A stretch of DNA of 64,000 bases, from the NCBI GenBank assembly GCA_049523455.1, contig JBEKMW010000007.1, positions 7,918 to 71,917 of the forward strand. Direction: 5' to 3'. The notes beneath the pieces are model-generated. The model did not search any database, had not been told where the DNA came from, and saw only the letters and a list, made by a program, of their open reading frames with translations. Shown piece after piece: positions 1 to 64,000 of this stretch; position 1 is the stretch's first letter; each line of letters starts with the position of its first letter. Origin of the DNA: Verrucomicrobiota bacterium. Lineage in GTDB: Bacteria > Verrucomicrobiota > Verrucomicrobiia > Limisphaerales > UBA11358. A program made the translations under genes and the position numbers.

Positions 1-312
1 GTAGGCCAGCAGCGCGGCGGATTTGTTTACGTCCCAGATCAGCAGCGCATTTTTGGGCGGGGTATCCGTCACGTGATGGTCAATGATTGCCCAGCCTCCC
101 TTGTCCAGCCGCGGCTCGAAGGTGAAATCGGCCACCCACGCGCCCGCCTCCCGCAGTTCGCGCTGCTTCCAGTAATTGTAGTGATACGCCTCCAGCGGCA
201 CGTCCGCCCCGAACAGCTTGGCCGCCAGGCGTTGCAGCAACACCCCCGCCAGGAACCCGTCCAGATCACTCTCGTGAGTGATGATCACCTCCGGCTTCGG
301 CAAGTCCGTCAT
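1..312 (-). CDS. DHH-family phosphoesterase, N-terminal 104 codons (gene runs off the window start)
   Basis: Not in ORF track because there is no stop in the window. Own translation from ATG 312-310 gives MTDLPKPEVIITHESDLDGFLAGVLLQRLAAKLFG...GGWAIIDHHVTDTPPKNALLIWD. The frame is open to nt 1. DxDG and DHH motifs are present. Confidence 0.55.
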   Translation of the reverse strand, partial: MTDLPKPEVIITHESDLDGFLAGVLLQRLAAKLFGADVPLEAYHYNYWKQRELREAGAWVADFTFEPRLDKGGWAIIDHHVTDTPPKNALLIWDVNKSAALLAY

Positions 313-441
313 GGGCTGAGATTAGTCCAACCCGGCGGACGTGGCGAGCAAGGAATTCTGCCGTGCCGGGAATGGGGCCTCCTTCCTTTTTTAAGCATGT
401 ATTGGGACCATGAACCAATTGCCGCGGCAGCGTCTTGGAGT

Positions 442-510
442 GCGGCGACATGTCGCCGCTTTTTTCGACGCGACGTGTCGCGTCGAAACAAAGCGCGGAC
501 ATGTCCGCGC
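442..510. repeat. REP-like cluster of three palindromes
   Basis: gcggcgacatgtcgccgc (442-459, perfect), tcgacgcgacgtgtcgcgtcga (465-486) and gcgcggacatgtccgcgc (493-510, perfect). A related copy gcgcggacgtgtccgcgc..tcgacgcgacatg lies at ~45036-45068. Confidence 0.8.
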
Positions 511-603
511 ACTCCCAAAAACCTGCGGGTGGACGTCCGGTTCATGGAGAGGTTCGCGGACCACCTGCTGCCTGCCGGGCCGAAGCTTCCGAGCGAAGGC
601 CGG

Positions 604-658
604 TTCCCTCTCCGCTCCCATCGGATGGGAGGGGAGAGGGTTAGGGTGAGGTGAGGGT
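604..658. repeat. REP-1 hairpin module
   Basis: ttccctctccgctcccatcggatgggaggggagagggttagggtgaggtgagggt. Nested stems ccctctcc/ggagaggg and ctccca/tgggag. Confidence 0.85.
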
Positions 659-761
659 CCGGCTTCATGGAGAGCCTCCTTTCGATTCATCGCGTGCATT
701 GGGACCATGAACCTGACGTAACCTGCCAGTCTCCCGAGTCACCCGTTGCGCCCGCCGACTG

Positions 762-860
762 TTCCCTCTCCTATTCCCTCGCCCATTCTGATGGGAGAGG
801 GACAGGGTGAGGGTATAGACTCTGATGGGAGGGGAGAGGGACAGGGTGAGGTGAGGGTTC
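762..860. repeat. Two tandem REP-1-like modules followed by a heptamer stutter (ggctatt series to ~915)
   Basis: ...cccattctgatgggagagggacagggtgagggt... and ...ctctgatgggaggggagagggacagggtgaggtgagggt. Confidence 0.75.
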
Positions 861-971
861 TGCCTTCATTGGCTATTGCCTATCGGCTATTGGCTATTGG
901 ATGTCGAATGTTCCCCGGTTCATGGGGAGGGAGAAGACGAGAACCGTGTCAACATGCGCACTCGGCAATGA

Positions 972-1787
972 TCAAGGCGGCGAGCCTTTCGGTTGGGGAG
1001 CGCCCTTCAGTTGATAGACGCGCACATAATCAACCAGGTACTGCTGGGGCAAATTGGCATCATCAATCCGGCCGCCGGAAGCGCCGCCCAACGCAAAATT
1101 GAGAATGAGGTAGTGAGGCTTGCGAAACGGGTTGTCCGCCACTTGGCCCGCCTTGTCAATCGAAACGGTGTGATACTTTTGGTGGTCGAAAAAGAAATCA
1201 ATCCGGTCCGGATACCACTCAATCGCATAGACGTGGAATCGCTTGTAGGGCTGGTCGGTTTTCACCCTGCCGCCGTCGGATCGGTGGCGGCCGGCTACCG
1301 CGTAATGCGCGGTGCCATAAATATGGTTGGTGTCCGTGCTGAAGAATTCCATGATATCCATCTCCCCGCAGGCCGGCCAGCCCACTTGGGCGAAATTCGT
1401 TCCCAAGGTCCAGAAAGCGGGCCAGACGCCCCCTCCCTGCGGAATTTTGGCCCGCATTTCAATCCGGCCATATTGCCAGCTCGCCCGATTTAGCGTGATG
1501 AGTGAGGCTGACGTGTATTCGACCGCTTCATGTCCGTCGGGTTTGAAATGTTCCTTGCGGCATTCTATGACCAGCCGGCCTTTTTCCACCCGGGCATTTT
1601 CCAGGCGTGCCCGGGTGTAATACTGGGCCTCGCGGTTGCGGACGAAACCCTCCTCGTAATCCCATTTGTTCGTATCCGGCAAGCCGTGGTAATTGAACTC
1701 ATCGGACCAAACCAGTTTCCATTGACCGGCCTGGCCCCAACCGGCGGTCAGGGCCAGCCCGGCAATGATCAACGTCAATGTCTTCAT
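972..1787 (-). CDS. Secreted glycoside hydrolase family 16 (beta-glucanase/laminarinase-like)
   Basis: Signal peptide MKTLTLIIAGLALTAG. GH16 catalytic motif GEMDIME (ExDxxE) and WPAFW are present. Start moved to ATG 1787 within track ORF 972..1811. Confidence 0.85.
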   Translation of the reverse strand: MKTLTLIIAGLALTAGWGQAGQWKLVWSDEFNYHGLPDTNKWDYEEGFVRNREAQYYTRARLENARVEKGRLVIECRKEHFKPDGHEAVEYTSASLITLNRASWQYGRIEMRAKIPQGGGVWPAFWTLGTNFAQVGWPACGEMDIMEFFSTDTNHIYGTAHYAVAGRHRSDGGRVKTDQPYKRFHVYAIEWYPDRIDFFFDHQKYHTVSIDKAGQVADNPFRKPHYLILNFALGGASGGRIDDANLPQQYLVDYVRVYQLKGAPQPKGSPP

Positions 1788-1797
1788 GGCGAAGACA

Positions 1798-3426
1798 CTA
1801 GTACAACTCATGTCCGGGAATGCTGCACGTGGGCGGCGTGTTGACGGCGTTGAGCGTGTAACTGCCGCCGGCGGGACAATGGGGAACCGAGCGCAAATAG
1901 GGCGTCAAGTCATTCATCGTGGGCACGTCCGTGGGCGTCTTGCCTTTTTCGAGGGCCCATTGTTGTTTGGCGGCGTCCAGTTGGCGCAGATTGTTGATGC
2001 AGGCATTGCGCTGCGACGTTTCGCGGGCTTTAATGAAATTCGGCACCGCAATCGCCGCCATGGCCGGAACGACCACCGCGGGCAGCAACGCCATGTTGGC
2101 GTAACTCTGGCTGCCGTTGCCCACCGCCAGGCGCCCTTCCGGGGTATTGATACCCACCGCGTAGGCGAAGGAAGGCCGGTTGCCCATGAACGACTGCAAC
2201 CAGTCTGCCATGCGCGGATCGGTCTTGCTGCTGGCGGCCATCGCCTTTTGCTGCACGCCCATCAACGTCTTCGCAAACTCCTGGCTCACGTAGGCAAAGG
2301 AGTTGCCCTGGTCCGGCACGCCTTGGGACAAATGTTTGAATTCATCGGTGGACTTCAGCCCCGGGGTCTTCCCGCTTTTCACCGCCAGCGCCTCGGTGAT
2401 CAAACCGTCGCTCGAGGCGATGAACAGGTAGCCGCCGCTGCTGGCCGCGCTGGGCCGAAGTTCGCCGATAAATGGCAGCGGATACACCAGCGTCCGCATT
2501 TTCAGGTCCGAATGGTCCACACTCACGAGTTCTTGGTTGGATTTTAACTGCTCATCAATGCGGTTGAAGATGGTGTCGTCGTTCACTTTCACGGCCAGCA
2601 ACACGCCCGGCGTGGGCACCGTCATCGCCCCCCCGGGCAGCGGCACGGGTATGCTGTTGGATTGATCGAGGGTGATCACCAGGCCGAATTCGCCGCCGAG
2701 TGAACCGAGAAACGTGTCCCATTTTACCTGGGTTTTTTGCTCAAAAACCGCGGGCACTTTCTGCATCCACGCTTGCGCCTCGGGCAGGCCGGATTGGGTG
2801 ATCTCCTTGTCCGCGGTGGTCCAGAGCAGATGCACGTCCAGGTCGGAAAAGATCGCCATCGCGGTATTGACCGGCAGCAAATCAAGGCCCGTGAGCGCGT
2901 GCGGGTCCTGGCCCGGAAGTTTCCAAAGAAAACCGGTGCCTTTGCCGGGATAATGATGCAGCACCGCCTTGTTGCGATACATGCCTTTTTCAATTTCCAC
3001 CGAACTGACTCCCACCCCGCTGACGTCCTCAATGCCGCTGTCCTGTATCAGACGAGTGACCACGTCGAATGCTTTGTTTACTTTGTCGGCCTGATCCGTC
3101 GTTAGGTTGGGCATGTTGACGAAGGTTTCCCGCCAGTGGCCGACCTTGGTGGAAAGTCCCTCGAGCCATTGCGCCGTACCCAGGTACAGGTAGAAATTGC
3201 CCCCGGGGTCGAGTTGCGAGGTGACCTCATTGAAGCTGGTCTTTTCCACTGAGACCACAGGGGACCCGGTCGCCCCGCTGTTGGGCGCGGCGGATTTATT
3301 GCCGCAGCCATAATTGAGGGTGGTAAGCGCGACGGCCAGAGCGAGCACCGGCACACGAAGGTTCAGGTTCATTTTCATCTTGCGCATATGGTTTTGGTTT
3401 TGCTGGCGGAATTCCATCACAGCCAA
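1798..3426 (-). CDS. Lipoprotein-like protein with a C-terminal TM segment and pseudopilin-like module
   Basis: N-terminus MKMNLNLRVPVLALAVALTTLNYGC looks like a lipobox. C-terminus reads ALLPAVVVPAMAAIAVPNFIKARETSQRNACINNLRQLDAAKQQWALEKGK...CPAGGSY. The start may be ATG 3387 rather than 3426. Confidence 0.6.
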   Translation of the reverse strand: MAVMEFRQQNQNHMRKMKMNLNLRVPVLALAVALTTLNYGCGNKSAAPNSGATGSPVVSVEKTSFNEVTSQLDPGGNFYLYLGTAQWLEGLSTKVGHWRETFVNMPNLTTDQADKVNKAFDVVTRLIQDSGIEDVSGVGVSSVEIEKGMYRNKAVLHHYPGKGTGFLWKLPGQDPHALTGLDLLPVNTAMAIFSDLDVHLLWTTADKEITQSGLPEAQAWMQKVPAVFEQKTQVKWDTFLGSLGGEFGLVITLDQSNSIPVPLPGGAMTVPTPGVLLAVKVNDDTIFNRIDEQLKSNQELVSVDHSDLKMRTLVYPLPFIGELRPSAASSGGYLFIASSDGLITEALAVKSGKTPGLKSTDEFKHLSQGVPDQGNSFAYVSQEFAKTLMGVQQKAMAASSKTDPRMADWLQSFMGNRPSFAYAVGINTPEGRLAVGNGSQSYANMALLPAVVVPAMAAIAVPNFIKARETSQRNACINNLRQLDAAKQQWALEKGKTPTDVPTMNDLTPYLRSVPHCPAGGSYTLNAVNTPPTCSIPGHELY

Positions 3427-3523
3427 CCACCATCGCGGCGAAAGTAAAGAGCTATTTATTTAAAATTCACGGTTTACGATTTACGAGGGGGATGGCCTGA
3501 AGCGGTCCATTGCGGTCTTTCGC

Positions 3524-3600
3524 GCCGCGCCTGCGTTTTGGACTGCGGTGGCAAGCGCAGCGCGACACCGCTTTGCGAACATCCTTTTAACCACCGGACA
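3524..3600 (+). repeat. REP-like module (ttggactgcggtggcaagcgcagcgcgacaccgcttt), copy 1
   Basis: cgcgcctgcgttttggactgcggtggcaagcgcagcgcgacaccgctttgcgaacatc... matches 20511-20595. Confidence 0.8.
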
Positions 3601-3768
3601 AGCCGGACTGGTTTCACCACCTTTAATTTGGACTGCGCCGGCAAAGCGGAGCGGCGACGGCGCTTTGGGAATGACCAAGCGTCTTGCGGCCCAGGCAGTT
3701 GCATCATTGAAAATTTTTGAAGAAAAATGTTGACACCAGCGTCTTAGTGTATTAATTGTAGTAGTACA

Positions 3769-4182
3769 GTGAGCTTGATCATCGCCATCAGCACCGGCTC
3801 GAAAATTCCGATCTACAAACAGATCGCCGACCAGGTCCGGCTCGCGGTGGTTACGGCCAAGCTGGCGGTCGGCGACCAGCTTCCCAGCGTCCGCGCCCTG
3901 GCGGAGGAACTGGTGGTGAATCCCAACACCGTCGCCCATGCCTACGCCGATCTGACGCGTGACGGGATGATTGAATCGCGGGCGGGGCGGGGCGTTTTTA
4001 TCGCCCGCAAACGCAAGGTGTTTACCAGTGAAGAGAGTTGGCGGCGCCTGGAGCCGCTGATTGACGCGGCCATCGGCGAGGCGCTGGCGCTGGATTTTAC
4101 CCACGAAGAGTTGCAGGCGGCGTTTGAGAGGAAGCTCCGCCAGTGGAAACACGTGAAAGGAGGCAAACCAGTCAATGAATGA
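3769..4182 (+). CDS. GntR-family (YtrA-like, short) transcriptional regulator
   Basis: KIPIYKQIADQVRLAVVTAKLAVGDQLPSVRALAEELVVNPNTVAHAYADLTRDGMIESRAGRGVFIA is a GntR winged helix-turn-helix. GTG start. The 3' end overlaps the next gene. Confidence 0.85.
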   Translation: MSLIIAISTGSKIPIYKQIADQVRLAVVTAKLAVGDQLPSVRALAEELVVNPNTVAHAYADLTRDGMIESRAGRGVFIARKRKVFTSEESWRRLEPLIDAAIGEALALDFTHEELQAAFERKLRQWKHVKGGKPVNE

Positions 4183-5104
4183 TCAACCCGTTATTCAGAC
4201 CCGCGGCCTGACCCGGTACTTTGGCCGCAAACCGGCGGTGGAAGACCTGAACCTGGACGTGCCACGCGGAAGTGTCTTTGCCTTTCTCGGTCGCAACGGT
4301 TCGGGCAAGACCACAACGATCCGCATGCTGCTGGGACTGCTGCAGCCCACGCGCGGCGAAGCCACCATCCTCGGTTACAATATCCTCAGCCTGCTTCCGG
4401 AAGCCAGGGCGCGCATCGGTTATCTCACCGAGGAACATCAACTCTACGCCTGGATGAGCGTCCAGGAGTGCGGCGACTTTCAATCGCGCTTTTATCCGCG
4501 TTGGAACGGAAAAATTTTCCGCGGAGTAATCGGGCATTTTAATCTCCGACCGGCCGCCCGGGTAAGGGACCTGTCGCGCGGCGAACAGGCGGGACTGGCT
4601 TTGGCATTGACGCTGGCGCCGGAACCGGAACTGCTGATTCTGGACGATCCCACGATGGGATTGGATCCGGTGGCTTCCCGGTCGGTCGTTGAATCCATGA
4701 TTTACCTCACCCGCCGTGCCGACCGGACGATATTCTTCTCCTCGCACCAACTGGCCGACGTGGAACGGGTGGCCGACTACATTGCAATTTTGGATCGAAG
4801 TGTTCTGCGCGCCTGCTGCACCTTGGAAACCTTTTCCAAGAGTGTGCAGCGCGTGCGCCTCCGCTTTCCTGGCGCCCCGCCGCCATTGCCTGAAATACCG
4901 GGACTGTTGCAGGCGCAACGGGCGGAAGGCGAACTCCGGGTGACTTGCGTCCATTACAACGGCGCGACCGAAAAAGTCTTGCGGGCGCTGGCGCCGGAGC
5001 AGATGGAGCTGGTTCCCATCAGCCTGGAGGATGCGTTCATCAGTTACCTGGGCGAGCGGGGCGAGAAATCATTCATTCTATCGGAAACGGAGGCACAACC
5101 ATGA
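4175..5104 (+). CDS. ABC transporter ATP-binding protein
   Basis: Walker A GRNGSGKTT, signature LSRGEQAGLALA and Walker B LLILDDPTMGLD are present. Overlaps the GntR gene by 8 nt. Confidence 0.9.
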   Translation: MNDQPVIQTRGLTRYFGRKPAVEDLNLDVPRGSVFAFLGRNGSGKTTTIRMLLGLLQPTRGEATILGYNILSLLPEARARIGYLTEEHQLYAWMSVQECGDFQSRFYPRWNGKIFRGVIGHFNLRPAARVRDLSRGEQAGLALALTLAPEPELLILDDPTMGLDPVASRSVVESMIYLTRRADRTIFFSSHQLADVERVADYIAILDRSVLRACCTLETFSKSVQRVRLRFPGAPPPLPEIPGLLQAQRAEGELRVTCVHYNGATEKVLRALAPEQMELVPISLEDAFISYLGERGEKSFILSETEAQP

Positions 5105-7089
5105 AGACATTGATTCGAAAGGAGTTGCGGGAAAATTTCATCGTGGCCGTGGTCGCCTTCGTCATATTCACGTTTTGCATGGTGGTTGCTTACCACAATC
5201 GCAATTTATCGTCGTCGGATCCGTTGCTGGCCGTGCCGTCCGCAGCCAACTTTCTCTGCGCTATTTTCGGCGCCGTGCTCGGCTGGCTGCAGATCCACAA
5301 CGAACGGCATCCTGACCTTTGGGCGTTTCTGATTCACCGGCCTGTGCCGCGGGCCAGGATTTTCATGGCCAAAGTCATCGCCGGCCTTTGTCTTTATTCG
5401 CTGGGCGCTGGCCTGCCTTTTCTTGGCCTGCTCGTGATGGTGCGGATACCCGGGCACATAGCCGCCCCTTTTGAATGGGGGATGGTCCTGCCGTTCACCG
5501 CTTTCTTTCTAGCCGGCATCGTTTATTATTTTGCGGGAATTCTGACCGGCGTCCGGCAGGCGCGTTGGTATCTCAGCCGCGGGCTGGGTTTGGGTGTGGG
5601 CATCGTCGTTTCTGTGGCGATCACGTTTGCGCCTGAGTTCTGGCAGGCGCTGGTCTTGATCCTGGTGGGCGGCACCATTGTCGCGCTGGCGGCCTGGGGC
5701 AGCTTTATGAGCCACGGCTATTATCGCGGACAACCAGCCTCGGGCCGGCGAATGCTCGTGGTTTCGCTGACAGTGGGATGCAGTCTCGTGGTCTTTATAG
5801 TAATGGCAGTGCTTGAGGCGCTGCTTCCGCAGCCAACCCAACATGGCTATTCGTCGAGCTATCAGATGACGAGGGATGGCTCGATTTACATAAATAAGCA
5901 GCCGGTGCGAAAACCGGCGGAAATTGCGGACCTGAACGGCGTGACGCTCAAGGGCGCCAAGACCGGACGCCCAATCACTTGGGCGGACTTGGATTACCCT
6001 CTAGCTTATGGATGTGAGGTCCGGCCGGAATATGAGGACCAGGCGCAATACCAAAAGAGGCATCAAGAATCATACCTGCAAACCTCGCACTATTTCAACC
6101 TCTGGCGGCAAACGCCCGACACGCTCTGGTATTGGACCTGGAATGGGCGCTTATTGGCGTATGATATTGCGTCCAGCCGGTTTCTTGGCAGCCTTGGACC
6201 CGATGGTTTTAGCCCGGATCAGGCCGCCGGCGTACGTCGTTTCAGCCGCCCGGGAATTTGGACGCTCATGACGGACACGGCGGTTTATCAAATAGACCTT
6301 GAGAAGCGCGCTGCCAGTGTTTTGTTTGCGACGACGAATGGCGAGCCCATTGGCGGCGCCGCGGATTTTTCGGCTAGAGGTTACGGGGACTATACCATTG
6401 TGGCGACCAGGCGGTCCATCCAACTGTTGACGGCAGACGGAAAACAGGTTTGGCAAATACCTTATGAACCGGCATATCCAACTTATTGGGAAGTTGCAGT
6501 AAACTTTCTGGAACCAACCAACCGGTTTGCGGTTTGGTTCAGACCATCCGATCAAACCAATCGAATCATGAATTGGACCTTGCCCACGCACGTGGTCTGG
6601 CTCAGTGCCGGGCAGGGGATGCTTGGCAGCACAAATCTGCCGGCCCTGACAAACCGGGTAGAATGGACACGGCTTTGGGACAGGGAATTGTTCAACTCGG
6701 CTCAGCCACCGGCAGTTTATTTCATCACGCCATTGGTTTATGGCAGGACGCCGCACTATACGACCGTTCCGTGGAACGCGGTACGCTTAAGCATGGTGGC
6801 GGCCATTGTCTGTGCCGTGGTTGGCTGGGTTTTGGGGCGGCGGTATCACTTTGGCGTCGGGGCGCAAGTGAAGTGGGCGGGGTTCCATCTGGTGTTCGGC
6901 GTGCCGGGGCTTTTGGCTTTTCTCTGCGTGCAGGAGTGGCCGGCGCGCGAAACCTGTCCGAACTGCAAAAAGCCGCGGCTGGTGGACCGCGAACAATGTG
7001 AATTCTGTGGAGCGGCCTTCGCGCCACCGCCGCGGACGGGAATCGAAATTTTCGAAACCATTGGGGCCATGCCCCGGCCACCGGGGTGA
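5101..7089 (+). CDS. ABC-2-type permease-like membrane protein with a large extracytoplasmic domain and C-terminal zinc ribbon
   Basis: ATG 5101 overlaps the ATPase stop (ATGA). Multiple hydrophobic helices in the first ~250 aa, then a ~330-aa soluble segment and 2 more helices. Ends with CPNC-x10-CEFC at 6955-7010. Confidence 0.7.
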   Translation: MKTLIRKELRENFIVAVVAFVIFTFCMVVAYHNRNLSSSDPLLAVPSAANFLCAIFGAVLGWLQIHNERHPDLWAFLIHRPVPRARIFMAKVIAGLCLYSLGAGLPFLGLLVMVRIPGHIAAPFEWGMVLPFTAFFLAGIVYYFAGILTGVRQARWYLSRGLGLGVGIVVSVAITFAPEFWQALVLILVGGTIVALAAWGSFMSHGYYRGQPASGRRMLVVSLTVGCSLVVFIVMAVLEALLPQPTQHGYSSSYQMTRDGSIYINKQPVRKPAEIADLNGVTLKGAKTGRPITWADLDYPLAYGCEVRPEYEDQAQYQKRHQESYLQTSHYFNLWRQTPDTLWYWTWNGRLLAYDIASSRFLGSLGPDGFSPDQAAGVRRFSRPGIWTLMTDTAVYQIDLEKRAASVLFATTNGEPIGGAADFSARGYGDYTIVATRRSIQLLTADGKQVWQIPYEPAYPTYWEVAVNFLEPTNRFAVWFRPSDQTNRIMNWTLPTHVVWLSAGQGMLGSTNLPALTNRVEWTRLWDRELFNSAQPPAVYFITPLVYGRTPHYTTVPWNAVRLSMVAAIVCAVVGWVLGRRYHFGVGAQVKWAGFHLVFGVPGLLAFLCVQEWPARETCPNCKKPRLVDREQCEFCGAAFAPPPRTGIEIFETIGAMPRPPG

Positions 7090-7306
7090 CGCGGCCGGGC
7101 AGAATGCCGGCGACCGTTATTTCGCGTGCCACCAAGCCCGGATATCGTCCATGGCTTGGTGCACGAGAATGGGAAGATCATGAATTGCCGTGCGCAATTC
7201 CGGAAAATAATGGACGGCCAACCATAGCTGATGCGGCAGTACTGGTGCTGGTGTATTGAGAACGGTTTCCGCTTGGATCCCCGCGCGATTGTGTTAGCGT
7301 AGAGGC

Positions 7307-7531
7307 ATGTCGGAACGCATTTCCATCAAGCGGAATGTTTGCAACGGGCGGCCGGTTATTCGCGGCACGCGCATTGCCGTGCAAACGATTCTGGAATTTC
7401 TTGCCGCCGGCGATTCCGTCGAGGACGTGCTGGAGGAATATCCCCGGCTTACCCGCGCTGACGTGCAAGCGTGCCTGGATTACGCTTCACGCGTGATGGG
7501 CAATCATTTCTCCGTCGTGCAGGCGGCATGA
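7307..7531 (+). CDS. DUF433-family antitoxin-like protein
   Basis: ISIKRNVCNGRPVIRGTRIAVQTILEFLAAGDSVEDVLEEYPRLTRADVQACLDYA is the typical DUF433 core. Stop overlaps the next start (ATGA). Confidence 0.8.
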   Translation: MSERISIKRNVCNGRPVIRGTRIAVQTILEFLAAGDSVEDVLEEYPRLTRADVQACLDYASRVMGNHFSVVQAA

Positions 7532-7869
7532 AGGGCTTTCTTTTCGACGAAAGCCTGCCCGCGCGACTGCGGTTTTCGCCAAAGCTTCCGATTGTTTTGA
7601 TTTCCAAAGTTGGCAAAAATCCGAGCGATTCACAGGTTTGGGAATATGCCCGGCGGCATGATTTGGTCATCGTCAGTAAGGATGCGGATTTTTCGGATCG
7701 GATTATCACGCACTCCCCGCCGCCGTGGGTGGTTCACCTGCGATTCGGCAACCTCCGCAAGAATGACTTCCACGCCTTGCTTGCGCGTGTCTGGCCGCAG
7801 ATTGAAACCCTGCTTAAAACCCACAAGCTCGTGAACGTTTATTCCGACCGTTTGGAAGGCATCGGTTGA
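7528..7869 (+). CDS. DUF5615-family PIN-like putative toxin
   Basis: MKGFLFDESLPARL...VWEYARRHDLVIVSKDADFSD. Translationally coupled to the DUF433 gene. Start chosen at ATG 7528 inside track ORF 7471..7869. Confidence 0.7.
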   Translation: MKGFLFDESLPARLRFSPKLPIVLISKVGKNPSDSQVWEYARRHDLVIVSKDADFSDRIITHSPPPWVVHLRFGNLRKNDFHALLARVWPQIETLLKTHKLVNVYSDRLEGIG

Positions 7870-8211
7870 CGAAACTTGGCTGCTGCCTCGTAAATTGTTT
7901 CGTTCCAAGGGGCCTGGCACCAGGGGTTAGGCGAGACGGTTTTCGTGGCCGCCAGCCCCGTCTTGGGCTTGGCCGTCCTGGTGGTCTCGGCGGTAACGCC
8001 CCCCAGCTTGGGCAACGGCGTGCTCTGCCGGATCACCGCCCCCTGGTTGCTCCGCTGGATTTCTTCATAAACTTCCTTCCGATGCACCGGCACGTCGCTG
8101 GGGGCTTCGATGCCCGCTTTCACCACGTCGCCCTCCACGCGCACAATTTTTTATGTGAATGCGCCCATCAATAACGATGCTCTCGCCAGATTTTCTCGAA
8201 AGTATGAGCAT
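7839..8211 (-). pseudogene. csrA: csrA (carbon storage regulator) interrupted by a +1 frameshift in an A6 run
   Basis: ATG 8211 gives MLILSRKSGESIVIDGRIHIK. One extra A in the run at 8147-8152 shifts the frame. The other frame continues (I)VRVEGDVVKAGIEAPSDVPVHRKEVYEEIQRSN (track ORF 7839..8144). Confidence 0.8.
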
Positions 8212-8232
8212 GGGATAAAAAATGCAAACGGT

Positions 8233-8493
8233 TCAAGCCACGGGCAACGCATGTTGCGCGGAATAATTGGCGGCGTTGGCGATAATGACCTGTTTGCCCA
8301 CGTGCCTGTGGCGGTTGATGACGATGGGGCCCTTCAAATTGATGGTGGTCTCGTTGGCGTCGTGCAACGTTACGATGGTCAGCACCAGCGTGTCGCTCGC
8401 GTCCTTGACCCCGAGAAAACCCACGTCCGGCTGGGAAATATCGGTCCTGCCGACCTCCGGTGTCAGGGCTTTCCCTGACGCGAAAATATCCAT
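8233..8493 (-). pseudogene. fliW: FliW-family protein, C-terminal ~60% only
   Basis: TLVLTIVTLHDANETTINLKGPIVINRHRHVGKQVIIANAANYSAQHALP matches the FliW C-terminus (B. subtilis ...STANLMAPIIVNHKEKLAKQVVLHD...). All three frames are closed within 45 nt upstream of ATG 8493. Confidence 0.6.
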
Positions 8494-8834
8494 TTCCCCG
8501 ACTACGCGGAATGCTTCAAGGCAGGTAAACTCCTAAGATTTGTGGAACGGGATTGGCAGAGGCGAGTTTGGATCGTTAAAGACACGCTGAGGAGGGGGGA
8601 AAGCATCAGGCCGCGCGGGAAATTTCCGTGCGGCCGCTGTTTTTCCGGCCGGCGAACTTGCCCCAAAACGGCACCGTTACGCGGCAGAGGTACACGGTGA
8701 ATAACCGGTAAATAACTCACGGTTGATTTCCGTGCGGGAATGGGCGAATGGTTGTATAAGATAGTGAGAATGATTAAATTAGGAAACATGTTAATTGCTC
8801 GTCGTGATCCGCGATCCGGGGGGGTGGATAAAAA

Positions 8835-9380
8835 ATGAGTGCCTTGTCCGTTCATCCAGCGCTGCCCCGGGCCAGCGGCAATTCCTGCCATTTGGTGGTA
8901 CTGTCCGAAGACCCGCTTTCGCAGGAATCGGTCATGGCGGCGTGCGGAAGATTACTGGCTTTATTCGAGAACGAAGTGGCGTTTGCCTTCAGTTTTTATG
9001 GCTTGGCCGATTTGAACAATCGCGCCTTGGCGCCGTGGGTGGCCCAAGCGGTGGCCGCCGCGGACATCCTGGTGCTTTCCTTGCGGGACAATGTTTTGAG
9101 CCCCGGGGTCATGAAATGGCTGGAATCCTGCGTGCCATTGCGAGTGAAAGCCGAAGGGGCATTGGCGGTGACGGTGGCCAATCCCACGGGTTCGGTTCGG
9201 GCTGTCGAAGCACTTTGGTGGCAGATGCAGAGGATGGCCGATCAGTTGGGCATGGACTTTTTGCCGCTGTTACCCCCGCAGGTCAACAACCTGAGTGAAC
9301 TGCCCGCGCAACCGTTTCCCGAACTGCTGGCTCAAGATGAGATTGACGTGGGCCATGATCACTGGGGCTTGAACGAGTAG
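8835..9380 (+). CDS. Hypothetical protein
   Basis: 181-aa ORF with coding-like composition. I recognise no motif. Confidence 0.5.
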   Translation: MSALSVHPALPRASGNSCHLVVLSEDPLSQESVMAACGRLLALFENEVAFAFSFYGLADLNNRALAPWVAQAVAAADILVLSLRDNVLSPGVMKWLESCVPLRVKAEGALAVTVANPTGSVRAVEALWWQMQRMADQLGMDFLPLLPPQVNNLSELPAQPFPELLAQDEIDVGHDHWGLNE

Positions 9381-9586
9381 CGGGCGATTTTTGCTTTCTA
9401 CTGGGCCGCGACCAAGCTGGTTTCCCGTCCCCTGCGGCTGCTCGGGTTGGGCGTGAGCAGTTTGCGTGAACCCAGCGGCTGGCAACTCGCCCTGCGCTGA
9501 AGCGCCAGAGTGCCCTCGTCCATGACCGTGGGTTTGGCCGGCACACGATCGTGATCCGACGTAACCATCGGATAGATTTGGTCTAT

Positions 9587-11986
9587 CTAATAGACCTGTC
9601 CCGGCTGGCCCTGTATCTGCGCCCGGTAGAAACGCGTTTGCGATACCGGCGACGAGTCGGAGAAGTGCAGCAATCCGGAGCCATCGGGCACCGCGCTGCC
9701 GGCCGAGGTAAGAGTTGTCCACGGACCGGTGATGGTGGAGGCCGTTTGCAGGATATAAGGCTGGCACGGAAGTCCCCCAAGCTGGAGCTGCACCGTTCCG
9801 TTGGTAAGCGCGACGGAGGCAGCGGGGTTGAGAAACGGTTCGCCGTTGGCGGGGAACCACTCGCCGCCTTGGGCCAGCACGGGATAAACGGCTGCCGGGA
9901 AAACCTCGGTCTCTTCAACGGTAAACTCACCCCATTGGCTGTTCCCCACGTCGTCAATCCATTTGCGCTCGCGCGGCAGTCCGTTGGCAGGCGGCACCTG
10001 ATGGTTCGCCGTGGCGGTTTGACCGTTCGCGCCCGGCCCGTACACGGTTATGCCCGGCACGGGACCGCCCACGCCCAGAACGTATTCGGCATACGCGGAT
10101 TCCTGGTGCTCGGGATTATGCGTCCGCTCGAAGCCGATGCCCGTCATGTAACACTTGCCCATCGGGTTAAGCCCTTGATTGTAGTCCATTAACTGGCTCG
10201 CCGTGTCAATGTATTGCTGCTGCCCCGTCAATGCCCACTCCATCAGACACGTATGGGCGAATTGCGGCCCGTCCGTGAAATACCCCTGGGTGAAATTGTA
10301 CGACGTGGGGTTGACATTCGTTGGCCAGCCACTGGGGTAGGCTGCGTTGGTGGTCCAGGCAACCTGATTATCCGCGGCCGCTTTCAGTTGCGTCTTTAAA
10401 TAAGCCACCACGGTGGGGTCGGTGGCACGGTTGGTCGCCAGAATATAGGACATGAAGAATCCCGGCAGCCAGGCAGTGCCGTCGGTCAGAAACCCTCCCG
10501 CCTGCTTATTATAGGAGCCGGGAAATCCGCTGGTGGCGGTGTACAGAGATTCAATCGTATTGCTCGCCGTCACGTCCCCGGTCAGCAAATACTTTTGGAT
10601 GGCATAGTACAGCTTGTGCGTGGTCTTCATATTGGACAGCGTGCTGGCGTAATTGTAGGCGGCGTCTCCGCGCGCCTGCAGGCTCGCGCTCAGCGTGGCG
10701 TTGTACGGTTGGATGAGCCGCGCCATGTGCATGAACACCCCGGCCGCCAAGCCGCAAGAGTTGACGTCGTTGGTTTCTGTGCCCCACAGCAAGGTATCCT
10801 GATCGTAATTGATTCCCCATGCGGGATAGCCCGCGGCATTTTCCCCCCAAGCGACCGCCCCGGACGGTTCCCTGGGCGTGCTTTGCAGATTGGTCCACAG
10901 CATCGTGCCCCACCAAGCCTCGTCGAGAATGTCCGGAATTCCGTTGCCGGATCCGATAATGTTGAAATTCGTGTCGAACATGTCCGGTATGTTGAATTGG
11001 CTGTCTGTGAACACGTTGGGAAAGACCTCATAGGTCGTCAGCAGCACCACGGGTATCATCAGGTGGTAACCGCGGCGGTCGGCATCCCCGGCATCGTGGT
11101 AACCGCCGTGGACATTGAGTTCGGGCTGAGTCGTTTGGACCGTGCCACCGGGAAACGTGTCCGGAGCGCTCGGTCCCTCGCTGTCGTATATATTGGTATG
11201 ACAGGGAGAGGGCCGGATATTTGCCCACGCATACGGCTGGATAAGAGAAATGCCGCACCGATTATAAGACAATGCCCGGAACGCAACATACCCCAGGCGG
11301 CGCGAAAAATTGCCCCCCACCCCAAACGGATACGAGCAGCCATACCCGCTCACCGAAATCTTGTAGGGCCCCCCTTCGGGCACTCCCGACAGGTCCATGC
11401 GGTACACATAATCGCCCGATGAAGAGTCCTTGCCCGTGCCAATCGGTTGCAGTGTTCCCGAAGCCACCTGTGCGCCGGTGAATTGCTGGAACACCTTGTA
11501 GGTCGGCATTGGTCCGCTGATCTGTTGGGGCCCGCCATCGCCCAGCCAGATGTCCAGGTTGGCGTAGCGCACGTGCGACAAAGCGCTGTACCCGTTCTGA
11601 TTGACCTTGATGGACTCGCAGAGGATTTTCGTGTCGTCAAAAACAAAATTCGTCGTCCCATAGGGCGTCGCCAGCGTATAGCTCATGCCGTTGGTCATCG
11701 GCGGCACCTGCAGGTAGATGTGGTAATCCACGGCGTTGGCCTCGGTCACGAACCGGCTGGCGGCCGTCACCGCCGTGCCGTTGAGCGTCCACAAGGACAG
11801 GTTGGTGATCATCACTTGGTTGGTGTTCCAGGACTCGTCATAGACCGGCCCGGTCCAATAGGCGTCCTTGAAAAAGGCCACCAGGACGGTGGGCGAGGCC
11901 GTGCGGACCTCCTGAAAGGAAATCTGTTGTGCGCTCGTCGCCACGCAGCCGCAGAACAGGCCAATGAGCAGGAAGGGGTGTTTCAT
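9587..11986 (-). CDS. Secreted glycoside hydrolase family 9-like enzyme with a C-terminal beta-sandwich tail
   Basis: Signal peptide MKHPFLLIGLFCGCVATSAQ. GH9-type HGGYHDAGDADRRGYH plus GIPDILDEAWWGTMLW are present. C-terminal tail ends ...SQTRFYRAQIQ. Confidence 0.65.
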   Translation of the reverse strand: MKHPFLLIGLFCGCVATSAQQISFQEVRTASPTVLVAFFKDAYWTGPVYDESWNTNQVMITNLSLWTLNGTAVTAASRFVTEANAVDYHIYLQVPPMTNGMSYTLATPYGTTNFVFDDTKILCESIKVNQNGYSALSHVRYANLDIWLGDGGPQQISGPMPTYKVFQQFTGAQVASGTLQPIGTGKDSSSGDYVYRMDLSGVPEGGPYKISVSGYGCSYPFGVGGNFSRRLGYVAFRALSYNRCGISLIQPYAWANIRPSPCHTNIYDSEGPSAPDTFPGGTVQTTQPELNVHGGYHDAGDADRRGYHLMIPVVLLTTYEVFPNVFTDSQFNIPDMFDTNFNIIGSGNGIPDILDEAWWGTMLWTNLQSTPREPSGAVAWGENAAGYPAWGINYDQDTLLWGTETNDVNSCGLAAGVFMHMARLIQPYNATLSASLQARGDAAYNYASTLSNMKTTHKLYYAIQKYLLTGDVTASNTIESLYTATSGFPGSYNKQAGGFLTDGTAWLPGFFMSYILATNRATDPTVVAYLKTQLKAAADNQVAWTTNAAYPSGWPTNVNPTSYNFTQGYFTDGPQFAHTCLMEWALTGQQQYIDTASQLMDYNQGLNPMGKCYMTGIGFERTHNPEHQESAYAEYVLGVGGPVPGITVYGPGANGQTATANHQVPPANGLPRERKWIDDVGNSQWGEFTVEETEVFPAAVYPVLAQGGEWFPANGEPFLNPAASVALTNGTVQLQLGGLPCQPYILQTASTITGPWTTLTSAGSAVPDGSGLLHFSDSSPVSQTRFYRAQIQGQPGQVY

Positions 11987-12108
11987 AATGGAAAAACGCG
12001 TACAATGGTGAATGCAGGTACTGCAAAATCTTTTCGCATAATCCCGGGTGTGTCAAGCGGCATTCTTAATTTTCTGCTTTTTTAGGTGACTTTTCAGCAG
12101 TAATCCGC

Positions 12109-13632
12109 ATGAATAATGGAAACTCGGATTCGTTTACTGAAAATATGCAAAAACTGCTTCCTCTGCTGGTTACTGGTGTTCTGGGCATCTGTTGGCTGAA
12201 CGGCTCGCCGGCTTTCGGTGCGGACGCCATGAATTATCGGACGGACCAAATCCTCATTCGCTCCAAAGCCGGCGTCAGCGGCGCCGCGCTGGCCGCATGG
12301 CATGCCGCACACGGAGCACGGGTGGCGAAGTCCTTTGTTTCGGTCGGCGGTTTGCAGGCGGTCACCGTGCCGCCGGGGGATACCGTCCCCGGCCTCATTG
12401 CCAAATATCAACAGAGCGGCCTGGTCGAGTTCGCCGAACCGGATTATCTCGTCTATCCCAACGCCACGCTCCCGAACGATCCGGCCTTCACCAATGGAAT
12501 ATTATGGGGCCTCGACAATTATGGCCAGAACGGCGGCACGCCCCATGCCGATATTGATGCCATTGACGGCTGGGACGTGCTGACCTCGGCCAGCAACATC
12601 GTCGTGGCGGTGCTCGATTCGGGCATCCTCGCCACGCACGAGGATTTGGCGGCGAACATGTGGGTCAACCCCAACGACGGCGGCAATGGATACAATGCCT
12701 TCACCGGCACAAACGATCCGAGTGATGACTCCACCAGCCACGGAACCATGGTGGCCGGGGTATTGGGCGCCGTGGGCAACAATGGCATAGGCGTGACCGG
12801 CGTGGCTTGGCGCGTGCAGATGATGGCTTGCAAATGTCTCAACAACGGCTCCGGCAGCGACTCAACCGTAATCGCCTGCATTGATTATGCCATTACCAAT
12901 GGAGCCCGGATCATCAATGCCAGCTTCAACAGTCCAACGCCTTCCCTGGCGCTTTCCAACGCCATCGTGTCCGTCGCCAACGCCGGCATTATCTGGGTGG
13001 CGTCCGCCGGCGACAACAGCTACAACGTCGAGGTCAATCCCAGTTATCCCGCCTGCTATGGCATCCCCAATGTCGTCGCCGTGGCTTACACCACCCGCAC
13101 CGATGCTCTCGGCAGCGCCTCTGATTACGGTCCCATCCACGTCGCGCTGGGTGCGCCGGGGGATCAGATTTACACCACCTATGCCGCGTCCGACTCGTCT
13201 TATTTCCCGCCCCTCGGCATTAACTATAATATTGCCGGTACTTCCTTCTCTGCGGCCTACGTTTCCGGCGCGCTGGCCCTCATGCTGGCCAAGTATCCCA
13301 CCGAAAATTACCAGCAGATCATCCAGCGGTTGTTGAATGCCACGGATCCGTTGCCGTCGCTGGCGGGCAAGTGCGTCACGGGCGGCCGCCTCAACCTGAA
13401 GAAGGCCTTAAACCCGCCCATCTGGCTCTACCCCGTGGCCACGACCAATTCCGCATTGTTTCAATTGCACCTTTCCACCGGCGCGAACCGCCTGTGCGTC
13501 ATCCAGGCCTCCGCCGACTTGCTGAATTGGACCCCGGTCTATACCAACACCACCTCCACCAACGGCACGTTTGACTACACCAACGCCCTCGTTTCGCCCG
13601 GCCAGTTCTTCCGCGCAACCACGACACTTTAA
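12109..13632 (+). CDS. Secreted S8-family (subtilisin-like) serine peptidase
   Basis: Catalytic triad contexts VAVLDSGI, HGTMVAGVLGAVGNNGIGVTG and GTSFSAAYVSGALALM. C-terminal tail ends ...SPGQFFRATTTL. The start may be ATG 12145. Confidence 0.9.
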   Translation: MNNGNSDSFTENMQKLLPLLVTGVLGICWLNGSPAFGADAMNYRTDQILIRSKAGVSGAALAAWHAAHGARVAKSFVSVGGLQAVTVPPGDTVPGLIAKYQQSGLVEFAEPDYLVYPNATLPNDPAFTNGILWGLDNYGQNGGTPHADIDAIDGWDVLTSASNIVVAVLDSGILATHEDLAANMWVNPNDGGNGYNAFTGTNDPSDDSTSHGTMVAGVLGAVGNNGIGVTGVAWRVQMMACKCLNNGSGSDSTVIACIDYAITNGARIINASFNSPTPSLALSNAIVSVANAGIIWVASAGDNSYNVEVNPSYPACYGIPNVVAVAYTTRTDALGSASDYGPIHVALGAPGDQIYTTYAASDSSYFPPLGINYNIAGTSFSAAYVSGALALMLAKYPTENYQQIIQRLLNATDPLPSLAGKCVTGGRLNLKKALNPPIWLYPVATTNSALFQLHLSTGANRLCVIQASADLLNWTPVYTNTTSTNGTFDYTNALVSPGQFFRATTTL

Positions 13633-13678
13633 GCCGCATTCGCCAAAAGAGCGCGGATTGTCCTCAATCCGCAGCCCT

Positions 13679-13895
13679 GAAGAATTCGCGCATCAAACCC
13701 CTGAACCTGCCGATGCCACACGACCTTCCGAATATGAATGCTGCCCGGTTGCTTTCCCCTCTCCGCTCCCATCGGATGGGAGGGGAGAGGGTCAGGGTGA
13801 GGTGAGGGTTCTGGCTTCGTTGGCTGTCGGCTATTGGCTATTGGCTATTGGATTTCGAATGTTCCCCGGTTCATGGAGAGGGCCGGGGTGAGGGG
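13679..13895. repeat. Composite REP-1 element (reference copy for the cas4 insertion)
   Basis: gaagaattcgcgcatcaaac..gaacctgccgatgcc..ccgaatatgaatg..REP-1 hairpin..ggctatt heptamers..ccggttcatggagagggccggggtgagggg. Confidence 0.8.
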
Positions 13896-14230
13896 CTCAT
13901 TCACTATTTCATTGGATGTCGGATGTTCCCCGGGGGCCATGGCTTCGGATCGCACGCTGAGGAGGCCGGAACTTTTGGACTGCGCCGGCAAAGCGAAGCG
14001 GCGACGGCGCTTTCGGATGTCGGGGGCTCATGGATCGGCGCAACCGCGTTGGGCCGCAGTGCCCCCTGAAACATTTCTCCTTTCTGCTTTGTTCTCCGAC
14101 CTCTGACCTCCGACCTCAGCATGTCAGCATGTCAGCGTTTCAGCTTTTTAAACGCCCGTGGTCCTCAGTCTCGTGGTCTGCGGTCTCGTTGTCAGTAGTC
14201 TCGTGGTCTGTGGTCTGTGGTCTGCAGTGC
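13873..14230 (+). repeat. ~355-bp dispersed composite element, copy 1
   Basis: Near-identical to 18819-19167. From atggagagggccggggtgaggggctc... through ...gacctctgacctccgacctcagcatgtcagcatgtcagcg...gtggtctgtggtctgcagtgc. Confidence 0.9.
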
Positions 14231-14283
14231 GCGCTGCTTCGCAGCGCGGCCTGATACCCCGCTTTGCGCCACGCCTCGCTTCG

Positions 14284-14823
14284 TCATTTCACCGCTGATT
14301 CCGCCGGCACTTCCCTGACCTCCTCTTCCAGGTAGCGCTCAATGTGGCGGTCCAAATCAGACGCGCTGCCGGCGCAGGTCGCCGCCTGCACGCGCTCCAG
14401 CATCTCCGCGGCCCAGTCTTCCTCCTCGACCTGTTCGGCGATGAACCAATGCATGAGCACTTGCGCCGGATAATCCCTGGCGGCCACCGCCGCCTCATAG
14501 ACGGCGTTGATCCCCTGTGTGTTGGCGTGTTCCTGCGCGTGCGCCTGCTGCGCCACTTCCAGCAACGACCGGAATTCCTGTTTGGGCGCGGGCAGCGCCG
14601 CCACTTCCGCGCTCACCCCGCGGTCGGTCAGGTGTTTGATGATCTTCTCGGCGTGTCCGCGCTCCTCACCCGCCTGCTTCACGAAGTATTTGCCGAAACC
14701 CTTGAGGTTCCTGATGTCGCACCAGATGGACAACGCCAGGTACGAGTGCGCGGCGGCGAGTTCCAGGTTGAACTGGCGGTTGAGTTCCTCGACCACCTTG
14801 GCGGCGATTTTCGATTTAGACAT
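14284..14823 (-). CDS. Ferritin-like iron storage protein
   Basis: VEELNRQFNLELAAAHSYLALSIWCD...QAGEERGHAEKIIKHLTDRG...QEHANTQGINAVYE are the ferritin di-iron helices. Start chosen at ATG 14823. Confidence 0.85.
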   Translation of the reverse strand: MSKSKIAAKVVEELNRQFNLELAAAHSYLALSIWCDIRNLKGFGKYFVKQAGEERGHAEKIIKHLTDRGVSAEVAALPAPKQEFRSLLEVAQQAHAQEHANTQGINAVYEAAVAARDYPAQVLMHWFIAEQVEEEDWAAEMLERVQAATCAGSASDLDRHIERYLEEEVREVPAESAVK

Positions 14824-14869
14824 AATGATGCCAATGGTAAGCAACCCGGGCCGGTTTGCCAAGCGGTGG

Positions 14870-14978
14870 ATAGTGTTTTAATCTGTTTTCGGAGCGCGGG
14901 TCTGCGACCCGCAGCGGCTTGGATTGCATGGGGATGTGCTGCGGCTCATAGAGCCGCGCTCCTGAATTTAGGACACTA
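14870..14978 (-). mobile_element. 109-bp MITE-like element, copy 1
   Basis: The 93-nt core 14884-14976 is the reverse complement of 60229-60321 with 1 mismatch. Ends are tagtgt.../...acacta. Flanked by ccaagcggtgg (14859-14869) and ccaagcggcgg (14979-14989). Confidence 0.7.
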
Positions 14979-14995
14979 CCAAGCGGCGGCACGGC

Positions 14996-15979
14996 CTATT
15001 TTTGCGTGGGCGCCTTCAACGGGTACAGACCGGGGCAGCACCCCATGGTCTGGCAAAATGCCTGGCTGAAATGGCTCAAACTCGAATAGCCAACTTCCAG
15101 CGCCGCCTCCGTCACGTTGTACTTGCCGCTGCGCAGCAATTCGGCGGCCCGCTCCATGCGGGTTTTTCGCAGATACTGCGGTATCGTCATGCCCATCTCG
15201 CGCGAAAACGTCCGGCTCAAATGATACGGGCTGCAACCCACTTCCCGCCCAATCTCATCCAGGCTCGGCGGTTCGGCGGGATGTTCGCGCAACAGGGTCA
15301 CCACCCGCTCCACCCGCTCCCGCGCCAGCCGTTTGTGCCGGTCGCAAAACAATTCATCCGCGCCCCGCTGTCCGAAGAAGAAATCCGCCATCAATTGCAA
15401 CACCTTGCCCTGGTACCACAGCCGGCGCGCTCCCTGGTACGCCGGCGGCTGCAGCAGTTGGAGCACCCACCGCTCCTGGTCGGCAGTGAACGGCCGGACC
15501 TCGCCCACGCCCGCCCGGCACGACCCGTCCAGGACGAACCTTTCCACCAGCGGATGCAGCGCGCCGTCGCAGGCCAGCAAGTGCTCGCGCAAAAATCGCC
15601 GGGAGAATTCGACGGTGATGAACCGATGGTGCTGCCCCGGCTTCCGCCAGGCCCGCAATTCGTTCCGCCCGGGCAGGTAAAATCCGGCCGTCAATGGTGC
15701 GAATTCCACGTGCTGGACCGTCCAGTTGACAAAACCCTCGCCCACCAGATTCAGGCACAGCTCCAAGCTGCCCGGATGGAAACTACGCGACCACGCGAAC
15801 GCCGCGGCCGGTTCAAAATCGTGCGCTTCCACGCTCACACCCTGCTCGTAAAATCCACCATAGAGTTGCCGCCAACCCTCGCCAAACTCCCGCCACGCCG
15901 GCCGCTCCGTGAACGCTGGCGCCGCTTGGATACGATCCGGCTCCGCTATCGCCGCGGCTCGTTTTGCGCTAATTGACAT
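14996..15979 (-). CDS. AraC-family transcriptional regulator
   Basis: C-terminal HTH PSLDEIGREVGCSPYHLSRTFSREMGMTIPQYLRKTRMERAAELLRSGKYNVTEAALEVGYSSLSHFSQAF. Start chosen at ATG 15979. Confidence 0.85.
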   Translation of the reverse strand: MSISAKRAAAIAEPDRIQAAPAFTERPAWREFGEGWRQLYGGFYEQGVSVEAHDFEPAAAFAWSRSFHPGSLELCLNLVGEGFVNWTVQHVEFAPLTAGFYLPGRNELRAWRKPGQHHRFITVEFSRRFLREHLLACDGALHPLVERFVLDGSCRAGVGEVRPFTADQERWVLQLLQPPAYQGARRLWYQGKVLQLMADFFFGQRGADELFCDRHKRLARERVERVVTLLREHPAEPPSLDEIGREVGCSPYHLSRTFSREMGMTIPQYLRKTRMERAAELLRSGKYNVTEAALEVGYSSLSHFSQAFCQTMGCCPGLYPLKAPTQK

Positions 15980-16181
15980 CACCCCTAGTGTGTCACGTTC
16001 CCGGGAACTGGCAACTATCTTGTTGCCGCCAAGGCAAGAAATGGTTGGCACGCGCGCCCGTGCAGCACGCGCTCCCGGCGCGCGGCCTTTCAGGCCGCTT
16101 CCGTGTCCGAGCGGGAATCAACAAACGATTGGGCTGTGGGCTCTCGAACGATGAAGCGGCGTTAAACGCCGCGCTCCAGGC

Positions 16182-18731
16182 TCACGGCTTCACCACCGCC
16201 ACCACCAGCGCCTCCGGCCGCAGATACTTCTGCGCGGCGGCTTTCACTTGGGCCAGCGTCACGGCTTCGTATCGCGCGTCGTCCCATTCCGCGCGTTGCC
16301 AGCCGAGGCCGTACAGTTCGTCCAGTGCGGTGGTGGAGGCCAGATGGCCGAGGTCCTGTCGCGCAATCTTCTTCTGGCCGATGAGTTTGGCCTTCGCGCG
16401 CTTGAGTTCATCCGCTTTCAGTCCGTCGGTGCGCAGCAATTCGGCTTCTTTAAGCAATTCCGTTTCCACTTGCGCCGCCTTCGCCGGTTCCGTGCCGGTG
16501 TAAAACGCAAAGTAGCCCGGGACCAGTCCGGCAAAGTTTTGCGCGCCGACGTAGTAAGCCAGCCCCAGTTCATCGCGGATGCGCAGGAACAGCCGCGATC
16601 CTAGGTCGCTGCACGACTCTTGCAGCAGATCCAACGCGTAACGGTCCTCGTCCCCCATCGTCGTCCCCGGGAAACCGATCACCAACACCGCCTGCTTTTT
16701 GTCTCGGGTTTCTTCCATTCGATTGGATGTTGGATGTTCGATGTTCGATGTTGGATGTTGAATTCCCTCGCCCGGCTTCCATCGGCCAAACGCCTTCTTC
16801 ACCGCCGCCTTGACCCCGGTTGTCTTCACGTCGCCGTAAATGGCCACCACGGCATTGTTCGGCACGATGAGCTTGCGGTGAAACGCCTTCAAATCCGCGG
16901 TCTCAAGTTTTACCACGGAACCTTCCGTGCCCAAGACATCCAGGCCATACCCCCCGTTGCCGAACATGGCCTTGCGCATGGCTAGGCTCGCGCTCTTGAG
17001 CAGGTCGTCTCTTTGCGCATGAATGCCCGCAATTTGCACCTCGCGTTCGCGTTTCATTTCGTTTCCGGGGAAGACCGGGTTCAGCACGACGTCGGCCAGC
17101 AACGCCAGGCCGGTCGCAAAATCGCTGCTCAGCACTTCCGCGGTTACGCCCAGACTGTTGTTGCCGCCGTAGCTGTCAATGCTGCCGCCGACCGATTCGA
17201 TTTCCGTCACAATCTTCTCCGCGCTGCGCGTCTGGGTGCCCTTGAGAAGCATTTTGGAAAGCAAGTGGGTCACGCCGTTGTTCCCGGCGGTTTCGGCCAG
17301 TACGCCGCCTTGAAAAACGGCTCGAAACTCCACGAACGGCAGGCGATGGTCTTCCTTCACCAGCAGCCGCAATCCGTTCGCCAGCTCAATTTTCTGGATC
17401 GCGTGGTCCGCGTTGGTCTCGATTTCCAGGCGGGCCTTCGGGGCGGCGCCGTTGGGCAGCAGCGCGTAAAGCGTGCGGTTTTCCGGCGTGAGATATTCCC
17501 GGGCGACGCGCTGCACGTCGGCGCGCGTCACGCGTTTGACGGCCGCCAGGTAGCGCTCGGAAAAATTCAGGTCGTTGGCGGCCAGCCAGTTGCCCCCCAG
17601 GTTTTGCGCCTGGCCTTCCATGGTCTTGCGCGCCGCCAAAGTGCCCGAGACGAATTGTTTCACCGCCTTTTTTACTTCCCCGGCCGAGACCGAACTGGAT
17701 TTGACCCGTTCGACTTCGGCCAGCATCGCCTCACGCGCCGGTGCGAACTTATCGCCGTCAGCGATGGCGCTCAGGCCGAAGAGTCCCGGCAAACCGGGAC
17801 TGTAAGTCCAGGCTTCGACGTGATGCACCAGGCCCTGTTTCTCGCGCACCTGCTGGAAAAGACGGGAGCTATGGCCGCCGCCCAGCAGCACGGCCAGCAC
17901 GTCGAGCGCCGGGATGTCACGATGGCGCAGTTCGGGAATATGCCAGGCAAAATGAAAATGCCCGAGTTCAATCGGCGCCTCCTCGACGATTTCGCGTGGC
18001 GCGGTCTGCTTGGGCTCCGCCGGCAGGACCATCGGCGGCAGCGCCTGGGCCTTGGTCTTTCCGTAGGCGGCGCGGATTTGGGCCACCACCTCGTCGTTTT
18101 TCACGTCGCCGGCCACCACGTAGAACACGTTGTTGGGCGCGTATTTCTCGTGGTAATAGCCGTGAATGTCGTCGGGCTTGAGTTCGTTGAAAATGTCGGG
18201 GTACCCGATGATCGTGAAGCGATACGGGCTTTTGGTGTAAGCGGCTTCAAACAACCGGCGGCTCGCGCGGCGGGCGGGATCGTCCTGGCCCATGTCCATC
18301 TCGCGGCGGATCACATCCATTTCCTTGGCCAATTCGTCCGGCGGCAGCGTGGCGTGCTGCATGATGTCGCACAGAATATCAATCGCCGTATGCGCGCCCG
18401 TGTTGGGCACGTCAATGTGATACACCGTGCGGTCGAAGCTCGTGTACGCGTTCATGTAACCGCCCGCCTCCTGCACTTCCTGGTCAATGCGGCTCCCCGG
18501 CCGCGTCGTCGTGCCCTTGAACAGCATGTGTTCGAGCACGTGCGACAGCCCCGCGCCGAGCCACCGGCCTTCGTTGATGCTTCCCGTGGCGCACCACGCT
18601 TGCGCCGACACCACCGGCGCGCTGTGGTCCTCGCCCACGATCACCACCAGCCCGTTCTCGAGCGTGGTGATATTCACCCCCGGTGGCTGCGACGGGATTT
18701 CACCATTTAGACCTGATTTACTCATTGGCAT
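16182..18731 (-). CDS. Fused double M16-family (pitrilysin/insulinase-like) zinc peptidase
   Basis: HxxEH zinc motif in GLSHVLEHMLFKGT. A second M16-like half follows. The halves are joined through an IQHPTSNIEHPTSN segment encoded by a heptamer tract. Start chosen at ATG 18731. Confidence 0.85.
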   Translation of the reverse strand: MPMSKSGLNGEIPSQPPGVNITTLENGLVVIVGEDHSAPVVSAQAWCATGSINEGRWLGAGLSHVLEHMLFKGTTTRPGSRIDQEVQEAGGYMNAYTSFDRTVYHIDVPNTGAHTAIDILCDIMQHATLPPDELAKEMDVIRREMDMGQDDPARRASRRLFEAAYTKSPYRFTIIGYPDIFNELKPDDIHGYYHEKYAPNNVFYVVAGDVKNDEVVAQIRAAYGKTKAQALPPMVLPAEPKQTAPREIVEEAPIELGHFHFAWHIPELRHRDIPALDVLAVLLGGGHSSRLFQQVREKQGLVHHVEAWTYSPGLPGLFGLSAIADGDKFAPAREAMLAEVERVKSSSVSAGEVKKAVKQFVSGTLAARKTMEGQAQNLGGNWLAANDLNFSERYLAAVKRVTRADVQRVAREYLTPENRTLYALLPNGAAPKARLEIETNADHAIQKIELANGLRLLVKEDHRLPFVEFRAVFQGGVLAETAGNNGVTHLLSKMLLKGTQTRSAEKIVTEIESVGGSIDSYGGNNSLGVTAEVLSSDFATGLALLADVVLNPVFPGNEMKREREVQIAGIHAQRDDLLKSASLAMRKAMFGNGGYGLDVLGTEGSVVKLETADLKAFHRKLIVPNNAVVAIYGDVKTTGVKAAVKKAFGRWKPGEGIQHPTSNIEHPTSNRMEETRDKKQAVLVIGFPGTTMGDEDRYALDLLQESCSDLGSRLFLRIRDELGLAYYVGAQNFAGLVPGYFAFYTGTEPAKAAQVETELLKEAELLRTDGLKADELKRAKAKLIGQKKIARQDLGHLASTTALDELYGLGWQRAEWDDARYEAVTLAQVKAAAQKYLRPEALVVAVVKP
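16725..16766. repeat. Six-unit heptamer tract inside the M16 peptidase gene
   Basis: ggatgtt|ggatgtt|cgatgtt|cgatgtt|ggatgtt|gaattcc (42 nt, in frame). Encodes IQHPTSNIEHPTSN on the minus strand. Confidence 0.9.
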
Positions 18732-18818
18732 TGAACGAGAAACATATGCGGAAATGCGTTTTGAGCAACCCAAATTGGCAAACGCGGGCAGAAATGGACA
18801 TGCCCCTCCTCCCATCGG

Positions 18819-19167
18819 ATGGAGAGGGCCGGGGTGAGGGGCTCGTTCACTATTTCATTGGATGTTGGATGTTCCCCGAGGGCCATGGCTTCGGATCGCA
18901 CGCTGAGGAGGCCGGAACTTTTGGACTGCGCCGGCAAAGCGAAGCGGCGACGGCGCTTTCGGATGTCGGGGGCTCATGGATCTGCGCAACCGCGTTGGGC
19001 CGCAGTGCCCCCTGAAACATTTCTCCTTTCTGCTTTGTTCTCCGACCTCTGACCTCCGACCTCAGCATGTCAGCATGTCAGCGTTAAACGCCCATGGTCC
19101 TCAGTCTCGTGGTCTGTGGTCTCGTTGTCAGTAGTCTCGTGGTCTCGTGGTCTGTGGTCTGCAGTGC
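18819..19167 (+). repeat. ~350-bp dispersed composite element, copy 2
   Basis: Same as 13873-14230 apart from a few substitutions and one ~10-nt indel (tttcagcttttt). Confidence 0.9.
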
Positions 19168-19253
19168 TCGATGTTCCCCGGTTCATGGAGGATTTTGCCA
19201 AAGTGAAAGAAGCTTTGATTCGTTTGTTAAACTTGCAGACCTAACCGATTTTC

Positions 19254-19330
19254 GCGCACGGTCGAAGCCCGGTTTCCCACCACGCGCCTTTGGGTTTGGC
19301 CAGGAAGGAATCCTTGCGGCGCCGGCGGAA
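19254..19330 (+). repeat. REP-like module D (cacggNcgaagcccgNtttcccNccacgcg...), copy upstream of hicB
   Basis: Related copies at 19859-19934 (after hicA) and 20493-20527 (after parE). Confidence 0.7.
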
Positions 19331-19393
19331 CTGGCAAAGCCGCAAAGCCGCCTGAACGGTTGCGTAATCCGTCCGGTTGTTTATATTGTCCGC

Positions 19394-19633
19394 GTGAAAA
19401 CCTATCACGAGTTCGAGATCAATTATTTTCAGGACGAGGACGGGATGTTCACGGCGGAAGTGCCGGCCATTCGCGGCTGCGTAGCTTGGGGCAAAACCAT
19501 CGTGGAGGCCTATCACAACGCGGTGGACGCCATTGAAAGCTGTCTGGAAGCGCGTGAAAAAGTTGGCGCCAGGAAGCCGCGCAAACCTCGTTACGCCGGG
19601 CTGAACATCTACCGCCGTCAGGTTCATGCCTAA
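19394..19633 (+). CDS. hicB: HicB-family antitoxin
   Basis: VKTYHEFEINYFQDEDGMFTAEVPAIRGCVAWGKTIVEAYHNAVDAIESCLE. GTG 19394 chosen inside track ORF 19094..19633. Overlaps hicA by 8 nt. Confidence 0.75.
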   Translation: MKTYHEFEINYFQDEDGMFTAEVPAIRGCVAWGKTIVEAYHNAVDAIESCLEAREKVGARKPRKPRYAGLNIYRRQVHA

Positions 19634-19844
19634 ACTCGTGCCGGTTTCGCACCGCGAACTCGCCCGCAAACTCCGCCGGGCGGGCTTCGTGGAAATCCGC
19701 ACCAGCCGTCATCCGGTTTATTATTCGGCGGCCAAAGACCTGACCGTTCCCATTCCCCGCCATCCCGGCGACGTGCCTAAGGGCACGCTGCGCAGCATCA
19801 TTCGCGAAATGGAAATCAGGGTTGAAGAATTCAACGCCCTGTGA
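19626..19844 (+). CDS. hicA: HicA-family mRNA interferase toxin
   Basis: MPKLVPVSHRELARKLRRAGFVEIRTSRHPVYYSAAKDLTVPIPRHPGDVPKGTLRSIIREMEI is the typical HicA/YcfA fold signature. Confidence 0.85.
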   Translation: MPKLVPVSHRELARKLRRAGFVEIRTSRHPVYYSAAKDLTVPIPRHPGDVPKGTLRSIIREMEIRVEEFNAL

Positions 19845-19858
19845 TCGGACCACGGGCG

Positions 19859-19934
19859 AAGCCCGATTTTCCGCCACGCGACTTGGGGTTGGGACCGGAA
19901 GGAAGCTTTGCGGGGACGGAAGCGGTTCAATCCT
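19859..19934 (+). repeat. REP-like module D, copy between the two TA pairs
   Basis: ccacgggcgaagcccgattttccgccacgcgacttggggttgggaccggaaggaagctttgcggggacggaagcgg. Confidence 0.7.
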
Positions 19935-19968
19935 TGCCAACAGGCAGCGTCGAACTTAAATTGCGTCC

Positions 19969-20199
19969 ATGAGCAAAATGGAAATTCTGGCGGAACTGCC
20001 CAAACTGGCGGTCGCGGACCGGCGCGAGATTTTCGATCATCTCTGCGACTTGGAGGAGCGCGACCTGCTCAATGGCGGTGCGACGCCAGAGGAAAAGGCC
20101 CTGCTCGACCGTGAAATGGAAGAATACCGCCGGAATCCCGACGCCGGTTCGACTTGGGATGAAGTGCAAACCCGCATCCGCAAACCGGCCCGCCCGTGA
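19969..20199 (+). CDS. Addiction-module antitoxin component
   Basis: MSKMEILAELPKLAVADRREIFDHLCDLEE...EMEEYRRNPDAGSTWDEV. Stop overlaps the toxin GTG start (GTGA). Confidence 0.7.
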   Translation: MSKMEILAELPKLAVADRREIFDHLCDLEERDLLNGGATPEEKALLDREMEEYRRNPDAGSTWDEVQTRIRKPARP

Positions 20200-20483
20200 G
20201 CTGGCGCGTTATCATCCGGCCGAACGCGGAGGCGGATTTGCGCGAAGCATGGGCGTGGTATGAGTCCCAGCGCCCCGGTTTGGGCGATGAATTGTTGATG
20301 GAAGTCCATGCAGCGATTCGCCGGCTGGAAAGCGACCCGGAGCGCCGCCCATTTTATTACCGTGATTTTCGCCGCCTCCTCACCCGCCGGTTTCCTTACA
20401 AGCTTTTTTATCGCGTGGAATGCGAGCGCGTCATGGTTTTCCGCATTTTGCACGCGAAACGGGAGCATCGGCGGCAGCTTTGA
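20196..20483 (+). CDS. parE: RelE/ParE-family toxin
   Basis: IIRPNAEADLREAWAWYESQRPGLGDELLMEVHAAIRRLESDPERRP...RRFPYKLFYRVECERVMVFRILHAKRE. Confidence 0.8.
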   Translation: MSWRVIIRPNAEADLREAWAWYESQRPGLGDELLMEVHAAIRRLESDPERRPFYYRDFRRLLTRRFPYKLFYRVECERVMVFRILHAKREHRRQL

Positions 20484-20510
20484 ATGGAACGGCGCACGGT
20501 CAAAGGCCGG

Positions 20511-20595
20511 TTTCCCACCACGCGCCTGCGTTTTGGACTGCGGTGGCAAGCGCAGCGCGACACCGCTTTCCGAACATCAATTAAACCACCGGGAC
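20511..20595 (+). repeat. REP-like module, copy 2
   Basis: cgcgcctgcgttttggactgcggtggcaagcgcagcgcgacaccgctttccgaacatc... Confidence 0.8.
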
Positions 20596-20707
20596 ACGCC
20601 TCGTCATTCCCATAGCGCCGTCACCGCTCCACTCTGCCGGCGCATTCCAAATGAAAGGTAATGAAACCAGTCGCGGTCAACTGCCCCGCTCTTGCGCCGC
20701 GTCACAA

Positions 20708-21145
20708 GTTTCAATCCGCGCCCCGCGCACATGCGCGGGGCGACCCGGTAGGGCGGCGCTGCCGCGCCGCCCCAACTCAGTTTCAATCCTGTTTGGAATT
20801 TGAAATTTTGGATTTTCGATTGGGGTCACAATGGTCCAAGGCCGCTCCGGCTTTCAATAACCCACGCCATGTACCCGAGGAAGCCGTCATACTTTCCAAT
20901 CCACGCCCCGCGCACATGTGCGGGGCGACCCGGATATGTCCGATCCGTCCAATACGTCAGATCGGTTTCAATCCGCGCCCCGCACACGCGCGCGGGGCGA
21001 CGTCATGCAGCAGGTCCGCAGCGAGCGCATGAAGGAGTTTCAATCCGCGCCCCGCGCACGCGCGCGGGGCGACAAGTCATCCGCGACCTGCACGACACCA
21101 AAAAAATCGTTTCAATCCGCGCCCCGCGCACGCGCGCGGGGCGAC
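20708..21145 (-). CRISPR. CRISPR array with a 37-nt repeat and 35-nt spacers, type I-C-like, interrupted and decaying at the distal end
   Basis: Plus-strand repeat is gtttcaatccgcgccccgcgcacgcgcgcggggcgac, at 21109-21145, 21037-21073, 20965-21001 (1 mismatch), 20893-20929 (4 mismatches) and 20708-20744 (2 mismatches). A 10-nt stub sits at 20780-20789. On the minus strand it ends ...GGATTGAAAC and has a 9-bp stem gccccgcgc/gcgcggggc. Confidence 0.9.
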
Positions 21146-21352
21146 TGCGGCCCTCCCTCTCGGTTGAGCCGCAAGCACTTTTTAGCCCCTTTTCGCCAAC
21201 CTGCCAATCCCTCTCGCACGCTGACGTTCCGATATGTCAAAGAACGATGGAAAATGCCCGCCATCATTGCGGTTGCCCCCTGCCGCGAAATCCCGGTTGC
21301 CGGCCCGTCACTTCTGGTTCGCGGAATGGCGTTCATACAATCAATGGTTCGT
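21146..21352 (-). promoter_or_regulatory. Putative CRISPR leader between the cas1 stop and the first repeat
   Basis: Position only. The best-conserved repeats abut this side and degenerate repeats lie at the far end. No Cas2-like frame is seen here in any of the 3 minus-strand frames. Confidence 0.4.
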
Positions 21353-22228
21353 TCAGATCCACTGCGTCACCGCCAGACGGTCAGCCAGCCACGGACGGAA
21401 TTCCTCCATCAAATCCAGCGCCAGCCCCGGACGGTTCGGGCGGTCGGCGTGGAGAAACCCGACAAACGGATCGAGGCCGATGCTGGTCAAAGCCGCGATG
21501 CAATCATGCCGCACCAGCGCGTATAGAAACGAAAGCAGACAATTGATGCGGTCGCGCGGCGGACGGCGGCTGCGATTGGCAAACGTGAAGTCCCCGCGCT
21601 GCTGCTTGAGCAACCAGGTGAACACGCCAAAATAAGTCGCGCTGCCCATGCCTTCCGCGCCGCGCAAAGCGTCAAGCGCGCCGGTTTTCCGCAAATCATC
21701 GGCCGTCCATCGGCCGAGTTCCTGAATTTGGCCCGCCAGCTTGTCGGTCGCCTCTGAAATTTGAGATCTGTCGTTTGAAATTTCAGATTCGCGCCCCGCC
21801 CGGAGCAGAGAGTTGCGGCTGTTTTGGAGTTTGCCGGCAATGATTTGCCGCGCGATGGCCGCGCATTTGGCCGCATCATCGGCGGCGCGGAATTGTGCCC
21901 GCCGCAACGTCACGCTGGTATCCGCCACGCCCGTCATCCGCGCCTGGAGATAACCGTTTTCGCTTAAAAAATTCACCGCCACGCCGTGTTCCCAGCATAA
22001 ATCCAGCGCCGGCGGACTGATGGTGCTTGGCCCAAAGACACAGATGGATTCCAGCATGTGAATGGGGATGGACAGTTTCTTCCAGTCCGACACCCGTTCG
22101 CGAATGCGTTCCGCAGGCGGGAGATCGTCAGGATACAACGGCACTTCCACTTGCAGCGTTAAATGGTCGCGCGCCACGTAGCTGGCGGGCGTCGTCAGAT
22201 ACAGCGTGTTTTGGGCAAAGTCGGGCAT
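21353..22228 (-). CDS. cas1: Cas1 (type I-C-like), apparently C-terminally truncated
   Basis: NTLYLTTPASYVARD... then RPPRDRINCLLSFLYALVRHDCIAALTSIGLDPFVGFLHADRPNRPGLALDLMEEFRPWLADRL, then a stop after ...AVTQWI. 291 aa, versus the ~340 aa I recall for I-C Cas1. Contains the ESEISNDRSQISE segment encoded by an AT-rich palindromic motif. Confidence 0.85.
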   Translation of the reverse strand: MPDFAQNTLYLTTPASYVARDHLTLQVEVPLYPDDLPPAERIRERVSDWKKLSIPIHMLESICVFGPSTISPPALDLCWEHGVAVNFLSENGYLQARMTGVADTSVTLRRAQFRAADDAAKCAAIARQIIAGKLQNSRNSLLRAGRESEISNDRSQISEATDKLAGQIQELGRWTADDLRKTGALDALRGAEGMGSATYFGVFTWLLKQQRGDFTFANRSRRPPRDRINCLLSFLYALVRHDCIAALTSIGLDPFVGFLHADRPNRPGLALDLMEEFRPWLADRLAVTQWI

Positions 22229-22264
22229 GGGAGATCTGAAATTTGGGATTTTGAGATTTGAAAT

Positions 22265-22792
22265 TCAGATGAGGCCGCGCTCCTCGGCGTCCTTGCGGAG
22301 CGGATGATTTGGCGGCAGACTGCGCAACAACTGCTTTTGCATCGCCACCGCCCGTTGCTTCTGGCCGTCCGCTTGCCGGGATTTGTCCGTCAAATGCCGC
22401 TGACCTTTGATGTCCGAGTTTTGCAGCGAATCCGCCCAGCCGCGCAACTGCCGGGAACACGACTCGGCTATGGATTTCAAATTTGAAATCTCCGATCTGA
22501 GATCCGCCGGCCAGTTCGCCTTCCGGCCCCGGCGCTCTTTCAAACAGAGCATCGAGCGCACTTCGCCCGCCGAACCGCGCGCGATGTAAATAAACGCAAG
22601 GAGTTCATTGGTCGTGCCGCGCTCGAAACCCTCGGCTACGTTGTTGGAAACCGACAGCGCCGCGCGGTCCAGTTGGTCGCGAAAGCCGCGGCTCGCGGGG
22701 AACGACTCGTTTTCCAGCAAGTCTTCCGTCGTTTCGTAAAGGTCGGCGGCCTTCTGCCACACCGGCAGGTCTTCGAATCGTTTATAGGTCAT
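22265..22792 (-). CDS. Four-helix-bundle protein (23S rRNA intervening-sequence protein family)
   Basis: MTYKRFEDLPVWQKAADLYETTEDLLENESFPASRGFRDQLDRAALSVSNNVAEGFERGTTNELLAFIYIARGSAGEVRS. Start chosen at ATG 22792 within track ORF 22265..22936. Confidence 0.85.
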   Translation of the reverse strand: MTYKRFEDLPVWQKAADLYETTEDLLENESFPASRGFRDQLDRAALSVSNNVAEGFERGTTNELLAFIYIARGSAGEVRSMLCLKERRGRKANWPADLRSEISNLKSIAESCSRQLRGWADSLQNSDIKGQRHLTDKSRQADGQKQRAVAMQKQLLRSLPPNHPLRKDAEERGLI

Positions 22793-22866
22793 GGGGATTG
22801 GGGGGGTGAGGGTGGTGGTTATTTTCGTGAGTTGTCCGGGAAATATAAAATGTTCGATTTGAACTT

Positions 22867-23766
22867 TCAAATTTGAAATATCTGTCTGGCCAGCCGTTCC
22901 GCCCGGCTGTCCTCGCCCGCGGCTTTGGGCAGACAAATTTCAAACAGCGAACATTCCTCGCAAGCCGGTTTGAAAATGGCCGGCGGCACGCGCTGTGAAT
23001 CCAGCAAGCCCCGCAACTCCCCGAGCGAACGCTCAACCAACGCCCGCAATTCCGGCGTAAACTCCACCTCGCGCCGGCGTTTGCTCGCGGCGTGAAAGAC
23101 CGCGCCGCGTTCAATCTGCCGCCCGAGCATTTCCTCCAGGCACAAAGCCTGCGCGCAAAGCTGCGCATCGTCATTCTCAAACGCGCGGCGTTTGCCTTTT
23201 TTATATTCCACCGGCACCAGTGCGCCGATCCCTCGCCCATCAGATGCGAGAGAATTCCCCGAAGAATTCGCGCATTGAACTCCCGAACCTGCCGATGCCC
23301 GGCGAGCCTCCGAATATGGATGTCGCCCGCTTGCGGTTCCCTCTCCGCTCCCATTCTGATGGGAGGGGAGAGGGTCAGGGTGAGGTGAGGGCCCTGCCTT
23401 CATTGGATGTTGGGCGTTGAATGTTGAATGTTGAATGTCCTCCGGTTCATGGAGAGGGTGGCCGGAGGTCAGGTGAGGGTGAACTTCCACCACGTCGCAT
23501 TTCCCGGAAAGCCCCAGCCGTTCCGACCAAACCGGCAGCGCGCGTAAGAGCGTAACACCCTTGGCGACTTCGTAACCCGGCAAATCCGCGTGTTCATGGA
23601 CAATATCACCAAGGACAGTGTGTTTGTTTTCTGAGCGAACGCCCTCCACCGCCTTCAACGCCGCCCGTCGCGGGCAATAGAGCAAATCGTTGAGGAGCGA
23701 GAGGGGCAAGGTTTCCCGTTCCTCACTGTCTGAAATTTGAAATTTTGGATTTTCGATTGGGGTCAC
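22867..23766 (-). CDS. cas4: Cas4 (RecB-like nuclease, I-C-like) carrying a large in-frame repeat-derived insertion
   Basis: N-half reads LPLSLLNDLLYCPRRAAL...LGLSGKCDVVEV. C-half reads ALVPVEYKKGK...DDAQLCAQALCLEEMLG...ACEECSLFEICLP. About 86 unrelated codons lie between them. GTG start overlaps the upstream stop. Confidence 0.85.
   Translation of the reverse strand: MTPIENPKFQISDSEERETLPLSLLNDLLYCPRRAALKAVEGVRSENKHTVLGDIVHEHADLPGYEVAKGVTLLRALPVWSERLGLSGKCDVVEVHPHLTSGHPLHEPEDIQHSTFNAQHPMKAGPSPHPDPLPSHQNGSGEGTASGRHPYSEARRASAGSGVQCANSSGNSLASDGRGIGALVPVEYKKGKRRAFENDDAQLCAQALCLEEMLGRQIERGAVFHAASKRRREVEFTPELRALVERSLGELRGLLDSQRVPPAIFKPACEECSLFEICLPKAAGEDSRAERLARQIFQI
23261..23480. repeat. Copy of the composite REP-like element (same family as 13679-13895) inside cas4
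   Basis: Shares gaagaattcgcgcat..gaacctgccgatgcc..ccgaatatg.., the hairpin ccctctccgctccca-ttctga-tgggaggggagaggg, gtgaggtgaggg, heptamers ggatgtt/gaatgtt and ccggttcatggagaggg, in the same order as 13679-13895. Confidence 0.8.
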
Positions 23767-24182
23767 AGGAGTTCCAGCAACTTCACCTCAGCGGGTAGAT
23801 GTACCCGATCAACAGTGATCTTGGCCTTGTAATCATCAAACGATCAGGCGACTCCAACCTTGGGAACGCCGCCCGGCGCGGGCAATAGAGAAAATCGTTG
23901 AGAAGCGAGAGCGGCAAGGTTTCTCCCTCCTCACTGTCTGAAATTTGAAATTTTGGATTTTCGATTGGGGTCACAGGAGTTCCAGCAACTTCACCTCAGC
24001 GGGTAGATGTGCCCGATCAACAGTGATCTTGGCCTTGTAATCATCAAACGATCAGGCGACTCCAACCTTGGGAACGCCGCCCGGCGCGGGCAATAGAGAA
24101 AATCACTGAGGAGCGAGAGGGGCAAGGTTTCCCGTTCCTCACAGTCTGAAATTTGAAATTTTGGATTTTCGATTGGGGTCAC
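23767..24182 (-). repeat. Two 208-bp tandem units, each a chimera of a cas7 3' end and a cas4 5' end
   Basis: Units are 23767-23974 and 23975-24182, with only a few mismatches. Each encodes ...SFDDYKAKITVDRVHLPAEVKLLELL* (Cas7-like tail) followed by GTG-TPIENPKFQISDSEE..LPLSLLNDFLYCPRRAA (Cas4 start). Confidence 0.85.
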
Positions 24183-24649
24183 AGGAGTTCTATTAACTCC
24201 ACAGTCTTGGACAAACCATTGCGGTTGACGGTCACATCGTAATCGTCGGCGAATGGCCGGGGTGCTCTCCTTTCCGCCTTCACTTTTTCTTTCAACTTCA
24301 CCGTAACACGATCAAAGAGTTGGTGTGCAGGAGAATTGCCGAGTGCCGACTGGTGCTTGAACACGATAAGCTTTCGCGGAGCCATGAGACCGTGAAACGA
24401 TGACTCATCGCCCATGAACATGTTCCGCCCAAATTCCTCCTCGACTGAGGCACGTCCGCAAAGGGCACGGAAAAGCGTGGCCAAGTCGTCTTCAGTGAAG
24501 TTGCTCGGCGGCTTAGCGTGTAAAGCGTCCGGCCGTCTTCGTCCACAGCCGTATGTGCATAGAAGCTCATATCGCCCGGCAGGAGATTTTTCTGATGCCA
24601 TGCGAGCAATAGCAAGACGCCCAACCCGGCGCAAATGTTTTTGATTCAC
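24179..24649 (-). pseudogene. cas7: Cas7 (Csd2, type I-C) 3' fragment; the N-terminal half is missing
   Basis: FTEDDLATLFRAL...NMFMGDESSFHGLMAPRKLIVFKHQSALGNSPAHQLFDRVTV...RPFADDYDVTV matches the Csd2 C-terminal region as I recall it. No upstream cas5, cas8c or cas3. Confidence 0.65.
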
Positions 24650-24815
24650 ATCTCACGCCCGATAAGCTAACCGGCAGGGTTGGACAAATGCAGTCCAACC
24701 CAAAATTTTAATTGCAGGATGCACCGAGTGAATTGCAAACGCGCATTGCAGCAGACCAAGGCCATTCTCTGCGGTGAATTTGCCTTTGCGCCCACGCTGG
24801 GGCTGGCCCGTCAAA

Positions 24816-25235
24816 TCACCCAACGACCGGCTTGGCCCCCGCCTTCATTTTGCCGGCCGGCCAGAATGGCTTGCGGAAGGCGTCCGTGAAGTCGTAGCCG
24901 CTGTGGAAATCGTCGCGCGTGTCCGCGTCCGTCTTGGCCAGCAACTGGTTCCCAACCATGTTGAAGACAATTTCGCCAAAGTCCTCGCAGCGGCGGATGC
25001 CCCATTCCTCAAACACGGTCACCGCCATCGGACCGAATTGCTGGAGCGCATATTGCCGCACCCCCTCGAGCAGTTCCTGCCCGCTCACGTGGCGCAGTTG
25101 CCCGTGGCTTTCCTTGCCGATCAATTTTTGGGTGAAATCAAGCGCCTCGCGGACAAACACGTAGGCTTCGCGCGGATACCGTCCGTCCTTGGCGCAGATA
25201 ATTTCCACCACTTCATCAAAATCAACTTCTTGCAT
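24816..25235 (-). CDS. Minf_1886-like conserved protein (Verrucomicrobia/Planctomycetes-restricted family)
   Basis: FDEVVEIICAKDGRYPREAYVFVREALDFT...HVSGQELLEGVRQYALQQFGPMAVTVFEEWGIRRCEDFGEIVFNMVGNQLLAKTDADTRDDF. Start chosen at ATG 25235. Confidence 0.6.
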   Translation of the reverse strand: MQEVDFDEVVEIICAKDGRYPREAYVFVREALDFTQKLIGKESHGQLRHVSGQELLEGVRQYALQQFGPMAVTVFEEWGIRRCEDFGEIVFNMVGNQLLAKTDADTRDDFHSGYDFTDAFRKPFWPAGKMKAGAKPVVG

Positions 25236-25505
25236 GTTCAAGGTTGGGCCGTCTGAGCCACCGCCGGCGGCGGATGCGCGGTGCGATACCACTTTACCAG
25301 CAACCCCGTCAGCAGCAGTCCCAGGACGATACAGAGAACCAACTGCTCCTGCTTCGTCAGCCTGTTCACATGGCATAATGTAGCGGAATTGCGGCATCTG
25401 TCCACTCAGTCTGCGATTTATGATGTGATTTAAGATTTACGAGACGCTGGAGACGCGCCAAACTCCGCCCATCCGTGTTTCCTGATTCGCAAACTGTCAA
25501 TTGAC

Positions 25506-26261
25506 ATGGCGGCCATTGGACGATTTCAAAAGGGCGGCGAAATTTTCCACGCCAAAGTGGTGGATGGCGAGGTGTTCCGGTTGCACGGCGACGTTTTCGG
25601 CTCGCCGTCGTTCGAACGCAAACCCATCTCCCGCAAGGGCCTCAAGACGCTGGTACCGGTGGTGCCGTCAAAAATCATTGCGGTGGGCCTCAATTACGCC
25701 GACCACGCCCGCGAAACCGGCAAGCCGCTGCCCAAAGTGCCCCTGTTCTGGCTCAAAGCCACCACCTCGCTGGTTCCCGACGGCGGGAAAATTGAGATTC
25801 CCTTTCGCGAGCATCGCACGGATTTCGAGGCCGAATTGGCCATCGTCATTGGACGCAAAATCCGCAGCGTCAGCCCCACCCAGGCGCCGCGATTTATCTT
25901 CGGCTATACCGCCGCCGAAGACATCAGCGACCGGACCATCCAGAATTCCGAGAGCCAGTGGGCGCGCTGCAAATCGTTCGACACCTTCACGCCGCTCGGG
26001 CCGTTCGTGGATACCAAGCTGGATCCGGCGAACCTCTCCATCCAGCTTTTCCAAAACGGCCAATTGCGCCAGAACTCGAACACCAGCCAGCTCATCTTCA
26101 AGCCCGTCGAATTGGTGAGTTTCATCTCCGCCAACATGACCCTGTTGCCCGGCGACGTGATCCTCACCGGCACCCCCGGCGGCATCGGCCCCATCCAGAT
26201 CGGCGACAAACTGGAAGTGCGGATTCAAGGCCTCGCCCCCCTGGTCAACGGCGTCAAGTGA
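25506..26261 (+). CDS. Fumarylacetoacetate hydrolase (FAH) family protein
   Basis: KIIAVGLNYADHARE...EAELAIVIGRK...GYTAAEDISDR...KSFDTFTPLGP...LLPGDVILTGTPGGIGPI. Confidence 0.9.
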   Translation: MAAIGRFQKGGEIFHAKVVDGEVFRLHGDVFGSPSFERKPISRKGLKTLVPVVPSKIIAVGLNYADHARETGKPLPKVPLFWLKATTSLVPDGGKIEIPFREHRTDFEAELAIVIGRKIRSVSPTQAPRFIFGYTAAEDISDRTIQNSESQWARCKSFDTFTPLGPFVDTKLDPANLSIQLFQNGQLRQNSNTSQLIFKPVELVSFISANMTLLPGDVILTGTPGGIGPIQIGDKLEVRIQGLAPLVNGVK

Positions 26262-26330
26262 AGTGAGCAGTCCCAAATCCTCGCCTGAAAAATTATTTAA
26301 ACCGCGAAATACCCATCGTGCCGTGTAATT

Positions 26331-26410
26331 GGTAATGCCGAGTTCAAAAGAGTGATTCCTGCAAATTCGAGAGAATCACTCCTTTTTCACCCTTGGAACT
26401 CGGCATTATC
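26331..26410 (+). other. Two-tier RNA/DNA hairpin upstream of the hydrolase/GT-C module
   Basis: taatgccgagttc (26333-26345) pairs perfectly with gaactcggcatta (26396-26408). An inner stem pairs gagtgattc (26350-26358) with gaatcactc (26373-26381). No T-tract follows. Confidence 0.4.
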
Positions 26411-26521
26411 CGGGGGGGTGAACATGACGAATCGTCGTCAACGCTGTCAAAGCGACATACGACCAGAACTCTGAACGTGGTCGTGTCTGCCGGATATCGT
26501 GGGAAAGAGACTTAACAACGA

Positions 26522-27490
26522 ATGATCGCGCCCCTCGCCAAATTCATTGATTGGTCAGCTCTTCAGATGGCATACGTCGTTGCTCCGCTGAGACACGCGC
26601 CCAGGCCAAAATGGAAATTGGAGGAAGCGCTCGAATTTCTGAATGGGCCGGACTTTATCCCCGCCGCAAGCGATCCGGCGCAGATCGAATTTGATGGGCC
26701 GCGGCATTTCAAATTTCCCACGCCGCGACCGTGCGAGTTCGCCGAGAACAATGTCGTTCATGGCCGGCTATACCGTTCCACGGAACGCTGGCAGGAACGA
26801 CCGGTGATCATTTTATTGGATGGCAGTCCTTCCGTCGGTTATCATACCGCGTTTCCTTTGCTTGCCCGCCGGTTCAATCGGGCAGGATTCAATGTGGCCA
26901 CTTTGGTCGCTCCCTACCATCTTGAACGCCGTCCGCACCGACCCATTGAAGAGAATTGTTTGGAGTTTGCGCGGACTATGGCACAGAACGTCGCCGAGAT
27001 TCGCGCGCTGACTGGCTGGCTGCTTGATGAAGGTTGCCCATCCGTGGGGCTTCTGGGTTTTTCGTTTGGGGGATGGGCTCCGGGATTGACTGCATGCAGC
27101 GATGCACGCATCGCCGCGGTCGTTCTGATTATGCCCGCCGTAGCCTGGCGCATGTGGCGCTCCTCTCCTCCAGTCGTCTGGCGACGGGTTCGGAAAGCGT
27201 TCCAGGCTCTAAGGCCGGCACACGAGGCAATGGATACGACCCGGTTAAATCTTATTTCATCCAAGCCAGTCATCCCGAAAGAAAATATATTGTTGATTAA
27301 AGGAATCCATGATTTGTTCGCGGATACGCAACCGATCGAGGAACTCTGGCAAAAGTGGGAACAACCTGAAATCTGGCGATTGCCCCACGGCCATATCAGC
27401 ACAGCCTTAACCGCATTAGTGCCAGGCTTGTCGGGCCGCGTCCTGCGCTGGCTGGCGCCACGGCTGGACAAGTCCACAAATTGCGGTTGA
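26522..27490 (+). CDS. Alpha/beta hydrolase (paralogue 1)
   Basis: Nucleophile elbow GFSFGG. N-terminus MIAPLAKFIDWSALQ... and the overall sequence parallel 29467..30459. Confidence 0.7.
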   Translation: MIAPLAKFIDWSALQMAYVVAPLRHAPRPKWKLEEALEFLNGPDFIPAASDPAQIEFDGPRHFKFPTPRPCEFAENNVVHGRLYRSTERWQERPVIILLDGSPSVGYHTAFPLLARRFNRAGFNVATLVAPYHLERRPHRPIEENCLEFARTMAQNVAEIRALTGWLLDEGCPSVGLLGFSFGGWAPGLTACSDARIAAVVLIMPAVAWRMWRSSPPVVWRRVRKAFQALRPAHEAMDTTRLNLISSKPVIPKENILLIKGIHDLFADTQPIEELWQKWEQPEIWRLPHGHISTALTALVPGLSGRVLRWLAPRLDKSTNCG

Positions 27491-27499
27491 CTGTTACAA

Positions 27500-29470
27500 A
27501 TGGAAACTTCAAAAAACAACGGCATCGGAACCCAATCGTCGAATTTCTTCAAGCGATTGCTTGAGCACCGTCGGCTTCCCGCGATTCTTGCGATTGGAGC
27601 GATCATTGTCATGCTGCCGGCCTTGAAGGTCGGCTTGGTGGCTGACGATCTGGTCCAGCGAGCGGTTGAATTGAGGCCGGACCAATTGCCGGCACGTATG
27701 CAGGACACGGGCATGCCGCGGAATTCCGGCAGTCTTGGCACCGTGCTCCACGATCTTTTCCCGGGCATAACCCGGATGGCACAGGCGAAGGACTATGGCG
27801 TGCTGCCGTGGTGGGCGCCGGATGATTTACATTTGGGACTTTGGCGTCCGTTGACCGCTTTCACTCACTGGCTCGATTATCGTTTCTTTCCCGATTCGCC
27901 GGCGCTGATGCACGCCGAAAACATCGCGTGCTTCGCAGCCATCGTATTTCTCGTCACGGTCATCTATCGGAAACTGGATGTGACTTCCGGTGGGGCGAGG
28001 CTCCTGACGAGCCGGCTTGCGGGGACACTCGCTCCACCCCCTTCCAAGGCTACCGGGCCAAGTTGGGCGGCAGGGCTGGCGGCGCTGCTGTTCCTGCTCG
28101 ACGGCAACACCTATTTCCCGGTGATGTTTGTTGCGAACCGCGGTTTCATGTTGTCGCTCTTATTTGGACTGTTGTGCTTTTATGAACATCATCAATGGCG
28201 CTCCGCAAAGTCCAGTTCGGCGCTGGCGCTGTCCGCCTTGTTTCTCGCGCTTTCACTCTTTGCCAATGAAGGTGGCGCCTCCACGTTTGCCTTCATCCTC
28301 GCGTATGTCTTGGTGCTCGAACCGGGTTCCCTTGGCCGTCGGGCGCTGACCGTTTTTCCCTCGGTTCTGGTCATTATTCTGTGGCGGGCCGTTTATCAAC
28401 GCTTCACTCCCGGCGTGGCCGGTGTGGGCGGATACATTGATCCGGCCAACGAACCACTTTTGTTTGCGCATGAAGTCGTCCCGCGAACGCTGGTTCTGCT
28501 GGGCGCGCAGATCAGCGGCATCGCGCCGGAATTCCTGCTGGCGGTCAAACCGTCATTGCAGTCGGCGCCGGTGGTCCTTTACGGCGCGCTGTTCATCGTC
28601 GCCTTGACTGTTTTCCTTCCGTGGCTGCGCCGGGACAAAATCGCCGTGTTCTGGCTCGCGGTCATGGTGTTGGCGGCGATCCCGGCGGCCATGGTATTGC
28701 CGTTGTCCAAGAATCTCGGCTTCGTCGCCGTTGGCGCATACGGATTGATTGCCAGTTTTATCAGCGGTCTGGCCAGCCGGCCACGCCAGTTGCCGGAGGC
28801 GCTGCGCTACAAAATTCCGGCTTGGACTGCCTGCGTCTTGCTCTTAATGGCGCATGTTCCGGGAGCCGTCGCTGGAAGAATTCTGACGGTGCAAGCCCTT
28901 CAAGATGTTTTCAAAGCGCTTCCCTATTTCGCCAACGCCGGCCAATCATCGGACTTGGAGAATAAAAATATCGTCGTCATCAACGACCCTTGCGCGCTCA
29001 CGCTGGCCTACGCGCCTTTTTACAAAGCTTATTATCACCGGCCACTACCTCGGAGCATCCGGACGCTCGTGCCGGGCGGCACGGACTTTGATGTCCGGCG
29101 GACCGACGACAAAACCTTGGTGATCCAATCCCGGTCGCCAAACATATTTTCCTGGAACGATCTCGGTCCAGTTCATCGTGTTTACGCGGTAAGCGCCTGC
29201 AACACCGCCATCGGAGTGCCCCAATGCAAACGATGTTCCCTCAACGGTCTTACGGTGGAAGTCCTGGAATCCGATCCCTCCGGCTTGGCCTCGCGGGTGT
29301 CATTCCGATTCGACAAGCCGCTGGAATCGGCAGATTTCCTCTGGCTCCAATGGGATTGGACGTCGGACTCCTTCAAACCGTTTCAACCACCGGCCGTCGG
29401 ACAGAGCGTCCCCCTCCTCGGTCCGTCCTTGATTGCGAACACCGGTCAGAAGAAATATCGAAGCAAATGA
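27500..29470 (+). CDS. Polytopic membrane protein, GT-C (PMT_2/TMTC-like) glycosyltransferase candidate
   Basis: More than 10 hydrophobic helices. The first-loop motif ADDL...LGLWRPLTAFTHWLDYRFFPDSPALMHAENI resembles the YxRPL..LS..LDy..hG..p..H..N motif of GT-C/TMTC-like proteins. Has a ~190-aa C-terminal soluble domain. Confidence 0.5.
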   Translation: METSKNNGIGTQSSNFFKRLLEHRRLPAILAIGAIIVMLPALKVGLVADDLVQRAVELRPDQLPARMQDTGMPRNSGSLGTVLHDLFPGITRMAQAKDYGVLPWWAPDDLHLGLWRPLTAFTHWLDYRFFPDSPALMHAENIACFAAIVFLVTVIYRKLDVTSGGARLLTSRLAGTLAPPPSKATGPSWAAGLAALLFLLDGNTYFPVMFVANRGFMLSLLFGLLCFYEHHQWRSAKSSSALALSALFLALSLFANEGGASTFAFILAYVLVLEPGSLGRRALTVFPSVLVIILWRAVYQRFTPGVAGVGGYIDPANEPLLFAHEVVPRTLVLLGAQISGIAPEFLLAVKPSLQSAPVVLYGALFIVALTVFLPWLRRDKIAVFWLAVMVLAAIPAAMVLPLSKNLGFVAVGAYGLIASFISGLASRPRQLPEALRYKIPAWTACVLLLMAHVPGAVAGRILTVQALQDVFKALPYFANAGQSSDLENKNIVVINDPCALTLAYAPFYKAYYHRPLPRSIRTLVPGGTDFDVRRTDDKTLVIQSRSPNIFSWNDLGPVHRVYAVSACNTAIGVPQCKRCSLNGLTVEVLESDPSGLASRVSFRFDKPLESADFLWLQWDWTSDSFKPFQPPAVGQSVPLLGPSLIANTGQKKYRSK

Positions 29471-30459
29471 TCGCGCCCTTGGCCAAATTAATAGAATGGG
29501 CATCCGTCCAGATTATGTTTAGACAGATGCCGCATCCCGAGGGGCAAAACCTCCGGCTGGACGAAGCGATTCAATTCCTCAAAGGGCCTGATTTTATACC
29601 TGGAGAGAGCCGGCCGGCGCAGCTTGTGTTTGACAATGCGTCGCGCTTTCACTTTCCCACGCCGCGACCGGGCGCGTTCGCAGAGAACAACGTTGTTTAC
29701 GGGCAGATCTATCGTTGCTCAGAACGCTGGCAGGAACGACCGGCGATTATTCTTTTGCATGGGAGGAATGACTCCTTCAGTTATCAGTTTAAATTCCCAA
29801 TGGTTGCGCGCCGCTGCAAGCAGGCTGAATTCAACGCGGCGACATTGGTGTTGCCTTACCACTTTCAACGGCGTCCAAAACAGATGAGGGGATGGGGCGG
29901 ACCGAATCATATGCAGATAGCGGAAGCAACGGCCCAGGGGATTGCCGAAATTCGCGCTCTGATGGGCTGGCTGCTGAAGGAGAGCTGCCCTGCGGTGGCG
30001 CTGTGGGGAATTTCGATGGGCGCATGGTATGCTGGGATGGTGGCGTGCCGCGATGCGCGGCTGGCCGCTGTCGTTCTGGGCGCGCCGTGCGCGCGCATGA
30101 ATCCCTGGCTGGAGCAACGGGCCGTCAGGCCTCGTGTCCGGGCGAGATTGCCGATGGTACGCGAGCTATGCGAGGGGTTGAATCTGACGGCGCTGAATTT
30201 GCTCACGGCCCAGCCGGTCATCCCTGCAAAAAATGTATTATTGATCGAAGCGTCTCATGATTCGATGATGGTCCCGAAGGAGGATACCGAGGACCTCTGG
30301 CGGGCGTGGGGACAGCCCGACATCTGGCGGTTGCCGCACGGACACGTCGGTGCTTGTTGTGGGTTCGTGCCGGGTTTGCCGGGCCGCATCCTTCGCTGGT
30401 TGTCGCCACCGCTGAATGCGCCTGCCGCTCCGGCGTGCCCAAATGACGTTGCCAGATAA
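29467..30459 (+). CDS. Alpha/beta hydrolase (paralogue 2)
   Basis: ATG 29467 overlaps the upstream stop (ATGA). MIAPLAKLIEWASVQ... and nucleophile elbow GISMGA. Collinear with 26522..27490. Confidence 0.7.
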   Translation: MIAPLAKLIEWASVQIMFRQMPHPEGQNLRLDEAIQFLKGPDFIPGESRPAQLVFDNASRFHFPTPRPGAFAENNVVYGQIYRCSERWQERPAIILLHGRNDSFSYQFKFPMVARRCKQAEFNAATLVLPYHFQRRPKQMRGWGGPNHMQIAEATAQGIAEIRALMGWLLKESCPAVALWGISMGAWYAGMVACRDARLAAVVLGAPCARMNPWLEQRAVRPRVRARLPMVRELCEGLNLTALNLLTAQPVIPAKNVLLIEASHDSMMVPKEDTEDLWRAWGQPDIWRLPHGHVGACCGFVPGLPGRILRWLSPPLNAPAAPACPNDVAR

Positions 30460-30740
30460 TGCCGAGTTGCAAAAAGAAAAAAGGCTTGGACAGCATTTGT
30501 CCAACCCCCCGCTCCATAATTCTCGCGTGCACAACTTGAAAAGACATTTGACCGGCTCGGCGAGCACACGCCCCGCTCTTGCGCGCAAGGGCGCGCTGTC
30601 GCATTCGCCGCCCGCGCCGGACGCTCTTCCACCTTGGAAAACTCATTTCTGCCCTAACTCCCTTGATCCGGTCTTTGGCGGTAATGGACGGCAATGGACA
30701 ATCTGTCCCACGAGTAGGGAAACCAGTCCCAGGCGGTCTT

Positions 30741-30880
30741 TGGCGGTAATGAACGGTAATGGACAATATTGGACGGGCATGGGCGGGCATGGGCGATATT
30801 GGGCGATATTGGGCGCTATTGGCCGGCAATGAACGGAGATGAACGGAGATGAACGATATTCAACGATATTCAACACTACT
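30741..30880. repeat. 14-unit degenerate tandem array in strict 10-bp register
   Basis: tggcggtaat|gaacggtaat|ggacaatatt|ggacgggcat|gggcgggcat|gggcgatatt|gggcgatatt|gggcgctatt|ggccggcaat|gaacggagat|gaacggagat|gaacgatatt|caacgatatt|caacactact. Confidence 0.85.
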
Positions 30881-30980
30881 GCGCAGGCCCTTCGCAAAAC
30901 GCCCACGCAGACCAAATTTGCCAGTTCATTCGGAATAAAATTGGCAACCCGCCCTTCGCCCTCCACACTTCCAAATTCGT

Positions 30981-32696
30981 ATGCGTTGGACCCAGACACT
31001 CATTCCGACCCTCCGCGAAGCTCCGGCTGACGCGGAGATTGTCTCCCACAAGTTGCTCCTGCGCGCCGGCCTCATCCGCCGGCTGGCTGGCGGCGTTTAC
31101 ACCTTTCTGCCGCTCGGCTTGCGCGTCCTGCGCAAGGTCGAACAGATTGTCCGCGAGGAAATGGACCGGGCGGGCGCCCTGGAGATGCTCATGCCGGCGC
31201 TGCAACCGCCGGAAATCTGGCAGCAAAGCGGCCGTTACGAAACCGCGCGCGCCGTGCTCTTCCGCCTTAAGGACGCCGGCCAGCGCGAATGGGTGCTCAG
31301 TCCCACGGCCGAGGAGGTCATTACCACCATGGCGGCCAACGAAATCAATTCCTACCGGCAGTTGCCGAAGAATTTCTACCAGATCAGCGTAAAATTCCGC
31401 GATGAAATCCGCCCGCGCTTCGGCCTGATGCGCGCCAAGGAATTCATCATGAAGGACGCCTATTCGTTTGATACCACCGACGAAGACGCCTTGGCCACCT
31501 ATCAAAAAATGTACGACGCCTACGGCCGCATTTTTGCGCGGTGCGGCCTGAAGGCGTTTCCCGTCGAGGCCGACACGGGCGTCATCGGCGGCAATTATTC
31601 GCACGAATTCATGGTGCCGGCCGAGACCGGCGAAAACGAGGTCGCGTTTTGCGAGGGCTGCGGGTACGCGGCGAATATTGAGAAGGCGACCAGTGGCATT
31701 CCCAAAACGGCCGCGCGCGACATCGGGCCGCCCGTTGAAAAATTCGCCACGCCCGGTGTGGTGACGATTGAGGCTTTGACCAAGGCGCCCTACAGCGTGC
31801 CGGCCAACCGGCAAATCAAGACGCTGGTTTACATCGCCGACAGCAAGCCGGTCATCGTTTTGATTCGCGGCGACGACCAGTTGAACGAAACCAAATTCAT
31901 GGGCAAGGCCGGCGCCGTCTCCGCGCGGCCCGCCACCGTGGAGGAAATCGTTCCGTTGCTCGGCGCCAAGCCCGGCTCACTCGGTGCCGCGGTGAACGTT
32001 CCGGCGGGCACCAGGGTTTTGGCCGACGAACGCCTGCGCGGCGCCAATGACATGACGACCGGCGCCAATGAAGACGGATTCCATTTGAAGAACGTGTCCA
32101 TCGAGCGCGACATCAACGTGACGCAATGGTTGGATTTACGCACCGTCAGGGCCGGCGAACCTTGCGCCCAATGCGGCCAGCCGTTGAAAATCCGCCGGGC
32201 GATCGAAGTCGGGCACGTGTTCAAGCTCGGCACCAAATACAGCGAAAAACTGGGCGCGGAATTCCTGGACGAGGCGGGCGCGCGCAAGCCGGCGGTGATG
32301 GGCTGCTACGGCATCGGCGTCACGCGCACCATGCAGGCCGTCATCGAACAGTGCAACGACAAGGACGGCATCATCTGGCCCTTGAGCGTGGCGCCGTATC
32401 AGGTTTGCATCACCCCCTTGAACGTGGACCCCAACAGCGAAGCGATGAAACTGGCCGAAAAGTTCCACACCGACCTGGAGGCACGCGGCGTGGAAGTAAT
32501 GCTGGACGACCGAAACGAACGGCCCGGCGTGAAATTCAAGGACGCGGATCTGGTCGGGTTTCCCATCCGGCTGGGCATCGGCGAGAAATCGCTGGCCAAG
32601 GGTGAAGTGGAAATCAAGCCGCGCGGTGGCGCGTTGCAATTGGTGAAAACCGACGCGGCGCTGGCGAAAATTCTCGAACTGGTGGGCGCGCGGTAA
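30981..32696 (+). CDS. proS: Proline--tRNA ligase (bacterial type with editing domain)
   Basis: MRWTQTLIPTLREAPADAEIVSHKLLLRAGLIRRLAGGVYTFLPLGLRVLRKVEQIVREEM...; 571 aa. Confidence 0.95.
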   Translation: MRWTQTLIPTLREAPADAEIVSHKLLLRAGLIRRLAGGVYTFLPLGLRVLRKVEQIVREEMDRAGALEMLMPALQPPEIWQQSGRYETARAVLFRLKDAGQREWVLSPTAEEVITTMAANEINSYRQLPKNFYQISVKFRDEIRPRFGLMRAKEFIMKDAYSFDTTDEDALATYQKMYDAYGRIFARCGLKAFPVEADTGVIGGNYSHEFMVPAETGENEVAFCEGCGYAANIEKATSGIPKTAARDIGPPVEKFATPGVVTIEALTKAPYSVPANRQIKTLVYIADSKPVIVLIRGDDQLNETKFMGKAGAVSARPATVEEIVPLLGAKPGSLGAAVNVPAGTRVLADERLRGANDMTTGANEDGFHLKNVSIERDINVTQWLDLRTVRAGEPCAQCGQPLKIRRAIEVGHVFKLGTKYSEKLGAEFLDEAGARKPAVMGCYGIGVTRTMQAVIEQCNDKDGIIWPLSVAPYQVCITPLNVDPNSEAMKLAEKFHTDLEARGVEVMLDDRNERPGVKFKDADLVGFPIRLGIGEKSLAKGEVEIKPRGGALQLVKTDAALAKILELVGAR

Positions 32697-32728
32697 CCGG
32701 CCCCGTTGCGCCCGGCGCCGGCCATTTT

Positions 32729-33712
32729 TCAGCGCGGCAGGGGGTGGAACGTGAAATGCGCCGGCCCGCCGCCAGCCGGGTCAATTTCCATCGTGTAATA
32801 GCCGCCGTCATTCAATAATTCCGTGCCTGCCAGGCAGGGGCAGAGACGCACGTGAAAAGGCCACCAATAATGCGCTTCATGGAGGGCAGAAGACATGCGG
32901 CGGACGGAATGGCCCAGAAAGCTAATGACCGGCATGCTGGAGAGGACCCAACTCTTCCACAGAAACAACTGCGTATGCAAGTGGCCGATGACCGTTTGCT
33001 CAATTTGCGGCAGCCGGCGGTGAACGGATTCCTCGCGGGCGAGAAAAGGCAGCGCCGTCGGGTCGTGGCAAAAAAGAATTACCCGTTGATCCGGTTCCAG
33101 CGCGTCAAAAGCGGCGCGGATTTCGGCCAGATGTGCTTCACGGAGGCGCAGCCAGTCGGGCCATTCGGCGGCGAGTGTATCCGCTTGGTTGGCGGGCAGC
33201 GCCAATAACGGGGAAGCCACCCCAATCAAACGCCACGGTCCGATGGCCAGTTGCCAAAACGGCTGGAGCCCGAGTTGCTCGATGGCATAATGCCAACTTG
33301 CCAGACGCATTCCGCCGCCCCCGCCGACCAAAGGGAGCTTGCCGAGTTCATGGTCACCCAGTACGAAGCGCGCCCGGTCACCGAACTTCGCACGTATTTT
33401 GCCAAGACATTCCTCGACGCTTTGCCCGGTGGCGGGGTTGCTTACGCCCACTGAGCCGGTGTCGCAGGAATAGTCGCCGTTGGCTACGAGGTAATCCACC
33501 GCTCCCACCTCGCGCAGAAAGCGGTCGAGTTGCGGCGCATGGTCCAGCGGGCGGCGCATCCAGAAAATATGCCGAAACAGCCGCACCGCGGCACGGAGGA
33601 CGGGATTGGCGATGCCGCGCCATTCGTAGTCGTTGCCAAGAGCGCGTTCGGCAGCCGCCGCGTAATGGATGTCGCTCAAAATGGCGACCGACACTCTGCC
33701 GGAAGCGCTCAT
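32729..33712 (-). CDS. Metallophosphoesterase
   Basis: VAILSDIHYA, VANGDYSCD, ILFCHDP and IGHLH are calcineurin-like phosphoesterase motifs. Confidence 0.8.
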   Translation of the reverse strand: MSASGRVSVAILSDIHYAAAAERALGNDYEWRGIANPVLRAAVRLFRHIFWMRRPLDHAPQLDRFLREVGAVDYLVANGDYSCDTGSVGVSNPATGQSVEECLGKIRAKFGDRARFVLGDHELGKLPLVGGGGGMRLASWHYAIEQLGLQPFWQLAIGPWRLIGVASPLLALPANQADTLAAEWPDWLRLREAHLAEIRAAFDALEPDQRVILFCHDPTALPFLAREESVHRRLPQIEQTVIGHLHTQLFLWKSWVLSSMPVISFLGHSVRRMSSALHEAHYWWPFHVRLCPCLAGTELLNDGGYYTMEIDPAGGGPAHFTFHPLPR

Positions 33713-33724
33713 TGGGCGGGGGGA

Positions 33725-35854
33725 TCAACCCGCGGCGAGAGTCAGGGCAGGGGCGGTGGCAGCCGGGTCGTCGTCGTCCGTGCTGTCCAACGCTTCGCGG
33801 ACAATCTTGGCGAGGGCGTCCTGCGTGTAGGGCTTGGACAAAAACCGCGCGCGGGTTTTGTGCATGATTTCGGTATTGATCTCGTTGGCAGTATAGCCGC
33901 TGCTGAAAACGATTTTCAAGCCGGCACGTTCGGCCAGCAGCCGTTCCGCGAGATTCGCGCCGGAAATGCCCTCGGGCATGATCATGTCGGTGAACAGCAA
34001 ATCAATTTTACCCGCATGCTCACTCCACACGGCAAGCGCCTCCCGGCCGGACGATGCCTCCACGATTTGATAGCCGTAACTTTGCAGAATCTCCCGCGCC
34101 ATGGCGCGCAGTGCCGGTTCGTCTTCGACCAGAAAAATGGTCTCCGATCCGCCGGCTACCGCTTCGCACGGCTTGTCCGCCGCCTCACTGATATGGTGCC
34201 TGGGCGCTTGGGCCCGCAGGAACACGTCGAAAGTCGCGCCTTGGCCGGGTTCGCTGTCCACTTCAATCCAGCCCTCGTGCTGTTTGACAATGCCAAAAAC
34301 GGTGGCTAGGCCCAGACCGGCGCCTTTGCCAATTTCCTTGGTGGTAAAGAAAGGCTCGAAAATGCGGGCGCGGGTGGCGGCGTCCATTCCTATGCCGGTG
34401 TCTTTGACCCGCAGGCGCAAAAAATTTCCCGCCCGGGCGTCCGGATGCATTTCCACGTAGGCGTCGTCCACCTGTATTGGCTGGAGACTGATGGTAAGCC
34501 GTCCGCCATGGGGCATGGCATCGCGGGCGTTGACGCAAAGGTTCATGACCACCTGCTCGATCATGCCGCAGTCAGCCTCCACCGACGGCAGGTCCGGCGG
34601 CGCTGCGAATTCGAAGGTGATGCTTTCGCCGATGAGGCGGCGCAGCATCTTGCTGAGGTTGCCCACGACTTCTCCCAGGTCGAGCGGCTGGATTTGCAGC
34701 ACATTTTTGCGGCTGAACATCAGCAATTGGCGCGTCAGGTTGCCGGCGCGTTCGGCGGCAAAATAGACCGACTGAATGGGGTCGAGAATCTCCGGCGGCA
34801 GTCCCTTGGTCAGCAGGAGGGTGGCGTGGCCCTGGATGACCGCGAGCATATTGTTGAAGTCGTGCGCCACGCCGGCGGCCAACTGGCCGACGGATTCCAT
34901 CTTTTGCGACTGGCGCAATTGCTCCTCCAGCTTCAGGCGCTCGACGGCATTGCCGATGACGTTGGCCACCGCCAGCAGAAACTGAATGTCGTCCGCGGTG
35001 AATTCGCGGTGGCTGGTGGTATGGACGCTGAAGACGCCGAACGGTTTTTCGCGCGTGGGAATGAGGATCGTGGCGCCGCTGACAATGCTGTGGTCCATGA
35101 GCAGTGTTGAAGCCTTGAAACGCGATTCGGTCAACAAATCGCCCACGAGAATGGGGTCGCCCGAGGTGAAAGTCAGGCCGGCCTGTGAGAATTCGTCCAC
35201 GGGCACCTTCGCGGTGCCTACGTATCCGTTCCTCCAGCCCATGCCGCTCCGCAGCAACAACTGAGCGCCGGGCAGGCCTTCGAACACGGCGCAATATTCC
35301 ACCTCCAGCGTTTGCGCCACGAGCGTGACGGCCTGGTCCATCAGCGCGCTTAAATCGCTGTTGCTCAGCGCGAATTGCCCCAGGGCCGCGACGGCGGTCT
35401 GCTGCAAGGCGCGGTTGAGCAGAGTCTTCTCCGCCGTCTCACAGGCTTTGGCCCGGAGTTGCAGCGACTCGGCCATGTGATCGAAGACCCGCCCCAATTG
35501 CCCCAGTTCACTGTCCACGTGCTTCAGGCCGCTGCGGGCGGCCAGATCACCCTTGGCCAAACGCTGCGCCGCGTTGGAAAGAGCCCGCACCTGCCGGAGG
35601 ATGAAATGCTCGCCCCCATACCATGCCGCTCCCAGCGCCAACAACCCTACCACGAAACTCGCCCAGGGAACGTCAAGGGCATATTCCTTCATCCAATCGG
35701 GGGCGAATTGCCAGAACCAATACTGGTTGACGATGTACGTCAACGCCAAAGCGGGCGCAATGGCCACAAAGACGCTGGCAACCAACTGCGCCCGCACCCC
35801 GGCGAACTTTTTCGCAAATCTTTTACGCATTGTCCCGTTCTTTGAGAGCAGCAA
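33725..35854 (-). CDS. Hybrid sensor histidine kinase/response regulator (TM-HAMP-GAF-HisKA-HATPase-REC)
   Basis: H-box VAHDFNNML, N/G boxes NLCVNARDAM and DTGIGM...GAGLGLA, then a C-terminal receiver ...DLLFTDMIMPE... Confidence 0.9.
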   Translation of the reverse strand: MLLSKNGTMRKRFAKKFAGVRAQLVASVFVAIAPALALTYIVNQYWFWQFAPDWMKEYALDVPWASFVVGLLALGAAWYGGEHFILRQVRALSNAAQRLAKGDLAARSGLKHVDSELGQLGRVFDHMAESLQLRAKACETAEKTLLNRALQQTAVAALGQFALSNSDLSALMDQAVTLVAQTLEVEYCAVFEGLPGAQLLLRSGMGWRNGYVGTAKVPVDEFSQAGLTFTSGDPILVGDLLTESRFKASTLLMDHSIVSGATILIPTREKPFGVFSVHTTSHREFTADDIQFLLAVANVIGNAVERLKLEEQLRQSQKMESVGQLAAGVAHDFNNMLAVIQGHATLLLTKGLPPEILDPIQSVYFAAERAGNLTRQLLMFSRKNVLQIQPLDLGEVVGNLSKMLRRLIGESITFEFAAPPDLPSVEADCGMIEQVVMNLCVNARDAMPHGGRLTISLQPIQVDDAYVEMHPDARAGNFLRLRVKDTGIGMDAATRARIFEPFFTTKEIGKGAGLGLATVFGIVKQHEGWIEVDSEPGQGATFDVFLRAQAPRHHISEAADKPCEAVAGGSETIFLVEDEPALRAMAREILQSYGYQIVEASSGREALAVWSEHAGKIDLLFTDMIMPEGISGANLAERLLAERAGLKIVFSSGYTANEINTEIMHKTRARFLSKPYTQDALAKIVREALDSTDDDDPAATAPALTLAAG

Positions 35855-35882
35855 TCAGACCATTTTTCAGGGCGGTTTTGCC

Positions 35883-36536
35883 TCAAATTTGGATGCGGTC
35901 GCCGATGGCGGCGGCGCGGCCGGGCGGCAGGCGGCCCAGGTGAAATATCACAAAACCGTGCAGAAATTGGCGCAATTCGCCAATTTGCCGGCCCGTGGGC
36001 CGCAAATGGCTCGATTCCGGCCAGTCTTTGGTCAGCAAAGCACGGGCCATTTGTTTTGCACCGGCGGTCAGGGCGGCCTTCTCCAGATCGGGCTTGAGCC
36101 CCAATTCATCCAGCAGTCTCAGTTCAAAAGCCAGAACCGTATGCGGCAACGCCGGCTGGCGGCACAGCGAATCGAGAAACCCGCGCATCAATTGATACAC
36201 GGCGGGCAAGGGTGTCTCGATTTCGGTCGCCTGTTCGATGAATCGAGCAGCATAGGCGGCGCGCCGCAATTTCAGCATGTCTTCCCGGAATCCAATGTAT
36301 GATTCGGCGAGCCTAACCTCGCGCAGGATGTGCAACTCGGAGTGACGGCTGCGGCTGAAGGAAAAATCTGCCGCGTAAAACAGATCGAGCTGGCCCCGGA
36401 ACGGCGATTTAAACCGCCGCGCGCCCTTGGCCACGGTCGCCAAGCGGCCCAACTCCGGCGTGAGCCAGTGGACAATCAAACTGGTGTCCGTGAGCGGCCG
36501 CGTGCGGAGAATGATGCCGGTGGCATTCTGAATCAT
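35883..36536 (-). CDS. recO: DNA repair protein RecO
   Basis: GIILRTRPLTDTSLIVHWLTPELGRLATVAKGARRFKSPFRGQLDLFY... ATG 36536 overlaps the upstream stop (ATGA). Confidence 0.85.
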   Translation of the reverse strand: MIQNATGIILRTRPLTDTSLIVHWLTPELGRLATVAKGARRFKSPFRGQLDLFYAADFSFSRSRHSELHILREVRLAESYIGFREDMLKLRRAAYAARFIEQATEIETPLPAVYQLMRGFLDSLCRQPALPHTVLAFELRLLDELGLKPDLEKAALTAGAKQMARALLTKDWPESSHLRPTGRQIGELRQFLHGFVIFHLGRLPPGRAAAIGDRIQI

Positions 36537-37258
36537 GGTCGCCGGGTAGGCGCAGGGCTTTTGCGTGTCATTTGACTTTGGACGATTAACCCTCCATTTC
36601 CGTTGTCCAATGAAGCCGGGGAAACCGAGCCGAGGCTGATGATATATTTGATGCCGTCCGCGACGGACATGTCGAGTTTTCGGACTTGATCTTCCGGTAC
36701 CAGCAGGAGAAATCCAGCCGTAGGGTTCGGCGTGGTGGGCACAAACACGCAGACGACATTCGAGTAGGTCTGGGTCTTGATTTCGGCCGGTTGGTCGCTG
36801 GTGATGAAGCCTACCGTCCAAGCGCCTGGGCGGGGAAATTCCACCAGCACGACGGTTTTAAAAGAGTGTTTGTTGCCGGAAAAGGCCTCATTGACCTGCT
36901 TGATGGCCGCGTAAATCTTGTTGAGGAAGGGCACCCGCAGCAAGAAGCGGTCGGTCCAATCAATTATTTTTTTGCCGATGTAGTAGCGAGCCAGCACGCC
37001 AACGCCGGAAATCAGCGCCACGGCAAGGAACAGCGCCAGTAAGCTCCAATACCAGAACATGGGGCCGGATTCGCCATTTTGATAAATGGCCTCCGGTTTT
37101 AGGAAAAACGGCAGGAAGAAAAGCAGGATGTCGGTAAAGCTGGAAATCGTCCCAAAAAGCCATTTGACCGCCGCCAGCGTGAGCAGCGCGGGCAGCGTGA
37201 CCGCCAAGCCGGTCAGAAAACTTGACCGCCAGCGGGCTAACAGACTTTTTGGCGCCAT
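36533..37258 (-). CDS. DUF502-family membrane protein
   Basis: VCVFVPTTPNPTAGFLLLVPEDQVRKLDMSVADGIKYIISLG. Two or three N-terminal helices. Confidence 0.8.
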   Translation of the reverse strand: MAPKSLLARWRSSFLTGLAVTLPALLTLAAVKWLFGTISSFTDILLFFLPFFLKPEAIYQNGESGPMFWYWSLLALFLAVALISGVGVLARYYIGKKIIDWTDRFLLRVPFLNKIYAAIKQVNEAFSGNKHSFKTVVLVEFPRPGAWTVGFITSDQPAEIKTQTYSNVVCVFVPTTPNPTAGFLLLVPEDQVRKLDMSVADGIKYIISLGSVSPASLDNGNGGLIVQSQMTRKSPAPTRRP

Positions 37259-37833
37259 GCCCCAAGTCTAGGCTTGCTTCCGAGTTTGCTCAAGGCAAAG
37301 CGGCGGGAAAGCAGGCGCAATCGTTGGTCTTCCTCCGCCTTCATCTTGCGCCGGCCGGCGGCGCGGCGGTCATCGTGTCCCAACAAATGCAAGACGCCGT
37401 GGACAAGGTAACGCACCACTTCTGATTGCCAGGTCGTCTTGAATTTCTTCGCTTGGTCGCGCGCTTCGTCCAGACCAATGAAAATCTCACCGTGCAAGGT
37501 TCGGGGTTCCGACCGCGACGGGTTTGTGCCTCGCACATTATTTAAGGCAATACCGCCTGAAGGCGGAACTCCCAACCCGTAGTCGAATGCCATGACGTCG
37601 GTTGAACCCCGATGGCGGAGAAATTGCTCGTTCAAACTCGTCATTTCCGGCGTGGCGGCGAGCACAATGCCAAGTTCCCCTTGGTTCACCTTCAAATCCG
37701 CCAGCAGCGAGGCGGCCACCCGCTTCAGCAAACGCCGATTCACCGTTTGAGCGCGATGGCGATTGGTGACCGCAACGATTAACCGCCCGGAACGCGGCGG
37801 CTGGCGGACGGCACTGGGGTGGGGACCTTTCAC
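37237..37833 (-). CDS. ybeY: rRNA maturation endoribonuclease YbeY (with an unusual internal insertion)
   Basis: STDVMAF ... GEIFIGLDEA ... HGVLHLLGHDD zinc motif. Sits in the phoH-ybeY synteny. Confidence 0.85.
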   Translation of the reverse strand: MKGPHPSAVRQPPRSGRLIVAVTNRHRAQTVNRRLLKRVAASLLADLKVNQGELGIVLAATPEMTSLNEQFLRHRGSTDVMAFDYGLGVPPSGGIALNNVRGTNPSRSEPRTLHGEIFIGLDEARDQAKKFKTTWQSEVVRYLVHGVLHLLGHDDRRAAGRRKMKAEEDQRLRLLSRRFALSKLGSKPRLGAWRQKVC

Positions 37834-37851
37834 GCTTCAACGCCCCGCCTT

Positions 37852-38817
37852 TCAGCCGCCGCGCCCGTTGCCGCGATGCTCCTCATAGGCGGCAATGATG
37901 CGCTGGACGAGCGGATGGCGGACGACGTCGCGCTTGCCAAATTCAACGACGGCGATGCCTTCGACGTTTTTCAGCGCGCGATGGGCTTCGAGCAGGCCCG
38001 ACTGTTTATTGGGCGGCAGGTCAATCTGTGTTTCGTCGCCGGTGATCACGGCTTTAGAGCCGTGGCCGAGGCGGGTCAGGAACATCAGCATTTGTTCCGT
38101 GGTGGAGTTTTGCGCCTCATCCAGAATGATGAACGCGTTGTTCAAGGTGCGGCCGCGCATGTAAGCCAGCGGCGCGATTTCAATCGTGCCGCGCTGGGTG
38201 TGTTTCTCGATTTCCTCGGCGGGCAGCATGTCGTGCAACGCATCGTGCAGCGGCCGCAGATACGGCGTGATTTTTTCGTAAAGATCGCCCGGCAAAAAGC
38301 CGAGCGCCTCGCCGGCCTCCACCGCCGGACGGGTCAAAATGATGCGCGAGACCTTCCCGTCGCGCAACGCCGCCAGCGCCATGGCCACCGCCAGGTAGGT
38401 CTTTCCGGTCCCCGCCGGCCCCACCCCGAAAGTCACGTCGTGCTGGCGGATGGCGTCCAGGTATTTTTTCTGGCCCACGGTCTTGGCGGTCACGCCCGGC
38501 TTGCGCTCGTGCGTCAGCACGCGGTCGGCGATCAAATCCTTGAGGGTTTCGGCGCCTTCGTGTTTTACCACGTGCAGGGCGTGGGTGAAATCGCGGTTCC
38601 GCACCGGCGTGCCGGCCTTTATCAGGCTTTCCAGCGACACAAACAGTTGCCTGGCCCGCTCCAAGGCGTCGGCCGCGCCATCGAGTTTGATCCAACCCTC
38701 GCGCGCGGTGGCCTTGACGCCCAGTTCGTTTTCGAGCGACTGCAGATTGCGCGGTTCGTTGTTGAAAAGCTGCTGCGCCACGCGCGCATTTTCAAAATGT
38801 AGGGTCTCGGTGGGCAT
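37852..38817 (-). CDS. phoH: PhoH-family ATPase
   Basis: FGVGPAGTGKTYLAVAMA (Walker A), IILTRPAVEAGE.LGFLPGDL and FIILDEAQN. ATG 38817 chosen inside track ORF 37852..39453. Confidence 0.9.
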   Translation of the reverse strand: MPTETLHFENARVAQQLFNNEPRNLQSLENELGVKATAREGWIKLDGAADALERARQLFVSLESLIKAGTPVRNRDFTHALHVVKHEGAETLKDLIADRVLTHERKPGVTAKTVGQKKYLDAIRQHDVTFGVGPAGTGKTYLAVAMALAALRDGKVSRIILTRPAVEAGEALGFLPGDLYEKITPYLRPLHDALHDMLPAEEIEKHTQRGTIEIAPLAYMRGRTLNNAFIILDEAQNSTTEQMLMFLTRLGHGSKAVITGDETQIDLPPNKQSGLLEAHRALKNVEGIAVVEFGKRDVVRHPLVQRIIAAYEEHRGNGRGG

Positions 38818-38831
38818 TACAATTGCATCGC

Positions 38832-39317
38832 CTATTTTGCCAATTCCGCCCGCAGTTTCGCCGCCAATTCGCCCAGCGCCTGCGGCAAAACGGTCGTGCC
38901 CGCGATGACCGGCATGAAGTTGGTGTCGCCGTTCCAGCGCGGCACCACGTGGATGTGCAGATGTTCCGCGATGCCCGCGCCCGCCACCTTGCCGAGGTTG
39001 ATGCCGACGTTGAATCCGTCCGGCTTCATCAAGCGGGTCAGCGCGTTCACGCAGCGGCGGGTGAGCTTCCATAAATCCAAGAGTTCCTCGTCCGTCAGGC
39101 CGTTCAGGTCGGCGACCTCCTTGTAAGGCACGGTCATTAAATGGCCGCCGACGTAGGGATACGTGTTCAGCAACGCAAAACACGTGCGGTCCCGGGCGAT
39201 CACATAATTGGCCTCGTCGTCGGACGATTGAGCGATGCGCGTAAACAGGCCGGCTTTCAGCTCCGGTTTGGGCGACAGGATGTATTCCATCCGCCACGGC
39301 GCGTGCAGTGCGTCCAT
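38832..39317 (-). CDS. HIT-family protein
   Basis: Histidine triad AEHLHIHVVPRW. Confidence 0.85.
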   Translation of the reverse strand: MDALHAPWRMEYILSPKPELKAGLFTRIAQSSDDEANYVIARDRTCFALLNTYPYVGGHLMTVPYKEVADLNGLTDEELLDLWKLTRRCVNALTRLMKPDGFNVGINLGKVAGAGIAEHLHIHVVPRWNGDTNFMPVIAGTTVLPQALGELAAKLRAELAK

Positions 39318-39464
39318 ATGGAGAAGTTAACGGGCAAGGCGGTGAATGTAAATCTTTGTCCAAGATGGATTGCCGATCCCCGGCCGGTTGGGGTAGAGTC
39401 AACGCGGTCGCGTGATTGGTTTTCCATTCCCGCGGGGTGAACCAATGAACCAAAAGGCCCCGGC

Positions 39465-40514
39465 TTGTCCATCGTAATGCAGACCGCGTTTGTTCCGCCC
39501 GGCCAACCCGCCGCCCCGGCGGCGAAACCCAAATTGCTCGTGCTGGAACTCTGGGGACTCGGAGACCTCATCATTGCCACGCCGTTTCTGCGCGCCGCGG
39601 TCGAGCGCTTTGATACCACGCTGCTGGCCAAGTCCTTCGCGCTGGATCTGCGCTCGCGCCTCTGGCCGGCGGTCAAGGTCGTTCCCTTTCATGCGCCCTG
39701 GACCACCTTCAAAGTCTCGGACAAGTATCGTCTCTGGCGCTGGCCGCTCCTGGAGATGATCCGGTTGCGCCGCAACCTGGTTCGGGAGCGTTTTGACGTG
39801 GGTCTCTCGGCGCGCTGGGACCCGCGGAATCACGTGCTGTTGAAATTCTTTGGAGCCAGGGAACGGCTCGGGTTTCCGCGGCTGGGCAGCCGCTATTTTT
39901 TAACGCGCCCGCTCGCCTCGCCCGAGCCGGAGGCGCATCGTTACGATTACTGGCGGCTCATGGGGGAGGCATTGGGTCTTAAGCTTGCCTCACGTGACCA
40001 AATCATTCAGCCCGCCGCGAACGGCAAAAAAACCGTGCTCATCCACACCGGCGCCGGCCAGCCGGTGCGCGTCTGGCCGCTGAAATATTATCAGCGGCTG
40101 GTGGCGCGGTTGCGGGAGAATGGCATGTCTGTGCAGATCGCGTGTGATCCGGAGCAGCGCGAATGGTGGCTGGCCGCAGGCGAAGCAGGGGTGGCCACCC
40201 CGGCCAATGTGACCGAGTTGATTGCCCTGACCGACCGTGTCGGCGCGTTTGTCGGCAATGATTCGGGGCCCGGCCACCTGGCGGCGTTTTGCGGCGTCCC
40301 GACTTTCACGATTTTTGGGCCGCAATTGCCCGAGTGGTTCGCTCCGCTGCATCCGAAAGCCGAATGGATTGAGGGCCGGGCCTGCCCCTACAAACCGTGT
40401 TCGGACTACTGCCGCTACCCGGTCCCCTTCTGCTTGTCCAATGTCGGTGAAGAAGCAGTGTGGGAATGCGTAAAAAAATTCATCTCCGCGTGTTCCGGGG
40501 TTGCCTTGTCGTAG
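39465..40514 (+). CDS. Glycosyltransferase family 9 (heptosyltransferase-like)
   Basis: LLVLELWGLGDLIIATPFLRA... and GNDSGPGHLAAFCGVPTFTIFGP. Confidence 0.8.
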   Translation: MSIVMQTAFVPPGQPAAPAAKPKLLVLELWGLGDLIIATPFLRAAVERFDTTLLAKSFALDLRSRLWPAVKVVPFHAPWTTFKVSDKYRLWRWPLLEMIRLRRNLVRERFDVGLSARWDPRNHVLLKFFGARERLGFPRLGSRYFLTRPLASPEPEAHRYDYWRLMGEALGLKLASRDQIIQPAANGKKTVLIHTGAGQPVRVWPLKYYQRLVARLRENGMSVQIACDPEQREWWLAAGEAGVATPANVTELIALTDRVGAFVGNDSGPGHLAAFCGVPTFTIFGPQLPEWFAPLHPKAEWIEGRACPYKPCSDYCRYPVPFCLSNVGEEAVWECVKKFISACSGVALS

Positions 40515-40527
40515 GCTTCTCCGGCCC

Positions 40528-41397
40528 TTACTTCACATAGAGCGCGTCCTGCAAATCACGCACGAGGACGCTCATAAACGGATAGCGCCGCTCGGGGTCG
40601 CGCTCGATACACTTTAGGATTGTTCTTTCCAGCGCCAGCGGTATGGCCGAATTGTGTTCGCGCGGCGGGACCGGTCCGCTCAGGTCGAGTTGGTGCGCGA
40701 GTATCTCGGCGGGTGTTTCGCCGTCGAACGGTTTCTGATTGGTCAACAGTTCGTAGGCGGCCACCCCGGAGGCAAAAATATCGGCGCGCGGATCAATGGG
40801 CTTGCGTTGCAATTGCTCCGGCGCCATGTAGGCCGGCGTGCCCGGGTTCCGGGACATCTTTTTCGGCTTTTCGGGGATCGGCTGTGCCAGATCGAAATCA
40901 ATCAGCCGGACATTGCCGTTGCGGGTCACCAGCACGTTCTCCGGTTTAAAGTCCAGGTGCATATAGCCGCTCTCGTGCACGTCCGCCAGGCCGAGCGCCA
41001 TGTCAATCAGGATTTGCGCCACGTTTTCGGCCAAAATCGGGTCCTGTCGCGTGACCAACTGCCGCAGGTTCTCCGCCTCCAGGTAGTCCATCAGCAGGTA
41101 GAGCGTCCCCTCGCACTTGCCATGCTCCACGTAGCCCACGATGTACTCGCTCTGGTTCAACTGTGACAGCACCTCGCAGCCGCGCATGAAGCGGCGCCGC
41201 TCCAGGAGATTGAATCGCAGGGCGCTTCGCAACCGCCGCAGGGCGTACGGTCGGTTGCGCCCGTCGGTCACCAGCCAGATCTCCGCCATGCCGCCGCTGT
41301 TCAGAAGTTCCTGAAGATAGAAACGCCCAAATCGTTCCTGCCCCATCTGCTGTAATTCGCTGCCCTGCAAGCTGCTTGCCATGTTTTCCAATTGCAT
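40528..41397 (-). CDS. Serine/threonine protein kinase
   Basis: YMHLDFKPENVLV, DFDLA and GTPAYMAPEQ. Confidence 0.85.
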   Translation of the reverse strand: MQLENMASSLQGSELQQMGQERFGRFYLQELLNSGGMAEIWLVTDGRNRPYALRRLRSALRFNLLERRRFMRGCEVLSQLNQSEYIVGYVEHGKCEGTLYLLMDYLEAENLRQLVTRQDPILAENVAQILIDMALGLADVHESGYMHLDFKPENVLVTRNGNVRLIDFDLAQPIPEKPKKMSRNPGTPAYMAPEQLQRKPIDPRADIFASGVAAYELLTNQKPFDGETPAEILAHQLDLSGPVPPREHNSAIPLALERTILKCIERDPERRYPFMSVLVRDLQDALYVK

Positions 41398-41601
41398 AAC
41401 ACATCTCCGCCCGCAATGCCATTAAAACCTGTTGCGCCGGCTCATTTTGCCGCGGACGCCGGCTGCAAAAATCGCGCCCACCTGCCTCGTCTTCTTTGGG
41501 CGCAAAATCGGAACACCCGATGACATAAATTTTGGCGAAATCTCCTCCAGCCAAATCGTCATTGCTTTTCCCGACGGGAACGGGCAACTTGGACAGCGTG
41601 T

Positions 41602-41678
41602 CGGGGCGTAGCGTAGCCTGGTAGCGCGCTTGTTTCGGGTACAAGAGGTCGTGAGTTCGAATCTCACCGCCCCGACCA
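41602..41678 (+). tRNA. tRNA-Pro (anticodon CGG), CCA encoded
   Basis: Manual fold. Acceptor cggggcg/cgccccg, D arm gcgt-agcctggta-gcgc, anticodon stem cttgt/acaag with loop ttCGGgt, T arm gtgag-ttcgaat-ctcac, then A-CCA. Confidence 0.9.
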
Positions 41679-41695
41679 CCTCTTCGATTGACGAT

Positions 41696-42322
41696 TTGCG
41701 ATTGACGATTGACGATTTGAAAAAGCAGGCAGAATCCCAACCCAATTTGATCGTCCAGCTCTGTTCCATCGTTGAGCGGATTGATTTGGCGCAGCTCTTT
41801 CCCACCACCCAGCCGCTGGAAGTCGAATTGGGTTGCGGCGACGCGTCGTTCCTGGTGGACTACGCCGGGCGCCATCCCGGCTGCAATTTCATCGGCGTCG
41901 AGCGGCTGCTGGGCCGCATCCGCAAATTGGACCGCAAGGGACGCCGGGCCGGCCTGACCAACCTGCGCGGCGTGCGCATCGAGTCCTCCTATTTTGTCGA
42001 GTTTCTCCTGCCGCCCCATTCGGCGCGTGCCCTGCACGTATATTTTCCCGATCCGTGGCCCAAGAAAAAGCACCACAAGCATCGGCTGGTTAACGTCCGC
42101 TTTCCGCAACTCGCCCGCGTCGCGCTGGCCGCCGGCGGCACGGTTTATTTGCGGACCGACGACGCCGACTATTTCCGGCAGATGACGGAAGTGTTCACCG
42201 CCAGCGGCGAATTTCAGGAAATGGCCACGCCGGCGGAACTGGCGGAACTCCCGACCGATTTCGAGCGCGACTTTCGCGCCAAAGGAATCAAAACACTGTT
42301 GACGGCCTATCTGGCCAAGTAG
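41696..42322 (+). CDS. trmB: tRNA (guanine-N7)-methyltransferase TrmB; start uncertain
   Basis: LEVELGCGDASFLVDYAGRHPGCNFIGVE...VYFPDPWPKKKHHKHRL... There is no in-frame ATG between the tRNA end and the conserved core. In-frame TTG candidates are at 41696, 41702, 41717 and 41747. Confidence 0.75.
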   Translation: MRLTIDDLKKQAESQPNLIVQLCSIVERIDLAQLFPTTQPLEVELGCGDASFLVDYAGRHPGCNFIGVERLLGRIRKLDRKGRRAGLTNLRGVRIESSYFVEFLLPPHSARALHVYFPDPWPKKKHHKHRLVNVRFPQLARVALAAGGTVYLRTDDADYFRQMTEVFTASGEFQEMATPAELAELPTDFERDFRAKGIKTLLTAYLAK

Positions 42323-42401
42323 CCTCGTTTTCGATTTACGTGACACTCCTCATTCGCCGGCCAGCGCGTAAATCGTAAATCGCAAATCGTAAATGGTCCG
42401 G

Positions 42402-42851
42402 TCAGACATCAATCACCGGGCCATTATCGTCGTCGTTTCCCGGCGGCGGCGGCGGACCGCGCCGAATCGCGACCCGCGTGCTGCCGGCGCCCGTCATTAC
42501 GTTCAGCGCAATGGATACCACGCTGATGATGAGGGCGCCGAGAAACGCCGCTCCGAAACTGTTCACCTGAAAATGGGGTGCGAGCAGGAAGCCCACGAAG
42601 TAGAGCAGCAGGGCATTTATCACCAACGTAAACAAGCCGAGCGTGAAAATCAGCAACGGCAATGCCAGCAACATCAGGATTGGCCGAATGAAGGCATTGA
42701 GAATGCCCAGCAAGAGTGACGCCGCAAAAGGGGTGTACCAATGATTATCGAACTGGATGCCATGAACAATATAAACCGCCATCAACACCGCGAGGGTGTT
42801 AATCATCCAGCTTTGCAGAAAGCGCAGGAGTCGTCTGGTGCCCGGCTGCAT
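42402..42851 (-). CDS. Phage-holin-family (holin 4 / DUF360-like) small membrane protein
   Basis: LQSWMINTLAVLMAVYIVHGI...FAASLLLGILNAFIRPILMLLALPLLIFTLGLFTLVINALLLYFVGFL. Start chosen at ATG 42851. Confidence 0.65.
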   Translation of the reverse strand: MQPGTRRLLRFLQSWMINTLAVLMAVYIVHGIQFDNHWYTPFAASLLLGILNAFIRPILMLLALPLLIFTLGLFTLVINALLLYFVGFLLAPHFQVNSFGAAFLGALIISVVSIALNVMTGAGSTRVAIRRGPPPPPGNDDDNGPVIDV

Positions 42852-43217
42852 GGTCCGTAAATCAGTCTGCGGCACAATGCGCCACAACGTCCGCAAAAAC
42901 AAGGAAGCTTTTTAGAGTGCTGAGTTCGGAAGGCGGAGTGTGGAGTGAATGCCGATTGCCGATTGGGACGGATCCGCGAATTGACGCAAAGCCAAGCGGC
43001 GGGCAGGAAGGGGGACTTTTAGAGTGCAGAATTCGGAAAACGGAGTGTGGAGTGTTCCTTGCGGGCGGTCAATCGTCCTCAAATCCGGTGAGGTTGGAGT
43101 TGTCGGGCGCGCTGCGAGTTGAGGCAACTCGCGCTCCTGGAGCGCGAATTGTCCCAATCCGCAGACCATTCGTCATTCGTCATTTTCTGATGGCATCCGG
43201 CCAGCATCCGTTCCAAA

Positions 43218-44156
43218 TTGTCGCCCACCATGAACACGCGAATCATCGTTTTTCTCATCGGACTGTTGGCGGCGCCCCTCGTGCGGGCCCAGAGCGTCAT
43301 CGCGCCCCGCGCCACGTTGCAGAAGCTCGCCGGCGATTTCGCATTCACCGAGGGGCCCACGTGCGACAAGAACGGCAATCTGTTTTTTGTGGACCAGCCG
43401 AACGACCGCATCATGGAATGGAGCGTGGACGGAAAACTATCCACGTTCATGCAGCCCTCCGGCTACGCCAACGGCATGTGTTTCGACGGCAAGGGCAATC
43501 TGATTGCCTGCGCCGACGAACACAACCAGTTATGGTCCATTGCGCCCGATAAAACCGTGACGGTGCTGGTGACCAATTATCAGAGCAAATATCTCAATGG
43601 CCCTAACGATGTCTGGGTCGCCCCCAAAGGCGCCATGTTCATTACCGACCCGTTTTACAAGCGCACGTGGTGGGACCATGATAAGATGGCGCTGCCCAAC
43701 GAGGAGGTATTCTATCTGTCGCCCGACCACAAGATCTTGAAGGAAGTCACGGATGATTTGAAGAAACCCAATGGGATCACCGGCACGCCGGACGGCAAAA
43801 CGCTTTACGTGGCGGACATCGGCGCGAGGCAGACGTGGCGCTACGACATCCAACCGGACGGCACACTCGCGAACAAGACGCTGTTTTGCGGCATCGGGTC
43901 GGACGGCATGACGATTGATGAAGCCGGCAACCTCTATTTGTGCGGGACGACGATGGGGAACAACGCCGGGGTGCGCGGCAATGGCGTGACGGTCTTCGAC
44001 AAAACCGGCAAACAGATTGAGCACATCGAAGTGCCGGAACCCTGGTCGGCGAATGTCTGTTTTGCGGGGAAAGATCGCAAAACGCTCTTCATTACTGCGA
44101 GCGAGGGACTGTACTCGATTCGGACGAACTTCAAAGGCGCAAATCCGGCCAAGTGA
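43218..44156 (+). CDS. SMP-30/gluconolactonase/LRE-family protein, secreted
   Basis: FTEGPTCDKNGNLFFVDQPNDRI..., PNDVWVAPKGAMFITDP, PNGITGTPDGKTLYVAD and DGMTIDEAGNLY. Confidence 0.85.
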   Translation: MSPTMNTRIIVFLIGLLAAPLVRAQSVIAPRATLQKLAGDFAFTEGPTCDKNGNLFFVDQPNDRIMEWSVDGKLSTFMQPSGYANGMCFDGKGNLIACADEHNQLWSIAPDKTVTVLVTNYQSKYLNGPNDVWVAPKGAMFITDPFYKRTWWDHDKMALPNEEVFYLSPDHKILKEVTDDLKKPNGITGTPDGKTLYVADIGARQTWRYDIQPDGTLANKTLFCGIGSDGMTIDEAGNLYLCGTTMGNNAGVRGNGVTVFDKTGKQIEHIEVPEPWSANVCFAGKDRKTLFITASEGLYSIRTNFKGANPAK

Positions 44157-44345
44157 GCGCTTTTGAGGCTGGACGTGTCCTTTAAACCGACTCTGTTCCT
44201 GGGCGCAAGGGCAGGGCAAAGATAAGCGGCGACGGGTCGCCCTACCCTTAAGTTATTCTCGTGCAGGCGGTTGTGAATTTCCTGTGAATGACTTTTCCCG
44301 GTGTCGCTTCCAGCGGGGCACGCGGATTGCGCTCATGCAGGGTGT

Positions 44346-45020
44346 ATGCATTACAACCTTTGGCGTGCGCCGGTCACCAGCGGGAAAATTAAAGTCCTCT
44401 TGGACGGTTTGCCGGTGAATTTGCCCGCGGAATACCGCACTTTGAATGCGATTCGGTGCCGTCTGGAAGCCGTGGCCCTGGCCAGCCAGCGTATTTTGTC
44501 ATCGCTCACGGTTGATGGGCGCCCGGTAAATCTTGCCTTGCCCATGCGGCAATCGGGAACTATCTGCCTGGTTGAAGCCAGGACCATCGCGTTGCGCGAT
44601 TCCAGTATTCTGGTTCTTAAACAAGCCTTGCAACAAACCGAACAGGCCCGTGACTGCGTCGAGACGGCGCTCACGCTCGTGTTGATCAATGAGGCGCCGG
44701 TTGCGCGCGAGCTTTGGTGGAACCTGGCGCCGCTGCTTAAGGAGCCGGTGCTCAGCTTGAGCCTTTTGCCGGATGACGCTTGCGGTTCCACGCCTGAAGG
44801 CGCGTTGCCCAACCAGTTGCGTCATTGGCAACTCGAGCAACTCGCCGCCATCATCCAGGATGCGGAGGCCGCCTGCCAATCGGACAGCACCATTCCGCTC
44901 TCCAACGCCCTGGAAAACCGCGTGCTGCCCTGGCTGGATAATTTGCGCGAACTCATTCGCCTTTGGCTCGAAGCCGCCACCGCCAAAGCGCGCCTGGAGC
45001 TAAACCACACCATTGCCTGA
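44346..45020 (+). CDS. Hypothetical protein
   Basis: ORF with coding-like composition and no recognised motif. Start chosen at ATG 44346. Confidence 0.45.
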   Translation: MHYNLWRAPVTSGKIKVLLDGLPVNLPAEYRTLNAIRCRLEAVALASQRILSSLTVDGRPVNLALPMRQSGTICLVEARTIALRDSSILVLKQALQQTEQARDCVETALTLVLINEAPVARELWWNLAPLLKEPVLSLSLLPDDACGSTPEGALPNQLRHWQLEQLAAIIQDAEAACQSDSTIPLSNALENRVLPWLDNLRELIRLWLEAATAKARLELNHTIA

Positions 45021-45163
45021 GATTTGGGAGTGCGCGGACGTGTCCGCGCTTTGGTTCGACGCGACATGAACGGGGTTTTGACCGCGGATTACGGGGATTA
45101 CGCGGATAAGAGGAAGCGGGGCGACCGTTTTTTTGTCAATACTTGGGACCCCTTACCAGACCG

Positions 45164-45391
45164 TCAAAGCGTGAAACGTTGAAGCGTTGAAGCGGGAAGA
45201 CGGATACCTGCAACCCGCTTGACTAGCTCTTCTCGTTTTCGTCCAAGGTGGGGCATGGCCGCCAATTTGGGAAACCGGGATATTATGGCACGAATGAAAC
45301 GATCCGCTGCTTCCGGGTCGTCTTGCGCAATGTAGAACCAGATTTCACCCAGGTCGGAGCGAGCCGCCGCGGAAACATGATATTGGCTCAT
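45164..45391 (-). pseudogene. parE: ParE/RelE-family toxin, C-terminal third replaced
   Basis: MSQYHVSAAARSDLGEIWFYIAQDDPEAADRFIRAIISRFPKLAAMPHLGRKREEL then diverges and stops at 75 aa. The 3' end runs into the stutter gtgaaacgttgaagcgttgaagcgg. Confidence 0.55.
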
Positions 45392-45654
45392 GTTCCTTGA
45401 TGCCGGCGATGCTTCTTTAGTCGTTCTCGTCCCTTTTGGCTCACCTCTTCGGCCAATTGCATCAGGTTCGCGTCGTTGTAGGTCTGGTAATGGCCGCTGT
45501 CCAATTGCTCGAGGCCAATTGCCAGGTCGCGCTTCAACGCGGCAAGGTGCCGCTCGCGGAACGCATCCGAATCAACCCACCAGCGGAACAACTCATATTG
45601 TTGGTCTGGGTCAAGCTCCGCTGCTGCCGCTTTGATCTTTTCCACGGCGCTCAT
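45388..45654 (-). CDS. ParD-like antitoxin
   Basis: MSAVEKIKAAAAELDPDQQYELFRWW...LKRDLAIGLEQLDSGHYQTYNDANLMQLAEEV. Overlaps the toxin start (ATGA). Confidence 0.6.
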   Translation of the reverse strand: MSAVEKIKAAAAELDPDQQYELFRWWVDSDAFRERHLAALKRDLAIGLEQLDSGHYQTYNDANLMQLAEEVSQKGRERLKKHRRHQGT

Positions 45655-45761
45655 GGTGGGAAAGTAGCACACGAAGCAGCCAACACTCCATCTATTTTTC
45701 CCGGAACTGGCAACTTTTTGCCTTCAACTTCGCCCTTTTCACTTGGGTTTTTTGGCTTATC

Positions 45762-47060
45762 GTGTCCGGCGTGAATTTGAACGAGCAGATGACGCATTTG
45801 GCCAAGCAGGCCAAGGCCGCGTCGCGCGAACTCGCCCGGCTGACCACGGAAGAGAAGAACGCGTGTCTCCTCGCCATGGCAGCGGCGCTCGAACAACATG
45901 CGGACGCGCTCAAACAGGCCAATACCTTGGACGTGGATGGCGCCACCAAGGCCGGCCTGTCCTCCGCCATGTTGGATCGGCTCCGTCTCGACGACAAACG
46001 CATTGCCGGCATGGCCCAGGGCCTGCGCGAAGTCGCGGCCTTGCCCGATCCCGTGGGCCGAATTCTGGATGAACGCGTCCGGCCCAACGGCCTCAAGCTC
46101 CGGAAAGTTTCCACTCCCATCGGCGTGGTGGTCATCATTTACGAATCGCGCCCCAACGTGACGGCGGATGCGGCCGGGCTGTGTTTCAAGTCCGGCAACG
46201 CCACCATCCTGCGCGGGGGCCGCGAGGCCTTCCATTCCAACCAGCTCATCGCCCGCACCATGATTGACGCGGGCAAAACCGCGCTGGCTCATTTTCCTGA
46301 AGATGCCATCCAGGTGGTGCCGGTGACCGACCGCGAGGCCATTCCCGCGTTGCTGTCGCTCACGCAATACGTTGACTTGTGCATGCCGCGCGGCGGCGAG
46401 GGCCTCATTCGCGCCGTGGCCGATTGCTCCAAGGTGCCGGTCATCAAACATTACAAGGGCGTCTGCCACGTTTACGTGGACGCCGATGCCGATTTGAAAA
46501 TGGCCGAGGAAATCGCCCTGAACGCAAAAGTGCAGCGTCCCGCCGTCTGCAACGCCATGGAGACACTGCTGGTGGACGGCAAAATCGCCGCGCAATTTCT
46601 GCCGCGGATGGCGGAGCGGCTTTGGGAGAAGCACGTCGAACTGCGCGCCGACGAATCGTCGCTCAAGCTGCTTGATGCGGCGCGCAATACGCGCCCGGGC
46701 GCAAAACTGAAGCCAGCCACGGAACAGGACTTCTACACCGAGTTCAACGATTACATCCTCAACGTCCGCGTGGTGGACGGTGTGAAAGCGGCGATTGACC
46801 ACGTCAATCACTACGGCTCATCGCATTCGGACAGCATCGTGACCCGGAACGAAGCGCACGCGCGCCAATTCCTGAACGAAGTGGATTCGGCCGCGGTGTA
46901 TTGGAACGCCAGCACCCGGTTCACCGACGGCGGCGAATTCGGCATGGGCGCCGAGATTGGCATCAGCACCGACAAAATCGGCGCTCGCGGTCCGATGGGG
47001 CTTGAGGAACTGACCAGCTATAAGTGGATGGGCCTCGGCAACGGCCAGTTGAGGACCTGA
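45762..47060 (+). CDS. proA: Glutamate-5-semialdehyde dehydrogenase (gamma-glutamyl phosphate reductase)
   Basis: VIIYESRPNVTADAAGLCFKSGNATILRGGREAFHSN..., CNAMETLLV and HGSSHSDSIVT. Start is GTG 45762 or ATG 45789. Confidence 0.9.
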   Translation: MSGVNLNEQMTHLAKQAKAASRELARLTTEEKNACLLAMAAALEQHADALKQANTLDVDGATKAGLSSAMLDRLRLDDKRIAGMAQGLREVAALPDPVGRILDERVRPNGLKLRKVSTPIGVVVIIYESRPNVTADAAGLCFKSGNATILRGGREAFHSNQLIARTMIDAGKTALAHFPEDAIQVVPVTDREAIPALLSLTQYVDLCMPRGGEGLIRAVADCSKVPVIKHYKGVCHVYVDADADLKMAEEIALNAKVQRPAVCNAMETLLVDGKIAAQFLPRMAERLWEKHVELRADESSLKLLDAARNTRPGAKLKPATEQDFYTEFNDYILNVRVVDGVKAAIDHVNHYGSSHSDSIVTRNEAHARQFLNEVDSAAVYWNASTRFTDGGEFGMGAEIGISTDKIGARGPMGLEELTSYKWMGLGNGQLRT

Positions 47061-47150
47061 CTCGTTTGGACTCCCGCCTTGATTCGGAGCGCGGCTTTTC
47101 AAGCCGCAGCACTTCCGACTGCAAATTGAAGGCACGCTTTGGCCGGGCGG

Positions 47151-47330
47151 ATCTCAGTTTTTGACGGGGCCGATGCGCCGCTCCGGGCGCCGCCGGCTGA
47201 GAAAGAGGGGAGAATGAGGGGAGAATGACGAATATCCAAACCCTAATGACTAAAGAATGTCCCAATGACCGAATCACCAATGGTCATGCCAAGCGCTTTG
47301 GGCTTCGGGCTTGGTCATTCTTTAGTCATT
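47151..47330 (+). repeat. ~175-bp dispersed repeat, copy 1
   Basis: atctcagtttttgacggggccgatgcgccgctccgggcgccgccggctgagaaagagggg...aatgaccgaatcaccaatggtcatgccaagcgctttgggcttcgggcttggtcattc. Confidence 0.85.
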
Positions 47331-47449
47331 CGTGCTTAGGCCATTAGTCATTCATCCGGCACCCGGCCAAAGCAGACTCATCCCAGGCTTGGCGAATACC
47401 TCCCAAGAAGTGAGATGCGCCCCCCATTGCCGGTTCCGTCGTTTTTGCT

Positions 47450-47477
47450 TTGACTTATTCAGGTGGTATGATAAAAT
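47450..47477 (+). promoter_or_regulatory. Sigma70-like promoter candidate for 47501 gene
   Basis: TTGACT (47450-47455), 16-nt spacer, extended -10 TGaTAAAAT (47469-47477). An aaagga Shine-Dalgarno-like element lies ~10 nt before the ATG. Confidence 0.4.
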
Positions 47478-47500
47478 CATCTCATCAAAGGAATTAGCCA

Positions 47501-49543
47501 ATGAAAGCACGCATCAAAACCCGCTTACTCCTGTCGGCGCTGATGGCTGCATGGTTGACCGCGATCTCCACTCACGCAGCCATAATCACTTGGACTAATA
47601 CTGCTGGCGGGAATTGGAGCCTGACGAACAATTGGAGTCCCAACCAGGTTCCAGCCTCATCCGACACTGCCGTTATTACCAACGCGGGCAATTATACCGT
47701 CACGCTGAACGTCAGCGCCGCAGTTGCGGGCATGGTTTTGGGAACGTCCAGCGGCGTCACCACGCAAACTTTTGCAATCAACGCTCAGACATTCACGCTC
47801 AATGGACAGGCGACGGTGAGTCCTAATGGCGCGTTTAATTTCACGAATGGCACCTTGGCGGGGACGGCTGTGTTGGCGGGGGCATTAAACGTGCAGGGCG
47901 GAACGCTCACTGCCAGCGCATCATTGACAGTGGCCTCGAACGGAGTGCTGAATCTGGGTGGAACTGGCACCTTTACCATTGATGATGGGGCTTCCTTGAC
48001 GGTGGCCACGAACGGGGTGCTGAATCTGGATGGGACGGGCTTGTTTGCCATTGATGGGCCGGTGACCAACAGCGGCACGGTCAACTGGCTGGGGGGAGAA
48101 GTGCAGGTGGCTAATGTGCCTGGTTATGCAGGTGTGATCTGGAACCAGGCGGGGGCGCAATGGTACATCCAATGTAATCAGACTTTGGCTGCCTACTATG
48201 GGGATGAGGTTTTCCACAATGGGGGCTTTTTGTGCAAGACCAACGTCAGTGGAACGACCACGATTGCCACCTATTTGAACGACACCGGCGGCACGGTGCA
48301 GGTGCAGATCGGGACGATCCAGTTTAGCGGTGGCGGCAATCTGCTCGGGACCTATCAGGCGGCGGCCGGCGCGGTGATTGATTTCAGCGGCGGGAATTAT
48401 CCCTGGAATGGAACCGCCGATTTCGTAGGGCCGGGAACCGAGGAAATCACGGGCGGGACGGTGACGTTCACCAGCCCCATTACCACTCCCTTTTCGGCCA
48501 GCGGCGCGACCCTCACCAATTTGAGCGACCTGTTGGGCAGCGCCTACCTGACCAATTGCAGCATCGCGGACGCGGAGACCCTCGTGGGCACGAATATCAA
48601 CTGGGCCAACGGAACGCTCACTGCCAGTGCTTCCTTGACGGTGGCCGCCAACGGAATGCTGAATTTGGATGGGTCTGGCACTTTTACCATTGATAATGGC
48701 GCTTCCTTGACGGTGGCCACCAACGGGGTGCTGAATCTGGATGGGACGGGCTTGTTTGCCATTGATGGGCCGGTGACCAACAGCGGCACGGTCAACTGGC
48801 TGGGGGGAGTAATACAGGTGGCGAATAATCATACGAGTGACTTGGGGGCGATCTGGAACCAGACGGGGGCACGGTGGTACATCCAATGCAGTCAGAGTTT
48901 GACTGCTTATTATGGGAATGGGGATGAGGTGTTCAACAATGCGGGATTGTTGTGCAAGACCAACGTCAGCGGAACGACCACCGTTGACACCGTTCTGAGC
49001 AACTACACCGGAACCGTGGATGCGGAAATCGGCACAATAGACTTCAATGGCAGCTACACTCTCGGAGCCGGCGGTACACTGAGTTTTGGCCTCAATAGTC
49101 TTTCGAGTTTCGGGGAGATCACCCTGGCCGGCACGGCTGCGCTCAACGGCACGCTTGGCGCCCACCTGAACAACGGCTATGTGCCGGTCGTGAGCGGTGC
49201 CTTCACGATACTCTCTTATGGCGCCTTTACCGGCGGTTTCAACAATACCGACCTCCCGCCCGTCGCCACCTGGCAGACCACCTATGGTAACACGGCCTTG
49301 ACCATTAAGGTCACCGAGCTGGGGCCGGCCGTTCCATCGTTGACCGTTTTGTCAAGTCCGCCGAACATGATCCTTTCCTGGCCGACCAACGCCAGCGCCT
49401 TTGTGCTGAACCGGACCGCCAGCCTGAGTTTGCCGATCACCTGGATTCCGGTAACCAGCGGCATCACCATCAACGGAACCAGCAACACGATCACGATCAA
49501 TGCCAGCAGCGGAAAGCAATTCTATGCCTTGATCGCGCCATAA
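47501..49543 (+). CDS. Secreted beta-strand-repeat (autotransporter-repeat-like) protein with a large internal duplication
   Basis: Signal peptide MKARIKTRLLLSALMAAWLTAISTHA. Repeated GTLTASASLTVA.NG.LNL.G.GTFTID.GASLTVATNGVLNLDGTGLFAIDGPVTNSGTVNWLGG. Tail ends ...SSGKQFYALIAP. Confidence 0.8.
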   Translation: MKARIKTRLLLSALMAAWLTAISTHAAIITWTNTAGGNWSLTNNWSPNQVPASSDTAVITNAGNYTVTLNVSAAVAGMVLGTSSGVTTQTFAINAQTFTLNGQATVSPNGAFNFTNGTLAGTAVLAGALNVQGGTLTASASLTVASNGVLNLGGTGTFTIDDGASLTVATNGVLNLDGTGLFAIDGPVTNSGTVNWLGGEVQVANVPGYAGVIWNQAGAQWYIQCNQTLAAYYGDEVFHNGGFLCKTNVSGTTTIATYLNDTGGTVQVQIGTIQFSGGGNLLGTYQAAAGAVIDFSGGNYPWNGTADFVGPGTEEITGGTVTFTSPITTPFSASGATLTNLSDLLGSAYLTNCSIADAETLVGTNINWANGTLTASASLTVAANGMLNLDGSGTFTIDNGASLTVATNGVLNLDGTGLFAIDGPVTNSGTVNWLGGVIQVANNHTSDLGAIWNQTGARWYIQCSQSLTAYYGNGDEVFNNAGLLCKTNVSGTTTVDTVLSNYTGTVDAEIGTIDFNGSYTLGAGGTLSFGLNSLSSFGEITLAGTAALNGTLGAHLNNGYVPVVSGAFTILSYGAFTGGFNNTDLPPVATWQTTYGNTALTIKVTELGPAVPSLTVLSSPPNMILSWPTNASAFVLNRTASLSLPITWIPVTSGITINGTSNTITINASSGKQFYALIAP

Positions 49544-49770
49544 AACCGGAGAAATTTCGGCTCAACCCGAGCTCCGCCTCAAAATTCCGATTATCTGGCT
49601 GCAAGCCACAAGCCAGACGCGACCTATACCAAAGGTGTATAACCCACATAGACTTATGTTACCTCGACAATCGGGATGGATTTTGAAATCCTCTATTCAT
49701 CGTCCCAGAGATTAACATGCAGTTCCAACGCAACTTGTAGCTTAACTCAAAACCTGACAGGAAAAAACGT

Positions 49771-52700
49771 ATGAAAACACTCCCTACCCATCGTTTGTTT
49801 CAAGGCCTGATGTCGCTTTTGGCCAGTGCCGGACTTTTGTGGTGCGGCAATGCCCGCGCCCAGATTGCCCTGCAAGACGGCGGCACCAACCTGATTACCA
49901 CCACCTCGTCCCCGATCAGCACGAATAATTTTACCGTCACGGCGGGAGCCAGCGTGCTCGTGGTCTCCTTATTTGACCGGGATAACGCCAGCGCGGGCGA
50001 CGGCGTGTCTTTGTCATGGAACGGTACGCCCATGATCAAGGTCGTCTCGGAGAACAATGCCAACAGCACCTGGGCGTGGAGCGACATTTATTACCTCTTC
50101 AACCCCACGCCGGGCATGGCGAATATTACCGCCACGGACGCCTCCGGCGGGAGCGTCAGCGCGATGACGTTGCAGGCCTATACCCTTAACGGCGTGGACA
50201 CCAACGTGGTTCCCATGACTTACGAGATCAATAACGGCGCCACCACCAGCCTCTCGCTCGCTTTGTCTGCCTCTTTGGCCCCCGGTTTGGCCGTGGTCAA
50301 TTCCAGTTATGGCACTGGCGGCACCACCCTGAACATTACGTCCACAGCCGGCACGGTCACCTGCCCAGAAGTTGACAACAATACCAGCCAGGCGATGGGT
50401 TATGTGAACAACATCCCCGCCACCGGCGCCACCATCACGGCCAATTCCGGCGGAAGCAGCCAGAAGATGGCGCTGGCGATTGCGTTCTTCACGCAGCTTG
50501 GCGCCGGGCCGGCGGCCCCGACAGGCTTCACGGCGACGCCTACCGCCCACCAGGTGAACTTGAGTTGGAATGCCTCAGCCGGGGCGACCGGCTATAACGT
50601 GTGGCGCGCGCAGGCCGGCGGCGGCTTCGCGGAGATTGCCACAGGGATCACGGACACCACGTATCCCGACACGACCGTATCCCCCTACACGCAGTACTAT
50701 TATTATGTGCAGGGAGTGAATGGCAGTGGCGGAGGCGGCTTCTCGGTCGAGGCCAGCGCCTTTCCTTATTGGGCGACGGGTGTGATTGGCGTGCTGGATG
50801 GCTCCCTGAACGGCGGCCAGGTTGATTGGTCAACCAACAACAACAACGCTATCGGCCAGACCATCAGCGACACTTTCACCGTCAGCGCGGGCGCCAGCGT
50901 CCTGATCGTCAACCTCTATGACCAGATCACCAATAATAGTACTGGTCCCCTGACCAGTGACTGGACGCCCTCGACGCTTTCTTGGGGCACCCAGACCCTG
51001 ACCAAGGTTGTCGGGCAATTCAACTCGCGCCCGCAATCGGTTTGTGCCACCTATTTTCTATTTAACCCGGCCGCCGGCACACAGACCATCTCCTACACCG
51101 ATGCGACCGGGTATCCTGTCTGGTGTATGGACATGCAGGCTTATACGCTGCACGACGTTGACACCACGGTAAATCCCGTAGAGTACGGTGTCGCCGGCGG
51201 TTACGTCAACAACGACGTCATAAACACGTTGATCGGCAGCACTCCCTCCGGCGCCTTTGCGACGATTTGCGACGAAAGCGGCGCCTCCCCCGCTTACGTT
51301 ATCTCGTCGAGCGGCACAACGAACTACGTGACGTCGCCGGGTCACACCAGCGTCCCGACTTACAGCCATCAGATCGTGATGATGGGCGGTGTGCTTGGTC
51401 TCGCGGCGGGCACCGGCTCTATCTGGGATACCAACACGTCCGGCGGTGTGCCGGCTACGCTGGCCAATGCCGTATTCACCGCTTTTATTCCTCCTTCGGC
51501 GCCGTCAGCTCCGGCCGATGTGACGGCCACGGGGCAGACCAACCGGATCGCCGTATCTTGGGTTGACACCTCGAGCGGCGCGGCGACCAGCTATGTAATC
51601 CTGCGTTCGGCGACTAGCGGCAGCGGTTACCTGCCCATTGGCACCAACAACGGGAACGCCAACGTCACTTACACCGACACCTCAGTGGTCAATTGGACGA
51701 CCTATTACTACGTGGTGAAGGCCCGCGATAGCAATGGCGACAGCCCCTTGTCCTCCCCCGAGGCCAGCGCCACTGCCGTCGGCGTGCCGGCCGCCCCGAC
51801 GGGGTTGAAGGCCATGTGGGGCAATTCCATGGTAACGTTGAACTGGAACACCCAGGTGGGCGCGGACAGTTGGAACGTCCTGCGTTCGACGACCAGCGGC
51901 AGCGGCTATACGACCGTGGGCAACGCGACGACGCCCGGCTATGTGGATACCACCGTGGCTAATTTCACGAAGTATTACTATGTGCTGGTTGCATCGAACA
52001 GCTTCGGCATTGGCCCCATTTCAGCCGAGGTCGGCGTGATTCCCGCCGTGCCCCTGACCAACTGGGTTGGCGTCTTCTACAGTGTGGCCGATATTTCCAA
52101 CTGGCATAACACCGTATCCAACGGCGGCTTTGGCGGCGGTTATGCGACGTTTTATTCGGACGCTCCGGCGGCCGGGCCTTCCACCGGTTGCCTGCTGTTC
52201 TCGAACGTCTTTTATACCGGCGTCCTCGACGGCTGGGATGGCATCTCCGGCACCTTTAACGATCTGAACGAGAGCAATGCCACCGCGCTGGAGTTCGACG
52301 TCAAGGTCGAGGGGGATTATGACTCCGCAAACGGCATTCAGGCGTTGCAACCGACCGTCGAAAGCACCAGCGCCAATGGCAATTTGGGTTATCAATGGGG
52401 AGGCAGTCTTAACACTTCCACCAGCAACCAGTGGCTGCATGTCGTCGTGCCCATCTCCGGAGATGACGCCGGCAACGTCGCCAATTGGACCTTCATCAAC
52501 GACATCAACCTGAACGTGGTGGACGGCTTCTACCCGACTCCCACGATGGTGATACTGGGCTATGCCAACTTCGAGTTCACCGGGGCGCCGGGTTATCCGC
52601 CCGTGTTCTCGGGTCTGGCCAACCCCGCCAGCGTTTCAGCCGGGACGCCGAGCGTGACCCTGACGGGCACCGTGTCAGGCGGCAACAACAATTATCTGGC

Positions 52701-53136
52701 CAACGGCACGCCCATCAGCGTGACCATTAATGGGAATACGCAAGGCACCACGGTCAATGACTCGTCCGGTGATTTCAGCATCAACTTCACCGGCACCGGC
52801 AGCCTGACGCCGGGAAGTTATCCCATCACCTACGTCTCCGCCTCTGACTACCAGATCTTCCTGGGCGGCACTAATAACGCCACGAGTCTGACGGTGACCA
52901 GTGCGGCGGCGCCGCCGGTTATCAATCCGGTGACCTTGGATCCCACCGGCCAGAACTTGCTGGTCAGCGTGTCAACCTCGCTCGGACACACCTACTATCT
53001 GTTGTCCGCGACCAACCTGAACCCGCCGGTCGTCTGGTCCACCAACAGCACCACCGCGGGAACCGGTGGCACCATCACCAACCTGGTGCCGCTCAATCTG
53101 TCGAAGGATCTGTTCCTGCAATATCAGGTCCAGTAA
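49771..53136 (+). CDS. Giant secreted protein: 2 copies of an unrecognised ~215-aa module alternating with FN3-like domains
   Basis: Signal peptide. FN3-like PAAPTGFTATPTAHQVNLSWNASAGATGYNVWRA...YYYYVQGVN (several copies). Module motifs are FTVTAGASVLVVSL.DR, LSWNG, SDIYYLFNP and QAYTLNGVDT. Confidence 0.8.
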   Translation: MKTLPTHRLFQGLMSLLASAGLLWCGNARAQIALQDGGTNLITTTSSPISTNNFTVTAGASVLVVSLFDRDNASAGDGVSLSWNGTPMIKVVSENNANSTWAWSDIYYLFNPTPGMANITATDASGGSVSAMTLQAYTLNGVDTNVVPMTYEINNGATTSLSLALSASLAPGLAVVNSSYGTGGTTLNITSTAGTVTCPEVDNNTSQAMGYVNNIPATGATITANSGGSSQKMALAIAFFTQLGAGPAAPTGFTATPTAHQVNLSWNASAGATGYNVWRAQAGGGFAEIATGITDTTYPDTTVSPYTQYYYYVQGVNGSGGGGFSVEASAFPYWATGVIGVLDGSLNGGQVDWSTNNNNAIGQTISDTFTVSAGASVLIVNLYDQITNNSTGPLTSDWTPSTLSWGTQTLTKVVGQFNSRPQSVCATYFLFNPAAGTQTISYTDATGYPVWCMDMQAYTLHDVDTTVNPVEYGVAGGYVNNDVINTLIGSTPSGAFATICDESGASPAYVISSSGTTNYVTSPGHTSVPTYSHQIVMMGGVLGLAAGTGSIWDTNTSGGVPATLANAVFTAFIPPSAPSAPADVTATGQTNRIAVSWVDTSSGAATSYVILRSATSGSGYLPIGTNNGNANVTYTDTSVVNWTTYYYVVKARDSNGDSPLSSPEASATAVGVPAAPTGLKAMWGNSMVTLNWNTQVGADSWNVLRSTTSGSGYTTVGNATTPGYVDTTVANFTKYYYVLVASNSFGIGPISAEVGVIPAVPLTNWVGVFYSVADISNWHNTVSNGGFGGGYATFYSDAPAAGPSTGCLLFSNVFYTGVLDGWDGISGTFNDLNESNATALEFDVKVEGDYDSANGIQALQPTVESTSANGNLGYQWGGSLNTSTSNQWLHVVVPISGDDAGNVANWTFINDINLNVVDGFYPTPTMVILGYANFEFTGAPGYPPVFSGLANPASVSAGTPSVTLTGTVSGGNNNYLANGTPISVTINGNTQGTTVNDSSGDFSINFTGTGSLTPGSYPITYVSASDYQIFLGGTNNATSLTVTSAAAPPVINPVTLDPTGQNLLVSVSTSLGHTYYLLSATNLNPPVVWSTNSTTAGTGGTITNLVPLNLSKDLFLQYQVQ

Positions 53137-53160
53137 CCGCGGCAATAGTCTGATTAAAGT

Positions 53161-53199
53161 TTGGAGGGTGCCGGCTCCCGGCGCCCTCCAAGTGTTTTT
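53161..53199 (+). terminator. Rho-independent terminator
   Basis: Stem ttggagggtgccg / cggcgccctccaa (13 bp including one G-U), loop gctcc, followed by gtgttttt. Lies 25 nt after the stop of 49771..53136. Confidence 0.65.
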
Positions 53200-53264
53200 G
53201 GTTCGTGGTGAGTTTTTGACGATCCCTTCCCCATGCCTTATCCTCTGGCCGTATTGAGTTTTCG

Positions 53265-54671
53265 ATGGAAACCAATTCTCTGACTGCCTCTGCCGGGCTG
53301 GCCGCTGGACGGGCGCGCTTCGTCCGCGATGCGCTGCCGCCGGGCGGTTTGTTTGCGGGGCTTGAGTGGCGTATTTCGCCGGAGCCGTTCCCGCTCGGCG
53401 AAAATCTGGCGCGCGAAATCGAGTCGTTGGGTCGCGTGCTGCTGCAGTTTTATCGCGCGGTCAATCTCCTTTACCGCAAGAGCGTGGCGGGCCAGCAGCC
53501 GGAATGGGTCGCCCGCTGGCTCGACCTCGGCAAACCCGCCGAACTCATCGCGTGGCAGCTCTCGCCCGCCTTCAAGAACGATGTGCCCCGTGTCATCCGC
53601 CCAGACCTTCTGCTCACCGAAAACGGCCTCCGCATCACCGAACTGGATTCCGTGCCGGGCGGCATCGGGTTGACGGCGTGGTTGAATAAGACCTATGCCG
53701 CCGTAGGACAGGCGTCGCGCCCGTCTCAGACTCCTGAAAGAGAGAACGGAGACAGGCAAGCTGCCGGTTCTGCGCTGGTCGGCGGCGCCGATGGCATGTT
53801 ACGCGGCTTCGAAGCGATTTTTGATGATGCGAAACAAGTGCATATCGTCGTCTCGGAAGAGGCGGGCACGTATAAGCCCGAAATGGTTTGGCTGGCGGAG
53901 CAACTGAATGCCCAAGGCCGGTCAACTTTTACCGTTCAGCCGGCAACCTTCAGCCAATTCGCCGAGGGCGATGCTGTTTATCGCTTCTTTGAATTGTTCG
54001 ACCTGGTGAATGTCTCAAACGCCAGGCGGATTTTCGAGCTGGCGGCGGAAAAGAAAATCCGCCTCACGCCGCCTCCCAAACCGGTGTTCGAGGAAAAGAT
54101 GCTTTTTGCGCTGCTCTGGAACCGGAACCTCCGGGATTTTTGGCGCCAGGAATTGGGTGAGGGCTTCTTCACCCGGCTCCAACAAATGGTGCCCTACACG
54201 TGGATCATTGATCCGGCGCCCTTGCCACCGCAGGGGGCGATTCCCGAATTGAACCTCACGGATTGGCGCCAGCTCAAAGCGATGTCCCAGAAGGAGCGCG
54301 AGTTGATCCTGAAAGTGTCGGGCTTTTCCGAACACGCCTGGGGCGCGCGCGGCGTTTTTCTCGGCAGCGACTTGTCGCACGAGGACTGGTCCCGGGCGGT
54401 GGATGAAGCCATCCGGCATTTCAACCAGTCGCCCCGCGTGCTTCAGCGCTATCACAAACCGGCCTTGGTGGACTCACAATGGTTTGATTTTAGCCGGAAC
54501 GAAATGACACCGATGAAGGGTCGCGTGCGGTTGTGTCCGTACTATTTTGTCCCCGCCCAAGGTAGTGAGGCGCGCCCGCGACTCGGCGGCGTGCTGGCGA
54601 CCGTTGCCCCAGCCGATAAGAAAATCATTCACGGCATGAGCGACGCAATTTTGGCGCCCTGCGCCGTCTGA
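53265..54671 (+). CDS. Hypothetical protein, possibly ATP-grasp-like (circularly permuted / glutathionylspermidine-synthase-like)
   Basis: Pattern RPDLLLTENGLRITELDSVPGGIG ... EEKMLFALLWN ... LILKVSGFSEHAWGARGVFLG ... RVLQRYHKP ... RLCPYYFV resembles ATP-grasp ligases. This is recall only. Confidence 0.35.
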   Translation: METNSLTASAGLAAGRARFVRDALPPGGLFAGLEWRISPEPFPLGENLAREIESLGRVLLQFYRAVNLLYRKSVAGQQPEWVARWLDLGKPAELIAWQLSPAFKNDVPRVIRPDLLLTENGLRITELDSVPGGIGLTAWLNKTYAAVGQASRPSQTPERENGDRQAAGSALVGGADGMLRGFEAIFDDAKQVHIVVSEEAGTYKPEMVWLAEQLNAQGRSTFTVQPATFSQFAEGDAVYRFFELFDLVNVSNARRIFELAAEKKIRLTPPPKPVFEEKMLFALLWNRNLRDFWRQELGEGFFTRLQQMVPYTWIIDPAPLPPQGAIPELNLTDWRQLKAMSQKERELILKVSGFSEHAWGARGVFLGSDLSHEDWSRAVDEAIRHFNQSPRVLQRYHKPALVDSQWFDFSRNEMTPMKGRVRLCPYYFVPAQGSEARPRLGGVLATVAPADKKIIHGMSDAILAPCAV

Positions 54672-54689
54672 ATCTTGGTTCGGAATATT

Positions 54690-56915
54690 CTATCGCGCCG
54701 TCTGGTCCGTTTCGCGCAATCGTTTCTGAATTTCGAATGAACCCGGCGCGAGGTGCCAGGCGGCCTGGTAATCCAACCGCGCTTCGGCTCGCGCCTGCTC
54801 CGGTGTCAAACGAGGATCGTGCAAGATCACATCGCCCAGCCGGACGAACGTGACCGGGTCGTCTGGCTGCCGCCACAAGGCTTCACGAAAGTGCAGTTCC
54901 GCGCTGGCCGGCTGGCCTTGGGCTGCGAATTGACTCCCCAGTTCCTTGTGCAGCCGGCAGTCGAACGCACTGACATCGAAATTCCGTGCCAGCCAGACCA
55001 GCCACAACGCCATTACTGCGGCCAGCAGCGCGGCAAATTCGGGGAAACCTTGCTCCCCCGCGATGGCGCGGTGCCGGATTACGCTTCGCCCGAGCAATAG
55101 CAAATAAAGCCCTAGACCGTCCAATAGTGCCGCGGCGGCCCGGTCCTGCACCCAGCGCGCGCCCACCGACCACCGCCCCAGTTCTTGAATTTCACCAACC
55201 GCCACCAGCGAATTCCGGTCATTTCCGGTGATTTCCACCCGGAATGGATTCTTCGGCGCCGCCACCGTAACGGTCTCCCACCGGCCAAAGGCTTTTGGGC
55301 GCACTTCAGTGGTCAGGCCGCTGGATTGTTCTACGAGTTGAACGCGAATTCCGTTGGTGTCCGAACCGCAACACAATTGCATGGCGAATTCGGGCCGCGT
55401 CGGGGAAATCGTTTCGCTGATAAAACGGCCGGCAGCGGCAGTGCCATTGGTGGTGTAGTTGCCCCATACCGAGGCGAACTCCCGCCCGGGCAATTCCGGC
55501 GGGCACCCACCGGGGACAAACGCAGCGTCGGAATTGGTCGCCGCGGCCAACGTCAACGGCGGGCGGCAGACCGGGGGCAGGATGGTCGCAAGGTCGGTGT
55601 CCAGCAGCAGGTCAATCAGCCGTTGTCCATCCCAATACGGAATTTCAACCGGCGGCTGGTTGAGCAAGTAGCGCGCGTCCCGCGTGGCCACGTAGGCGCG
55701 CACATTGGCTTCTTCGATCAGGCTCAACCGTTTCGTCTGCTGCAAATAATTTGCGGCCACCGGATGGTTTCCCGGCGCCAACCCGCAAAGTCCGCAGAGG
55801 CCCCAAAAACAGAATCCGGCCCAAACCACGGCCAGGGGCATGACGATTGCCTGCGGCACCCGGCCAAAGTTGGCGCGTTCGGCGATGACCAGCCAGCCGG
55901 CCAAACCGGCAATTGGGATGATCGCCAACGTGTCCATATAGCGGCTGCTGTCACCCAGCGCCGCGCGTCCGAAAGCGAGTGCCGCCGCTTGCAAGACACC
56001 CCACAGTCCCAGCGCCAGAATGAATTCGGGCGCTCGCAGGTCCTGGTCCGGCGAACGAAAATATTGCCAGCACACCACGGCCAACGGCAGGCAGGTGATT
56101 AAGCACATCAAGGGATGGTCGGGGAATGGCCAGGCCAGATGACGCATCAACGCGTTCAAGAACACCACCAGCGACTGCGCCTGAAATGGTTTGTCCTGCT
56201 CCACGGTCACGCGCAACGCCCAGCCTGCGATAAACACCGCCAGGCCGCACCCCAATACGATGAACTGGCCGCGGGCCAGGCGGCGATTCTTCAGCCAGCG
56301 CAGCCCCGCCAATCCGGCAACCGTCAGTGCCGCCAGCAAACCGGACGCCATGGTGAACAAAGCCAGAATGGCGGCGGCCAGTCCCACCCACCACCTGGCC
56401 TGCCGCGGCGTTCCGAATCCCAAACCGGCGATGGCAGCCACCGAGAAAAGGCACAGAAAATATTCCTGTGACTGGAACCCGCGAATCGTGTTCTCCGCCG
56501 CGAACGGCAGCGCAAAAAAAGGCGCGAGCAGAACGCAGATCAAGCCTTCCTTCCTTTTGCCCAGGAACACCCACAGGCAAAAGGCCAGCCCGCCGGCAAA
56601 CCCCGCGTGCAGCAACGCGTTGACCACCATCTGCAGATCGGGGTCCCACTGGCCGTTGAGCCGCAATTCCAGCAGGTCCAACAGGCGCGTGAACAGAATC
56701 CGATGTTCATTGTGCGCGGCGAACAGCGCGCCCCAGGTCAGATGTCCTTCGAGCCAGGGCTTGAAGACGAGTTTCGCTTCGTCCCATTGGTCCCAATAGG
56801 GGAGCGGCGACCCATAGACCTGGATGATCCATAGCTTGGCGCCCAAAATCACCAGCAACAGCGCCGCCAGCCACGCCGCCAGCCACCACCGGGAATCCGG
56901 TTTATGGGGTTCCAT
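54690..56915 (-). CDS. Polytopic membrane protein with a C-terminal soluble/TPR-like region (paralogue A)
   Basis: LGAKLWIIQVYGSPLPYWDQWDEAKLVFKPWLEGHLTWGALFAAHNEHRILFTRLLD... Many helices. Collinear with 56902..58614. Confidence 0.7.
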   Translation of the reverse strand: MEPHKPDSRWWLAAWLAALLLVILGAKLWIIQVYGSPLPYWDQWDEAKLVFKPWLEGHLTWGALFAAHNEHRILFTRLLDLLELRLNGQWDPDLQMVVNALLHAGFAGGLAFCLWVFLGKRKEGLICVLLAPFFALPFAAENTIRGFQSQEYFLCLFSVAAIAGLGFGTPRQARWWVGLAAAILALFTMASGLLAALTVAGLAGLRWLKNRRLARGQFIVLGCGLAVFIAGWALRVTVEQDKPFQAQSLVVFLNALMRHLAWPFPDHPLMCLITCLPLAVVCWQYFRSPDQDLRAPEFILALGLWGVLQAAALAFGRAALGDSSRYMDTLAIIPIAGLAGWLVIAERANFGRVPQAIVMPLAVVWAGFCFWGLCGLCGLAPGNHPVAANYLQQTKRLSLIEEANVRAYVATRDARYLLNQPPVEIPYWDGQRLIDLLLDTDLATILPPVCRPPLTLAAATNSDAAFVPGGCPPELPGREFASVWGNYTTNGTAAAGRFISETISPTRPEFAMQLCCGSDTNGIRVQLVEQSSGLTTEVRPKAFGRWETVTVAAPKNPFRVEITGNDRNSLVAVGEIQELGRWSVGARWVQDRAAAALLDGLGLYLLLLGRSVIRHRAIAGEQGFPEFAALLAAVMALWLVWLARNFDVSAFDCRLHKELGSQFAAQGQPASAELHFREALWRQPDDPVTFVRLGDVILHDPRLTPEQARAEARLDYQAAWHLAPGSFEIQKRLRETDQTAR

Positions 56916-58614
56916 GCGGGCCCTCCGCTGACGCCTTCAACGCCTCCGCCTTTTGTTCGTGGATGGCTGCGCGCCTGGGATTGTTGATGGATCTGAAATG
57001 TTCCGCGAGCTGGAATTGCAAGGCTTGTTCGACCGAGTTGCGCGTGACCGGCGTTTTGGTCCAGACAAAACCAAGCGACCCCAGCAGCGCCAGCAAGACC
57101 GCAAAAGCGGGGAGATTTTCCCAGGCCAGCCCCGCCGGGCTGCGGATGAGGCCATAGGCCACCAGGACGATGAACCAGCCGAGTCCGCAATAAATCAGGA
57201 CCGTGGCGTGGCGCAACAGCCATTGCAAAACACCAGTGAAACGGCCCATGACGTTTGCTTGTGCCGGCGGCAGGCACGCCGCTGGCAGGATGGCCTGCAA
57301 ATCTTTGTCGCGCAACGCCCCCAAAACCACTCTTGGGTCTGGCGGCACTGTGGGAGGCTCGAGCAAATCCCGCTCGTCACCGGAGGCCATGAAGGCAGCC
57401 ACCCGTTCCTCGGCTATCAGGTTCATGGAACGGGTCGGAACCAAAAGGTCCGTCACCACCAACCCGGAAACCCGGACCAGGCCAAGGAAGATTATGGCTG
57501 CCCACAGCAACGGCAGCAGCGCTGCGCCTCTCTTCAAAAACGCGGCCGGAAACCAGCCGCGCACCAGCGCCAGCCAGGCAAACAGACTGGCGATGGCCAG
57601 CACGTTCAATTTGTCCATAAACCGGCTCGCGGGCACCCCCTCGCCGAAATTTCCGCGCCCGTAGGCCAGGGCCAGGCATTGCAGGATGCCCCAGAACCCC
57701 AGCGCCAGGGGGAATTTCGCCGCGCGCCCTTCCGGATAATCCCGCCGGAGATACTTGACCGCCAGCCAGATGAGCGGCAGCAAAATGAGGCAGGCCATCG
57801 CCGGTGCATTGAAGAACGGCCACGCCAAGTTGCGTTCGAGCGCGCCGACAAATTGCATCAGGTTTTGTGCCCGCAAAAGACGGTCGCCCTCATACGGCAC
57901 ATACAAGGCCGCGCCCAACCCCGCGACCGCCAGGCACGCACCCAGGGTGATGAGGTTCTCCCCTGCGAGGCGGCGCAGCCGGATGGCCCGCAATAATATT
58001 AATCCGGCGATGGCCAGCGGTGTGAGCAGCCCGGACGCCATCGTGAACAGATCCAGGACAGCCACGGCCAATCCCAGGCACCATCGCCAGTCACCCGGTT
58101 TCCCAAAAACCAACCCGGCCATCGCCGGCAAAGCGAAGAACGCCAGGAAATAGGCCTGCGAATTGAATGCCCAAATGGTGTTCTCGGCCGCGTAGGGCAG
58201 CGCAAAAAACGGGGCCAGCAGGCAGCAAATGAGCCAGCCATCCCGCCGCCCGCCGCCCGCCCACAGACCCAGCGCCAGTCCGCAAACGTAAACCGTGTGG
58301 ATGAAGGCGTTGATCGCCATTTGCAACATCGGCTCCCATCGCCCGTTCAGCCAGATCGTCCCCACGTCCAGCAGCCGGGTGAAGAGGATCCGGTGCTCGC
58401 AATAGGGCGCCAAATAATCCTTCCAGGTCAACTGGCCATCCAGCCACCCCTTGATGAACGTCGTCGCTTCATACCACTGGTCCCACCAGAGCAGCGGCGA
58501 ACCGTACAGTTGCACCACCCACAGCTTGGCGCCCAGCACCACCAGGAACAGCGCCGCCAGCCAGGCAGCAAATTGCTTGAAGGACTCGACAGGCCGGTTC
58601 GCTGGTTCGGTCAT
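56902..58614 (-). CDS. Polytopic membrane protein (paralogue B)
   Basis: LGAKLWVVQLYGSPLLWWDQWYEATTFIKGWLDGQLTWKDYLAPYCEHRILFTRLLD... ATG 58614 chosen. Overlaps the paralogue A start by 14 nt. Confidence 0.7.
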   Translation of the reverse strand: MTEPANRPVESFKQFAAWLAALFLVVLGAKLWVVQLYGSPLLWWDQWYEATTFIKGWLDGQLTWKDYLAPYCEHRILFTRLLDVGTIWLNGRWEPMLQMAINAFIHTVYVCGLALGLWAGGGRRDGWLICCLLAPFFALPYAAENTIWAFNSQAYFLAFFALPAMAGLVFGKPGDWRWCLGLAVAVLDLFTMASGLLTPLAIAGLILLRAIRLRRLAGENLITLGACLAVAGLGAALYVPYEGDRLLRAQNLMQFVGALERNLAWPFFNAPAMACLILLPLIWLAVKYLRRDYPEGRAAKFPLALGFWGILQCLALAYGRGNFGEGVPASRFMDKLNVLAIASLFAWLALVRGWFPAAFLKRGAALLPLLWAAIIFLGLVRVSGLVVTDLLVPTRSMNLIAEERVAAFMASGDERDLLEPPTVPPDPRVVLGALRDKDLQAILPAACLPPAQANVMGRFTGVLQWLLRHATVLIYCGLGWFIVLVAYGLIRSPAGLAWENLPAFAVLLALLGSLGFVWTKTPVTRNSVEQALQFQLAEHFRSINNPRRAAIHEQKAEALKASAEGPHGTP

Positions 58615-58696
58615 TGCACTGGGACTCAATTGCGCGCGAGCGTAAATTAATTTCGCAGCCGCGCAAGCCCGCAGACCGGGCCCGCAGACCGGGCGC

Positions 58697-58866
58697 ATCT
58701 CAGTTTTTGACAGGGCCGATGCGCCGCTCCGGGTGCCGCTGGCTGAGAAAGAGGGGGAGAATGACGAATATCTAAACCCTAATGACTAAAGGATGTCCCA
58801 ATGACCGAATCACCAATGATCATGCCAAGCGCTTTGGGCTTCGGGCTTGGTCATTCTTTGGTCATT
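58697..58866 (+). repeat. ~175-bp dispersed repeat, copy 2
   Basis: Collinear with 47151-47330 apart from a few substitutions and an 11-nt indel. Confidence 0.85.
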
Positions 58867-58974
58867 GGCAGTGACGTCACAATTCTCCAACCGTCTCTCT
58901 CGCAGTCCACTGACGCTGCGGATTTTTTTCGTGTCATTTGGGACGAATCGTGGTTAAAGGATTGGCGACGTTTT

Positions 58975-60153
58975 ATGGATTTTGATTCGAGCAGATTTCC
59001 CCTGCGGCCGGCATGGGTCGAGATTGACCTGGCCCGGCTGCGCAACAACCTGCGGCTCATCCGCCGCGACCTGCCGCCCGGCGTCCGCCTGCTGGCCGTG
59101 ATCAAGGACGAGGCCTACGGCCACGGCGCGCTGGATACCGCCCGCATCGCGCTGGAAGAAGGCGCCTGGGGCTTCGGCCTGAGCACGCTGGAAGAAGCGA
59201 TGAACCTCCGCGACGGCGGCATCCGGGCGCCGCTGCTCCTGCTCGGCGAACGGCAGGAGCCCGAACTGGAATGGTGCGTGGCGCATGACCTGACGGTTTG
59301 CGTGAATGAGCCGCATACCGTCCGGACATTGGCCCGGATCGCGGCCAACTTCGGCAAGCGCACACCGGTTCACTTGAAAATCAACACCGGCATGAGCCGC
59401 TACGGAGTCCGTTGGGACGAAGCCATGCCGCTGGTGGAAACCATTCTCGCCGAAAAATCGCTGCAACTGGAAGGCGTGATGACCCACTTCGCGCAGTCGG
59501 ACGAAACCGACAAGAGCTTTGCCAACCTCCAGTTCTCCCGCTTCAACGAGGTATTGGGAGGGCTCGCGAGACGGAACATTTCCGTGAACCTGCGCCACAC
59601 CTGCAACAGCGGCGGCTTCCTCGACCTGCCGCAGGCGCATCTGGACATGGTGCGCCCCGGCATTTTGATCTACGGCGTTTTTCCGTCGCAGGTTTGCCGC
59701 CGCCTTCCCGGCATCGAACCGGTCATGTCCGTGAAGGCCAGAATCGCGGGCATCCAAAAAGTGAAACCCGGCGAGGTCGTCGGCTACGGCATGCGTTACA
59801 CCGCGCCGAGCGGGCGCCGGATTGCCGTGTTGCCCATCGGCTACGGCGACGGCTTCCCGCGCGTACGCAATGAAGGCGGCGCGCTCATCCGCGGGCAGCG
59901 CGCTCCGCTGGTCGGCGGCATCGCCATGGACGCGCTCATGGTGGACATCACGGACATACCCGACGCGCAAATGTGGGATGAAGCGGTCATCATGGGCCGG
60001 CAGGGCAACGAGGAAATCACCGTGCGCGACATCGCCAAATTAAAAAACTCGGTCACCTACGACGTGCTGACCAACTGGCGGCTCCGCCTGCGGCGCCAAT
60101 CGGTGAATGCGGGCAAGTCCCCGCGCGAACTCGAAGCTGTGGCGGCTGGATGA
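58975..60153 (+). CDS. alr: Alanine racemase
   Basis: WVEIDLARLRNNLRLI...LLAVIKDEAYGHGA (PLP lysine context), KINTGMSRYG, MTHFAQSDE and GYGDGFPR. ATG 58975 chosen because upstream track codons lie in a dispersed repeat. Confidence 0.9.
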   Translation: MDFDSSRFPLRPAWVEIDLARLRNNLRLIRRDLPPGVRLLAVIKDEAYGHGALDTARIALEEGAWGFGLSTLEEAMNLRDGGIRAPLLLLGERQEPELEWCVAHDLTVCVNEPHTVRTLARIAANFGKRTPVHLKINTGMSRYGVRWDEAMPLVETILAEKSLQLEGVMTHFAQSDETDKSFANLQFSRFNEVLGGLARRNISVNLRHTCNSGGFLDLPQAHLDMVRPGILIYGVFPSQVCRRLPGIEPVMSVKARIAGIQKVKPGEVVGYGMRYTAPSGRRIAVLPIGYGDGFPRVRNEGGALIRGQRAPLVGGIAMDALMVDITDIPDAQMWDEAVIMGRQGNEEITVRDIAKLKNSVTYDVLTNWRLRLRRQSVNAGKSPRELEAVAAG

Positions 60154-60224
60154 TTTTTAACCACTGATTAACACGGATGCGCGCGGATAAAAAAAAGGCA
60201 GGACGCGAATTTCGCCAATTATCG

Positions 60225-60334
60225 GGCAGTGTCCTCAATTCAGGAGCGCGGCTCTATGAGCCGCAGCACATCCCCATGCAATCCAAGCCGCTGCGGGTCG
60301 CAGACCCGCGCTCCGAAAACAAATCGGGACACTC
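60225..60334 (+). mobile_element. 110-bp MITE-like element, copy 2
   Basis: Ends are ggcagtgtcc... and ...gggacactc (inverted). Flanked by the perfect 10-nt direct repeat ccaattatcg at 60215-60224 and 60335-60344. Confidence 0.7.
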
Positions 60335-60404
60335 CCAATTATCGCGGAGTTTTTCCAACTTTGGTAAATCCGCGCAATCCGCGTAATCCGCGGTACCTCT
60401 CTCC

Positions 60405-61202
60405 ATGAAACTCCTCTTCTCCGAGCAAAATTCCGACTACGAGAATTACCAGTTTCCCTACGCCATCTGGGCCGTGCCGGAGGAGGGCGAAACGCCGGCG
60501 GACATTTTTGACGCCGGTTTTTTGCCGTCGTCGCGCTATTTGGACCGCTTTTATCTCTGCCGGCAGGTGCGCGTGAATTTGGCCAAATTCAAACCCTCCT
60601 CCGAAAACCGCCGGATTTTGCGCAAAGGCAAAGGCATCAACGTGCAACTCGTCCCGCGCGACCAATACAATTACACGCCCGAACGCCGCCAGTTCTTCAA
60701 AACCTACGCCGACATCAAATTCGGCAAGGATGCGATGACCTTTGAGCGGCTGGACGGCTTGTTTTCCACCCCCATCATTTCGCACCTGCTCGTGTTCAGC
60801 GACGGCGACCAGGAGGTCGGCGTGGCCACGCTCTATCTCGAAGGGCGGGCGCTCGCCTTTTACTACTATGCGTTTTACGACCTGAACTATTACGCGCGCA
60901 ACCTGGGCATGTTCATGATGACCTCGGCGGCGGCGCTGTTCGCCGAGCGCGGGGTCAGGCATCTTTACCTGGGCACCTGCTACTCACAAAACGCGCTCTA
61001 CAAAACGCAATTCGCCGGCGCGCAATTCTTCAACGGCTTCCGCTGGTCCGACGACCTGGACGAACTGAAATTCATCATCCGGCGCGACAAAAAGGAGCTC
61101 ACGCAGCACCTGCTGGAAACCGACGAATACCGCGCGAAATTCTACGATGGCGACTTGAGGGAAATCGTGGACGCCAGCGCATTTCGCGTGAAAGCCGGCT
61201 GA
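60405..61202 (+). CDS. Arginyl/leucyl-tRNA--protein transferase (ATE/Bpt)-like protein
   Basis: YYYAFYDLNYYARNLGMFMMTSAAALFAERGVRHLYLGTCYSQNALYKTQFAGAQFFNGFRW resembles the ATE C-terminal domain. Confidence 0.55.
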   Translation: MKLLFSEQNSDYENYQFPYAIWAVPEEGETPADIFDAGFLPSSRYLDRFYLCRQVRVNLAKFKPSSENRRILRKGKGINVQLVPRDQYNYTPERRQFFKTYADIKFGKDAMTFERLDGLFSTPIISHLLVFSDGDQEVGVATLYLEGRALAFYYYAFYDLNYYARNLGMFMMTSAAALFAERGVRHLYLGTCYSQNALYKTQFAGAQFFNGFRWSDDLDELKFIIRRDKKELTQHLLETDEYRAKFYDGDLREIVDASAFRVKAG

Positions 61203-61422
61203 ACCAACGGACTGGCATCATTGGGATCCCGCTTGCCCGAAATTCCTGTGTGCTTTTCCCCGCCTACCCGTACCAAAGGCGTAGAGCAGACTACGCCTTA
61301 TGGCCGCTTGACGGATTGGGGCGTTTTTGTTTTACTAAATTTACCAATAAATCAAGTCATCCGGATTTACGTTCGGGCGGCGAGGATAATGTCGGGCGTC
61401 TGTGAAAGGAAACAAAATAGCT

Positions 61423-64000
61423 ATGAAAACTTATATCACTGGTTGTTGGTTTCAGAAATCATTGTTTGCGTTGGCCGTTATCGGGCTGCTGTCGTGTGGC
61501 AACGCCCGGGCCAACATTGCCATACAGGATGGTTCGCCGCTGGTTTCGGTTGATGCCGTGGCCGCCACCGTGAGCACACCTTTTACAGTCACCGCCGGGG
61601 CCGACGTGCTGGTGGTTTGTCTGGCTGATAGAAATCAGTCATTAACGGCGGCCACCAATGGTGCCTCGCCTTCAAGCCTGTCGTGGGGGGCTCAAACCAT
61701 TTCCCGGGTGGTTTCGCAAAACAACTATGTCAGCCATTACGCCGACAGTGATATCTATGTCCTCTACAATCCCACTGCGGGCTCGAACACCATTACGGCC
61801 ACAGATACGACCGCGCAGACGCCTTCCATAATGACGATGCAAGTCTTTTCCTTGAACGGCGTCAACACCAGCATCCCCCCGGCCACTTACGGGGTTGGCA
61901 ACGCCGATATTGACGCCGTCGGCTTCCTCAATATGCCTGTGACCAACGTTGCGGGTGCCTGGGCGGCGGTGTGCGCCACCGCGGGTGACAACGGAGCCGG
62001 CCTGTCCATCACCTCGTCCAGTGGCACGACCAATTGGGTTGTTACCCAAGTCCAGCAGAGTCAAGTTTTGGGTGTGGTGCAAGATCTCACACCGGGCTCC
62101 AACTCCCTCACGGTGGTTGACCCGACGCAGAACGGCACGCAGGTTGGGTTTGCGGCTGCGCTATTCACGCCGTTGTCTTATGCGTTTACTCCGGCTCCCA
62201 CGAACGTGGTGGCGACGGGGCAGACGGGCTCGATCAAATTGACTTGGGATGATGCCACAGGGGGCGCCGCGACGAGCTATAACGTCTTGCGCTCAACGAC
62301 GAGCAGCGGCGGCTACGGCCGGATTGCGGTCACCACGGGCAACTCGGCGACCAATTACACCGATACCAGCGTGGTCAACTATGTCACCTATTATTATGAG
62401 GTGCAGGAAGTGGCTGCCAGCACCAGCGCCAATTCGGCGCCACCAGCCAGCGCTTACGCGGTGGGGGTGGAGCCGGCCCCGGTGGGTTTGGCAGTGTCGT
62501 CACTCAACGGCGCGGCGGGGTTGGTTTGGTACCCCTCCTTCGGCGCGACCGGCTATCAAGTCCTGCGCGCGACCAGCAACCCCGGCAGCCAGGCCAGCTA
62601 CAGCGTCATTGCCACTCCGACTATAGGTGTTTACACGAACACCGGTCTGGCCAACGGGACGACGTATTACTATGAAGTCGCTGCCGTGAACGGCTTTGGC
62701 ACGGGCACCCCTTCGGCCTACGTGAGCAGCACACCGGCGGTCCCCAACGCCGGCATCGCCGTGCATGACGGCGGGTTGAATTCCACCCAATATGTCGCCG
62801 GGTCATCAAGCATCAACTTGAATGTCGAGGTTACCCCGGGCGCCAACGCGCTGGTGGCGGCTTTGTATGACAACAACGGTGGTGACACTGACAACGCGTC
62901 GCCCCAATTCATGGTCTGGAGCAATTACTCCACGGGGACCACTCAGATTCTGACCCGGGCGGTTTCCGAGAATTCTGCCGGATACAATTATACGGATGCC
63001 GACCTTTATTACCTGTGGAATCCGGGGGCCGGCGCGGGTGTCGTTTCCGCCACGGATACGAATAGCGCCGTTCCGACCGCCATGCTCATGCAGGTCTATA
63101 GTCTGAGCGGCGTTGACACCACGAACTTCAATGGCGGGGTTCCTTACAGTGCCGGCGCCGACTCCTCTAGCGCCACAACCCTTCAGGTCACCACCCCGGC
63201 CAACACGCCGAATGGCTCATGGGCGCCAGTGATCAGCTTTAATTACAATGGCGGGGGCGGGAACTTCATCACCAATACGGCGAGCAGTGGCACCCCGATC
63301 GATTTTAACTTCCAGAAAGACGGGAACCAGAATAACCTGGGCTATATCGCCAATCTCATCGCCGGCTCGAGCACCATCACGGCTTCGGCCTCGGGCGGGC
63401 CCACACTGATGGCGCTGGCGGTTGAGGTCCTTGCGCCGGGCGCCGGCGGCACGCCCGCTCCCACCAACGTGGTGGCGACGGGGCAGCAAAACCAAGTGAC
63501 GTTAAAGTGGGATGATGCTTCCGGGGGCGCCGCGACGAGCTACACGGTATATCGTTCGACCAACAGCGGCACCGGCTTCACCTCGATGGTCACCAATAAT
63601 GGCAACGCTTCGACCAATTACCTCGACACCGCGGTAAGCGACTGGACGACGTATTATTACGTGGTGAAAGCCGGGAGCCCCAACGGCATCAGCCTGTTCT
63701 CGACGCCGGTGGCCAGCGCGATACCGACGGGCACACCCGGGACCGCTACGGCGTTGACGGCGACCAATGGCATCAACTCCGTGCTCTTAACCTGGAACGA
63801 CCTCGGCGCGACCAACTTCAACGTGTTGCGCGCCGCCAACACTCCCACAGGTTTTACCGTGGTGGCCAATGTGAACGGAAACGCTTACACGAACCCCGGT
63901 ACCGAAGCGACGCTGTATTACTATGAAGTGCAGCCCATCAACTTCTTCGGCACGGGCACCGTTTCGAGCGCGGTCAGCGCCATCCCCTGCGTGGCCTTCT
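61423..64000 (+). CDS. Second giant secreted paralogue (partial, runs off the window end); missing from ORF track
   Basis: I checked every codon in frame 1 from ATG 61423 to nt 64000 and found no stop. Signal peptide MKTYITGCWFQKSLFALAVIGLLSCGNARA. IAIQDGSPL..FTVTAGADVLVVCLADR..LSWGAQ..SDIYVLYNP..QVFSLNGVNT, plus FN3-like units (YNVLRSTTSSGGY..YYYEVQ). Confidence 0.85.
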   Translation, partial: MKTYITGCWFQKSLFALAVIGLLSCGNARANIAIQDGSPLVSVDAVAATVSTPFTVTAGADVLVVCLADRNQSLTAATNGASPSSLSWGAQTISRVVSQNNYVSHYADSDIYVLYNPTAGSNTITATDTTAQTPSIMTMQVFSLNGVNTSIPPATYGVGNADIDAVGFLNMPVTNVAGAWAAVCATAGDNGAGLSITSSSGTTNWVVTQVQQSQVLGVVQDLTPGSNSLTVVDPTQNGTQVGFAAALFTPLSYAFTPAPTNVVATGQTGSIKLTWDDATGGAATSYNVLRSTTSSGGYGRIAVTTGNSATNYTDTSVVNYVTYYYEVQEVAASTSANSAPPASAYAVGVEPAPVGLAVSSLNGAAGLVWYPSFGATGYQVLRATSNPGSQASYSVIATPTIGVYTNTGLANGTTYYYEVAAVNGFGTGTPSAYVSSTPAVPNAGIAVHDGGLNSTQYVAGSSSINLNVEVTPGANALVAALYDNNGGDTDNASPQFMVWSNYSTGTTQILTRAVSENSAGYNYTDADLYYLWNPGAGAGVVSATDTNSAVPTAMLMQVYSLSGVDTTNFNGGVPYSAGADSSSATTLQVTTPANTPNGSWAPVISFNYNGGGGNFITNTASSGTPIDFNFQKDGNQNNLGYIANLIAGSSTITASASGGPTLMALAVEVLAPGAGGTPAPTNVVATGQQNQVTLKWDDASGGAATSYTVYRSTNSGTGFTSMVTNNGNASTNYLDTAVSDWTTYYYVVKAGSPNGISLFSTPVASAIPTGTPGTATALTATNGINSVLLTWNDLGATNFNVLRAANTPTGFTVVANVNGNAYTNPGTEATLYYYEVQPINFFGTGTVSSAVSAIPCVAF

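Follow-up and report, generated by a model that had tools for sequence, protein, structure and literature searches.

The question raised by this locus is how a cas4 gene came to be divided, without loss of frame, by some 86 extra codons, and whether the encoded nuclease tolerates them as a loop or has been silently inactivated by them. A sequence-only reading had proposed that Cas4 is split by an in-frame copy of a dispersed repeat. The gene lies in the window, i.e., the whole 64-kb stretch of DNA analyzed (64,000 nt), from an uncultured Limisphaerales (Verrucomicrobiia) bacterium. The coding features are as follows:

22867-23766, minus strand: cas4 ORF, type I-C, 299 aa, GTG start, insert-bearing
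23482-23766, minus strand: N-terminal half of Cas4 (aa 1-95) with the motif II strand KCDVVEV at its end; matched to 8d3l residues 3-85; predicted strand E86-96
22867-23223, minus strand: C-terminal half of Cas4 (aa 182-299) with ALVPVEYKKGK (motif III, E-x-K) at its start; matched to 8d3l residues 99-206; predicted strand E182-189

The ORF was identified as a type I-C Cas4, a PD-(D/E)XK nuclease with a 4Fe-4S cluster, from HMM cut-offs, catalytic and cysteine residues, and predicted fold. It scored 71.2 bits against PF01930 (cut-off 22.7) and 109.8 bits against TIGR00372 (cut-off 65), the latter match being split into two stretches around surplus residues. The type I-C Cas4 of PDB entry 8d3l was likewise matched in two stretches (E = 2e-29), query residues 14-95 aligning to chain residues 3-85 and residues 179-286 to 99-206, with 83 residues between the aligned halves in the window Cas4 compared to 13 in 8d3l. 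About 70-82 residues were found to be in surplus between the catalytic Asp and the Glu-x-Lys motif. Both halves are thus recognizable, as had been claimed, and the estimate of about 86 codons between them was accurate, since positions 23224-23481 comprise exactly codons 96-181. All RecB-type catalytic and Fe-S residues were intact: D91, E187, and K189, corresponding to D82/E108/K110 of 8D3L, as well as C31, C269, C272, and C278 fall in columns that were invariant or near-invariant among 95 homologues, and the C-terminal half includes the C-terminal Cys cluster. The 299 codons contained no stop, and dN/dS was 0.05 compared to both L087, a close relative, and L090 (195 shared codons). The allele recurred on three independent contigs from metagenomes (cas4 identical in L088 and L089 and 99.8% identical in L099), and the insert-bearing gene is therefore not an assembly artefact.

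A global affine pairwise alignment of the window cas4 (900 nt) with that of L087 (696 nt) left a sole net difference, exactly 204 nt in length, which delimited a composite element with the following parts:

23253-23456, plus strand, antisense to cas4: composite dispersed element, 204 nt, 68 codons; the newer, nested insertion, delimited by global pairwise alignment
23248-23252, plus strand: GAGAG pentamer, present again at 23452-23456; visible in the sequence itself
23253-23338, plus strand: left module (AATTCCCCGAAGAATTCGCGCATTGAAC...CCGAATATGGATG...); a 98-nt match with 83% identity to 13675-13772 (family D17)
23339-23374, plus strand: hairpin core CCCTCTCCGCTCCCAT-TCTG-ATGGGAGGGGAGAGGG, 16-nt arms, 94% complementary
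23375-23391, plus strand: G-rich tail TCAGGGTGAGGTGAGGG, 3' of the hairpin; core and tail together occur four times in the window
23402-23438, plus strand: heptamer tandem array (TTGGATG/TTGAATG)n (family D6)
23442-23456, plus strand: right terminal module CCGGTTCATGGAGAG, common to 13868-13882, L095, and many MAG copies

Both ends of the 204-nt element coincided with the ends of an independent full copy in L095, and GAGAG was also present at both ends of that copy. The pentamer may have arisen by target-site duplication, may belong to the element as a terminal direct repeat, or may mark a preferred target site. Folding of the whole region gave z = -3.4. The element is stop-free over its 204 nt and its length is divisible by three, so that the downstream frame is kept, as the sequence-only reading had stated. 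Only one of its six frames is free of stops, and this is the one used by cas4; the corresponding frame contains stops in the sister copies at 13.7 kb and in L095.

Several identities were considered for the element. An inverted-repeat scan of 23235-23475 showed internal hairpins only and no terminal inverted repeats, and a MITE was rejected on this ground; a classical GTAG/CGTC REP was rejected since neither tag adjoins the hairpin at 23339-23374. No transposase domain was found in the ten neighboring ORFs and no RAYT gene in the window, and Rfam contained no family for the element, the sub-threshold matches being noise. An intein or intron was rejected by size, by missing motifs, and by the same DNA being found intergenically. 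No intrinsic terminator was found inside the insert, and this role was ruled out. A search with the 86-aa insert peptide returned six proteins, 65-138 aa long and devoid of Pfam domains. The idea that the insert is a functional domain was rejected, since it had no Pfam or PDB match, was predicted to be disordered, and encodes a peptide that did not occur in real proteins.

Other copies of the element were found in the window at the following positions:

13675-13890, plus strand: sister copy of the composite element in the intergenic space that separates convergent genes for an S8 peptidase (12109-13632, plus strand) and a ferritin-like protein (14284-14862, minus strand)
566-931, plus strand: intergenic cluster of partial copies, with hairpin and tail at 606-658 and 806-858
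776-801, plus strand: mini-hairpin in the same cluster
860-931, plus strand: heptamer array and end module in the same cluster

The collinearity claimed between the cas4 insert and an intergenic element near 13.7 kb was borne out by local BLAST, in which 23257-23458 showed 79.9% identity to 13675-13882 over 209 columns (E = 1e-48), comprising 98 nt at 83% as well as the hairpin and tail modules; the 13.7-kb copy contains (TTGGCTA)n at the position of the heptamer array. In total, two copies in the window are full and at least two are partial. The 31-nt hairpin core was present four times in the window compared to none expected from shuffles, and the same applied to core plus tail. Beyond the window, the core was found in at least 86 stretches of Verrucomicrobiia MAGs, and the left module was joined to the hairpin in about 12 fetched MAG loci (75-82% identity). 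Further copies were found in peat metagenomes and Limisphaerales MAGs, and in L095 and L097/L098; the same element ends were shared by 13675-13882, L095, and L097, and in many MAGs the element lies intergenically without cas4 flanks. The segment is accordingly multi-copy in the window, L095, L097, and MAGs, and its resemblance to the 13.7-kb element is not a chance similarity. A degenerate 39-nt pattern of the left module gave no match in species-representative genomes, a collection without the source species in which the closest ProRS, from Verrucomicrobiia/Limisphaerales MAGs, was 84% identical.

The residues flanking the 204-nt element in Cas4, "HPHLTSGHPL" and "SDGRGIG", were shown to derive from an older element:

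23224-23252, plus strand: one arm of an older 42-nt hairpin mini-element, encoding ..SDGRGIG
23457-23481, plus strand: the other part of the same mini-element, encoding HPHLTSGHP..

The insertion is nested, the 204-nt element lying inside the 42-nt mini-element. The 204-nt insert was absent from the orthologous cas4 genes of L087, L090, and L091. In L091 and L087 the mini-element is uninterrupted (VHPHPASGHPLPSDGRGIGALV), and the minimal orthologue, L090, has RHADGSLV at the insert site; the closest Cas4 orthologues (about 90% identity) have an 8-residue loop, RHADG(A/S)LV. The order of events can thus be reconstructed as a minimal loop, followed by the 42-nt hairpin, and then by the nested 204-nt composite. 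Taken together with the HMM and PDB alignments and the further copies, these empty orthologues confirm that Cas4 is split by an in-frame copy of a dispersed repeat.

In an AlphaFold2 model of the protein, residues 97-181 were predicted to form coil (pLDDT 33-56) flanked by strands 86-96 and 182-189, the core was similar to 8d3l, and the mean pLDDT was moderate (64) because of the insert. A Foldseek search with the model returned 8d3l_J as top match (E = 1.8e-14) and also 7mi4. The model places the insert as a disordered loop at the tip of the predicted beta-hairpin that bears the catalytic residues, i.e., in a predicted surface loop compatible with the Cas4 fold. D91 and E187 are only about 5 residues away from the predicted base of the loop, and binding of DNA or Cas1 could therefore be impeded by a disordered stretch of 86 residues.

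The sequence-only reading had also judged the event unusual, which does not hold within this clade. Among 115 close Cas4 homologues, the loop was 8 aa long in 42 and 15-110 aa long in the remaining 73, where it consisted of repeat-like peptides of several unrelated kinds; palindromic repeats lying in frame within genes are moreover already known from Rickettsia palindromic elements (RPEs) and intragenic REPs of Opitutus. Cas4 proteins with loops of 70 aa and 110 aa were found in complete cas3-cas5-cas8c-cas7-cas4(-cas1-cas2) operons, and frameshifted alleles were found to break at the same loop (P0163 and P0264). The loop is diverse at this one site, the rest of the Cas4 sequence being 60-90% identical within the clade. 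Judged from these alignments, the loop is an insertion hotspot at which different repeat families have inserted time and again within the clade; independence of the insertions is based on a crude NJ ordering without support values.

The genes around cas4 were compared with the complete operon of L090 by tblastn:

21353-22228, minus strand: cas1, truncated, 291 aa; Pfam profile positions 1-248 of 283; equals aa 1-288 of the 369-aa orthologue (tblastn, L090 Cas1)
22265-22792, minus strand: 23S rRNA-IVP/four-helix-bundle gene (PF05635), between cas4 and cas1
24179-24649, minus strand: cas7 fragment, C-terminal only; Pfam profile positions 172-248 of 249; L090 Cas7 aa 151-285 at 40% (tblastn)
20700-21150, minus strand: short type I-C-like CRISPR array, five repeats, one irregular 185-nt interval (family D8)

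The operon queries matched only the C-terminal half of Cas7, Cas4, and residues 1-288 of Cas1, and cas2, cas3, cas5, and cas8c were not found in the 64 kb. The IVP gene between cas4 and cas1 is an arrangement common to L087, L088, and L091. The CRISPR-Cas locus is a decayed remnant, and Cas4 function is therefore doubtful here regardless of the insert; the window Cas4 has probably dropped out of any working adaptation module. The choice between the two outcomes proposed earlier, a tolerated loop or a silent inactivation, is largely moot for this genome because the locus has decayed. The intact ORF may just not have decayed yet, and tolerance of the insert cannot then be inferred from this allele. 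The nesting, the commonness of such inserts across the clade, and the decay of the locus had been missed by the sequence-only reading.

We consider it probable that the insert is a REP-like 204-nt composite that entered cas4 in antisense orientation and in frame, nested within an older repeat, and that it is carried as a likely neutral passenger at a loop hotspot. The element would be a non-autonomous REP-like repeat with the module order left module, hairpin with a 16-bp stem, G-rich tail, heptamer array, and end module. The 42-nt mini-element would first have entered at the tip of the beta-hairpin between the catalytic Asp strand (motif II) and the Glu-x-Lys strand (motif III), and the 204-nt element would then have landed in the stem of the mini-element, existing repeats appearing to serve as landing pads for new ones. 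Mobilization may have occurred by transposition with duplication of GAGAG, or by microhomology-mediated recombination between GGAGAGGG motifs. Together, the two insertions would have turned a turn of 4-5 residues (RHADG) into about 86 Pro/Ser/Gly/His-rich residues, predicted to protrude as a disordered loop from an otherwise intact Cas4 fold. The insert would have survived because no other place in this small protein is as permissive as this loop, and because its length is divisible by three and its sole stop-free frame is in register. It is most likely a neutral passenger, probably tolerated by the fold, and not a functional domain.

Silent inactivation, in which the 86-residue loop by the active site abolishes folding of Cas4 or its assembly with Cas1-Cas2 and is part or trigger of the decay of the locus, is considered unlikely. 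The degenerate state of the locus (cas7 fragment, cas1 cut at residue 288 of 369, no cas2/3/5/8c) would agree with it, as would the frameshifted alleles at the same loop elsewhere and the closeness of the insert to D91 and E187. However, it is at odds with the intact catalytic and Fe-S residues in 299 codons without stop, with the low dN/dS compared to L087, with equal or longer inserts in otherwise complete operons, and with a loop predicted to be external and disordered. Assembly chimerism, or derivation of the intergenic copies from a cas4 fragment, has a negligible probability: repeats often cause misassembly, and one metagenome contig (L096) directly joins the two 267-nt repeats of the window, but the recurrence of the allele on three independent contigs speaks against a chimera, and the intergenic copies without cas4 flanks in many MAGs and the minimal loop of the closest orthologues speak against the reverse direction.

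It is also improbable that the loop is adaptive, with insertions selected, e.g., for evasion of anti-CRISPRs or other inhibitors or for modulation of adaptation, or with slippage of the heptamers as an on/off switch. The great diversity of loop sequences at one site of an otherwise conserved protein could be read in this way, as could the frameshifted alleles and the three perfect TTGAATG heptamers in the insert, whose 7-nt unit would shift the frame. What the inserts encode, however, is low-complexity peptide translated from intergenic repeats, with predicted disorder and no conservation in other proteins; the heptamer copy number was identical in four sequences of the allele; and a permissive-site filter acting on abundant repeats explains the pattern without selection. 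A broader version, in which the Cas4 hairpin tip is a clade-wide landing pad in Limisphaerales type I-C systems, hairpin repeats target each other, and the loop is selected or heptamer-switched, is regarded as doubtful, with a small chance of being correct. If true, it would represent RPE-like protein diversification acting on a defense gene.

Among the closest precedents of the cas4 insertion are RPE-1 to RPE-10 of Rickettsia, which according to the cited accounts are dispersed palindromic repeats found intergenically and in frame in genes (Ogata et al. 2000 Science, 2002 Genome Res, as summarized in PMC10969869). As described there, RPEs resemble the cas4 element in being palindrome-containing dispersed repeats of about 100-200 nt with intergenic and in-frame genic copies, in occupying sites judged compatible with the fold, and in being absent from orthologues. 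The cas4 element, in contrast, comes from another phylum, is unrelated in sequence, is modular with a heptamer array, and is nested in an older repeat, and here many repeat families strike one site of one gene family. It shares with RPE-like and intragenic REP insertions the multiple copies, the intergenic copies, the hairpin core, the in-frame position, and the empty orthologues. It lacks the RPE-1 property of a peptide recurring in many unrelated proteins: in the accounts cited, the RPE peptide is conserved across many host genes, whereas that of the cas4 element was found only in six short domain-less ORFs.

Within the phylum, intragenic REPs, defined by a GTAG or CGTC tetranucleotide tag at the palindrome, were most numerous in Opitutus terrae, and intragenic clusters encode up to 43-82 residues argued to occupy loops or linkers (Di Nocera et al., 2013; PMC3733652). 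Both cases involve short G+C-rich palindromes within ORFs and a REP-rich verrucomicrobial genome, and some Cas4 loops of the clade hold GTAG-type motifs (..EPPDVGCY../..LTSAAT..) like tagged REPs. The cas4 hairpin differs in that it has no GTAG/CGTC and is part of a longer composite with defined ends, and in that the host gene is a CRISPR adaptation nuclease and not a replication or repair gene. In-frame fusions are also known for bacterial MITEs, among them ERIC, BOX, Nezha, and Anabaena MITEs (PMC10969869). Like these, the cas4 element is small and non-autonomous, has a short direct repeat at its flanks, and can extend or interrupt ORFs; unlike them, it is devoid of terminal inverted repeats, and no transposase was found in the ten neighboring ORFs. 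Compared to the A. halodurans type I-C Cas4 (PDB 8D3L; Dhingra et al., 2022, preprint 10.1101/2022.05.30.494039), the window protein has the same predicted fold, the DEK residues, and the four Fe-S cysteines, and cas4 adjoins cas1 in relatives. The hairpin from D to E-x-K, however, spans 95 residues in the window Cas4, 25 in A. halodurans, and 13 in the closest orthologues, and the window is without the partner genes cas2, cas3, cas5, and cas8c.

The locus thus provides a clean, well-bounded case, outside Rickettsia, of selfish palindromic repeats turned coding sequence. The clade pattern is more useful than the single case, as repeat-derived loops appear at one structural position in well over half of the close Cas4 relatives. 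It points to a naturally permissive insertion site in Cas4 that is relevant to engineering, and the set of loops offers data with which targeting by mutation could be told apart from filtering of repeat insertions by selection. Such alleles also divide HMM matches, and in annotation they could be mistaken for fragments or pseudogenes. The 428-aa Cas7 of L087 was also examined for repeat-derived inserts, and its extra segments look like ordinary charged protein.

The cas4 gene of the window was confirmed to be split by a copy of a dispersed repeat, located where the sequence-only reading had placed it.

22867-23766, (-) strand: cas4, 299 aa

Both halves of Cas4 were recognisable, as had been claimed. 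The match to NCBIfam TIGR00372 (109.8 bits) was broken into two stretches, the Pfam Cas_Cas4 alignment covered residues 182-279 only (profile positions 65-159), and the best match among solved structures, the type I-C Cas4 of PDB 8d3l, aligned on either side of a gap (query 14-95 to chain residues 3-85; query 179-286 to 99-206). Between the halves there are thus 13 residues in the reference versus 83 in the window Cas4, and the separation of about 86 codons proposed earlier (23224-23481) corresponds exactly to codons 96-181. The defining residues of Cas4 were all present: the A. halodurans DEK residues D82, E108 and K110 are matched by D91, E187 and K189, and the cysteines of the cluster are C31, C269, C272 and C278. 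Modelling with AlphaFold2 and 95 homologues gave strands at 86-96 and 182-189 and coil throughout between them (pLDDT 33-56), while the core was of higher confidence and had 8d3l and 7mi4 as best structural matches. This strand-coil-strand prediction would place the insert at the tip of a beta-hairpin whose two strands carry the catalytic Asp and E-x-K, respectively. Among PD-(D/E)XK nucleases, the length of this hairpin varies.

The DNA at 23257-23458 was collinear with the intergenic composite element at 13675-13882 (98 nt at 83%, plus hairpin and tail modules in common), and local BLAST of the cas4 insert against this 13.7-kb copy gave 79.9% identity over 209 columns (E = 1e-48), which upholds the collinearity reported earlier. 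The 31-nt hairpin core plus tail occurred four times in the window versus none in 100 shuffles. The alignment, BLAST and shuffle counts together show that the observation is genuine, that its position is right and that it exceeds chance by far. An assembly artefact is excluded because two JGI metagenome contigs (L088 and L089) encode an identical 299-aa protein and a third, L099, shows 99.8% identity across cas4.

The closest Cas4 homologues (215-217 aa, about 90% identity to the window protein in both halves) join KCDVVE to PVEYK by only 8 residues, RHADG(A/S)LV. P0002, encoded on contig L087 of a close relative, has a 22-residue connection, VHPHAATGHPLPPDDQGIGALV, both flanks of which are common to the window Cas4. 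In a global alignment the whole length difference between the two genes (900 nt in the window vs 696 nt in L087) fell at one site, 23253-23456, as 204 nt or 68 codons; the comparison of orthologues thus bears out an insertion. The pentamer GAGAG lies on either side of the junction (23248-23252 and 23452-23456); it may have arisen by duplication of the target, belong to the element as a terminal repeat, or reflect microhomology with the target's GGAGAGGG motif. An older mini-element was found uninterrupted in L091, with a net gain of 42 nt over the minimal L090 loop. This mini-element includes the palindrome CCCTCTCCCATCCGATGGGCGAGGG, whose stem is the landing site of the 204-nt unit, so that the insertion is nested. 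A minimal turn between the Cas4 halves first gained the 42-nt hairpin mini-element, into which the 204-nt composite was later inserted. The intergenic stretch 776-812 contains a near copy of this mini-hairpin, together with the same G-rich tail. The L091 locus (cas4-IVP-cas1-cas2, no interference genes upstream) is another decaying locus with the 42-nt mini-element; the N-terminus of its Cas4 (10001-10675) is scrambled, consistent with a frameshift.

Read in six frames, the 204 nt are free of stops in one only, the one in register with cas4, and the claim that no stop is introduced and the frame is kept therefore holds. The corresponding frame contains stops in the 13.7-kb and L095 copies and is open in L097. 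The element consists of the following modules:

23253-23338: left module
23339-23374: hairpin with 16-nt arms
23375-23391: tail, TCAGGGTGAGGTGAGGG
23402-23438: heptamer array
23442-23456: end module, CCGGTTCATGGAGAG

Sequence comparison indicates that these 204 nt form a discrete element. On the peat metagenome contig L095, an independent copy starts with GAGAGAATTCCCCGAAG and ends with TTCATGGAGAG, both exactly as in cas4, and a further copy (L097/L098) shares the left end. The left module was found fused to the hairpin in about 12 other loci of Limisphaerales MAGs (75-82% identity), usually ending in ...GGGTGAGGTGAGGGTCCCCCGGGTTCATGGGGAGGG. A scan with the hairpin core plus tail as an exact pattern gave at least 86 stretches; among the matches listed, nearly all were from Verrucomicrobiia MAGs, with many per genome. 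The heptamer array has the same position in both window copies but a different unit (TTGAATG vs TTGGCTA), and the L095 and L097 copies contain an extra 33-nt segment that is also present at 566-605. The 204-nt element contained no GTAG/CGTC tag and no terminator-like tail, and matched no Rfam family. No transposase was found among the neighbouring genes. A classical MITE was rejected, as no terminal inverted repeats were found in the element, which is REP-like or RPE-like.

Intergenic hairpin repeats of the window are accompanied by short tandem arrays with periods of 7, 8 or 10 nt (units TTGGCTA, GGTCTCGT/GGTCTGT, TTGGATG/TTCGATG and CGGTAATGGA-like) at 13819-13855, 14148-14224, 19084-19160, 16722-16758 and 30669-30847. 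Two 267-nt direct repeats (13873-14139 and 18819-19085; 99% identical) enclose 4.9 kb with ferritin-like, AraC-family and M16 peptidase genes. Both sides of this repeat region are directly joined in metagenome contig L096, as the result of a deletion by recombination or of a collapsed assembly.

The locus at 20700-24650 contains a cas7 C-terminal fragment, cas4, an IVP gene, a truncated cas1 and, about 200 nt beyond the latter, a 5-repeat CRISPR array. In a tblastn search of the window with the complete L090 operon (cas3, cas5, cas8c, cas7, cas4, DUF6429, cas1, cas2), matches were confined to Cas7 residues 151-285 (40% identity), Cas4, in two segments, and residues 1-288 of the 369-residue Cas1; neither this search nor Pfam detected cas2, cas3, cas5 or cas8c in any part of the 64 kb. 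The cas7/cas4 junction is present in tandem triplicate (23657-24280) as a 208-nt unit comprising the end of a cas7 variant (~33 codons) and the start of cas4 (~36 codons), with 100/96/70% identity to the reference copy. Two truncated cas4 starts result, the ORFs 23783-23974 and 23991-24182. L088 contains four copies, being 208 nt longer here and otherwise 99.9% identical. The short array, the triplicated junction and the additional copy in L088 are further indications of decay, and this locus is a decaying mosaic remnant. Since processing by type I-C Cas4 requires Cas1 and Cas2, the window Cas4 is unlikely to serve adaptation here, unless its partners come from another genomic locus. The dN/dS of 0.05 versus both L087 and L090 (195 shared codons) points to strong constraint through most of the divergence of cas4, a ratio that gives no date of insertion relative to any loss of constraint. 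The closest Cas4 proteins were verrucomicrobial; the prolyl-tRNA synthetase of the window showed at most 84% identity to any species representative, its best matches all being soil and peat MAGs of Verrucomicrobiia/subdivision 3/Limisphaerales.

At 20789-20830, the irregular 185-nt interval of the array contains 42 nt copied from the start region of cas4 (GTGACCCCAATCGAAAATCCAAAATTTCAAATT..), and the 'NPKFQIS'-type motif seen there is found again at the N- and C-termini of cas4 and in loops of other Cas4 proteins. Small accessory genes adjoin cas4: a 23S rRNA-IVP/four-helix-bundle gene between cas4 and cas1 in the window (22265-22792), L087 and L091, and DUF6429 in its place in L090. In L092, cas4 has a ParE toxin gene upstream. 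Cas7 is longer in L087 (1354-2640; 428 aa) than in L090 (285 aa) and contains several long, charged insertions that do not appear repeat-derived.

Among the 120 best Cas4 homologues, 115 had both flanking motifs in identifiable form. The loop comprised 8 residues in 42 of these 115 and 15-110 residues in the other 73, where several unrelated groups resembled translated dispersed repeats:

NPKSEIRNPK
HPHPASGHPLPSDGRGIG
RPHPQPLSHPMGEGG, which, judging from the peptides, resembles the translation of a similar hairpin motif in a different frame
LKSKVQS.. and SPQSTVR tandems
AECGVRNAE..EPPDVGCY, with a GTAG-type motif inside
GRMPPSLAGRRPA

On DNA level, the L094 cas4 loop contained the same mini-element plus a distinct 72-nt tandem duplication, and the 330-nt loop of L092 contained a hairpin also found in several MAG loci and in the 267-nt repeats of the window. 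In a crude NJ ordering of core sequences, insert-bearing proteins were interspersed among minimal-loop proteins, which is compatible with repeated gains or recombination. This clade-wide hotspot is the main source of interest in the case.

The sequence-only reading of an in-frame dispersed repeat splitting cas4 is supported, and of its two alternatives, a tolerated loop or a silent inactivation, the former is the more likely, in a locus that is itself already decaying. Complete operons hold Cas4 with loops of 110 and 70 aa (cas3-cas5-cas8c-cas7-cas4 on L092 and L094; cas4-cas1-cas2 on L093), which argues that long loops are tolerated. In at least two of 150 representatives taken from an exhaustive search (P0163 and P0264), the protein switches at the same loop into the shifted frame of the C-terminal half; frame-breaking events thus occur there too, and the site is mutationally active and not just filtered by selection. 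We consider it quite probable that a neutral, structurally tolerated, nested REP-like composite was inserted at a permissive, mutationally active hairpin tip in cas4 of an already decaying locus. The insert behaves like the in-frame palindromic repeats (RPEs) described for Rickettsia, as summarised in PMC10969869, and like intragenic GTAG/CGTC REPs, which are most numerous in the verrucomicrobium Opitutus terrae and whose clusters encode up to 43-82 residues (PMC3733652). It differs from both in that other proteins do not reuse its peptide, that it is nested in an older insertion, and that many repeat families are found at one loop of one defence gene family, Cas4. A literature search of limited coverage found no description of repeat insertions in Cas4. 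A second, less used insertion site separates the long helix (aa 238-256) from the Cys cluster at the C-terminus, with RESEIANLKFQTP in P0031 and APGAGQ in P0056.

Follow-up and report, generated by a model that had tools for sequence, protein, structure and literature searches.

The window, by which we mean the whole 64-kb stretch of DNA that was analysed, carries on its minus strand what, judged from its gene content, is the dead, truncated remnant of a type I-C CRISPR-Cas locus in a Verrucomicrobiota bacterium from peat. Its features, from the cas7 end to the CRISPR end, are listed below; "head" denotes the first 110 nt of cas4, "tail" the 3' end of a cas7 gene, and L numbers denote loci of other genomes or assemblies.

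24179..24649, minus strand: 3' fragment of a cas7 gene of lineage A (cas7-A), Pfam Cas_Cas7 (profile positions 172-248 of 249, E = 1.4e-12), ending ...PFADDYDVTVNRNGLSKTVELIELL and a stop codon
24183-24280, minus strand: cas7 tail A in the register of the repeat, part of the cas7-A fragment
24073..24182, minus strand: cas4 head 3 (first 110 nt), its GTG overlapping the cas7-A stop and its reading breaking off after ..CPRRAAF
23975..24072, minus strand: cas7 tail B copy 2 (last 98 nt), with an in-frame TGA, 76% identical to the Cas7 C-terminus of L013
23865..23974, minus strand: cas4 head 2, with private substitutions
23767..23864, minus strand: cas7 tail B copy 1, differing from copy 2 at 1 of 98 nt
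22867..23766, minus strand: cas4, an ORF of 299 aa with a split match to Pfam Cas_Cas4, 91% identical to the Cas4 of L001
23657-23766, minus strand: cas4 head 1, continuous with the cas4 gene
23215..23485, no strand assigned: dispersed-repeat insertion in cas4, ~246 nt, in frame, missing from the cas4 of L001
22265..22792, minus strand: four-helix-bundle gene in the cas4-cas1 gap, 23S_rRNA_IVP (PF05635; Pfam E = 4.8e-20)
21353..22228, minus strand: cas1, C-terminally truncated, Pfam Cas_Cas1 (profile positions 1-248 of 283)
21146-21352, minus strand: CRISPR leader, adjoining repeats R1-R4
20893..21145, minus strand: CRISPR repeats R1-R4 of 37 nt, ending ATTGAAAC, with three 35-nt spacers (repeat search)
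20779..20892, minus strand: a third boundary fossil inside the CRISPR array, made of tail C, a cas4 head piece and a CRISPR-repeat end
20708..20778, minus strand: the last spacer (35 nt) and the terminal repeat R6 (repeat search)

The window was compared with 80 related I-C loci, one genome per species, which were found with its Cas1 (best match 89%) and came nearly all from Verrucomicrobiota metagenome-assembled genomes (MAGs). No cas3, cas5, cas8 or cas2 gene was detected in the 64 kb. A tblastn search with the upstream ORFs of L001, L013, L020, L030 and L073 gave matches at 20.9-24.6 kb only, where the cas7 3' end was the sole effector gene. Measured against a complete type I-C locus, the window is without cas3, cas5c and cas8c, without a full-length cas7c and without an intact cas4-cas1-cas2 set. 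The cas7-A gene is cut down to its last ~40%, with a frameshift near 24530 and a truncation near 24625. The cas1 of L001 encodes ~60 more Cas1 residues and is followed by cas2 ahead of a conserved leader; the window has lost both and kept the leader. The insertion in cas4 separates the sequences for the motifs ..CDVVE and PVEYKKG. The repeat to which it belongs reached a k-mer depth of 1000-2000x in peat metagenomes, against ~10x for the flanks, and has more copies in the window at 13675-13882, 601-668 and 821-931.

The five 37-nt repeats lie on the strand of the cas genes and have the ending ATTGAAAC, which we take to be that of the I-C type; Rfam gave weak, sub-threshold CRISPR-DR9 matches at them on the minus strand. 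The PF05635 gene was kept at the cas4-cas1 position in 24 of the 80 related loci at 55-85% identity, with partial matches in L009, L076 and L007. HicAB-like and ParE-like pairs adjoin the CRISPR array of the window. The 193-aa gene beside the remnant was followed by an M16 peptidase gene in 33 related loci from metagenomes, and none of 80 syntenic loci had cas genes. The remnant and the toxin-antitoxin pairs (18.8-24.65 kb) therefore form a lineage-specific insertion of ~5.8 kb.

Two units of 208 bp (23767-23974 and 23975-24182) separate the cas7-A fragment from the cas4 gene, and in each, 98 nt from the 3' end of a cas7 gene (tail B) are joined to the first 110 nt of cas4. Read along the minus strand, the order is cas7-A fragment, head 3, tail B copy 2, head 2, tail B copy 1 and head 1, which continues into cas4. 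Tandem Repeats Finder reported a minus-strand array at 23657-24190 with a period of 208, 2.6 copies, 95% matches, 0 indels and a score of 991. The in-register copies given by the repeat search were 23657-23864, 23865-24072 (96%) and 24073-24280 (70%). The three heads differed from one another at 5-8 of 110 nt (93-95% identity), and no head from elsewhere was more than ~82% identical to them. The two copies of tail B differed at 1 of 98 nt.

The units had been described, in a reading of the sequence only, as near-identical chimeric joints of a cas7 3' end and a cas4 5' end, and minus-strand translation reproduced all the peptides that this sequence-only reading had quoted; the description proved accurate in all its details. 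Tail B reads ...SFDDYKAKITVDR(V/A)HLPAEVKLLELL up to its stop codon; the head, from its GTG start, reads MTPIENPKFQISD..LPLSLLNDFLYCPRRAAF, or MTPIENPKFQISD..LPLSLLSDFLYCPRRAAF when followed up to the break at 110 nt. The same reading had held that the tail in the units differs from that of the adjacent cas7, while allowing that the two might prove identical at the nucleotide level once realigned. Tails A and B shared 58 of 98 nt, with gaps needed, and are thus different.

The joint between head and tail B (..GGGCGGCGTT joined to CCCAAGGTTGG..) was the same in both units of the window, in L082 and in two of the three units of L081; the remaining L081 joint (..GGGCGGGGTT joined to CCCAAGG..) had one G-for-C change and an unchanged breakpoint. 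Microhomology at the joint amounted to at most 3 nt (GTT), and the joint lies 6 nt past a small 5-bp GC hairpin. Beyond this hairpin, folding of one unit showed nothing unusual (z = -0.03), a promoter and terminator scan of the units gave no site, and Rfam gave no family. A diversity-generating retroelement was considered and rejected, as there was neither an A-specific mutation pattern nor a reverse transcriptase (RT). The units are probably non-functional, as argued solely from the decay of the locus around them, and the 63-aa ORFs that they contain should not be annotated as genes, the locus being a non-functional remnant.

Similarity to proteins of other genomes shows tails A and B to be genuine C-termini of Cas7, each from a different lineage. 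The cas7 frame of tail B is interrupted by an in-frame TGA (..PKVGVA-stop-SFDDY..; in full ..PKVGVA-stop-SFDDYKAKITVDRAHLPAEVKLLELL-stop), at a position occupied by Arg in the closest real Cas7, that of L013. Because the end of that protein (PKVGVARSFEDYKSKIAIDRNNLPPGVKLLELL) is 76% identical to tail B and has the Arg, the TGA is a mutated Arg codon. Tail A was closest to the tail of L064 (79%) and the body of Cas7-A to L073 (87%), so the sequence-only reading was right in separating the two tails, which belong with different Cas7 lineages. The intact-looking Cas7 of L090 was 86% identical to Cas7-A.

On the other side of the boundary, L001 was the closest relative for both cas4 (91%) and cas1 (89%), and its Cas7 is of another type with a quite different C-terminus; the Cas1 of L073 was only 71% identical to that of the window. 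The closest relatives are therefore discordant across the cas7/cas4 boundary, as expected of a scar of module shuffling, which indicates that the two sides have had different histories and that at least two Cas7 lineages have been joined to near-identical heads. The switch between tails A and B is delimited by just 12 nt of shared tail end plus the short motif at the cas4 start. We searched 5.8 billion predicted proteins, including those from assemblies of this population, with the 33-aa tail-B peptide padded to 42 aa and a criterion of three shared 5-residue words. No Cas7 with a tail-B-like end (..VDRVHLPAEVKLLELL) was present among them. A near-identical cas7-A locus was likewise not found in the protein collection, where the best relative was 86% identical.

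The array is real DNA and is polymorphic in the population. Its region was present in many peat metagenome runs, and the joint was found in Logan contigs of four independent peat runs from different studies. The depths in run X1 were 10-11 for the flanks, 8.7, 11-12 (head 2) and 13.9 (head 3) for the head-specific unitigs, and 21.7 for the unitig of tail B and the joint. With tail B and the joint at about twice the depth of the flanks, these values fit the three heads and two tails of the window. Short-read assemblies and unitig depths gave one unit in L082 and L091 (ENA), two in the window and three in L081 (JGI). Independent assemblies of the same population had flanks of 99.3-100% identity and different numbers of units. 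A constant period, one novel joint and copy-number polymorphism, the marks of a tandem array, are all present.

Private substitutions in the extra unit of L081 (24007 A>G, 24027 T>A) were seen again in a contig from run X3. Head 2 has five private changes that neither outer head explains. The contigs with one unit are named k141; if this denotes words of 141 nt, as we infer from the names, the junction from head 3 to the T version of tail B would span the SNPs that distinguish the copies and so would be present in the reads.

A further boundary fragment lies within the CRISPR array, in an anomalous 148-nt "spacer" (20745-20892) made of tail C, a piece of cas4 head, the end of a CRISPR repeat and a normal 35-nt spacer. 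Tail C (20824-20892) comprises ~63 nt of a degenerate cas7 end of a third type (..YDGFLGYMA..LLKAG..GPL-stop), which aligned with the Cas7 ends of L080, L030 and L034 (..YDSFLGYMAGVLRLLKAGKAGFEPL-stop). It is joined to the window-specific version of the cas4-start motif. The head piece (20789-20829) corresponds to the first 41 nt of cas4 with two mismatches to head 1, and the repeat end (20779-20788) is the last 10 nt of the CRISPR repeat, resembling the 3' end of the preceding repeat R4. The 185-nt array unit that holds the fossil was duplicated in another sample (L086).

The cas4-start motif comprises the first ~26 nt of the head (GTGACCCCAATCGAAAATCCAAAATC) and overlaps the cas7 stop. Allowing at most six mismatches in 26 nt, we found 20 sites in 18 loci, nearly all of them at a cas4 start or a cas7 stop. 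Read from the flanking sequence, the loci bearing the motif had at least three types of Cas7 tail (..ELL-stop, ..IWEIPE..-stop and ..GFEIL-stop), and conservation of the motif across loci was ~90% or more. Its occurrence at cas4 starts and cas7 stops across tail types indicates that it is part of the adaptation module, at its 5' edge. The best-conserved DNA near the boundary was the motif plus the cas4 block that encodes LPLSLLNDFLYCPRRAAL. To judge by this conservation, the motif and the cas4 5' block are a plausible anchor for homologous exchange between diverged loci.

Of 77 related loci, 12 had two copies of the cas4 5' end, or 11 when L028 and L029, which are nearly identical, are merged into one. 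The duplicated stretch measured 40-200 nt in these 12 loci, with copies 73-93% identical and 370-1360 nt apart. The first copy follows cas7 and has a variable end, from Cas4 codon 27 to beyond codon 63, and the second copy is the intact gene. About half of the first-copy ends, that of the window included, lie at most 10 nt from ..GGGCGGCGTTGAAG. In four of nine cases the first copy was most similar to the second copy of its own locus, a mixed result as to whether first copies are foreign or arose in situ. Between the copies, the DNA encoded ParE, HicAB, PIN, PemK/MazF or DUF433 in seven of the ten loci scanned with Pfam. As read from the coordinates, about half of the loci with this Cas7 type had insertions of 0.45-3 kb between cas7 and cas4.

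In addition, L028 and L029 contained nested copies of the motif and head, the cas7 3' end of L029 was duplicated 3.6 kb apart, and L044 had a second partial cas4-cas1 8.5 kb downstream. In a self-comparison control from cas7 to cas2, short arrays of heptamer repeats were the only other sites at which duplication recurred, and we found no description in the literature either of cas4-head duplication or of the tandem units described here.

From these comparisons, the cas7/cas4 boundary of related Verrucomicrobiota I-C loci looks recombination-prone. A stronger proposal is that the ~26-42 nt at the boundary and the cas4 block form a real recombination hot spot for effector-module exchange and toxin-antitoxin capture, so that the units, the tail-C fossil and the duplicated heads would be footprints of one recurrent, possibly enzyme-assisted process. 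We regard this as doubtful.

Our preferred account, in which we have moderate confidence, explains the 208-bp units as scars of recombination that have no function and lie in a dead I-C remnant; they would have been left by a founding join, an effector replacement and unequal crossing-over. One illegitimate join of cas4 nt 110 to cas7-B nt -98 would have led to a tandem duplication of the boundary. That every unit has the same joint, apart from the one-base variant, points to a single founding illegitimate event, and that the heads are closest to one another (93-95%, against at most ~82% elsewhere) points to amplification in situ. To account for the different outer tail, an exchange at a head, or immediately upstream of one, is needed. 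The most economical explanation is that the upstream effector module was swapped for that of lineage cas7-A by a crossover in the motif (..GAACTCCTGTGACCCCAATCGAAAATCC..) of the outermost head, which would have protected the inner tail-B copies as relics. The join and the swap may have taken place in either order, and we infer both the sequence of events and the point of crossover.

The region from cas3 to the 5' part of cas7, the 3' end of cas1 and cas2 are missing; they may have been removed by deletions, or only a fragment of the locus may have been acquired. Unequal homologous crossing-over between the 110-nt heads would keep shifting the number of units among the observed values of one, two and three. 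The heads have diverged more than the B tails. A single recent duplication would not be expected to give such a difference, which falls short of significance (Fisher p = 0.07).

The sequence-only reading had argued that plain local duplication is insufficient and had invoked recombination between two I-C loci, or gene conversion, at the motif at the cas4 start. The first argument stands as far as the different origins of the tails are concerned, yet tandem duplication and unequal crossing-over are essential, given the one-, two- and three-unit alleles and the mutual closeness of the heads. The motif is a plausible crossover site, but a co-resident donor is unlikely today, and the second I-C locus that was suspected did not appear: none lies in the window, and no Cas7 with the B tail occurs among the 5.8 billion proteins. 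That reading is right in part. It has to be extended by tandem amplification, copy-number polymorphism and the death of the locus, and it had not taken in the third joint in the CRISPR array or the recurrent duplication of the cas4 head.

The direction of the exchange could also have been the reverse of the one we prefer. Fragments of a B-type boundary might have been inserted into a resident A-type locus, through homology in the cas4 5' block at one end and an illegitimate join at cas4 nt 110 at the other, yielding a one-unit allele from which unequal crossing-over would have made two and then three. Such an event would count as one-ended homologous, Campbell-like or homology-facilitated illegitimate recombination with foreign DNA. 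It is possible, though on the unlikely side. In L090, an A-type cas7 (86% aa identity) stands directly beside a cas4 start with 92.5% identity to head 1, against 90% and 86.5% to heads 2 and 3. That start has the Leu codon TTG of head 1, and heads 2 and 3 have TTT..CGCGCC in common. This head likeness is a weak hint that cas7-A and cas4 could be the native pair and the B units incomers, but the comparison spans 52-67 nt.

The one-unit allele was found in two independent assemblies, and other loci have a like geometry, in which the first copy begins at the gene start and stops at varying points and the second copy is intact. Against an insertion from elsewhere, the heads are far more alike than heads of different lineages usually are, and the five private changes of head 2 fit neither outer head. 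Homogenised-looking heads would suit an ongoing recombination or gene conversion between two I-C loci co-resident in this genome, and several related MAGs do contain two such loci each (L005/L007, L017/L032 and L024/L039); L044 has its second partial cas4-cas1 8.5 kb downstream. We nonetheless judge co-residence improbable: the 64-kb window holds no other cas genes or repeats, none of the 5.8 billion proteins, those of this population's assemblies included, shares three 5-residue words with tail B, and the best relative of Cas7-A is just 86% identical.

The duplicated cas4 heads that flank inserts in 12 of 77 loci, with ParE, HicAB, PIN, PemK and DUF433 as cargo, might suggest an integron-like cassette system for boundary fragments, toxin-antitoxin genes and effector modules, in which the cas4-start motif would serve as a dedicated att-like site. 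The nested motif and head copies of L028 and L029 agree with such a system, as does the motif copy in the CRISPR array, which is followed by the last 10 nt of the CRISPR repeat. Breakpoints spread from Cas4 codon 27 to past codon 63, and second copies that start differently, are, however, unlike a fixed crossover site, Pfam found no recombinase gene beside the locus among the ORFs of 18.5-26.3 kb, and the 208-bp unit is without cargo, all of which makes a cassette system very unlikely.

That the array is an assembly artefact or the product of a chimeric MAG, through repeat expansion or strain mixing, might be suspected from the metagenomic origin of the window and the unequal unit numbers of the assemblies. 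It is hardly credible, since the joint and the head-specific unitigs occur in four independent runs at single-copy depth, with tail B at double depth, and the private SNPs of the units recur across samples. Equally slight is the chance that no foreign DNA was involved. Local tandem duplication alone, with later divergence of the outer tail, would produce the exact 208-nt periodicity without indels, but tails A and B are each closer to a tail of another genome than to each other, and the heads beside them are 93-95% identical. Integration of spacers at an ectopic site by Cas1-Cas2, placed at the same low level, was rejected: it would have to account for a "repeat" of 110 nt and near-identical "spacers" of 98 nt, against a true repeat of 37 nt and spacers of ~35 nt.

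Shuffling of the effector and adaptation modules of CRISPR-Cas systems has been described (Hudaiberdiev et al. 2017, PMC5704561; Koonin & Makarova 2019, PMC6452270), with the adaptation genes staying and the effector genes being replaced (PMC5704561), the same direction of exchange as in our preferred account. The window resembles such cases in that the relatives of its cas4-cas1 and of its cas7 are discordant and that tails of three cas7 lineages abut one cas4 start. It differs from the published cases, which were inferred from trees, in keeping the physical junctions, tandemly amplified, inside a single subtype (I-C) and in a locus now dead. Shuffling is well documented by phylogenies and its exchange sites are rarely visible; here, the junctions themselves are preserved, with three different cas7 ends on one cas4 start and one of these ends amplified into a polymorphic array. 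The boundary motif and the conserved cas4 5' block are concrete, testable candidates for the crossover sites.

Minisatellite-like arrays change their copy number through unequal crossing-over. The array in the window is like them in its exact period, its one repeated novel joint and its one to three copies among samples, and unlike plain tandem arrays in that its unit is a chimera of two gene ends and its outermost tail is of another lineage, which lies beyond duplication alone. In homology-facilitated illegitimate, or Campbell-type one-crossover, insertion, one side is homologous and the other is an illegitimate joint. The units have the corresponding parts, namely the cas4 5' block and motif on the homologous side, microhomology of at most 3 nt on the other, and a duplicated anchor flanking the incoming DNA; no donor was found for the units of the window.

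Toxin-antitoxin genes occur embedded in cas operons, in defence islands. The related loci are of this kind, with ParE, HicAB, PIN, PemK and DUF433 between cas7 and cas4, but 12 loci have a copy of the cas4 5' end on either side of the insert, and the units of the window are cargo-free. The repeated occurrence, in this clade, of cas4 5' ends duplicated around toxin-antitoxin genes is the most interesting by-product of the analysis. Integron cassette arrays share with the window serial units whose ends each carry a short conserved site, located where a gene array has its 5' edge; they differ from it in having an integrase, of which Pfam showed none at 18.5-26.3 kb, and a fixed crossover point, which is absent here, where duplication lengths also vary. 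The window is no new kind of system, then, but a physical example of known module shuffling combined with ordinary tandem duplication.

Duplication of the cas4 5′ end was found to recur among the related Verrucomicrobiota type I-C loci, occurring in 12 of the 77 compared (L001, L002, L009, L013, L021, L028/L029, L031, L035, L047, L059 and L060). The duplicated stretch was 40–200 nt long in these 12 loci, with breakpoints clustered in Cas4 codons 27–50. Ten loci were scanned with Pfam, and in seven of them genes for ParE, HicAB, PIN, PemK/MazF or DUF433 lay between the two copies. The site of insertion in these seven loci is between cas7 and cas4. Relic duplications of other extents were seen as well: L029 (4418–4839 and 7963–8498) carries two cas7 3′ ends 3.6 kb apart, and in L044 (18122–18595) a partial second cas4-cas1 lies downstream of the first, at a distance of 8.5 kb.

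In the window, the CRISPR remnant is part of an insertion bordered on one side by a conserved 193-aa gene and on the other by an M16 peptidase gene; these two genes adjoin each other in 33 related metagenome loci. The features of the insertion, together with further sites of one repeat outside it, are as follows.

18816–24650: insertion of about 5.8 kb, comprising the CRISPR remnant and the two gene pairs that follow
19094–19844, plus strand: HicAB-like pair
19969–20483, plus strand: antitoxin/ParE-like pair
20745–20892: oversized CRISPR 'spacer'
21753–21795, 22228–22270, 22470–22505, 22851–22893, and 23729–23757 with repeats of this last one: AT-rich heptamer arrays (approximately AAATYTS, 4–6 copies)
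22265–22792, minus strand: 175-aa four-helix-bundle protein, between cas4 and cas1
23215–23485: dispersed GC-rich repeat with (GTTGAAT)3, an in-frame insertion in cas4
13675–13882, 601–668, 749–812 and 821–931: other sites of the dispersed repeat

Both gene pairs were assigned by eye, apart from a Pfam match, below the gathering score, for the HicB-like part only.

The oversized 'spacer' is a third fossil joining a cas7 tail to a cas4 head, fused to the final 10 nt of a CRISPR repeat. In L086, from another sample, a 185-nt unit containing this fossil is tandemly duplicated. Compared with L001 (5990–6545), a deletion at ~21353 has taken out the whole of cas2 and ~60 codons from the 3′ end of cas1. 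The leader next to the truncated cas1 was retained, and its conservation with L001 is recognisable.

Two kinds of repeat accompany the cas genes. The dispersed GC-rich repeat reached a k-mer depth of 1000–2000x in peat metagenomes versus ~10x for the single-copy flanks, and is therefore a very abundant MITE-like element. The heptamer arrays are positioned at cas gene junctions and also occur at many places in L009, L017, L018, L044, L052, L061, L067 and L068. In several lineages they run in frame within Cas1, within the four-helix-bundle protein and within one shared Cas4 loop, encoding peptides such as SEISNLKS.

The four-helix-bundle gene is kept between cas4 and cas1 in 24 of the 80 related loci (55–85% identity), and its product is about as conserved as Cas1. 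The gene may be an accessory component of the I-C systems in this clade that has so far gone unrecognised. The protein belongs to the 23S_rRNA_IVP family (PF05635), which includes the Avd-like proteins of DGRs.
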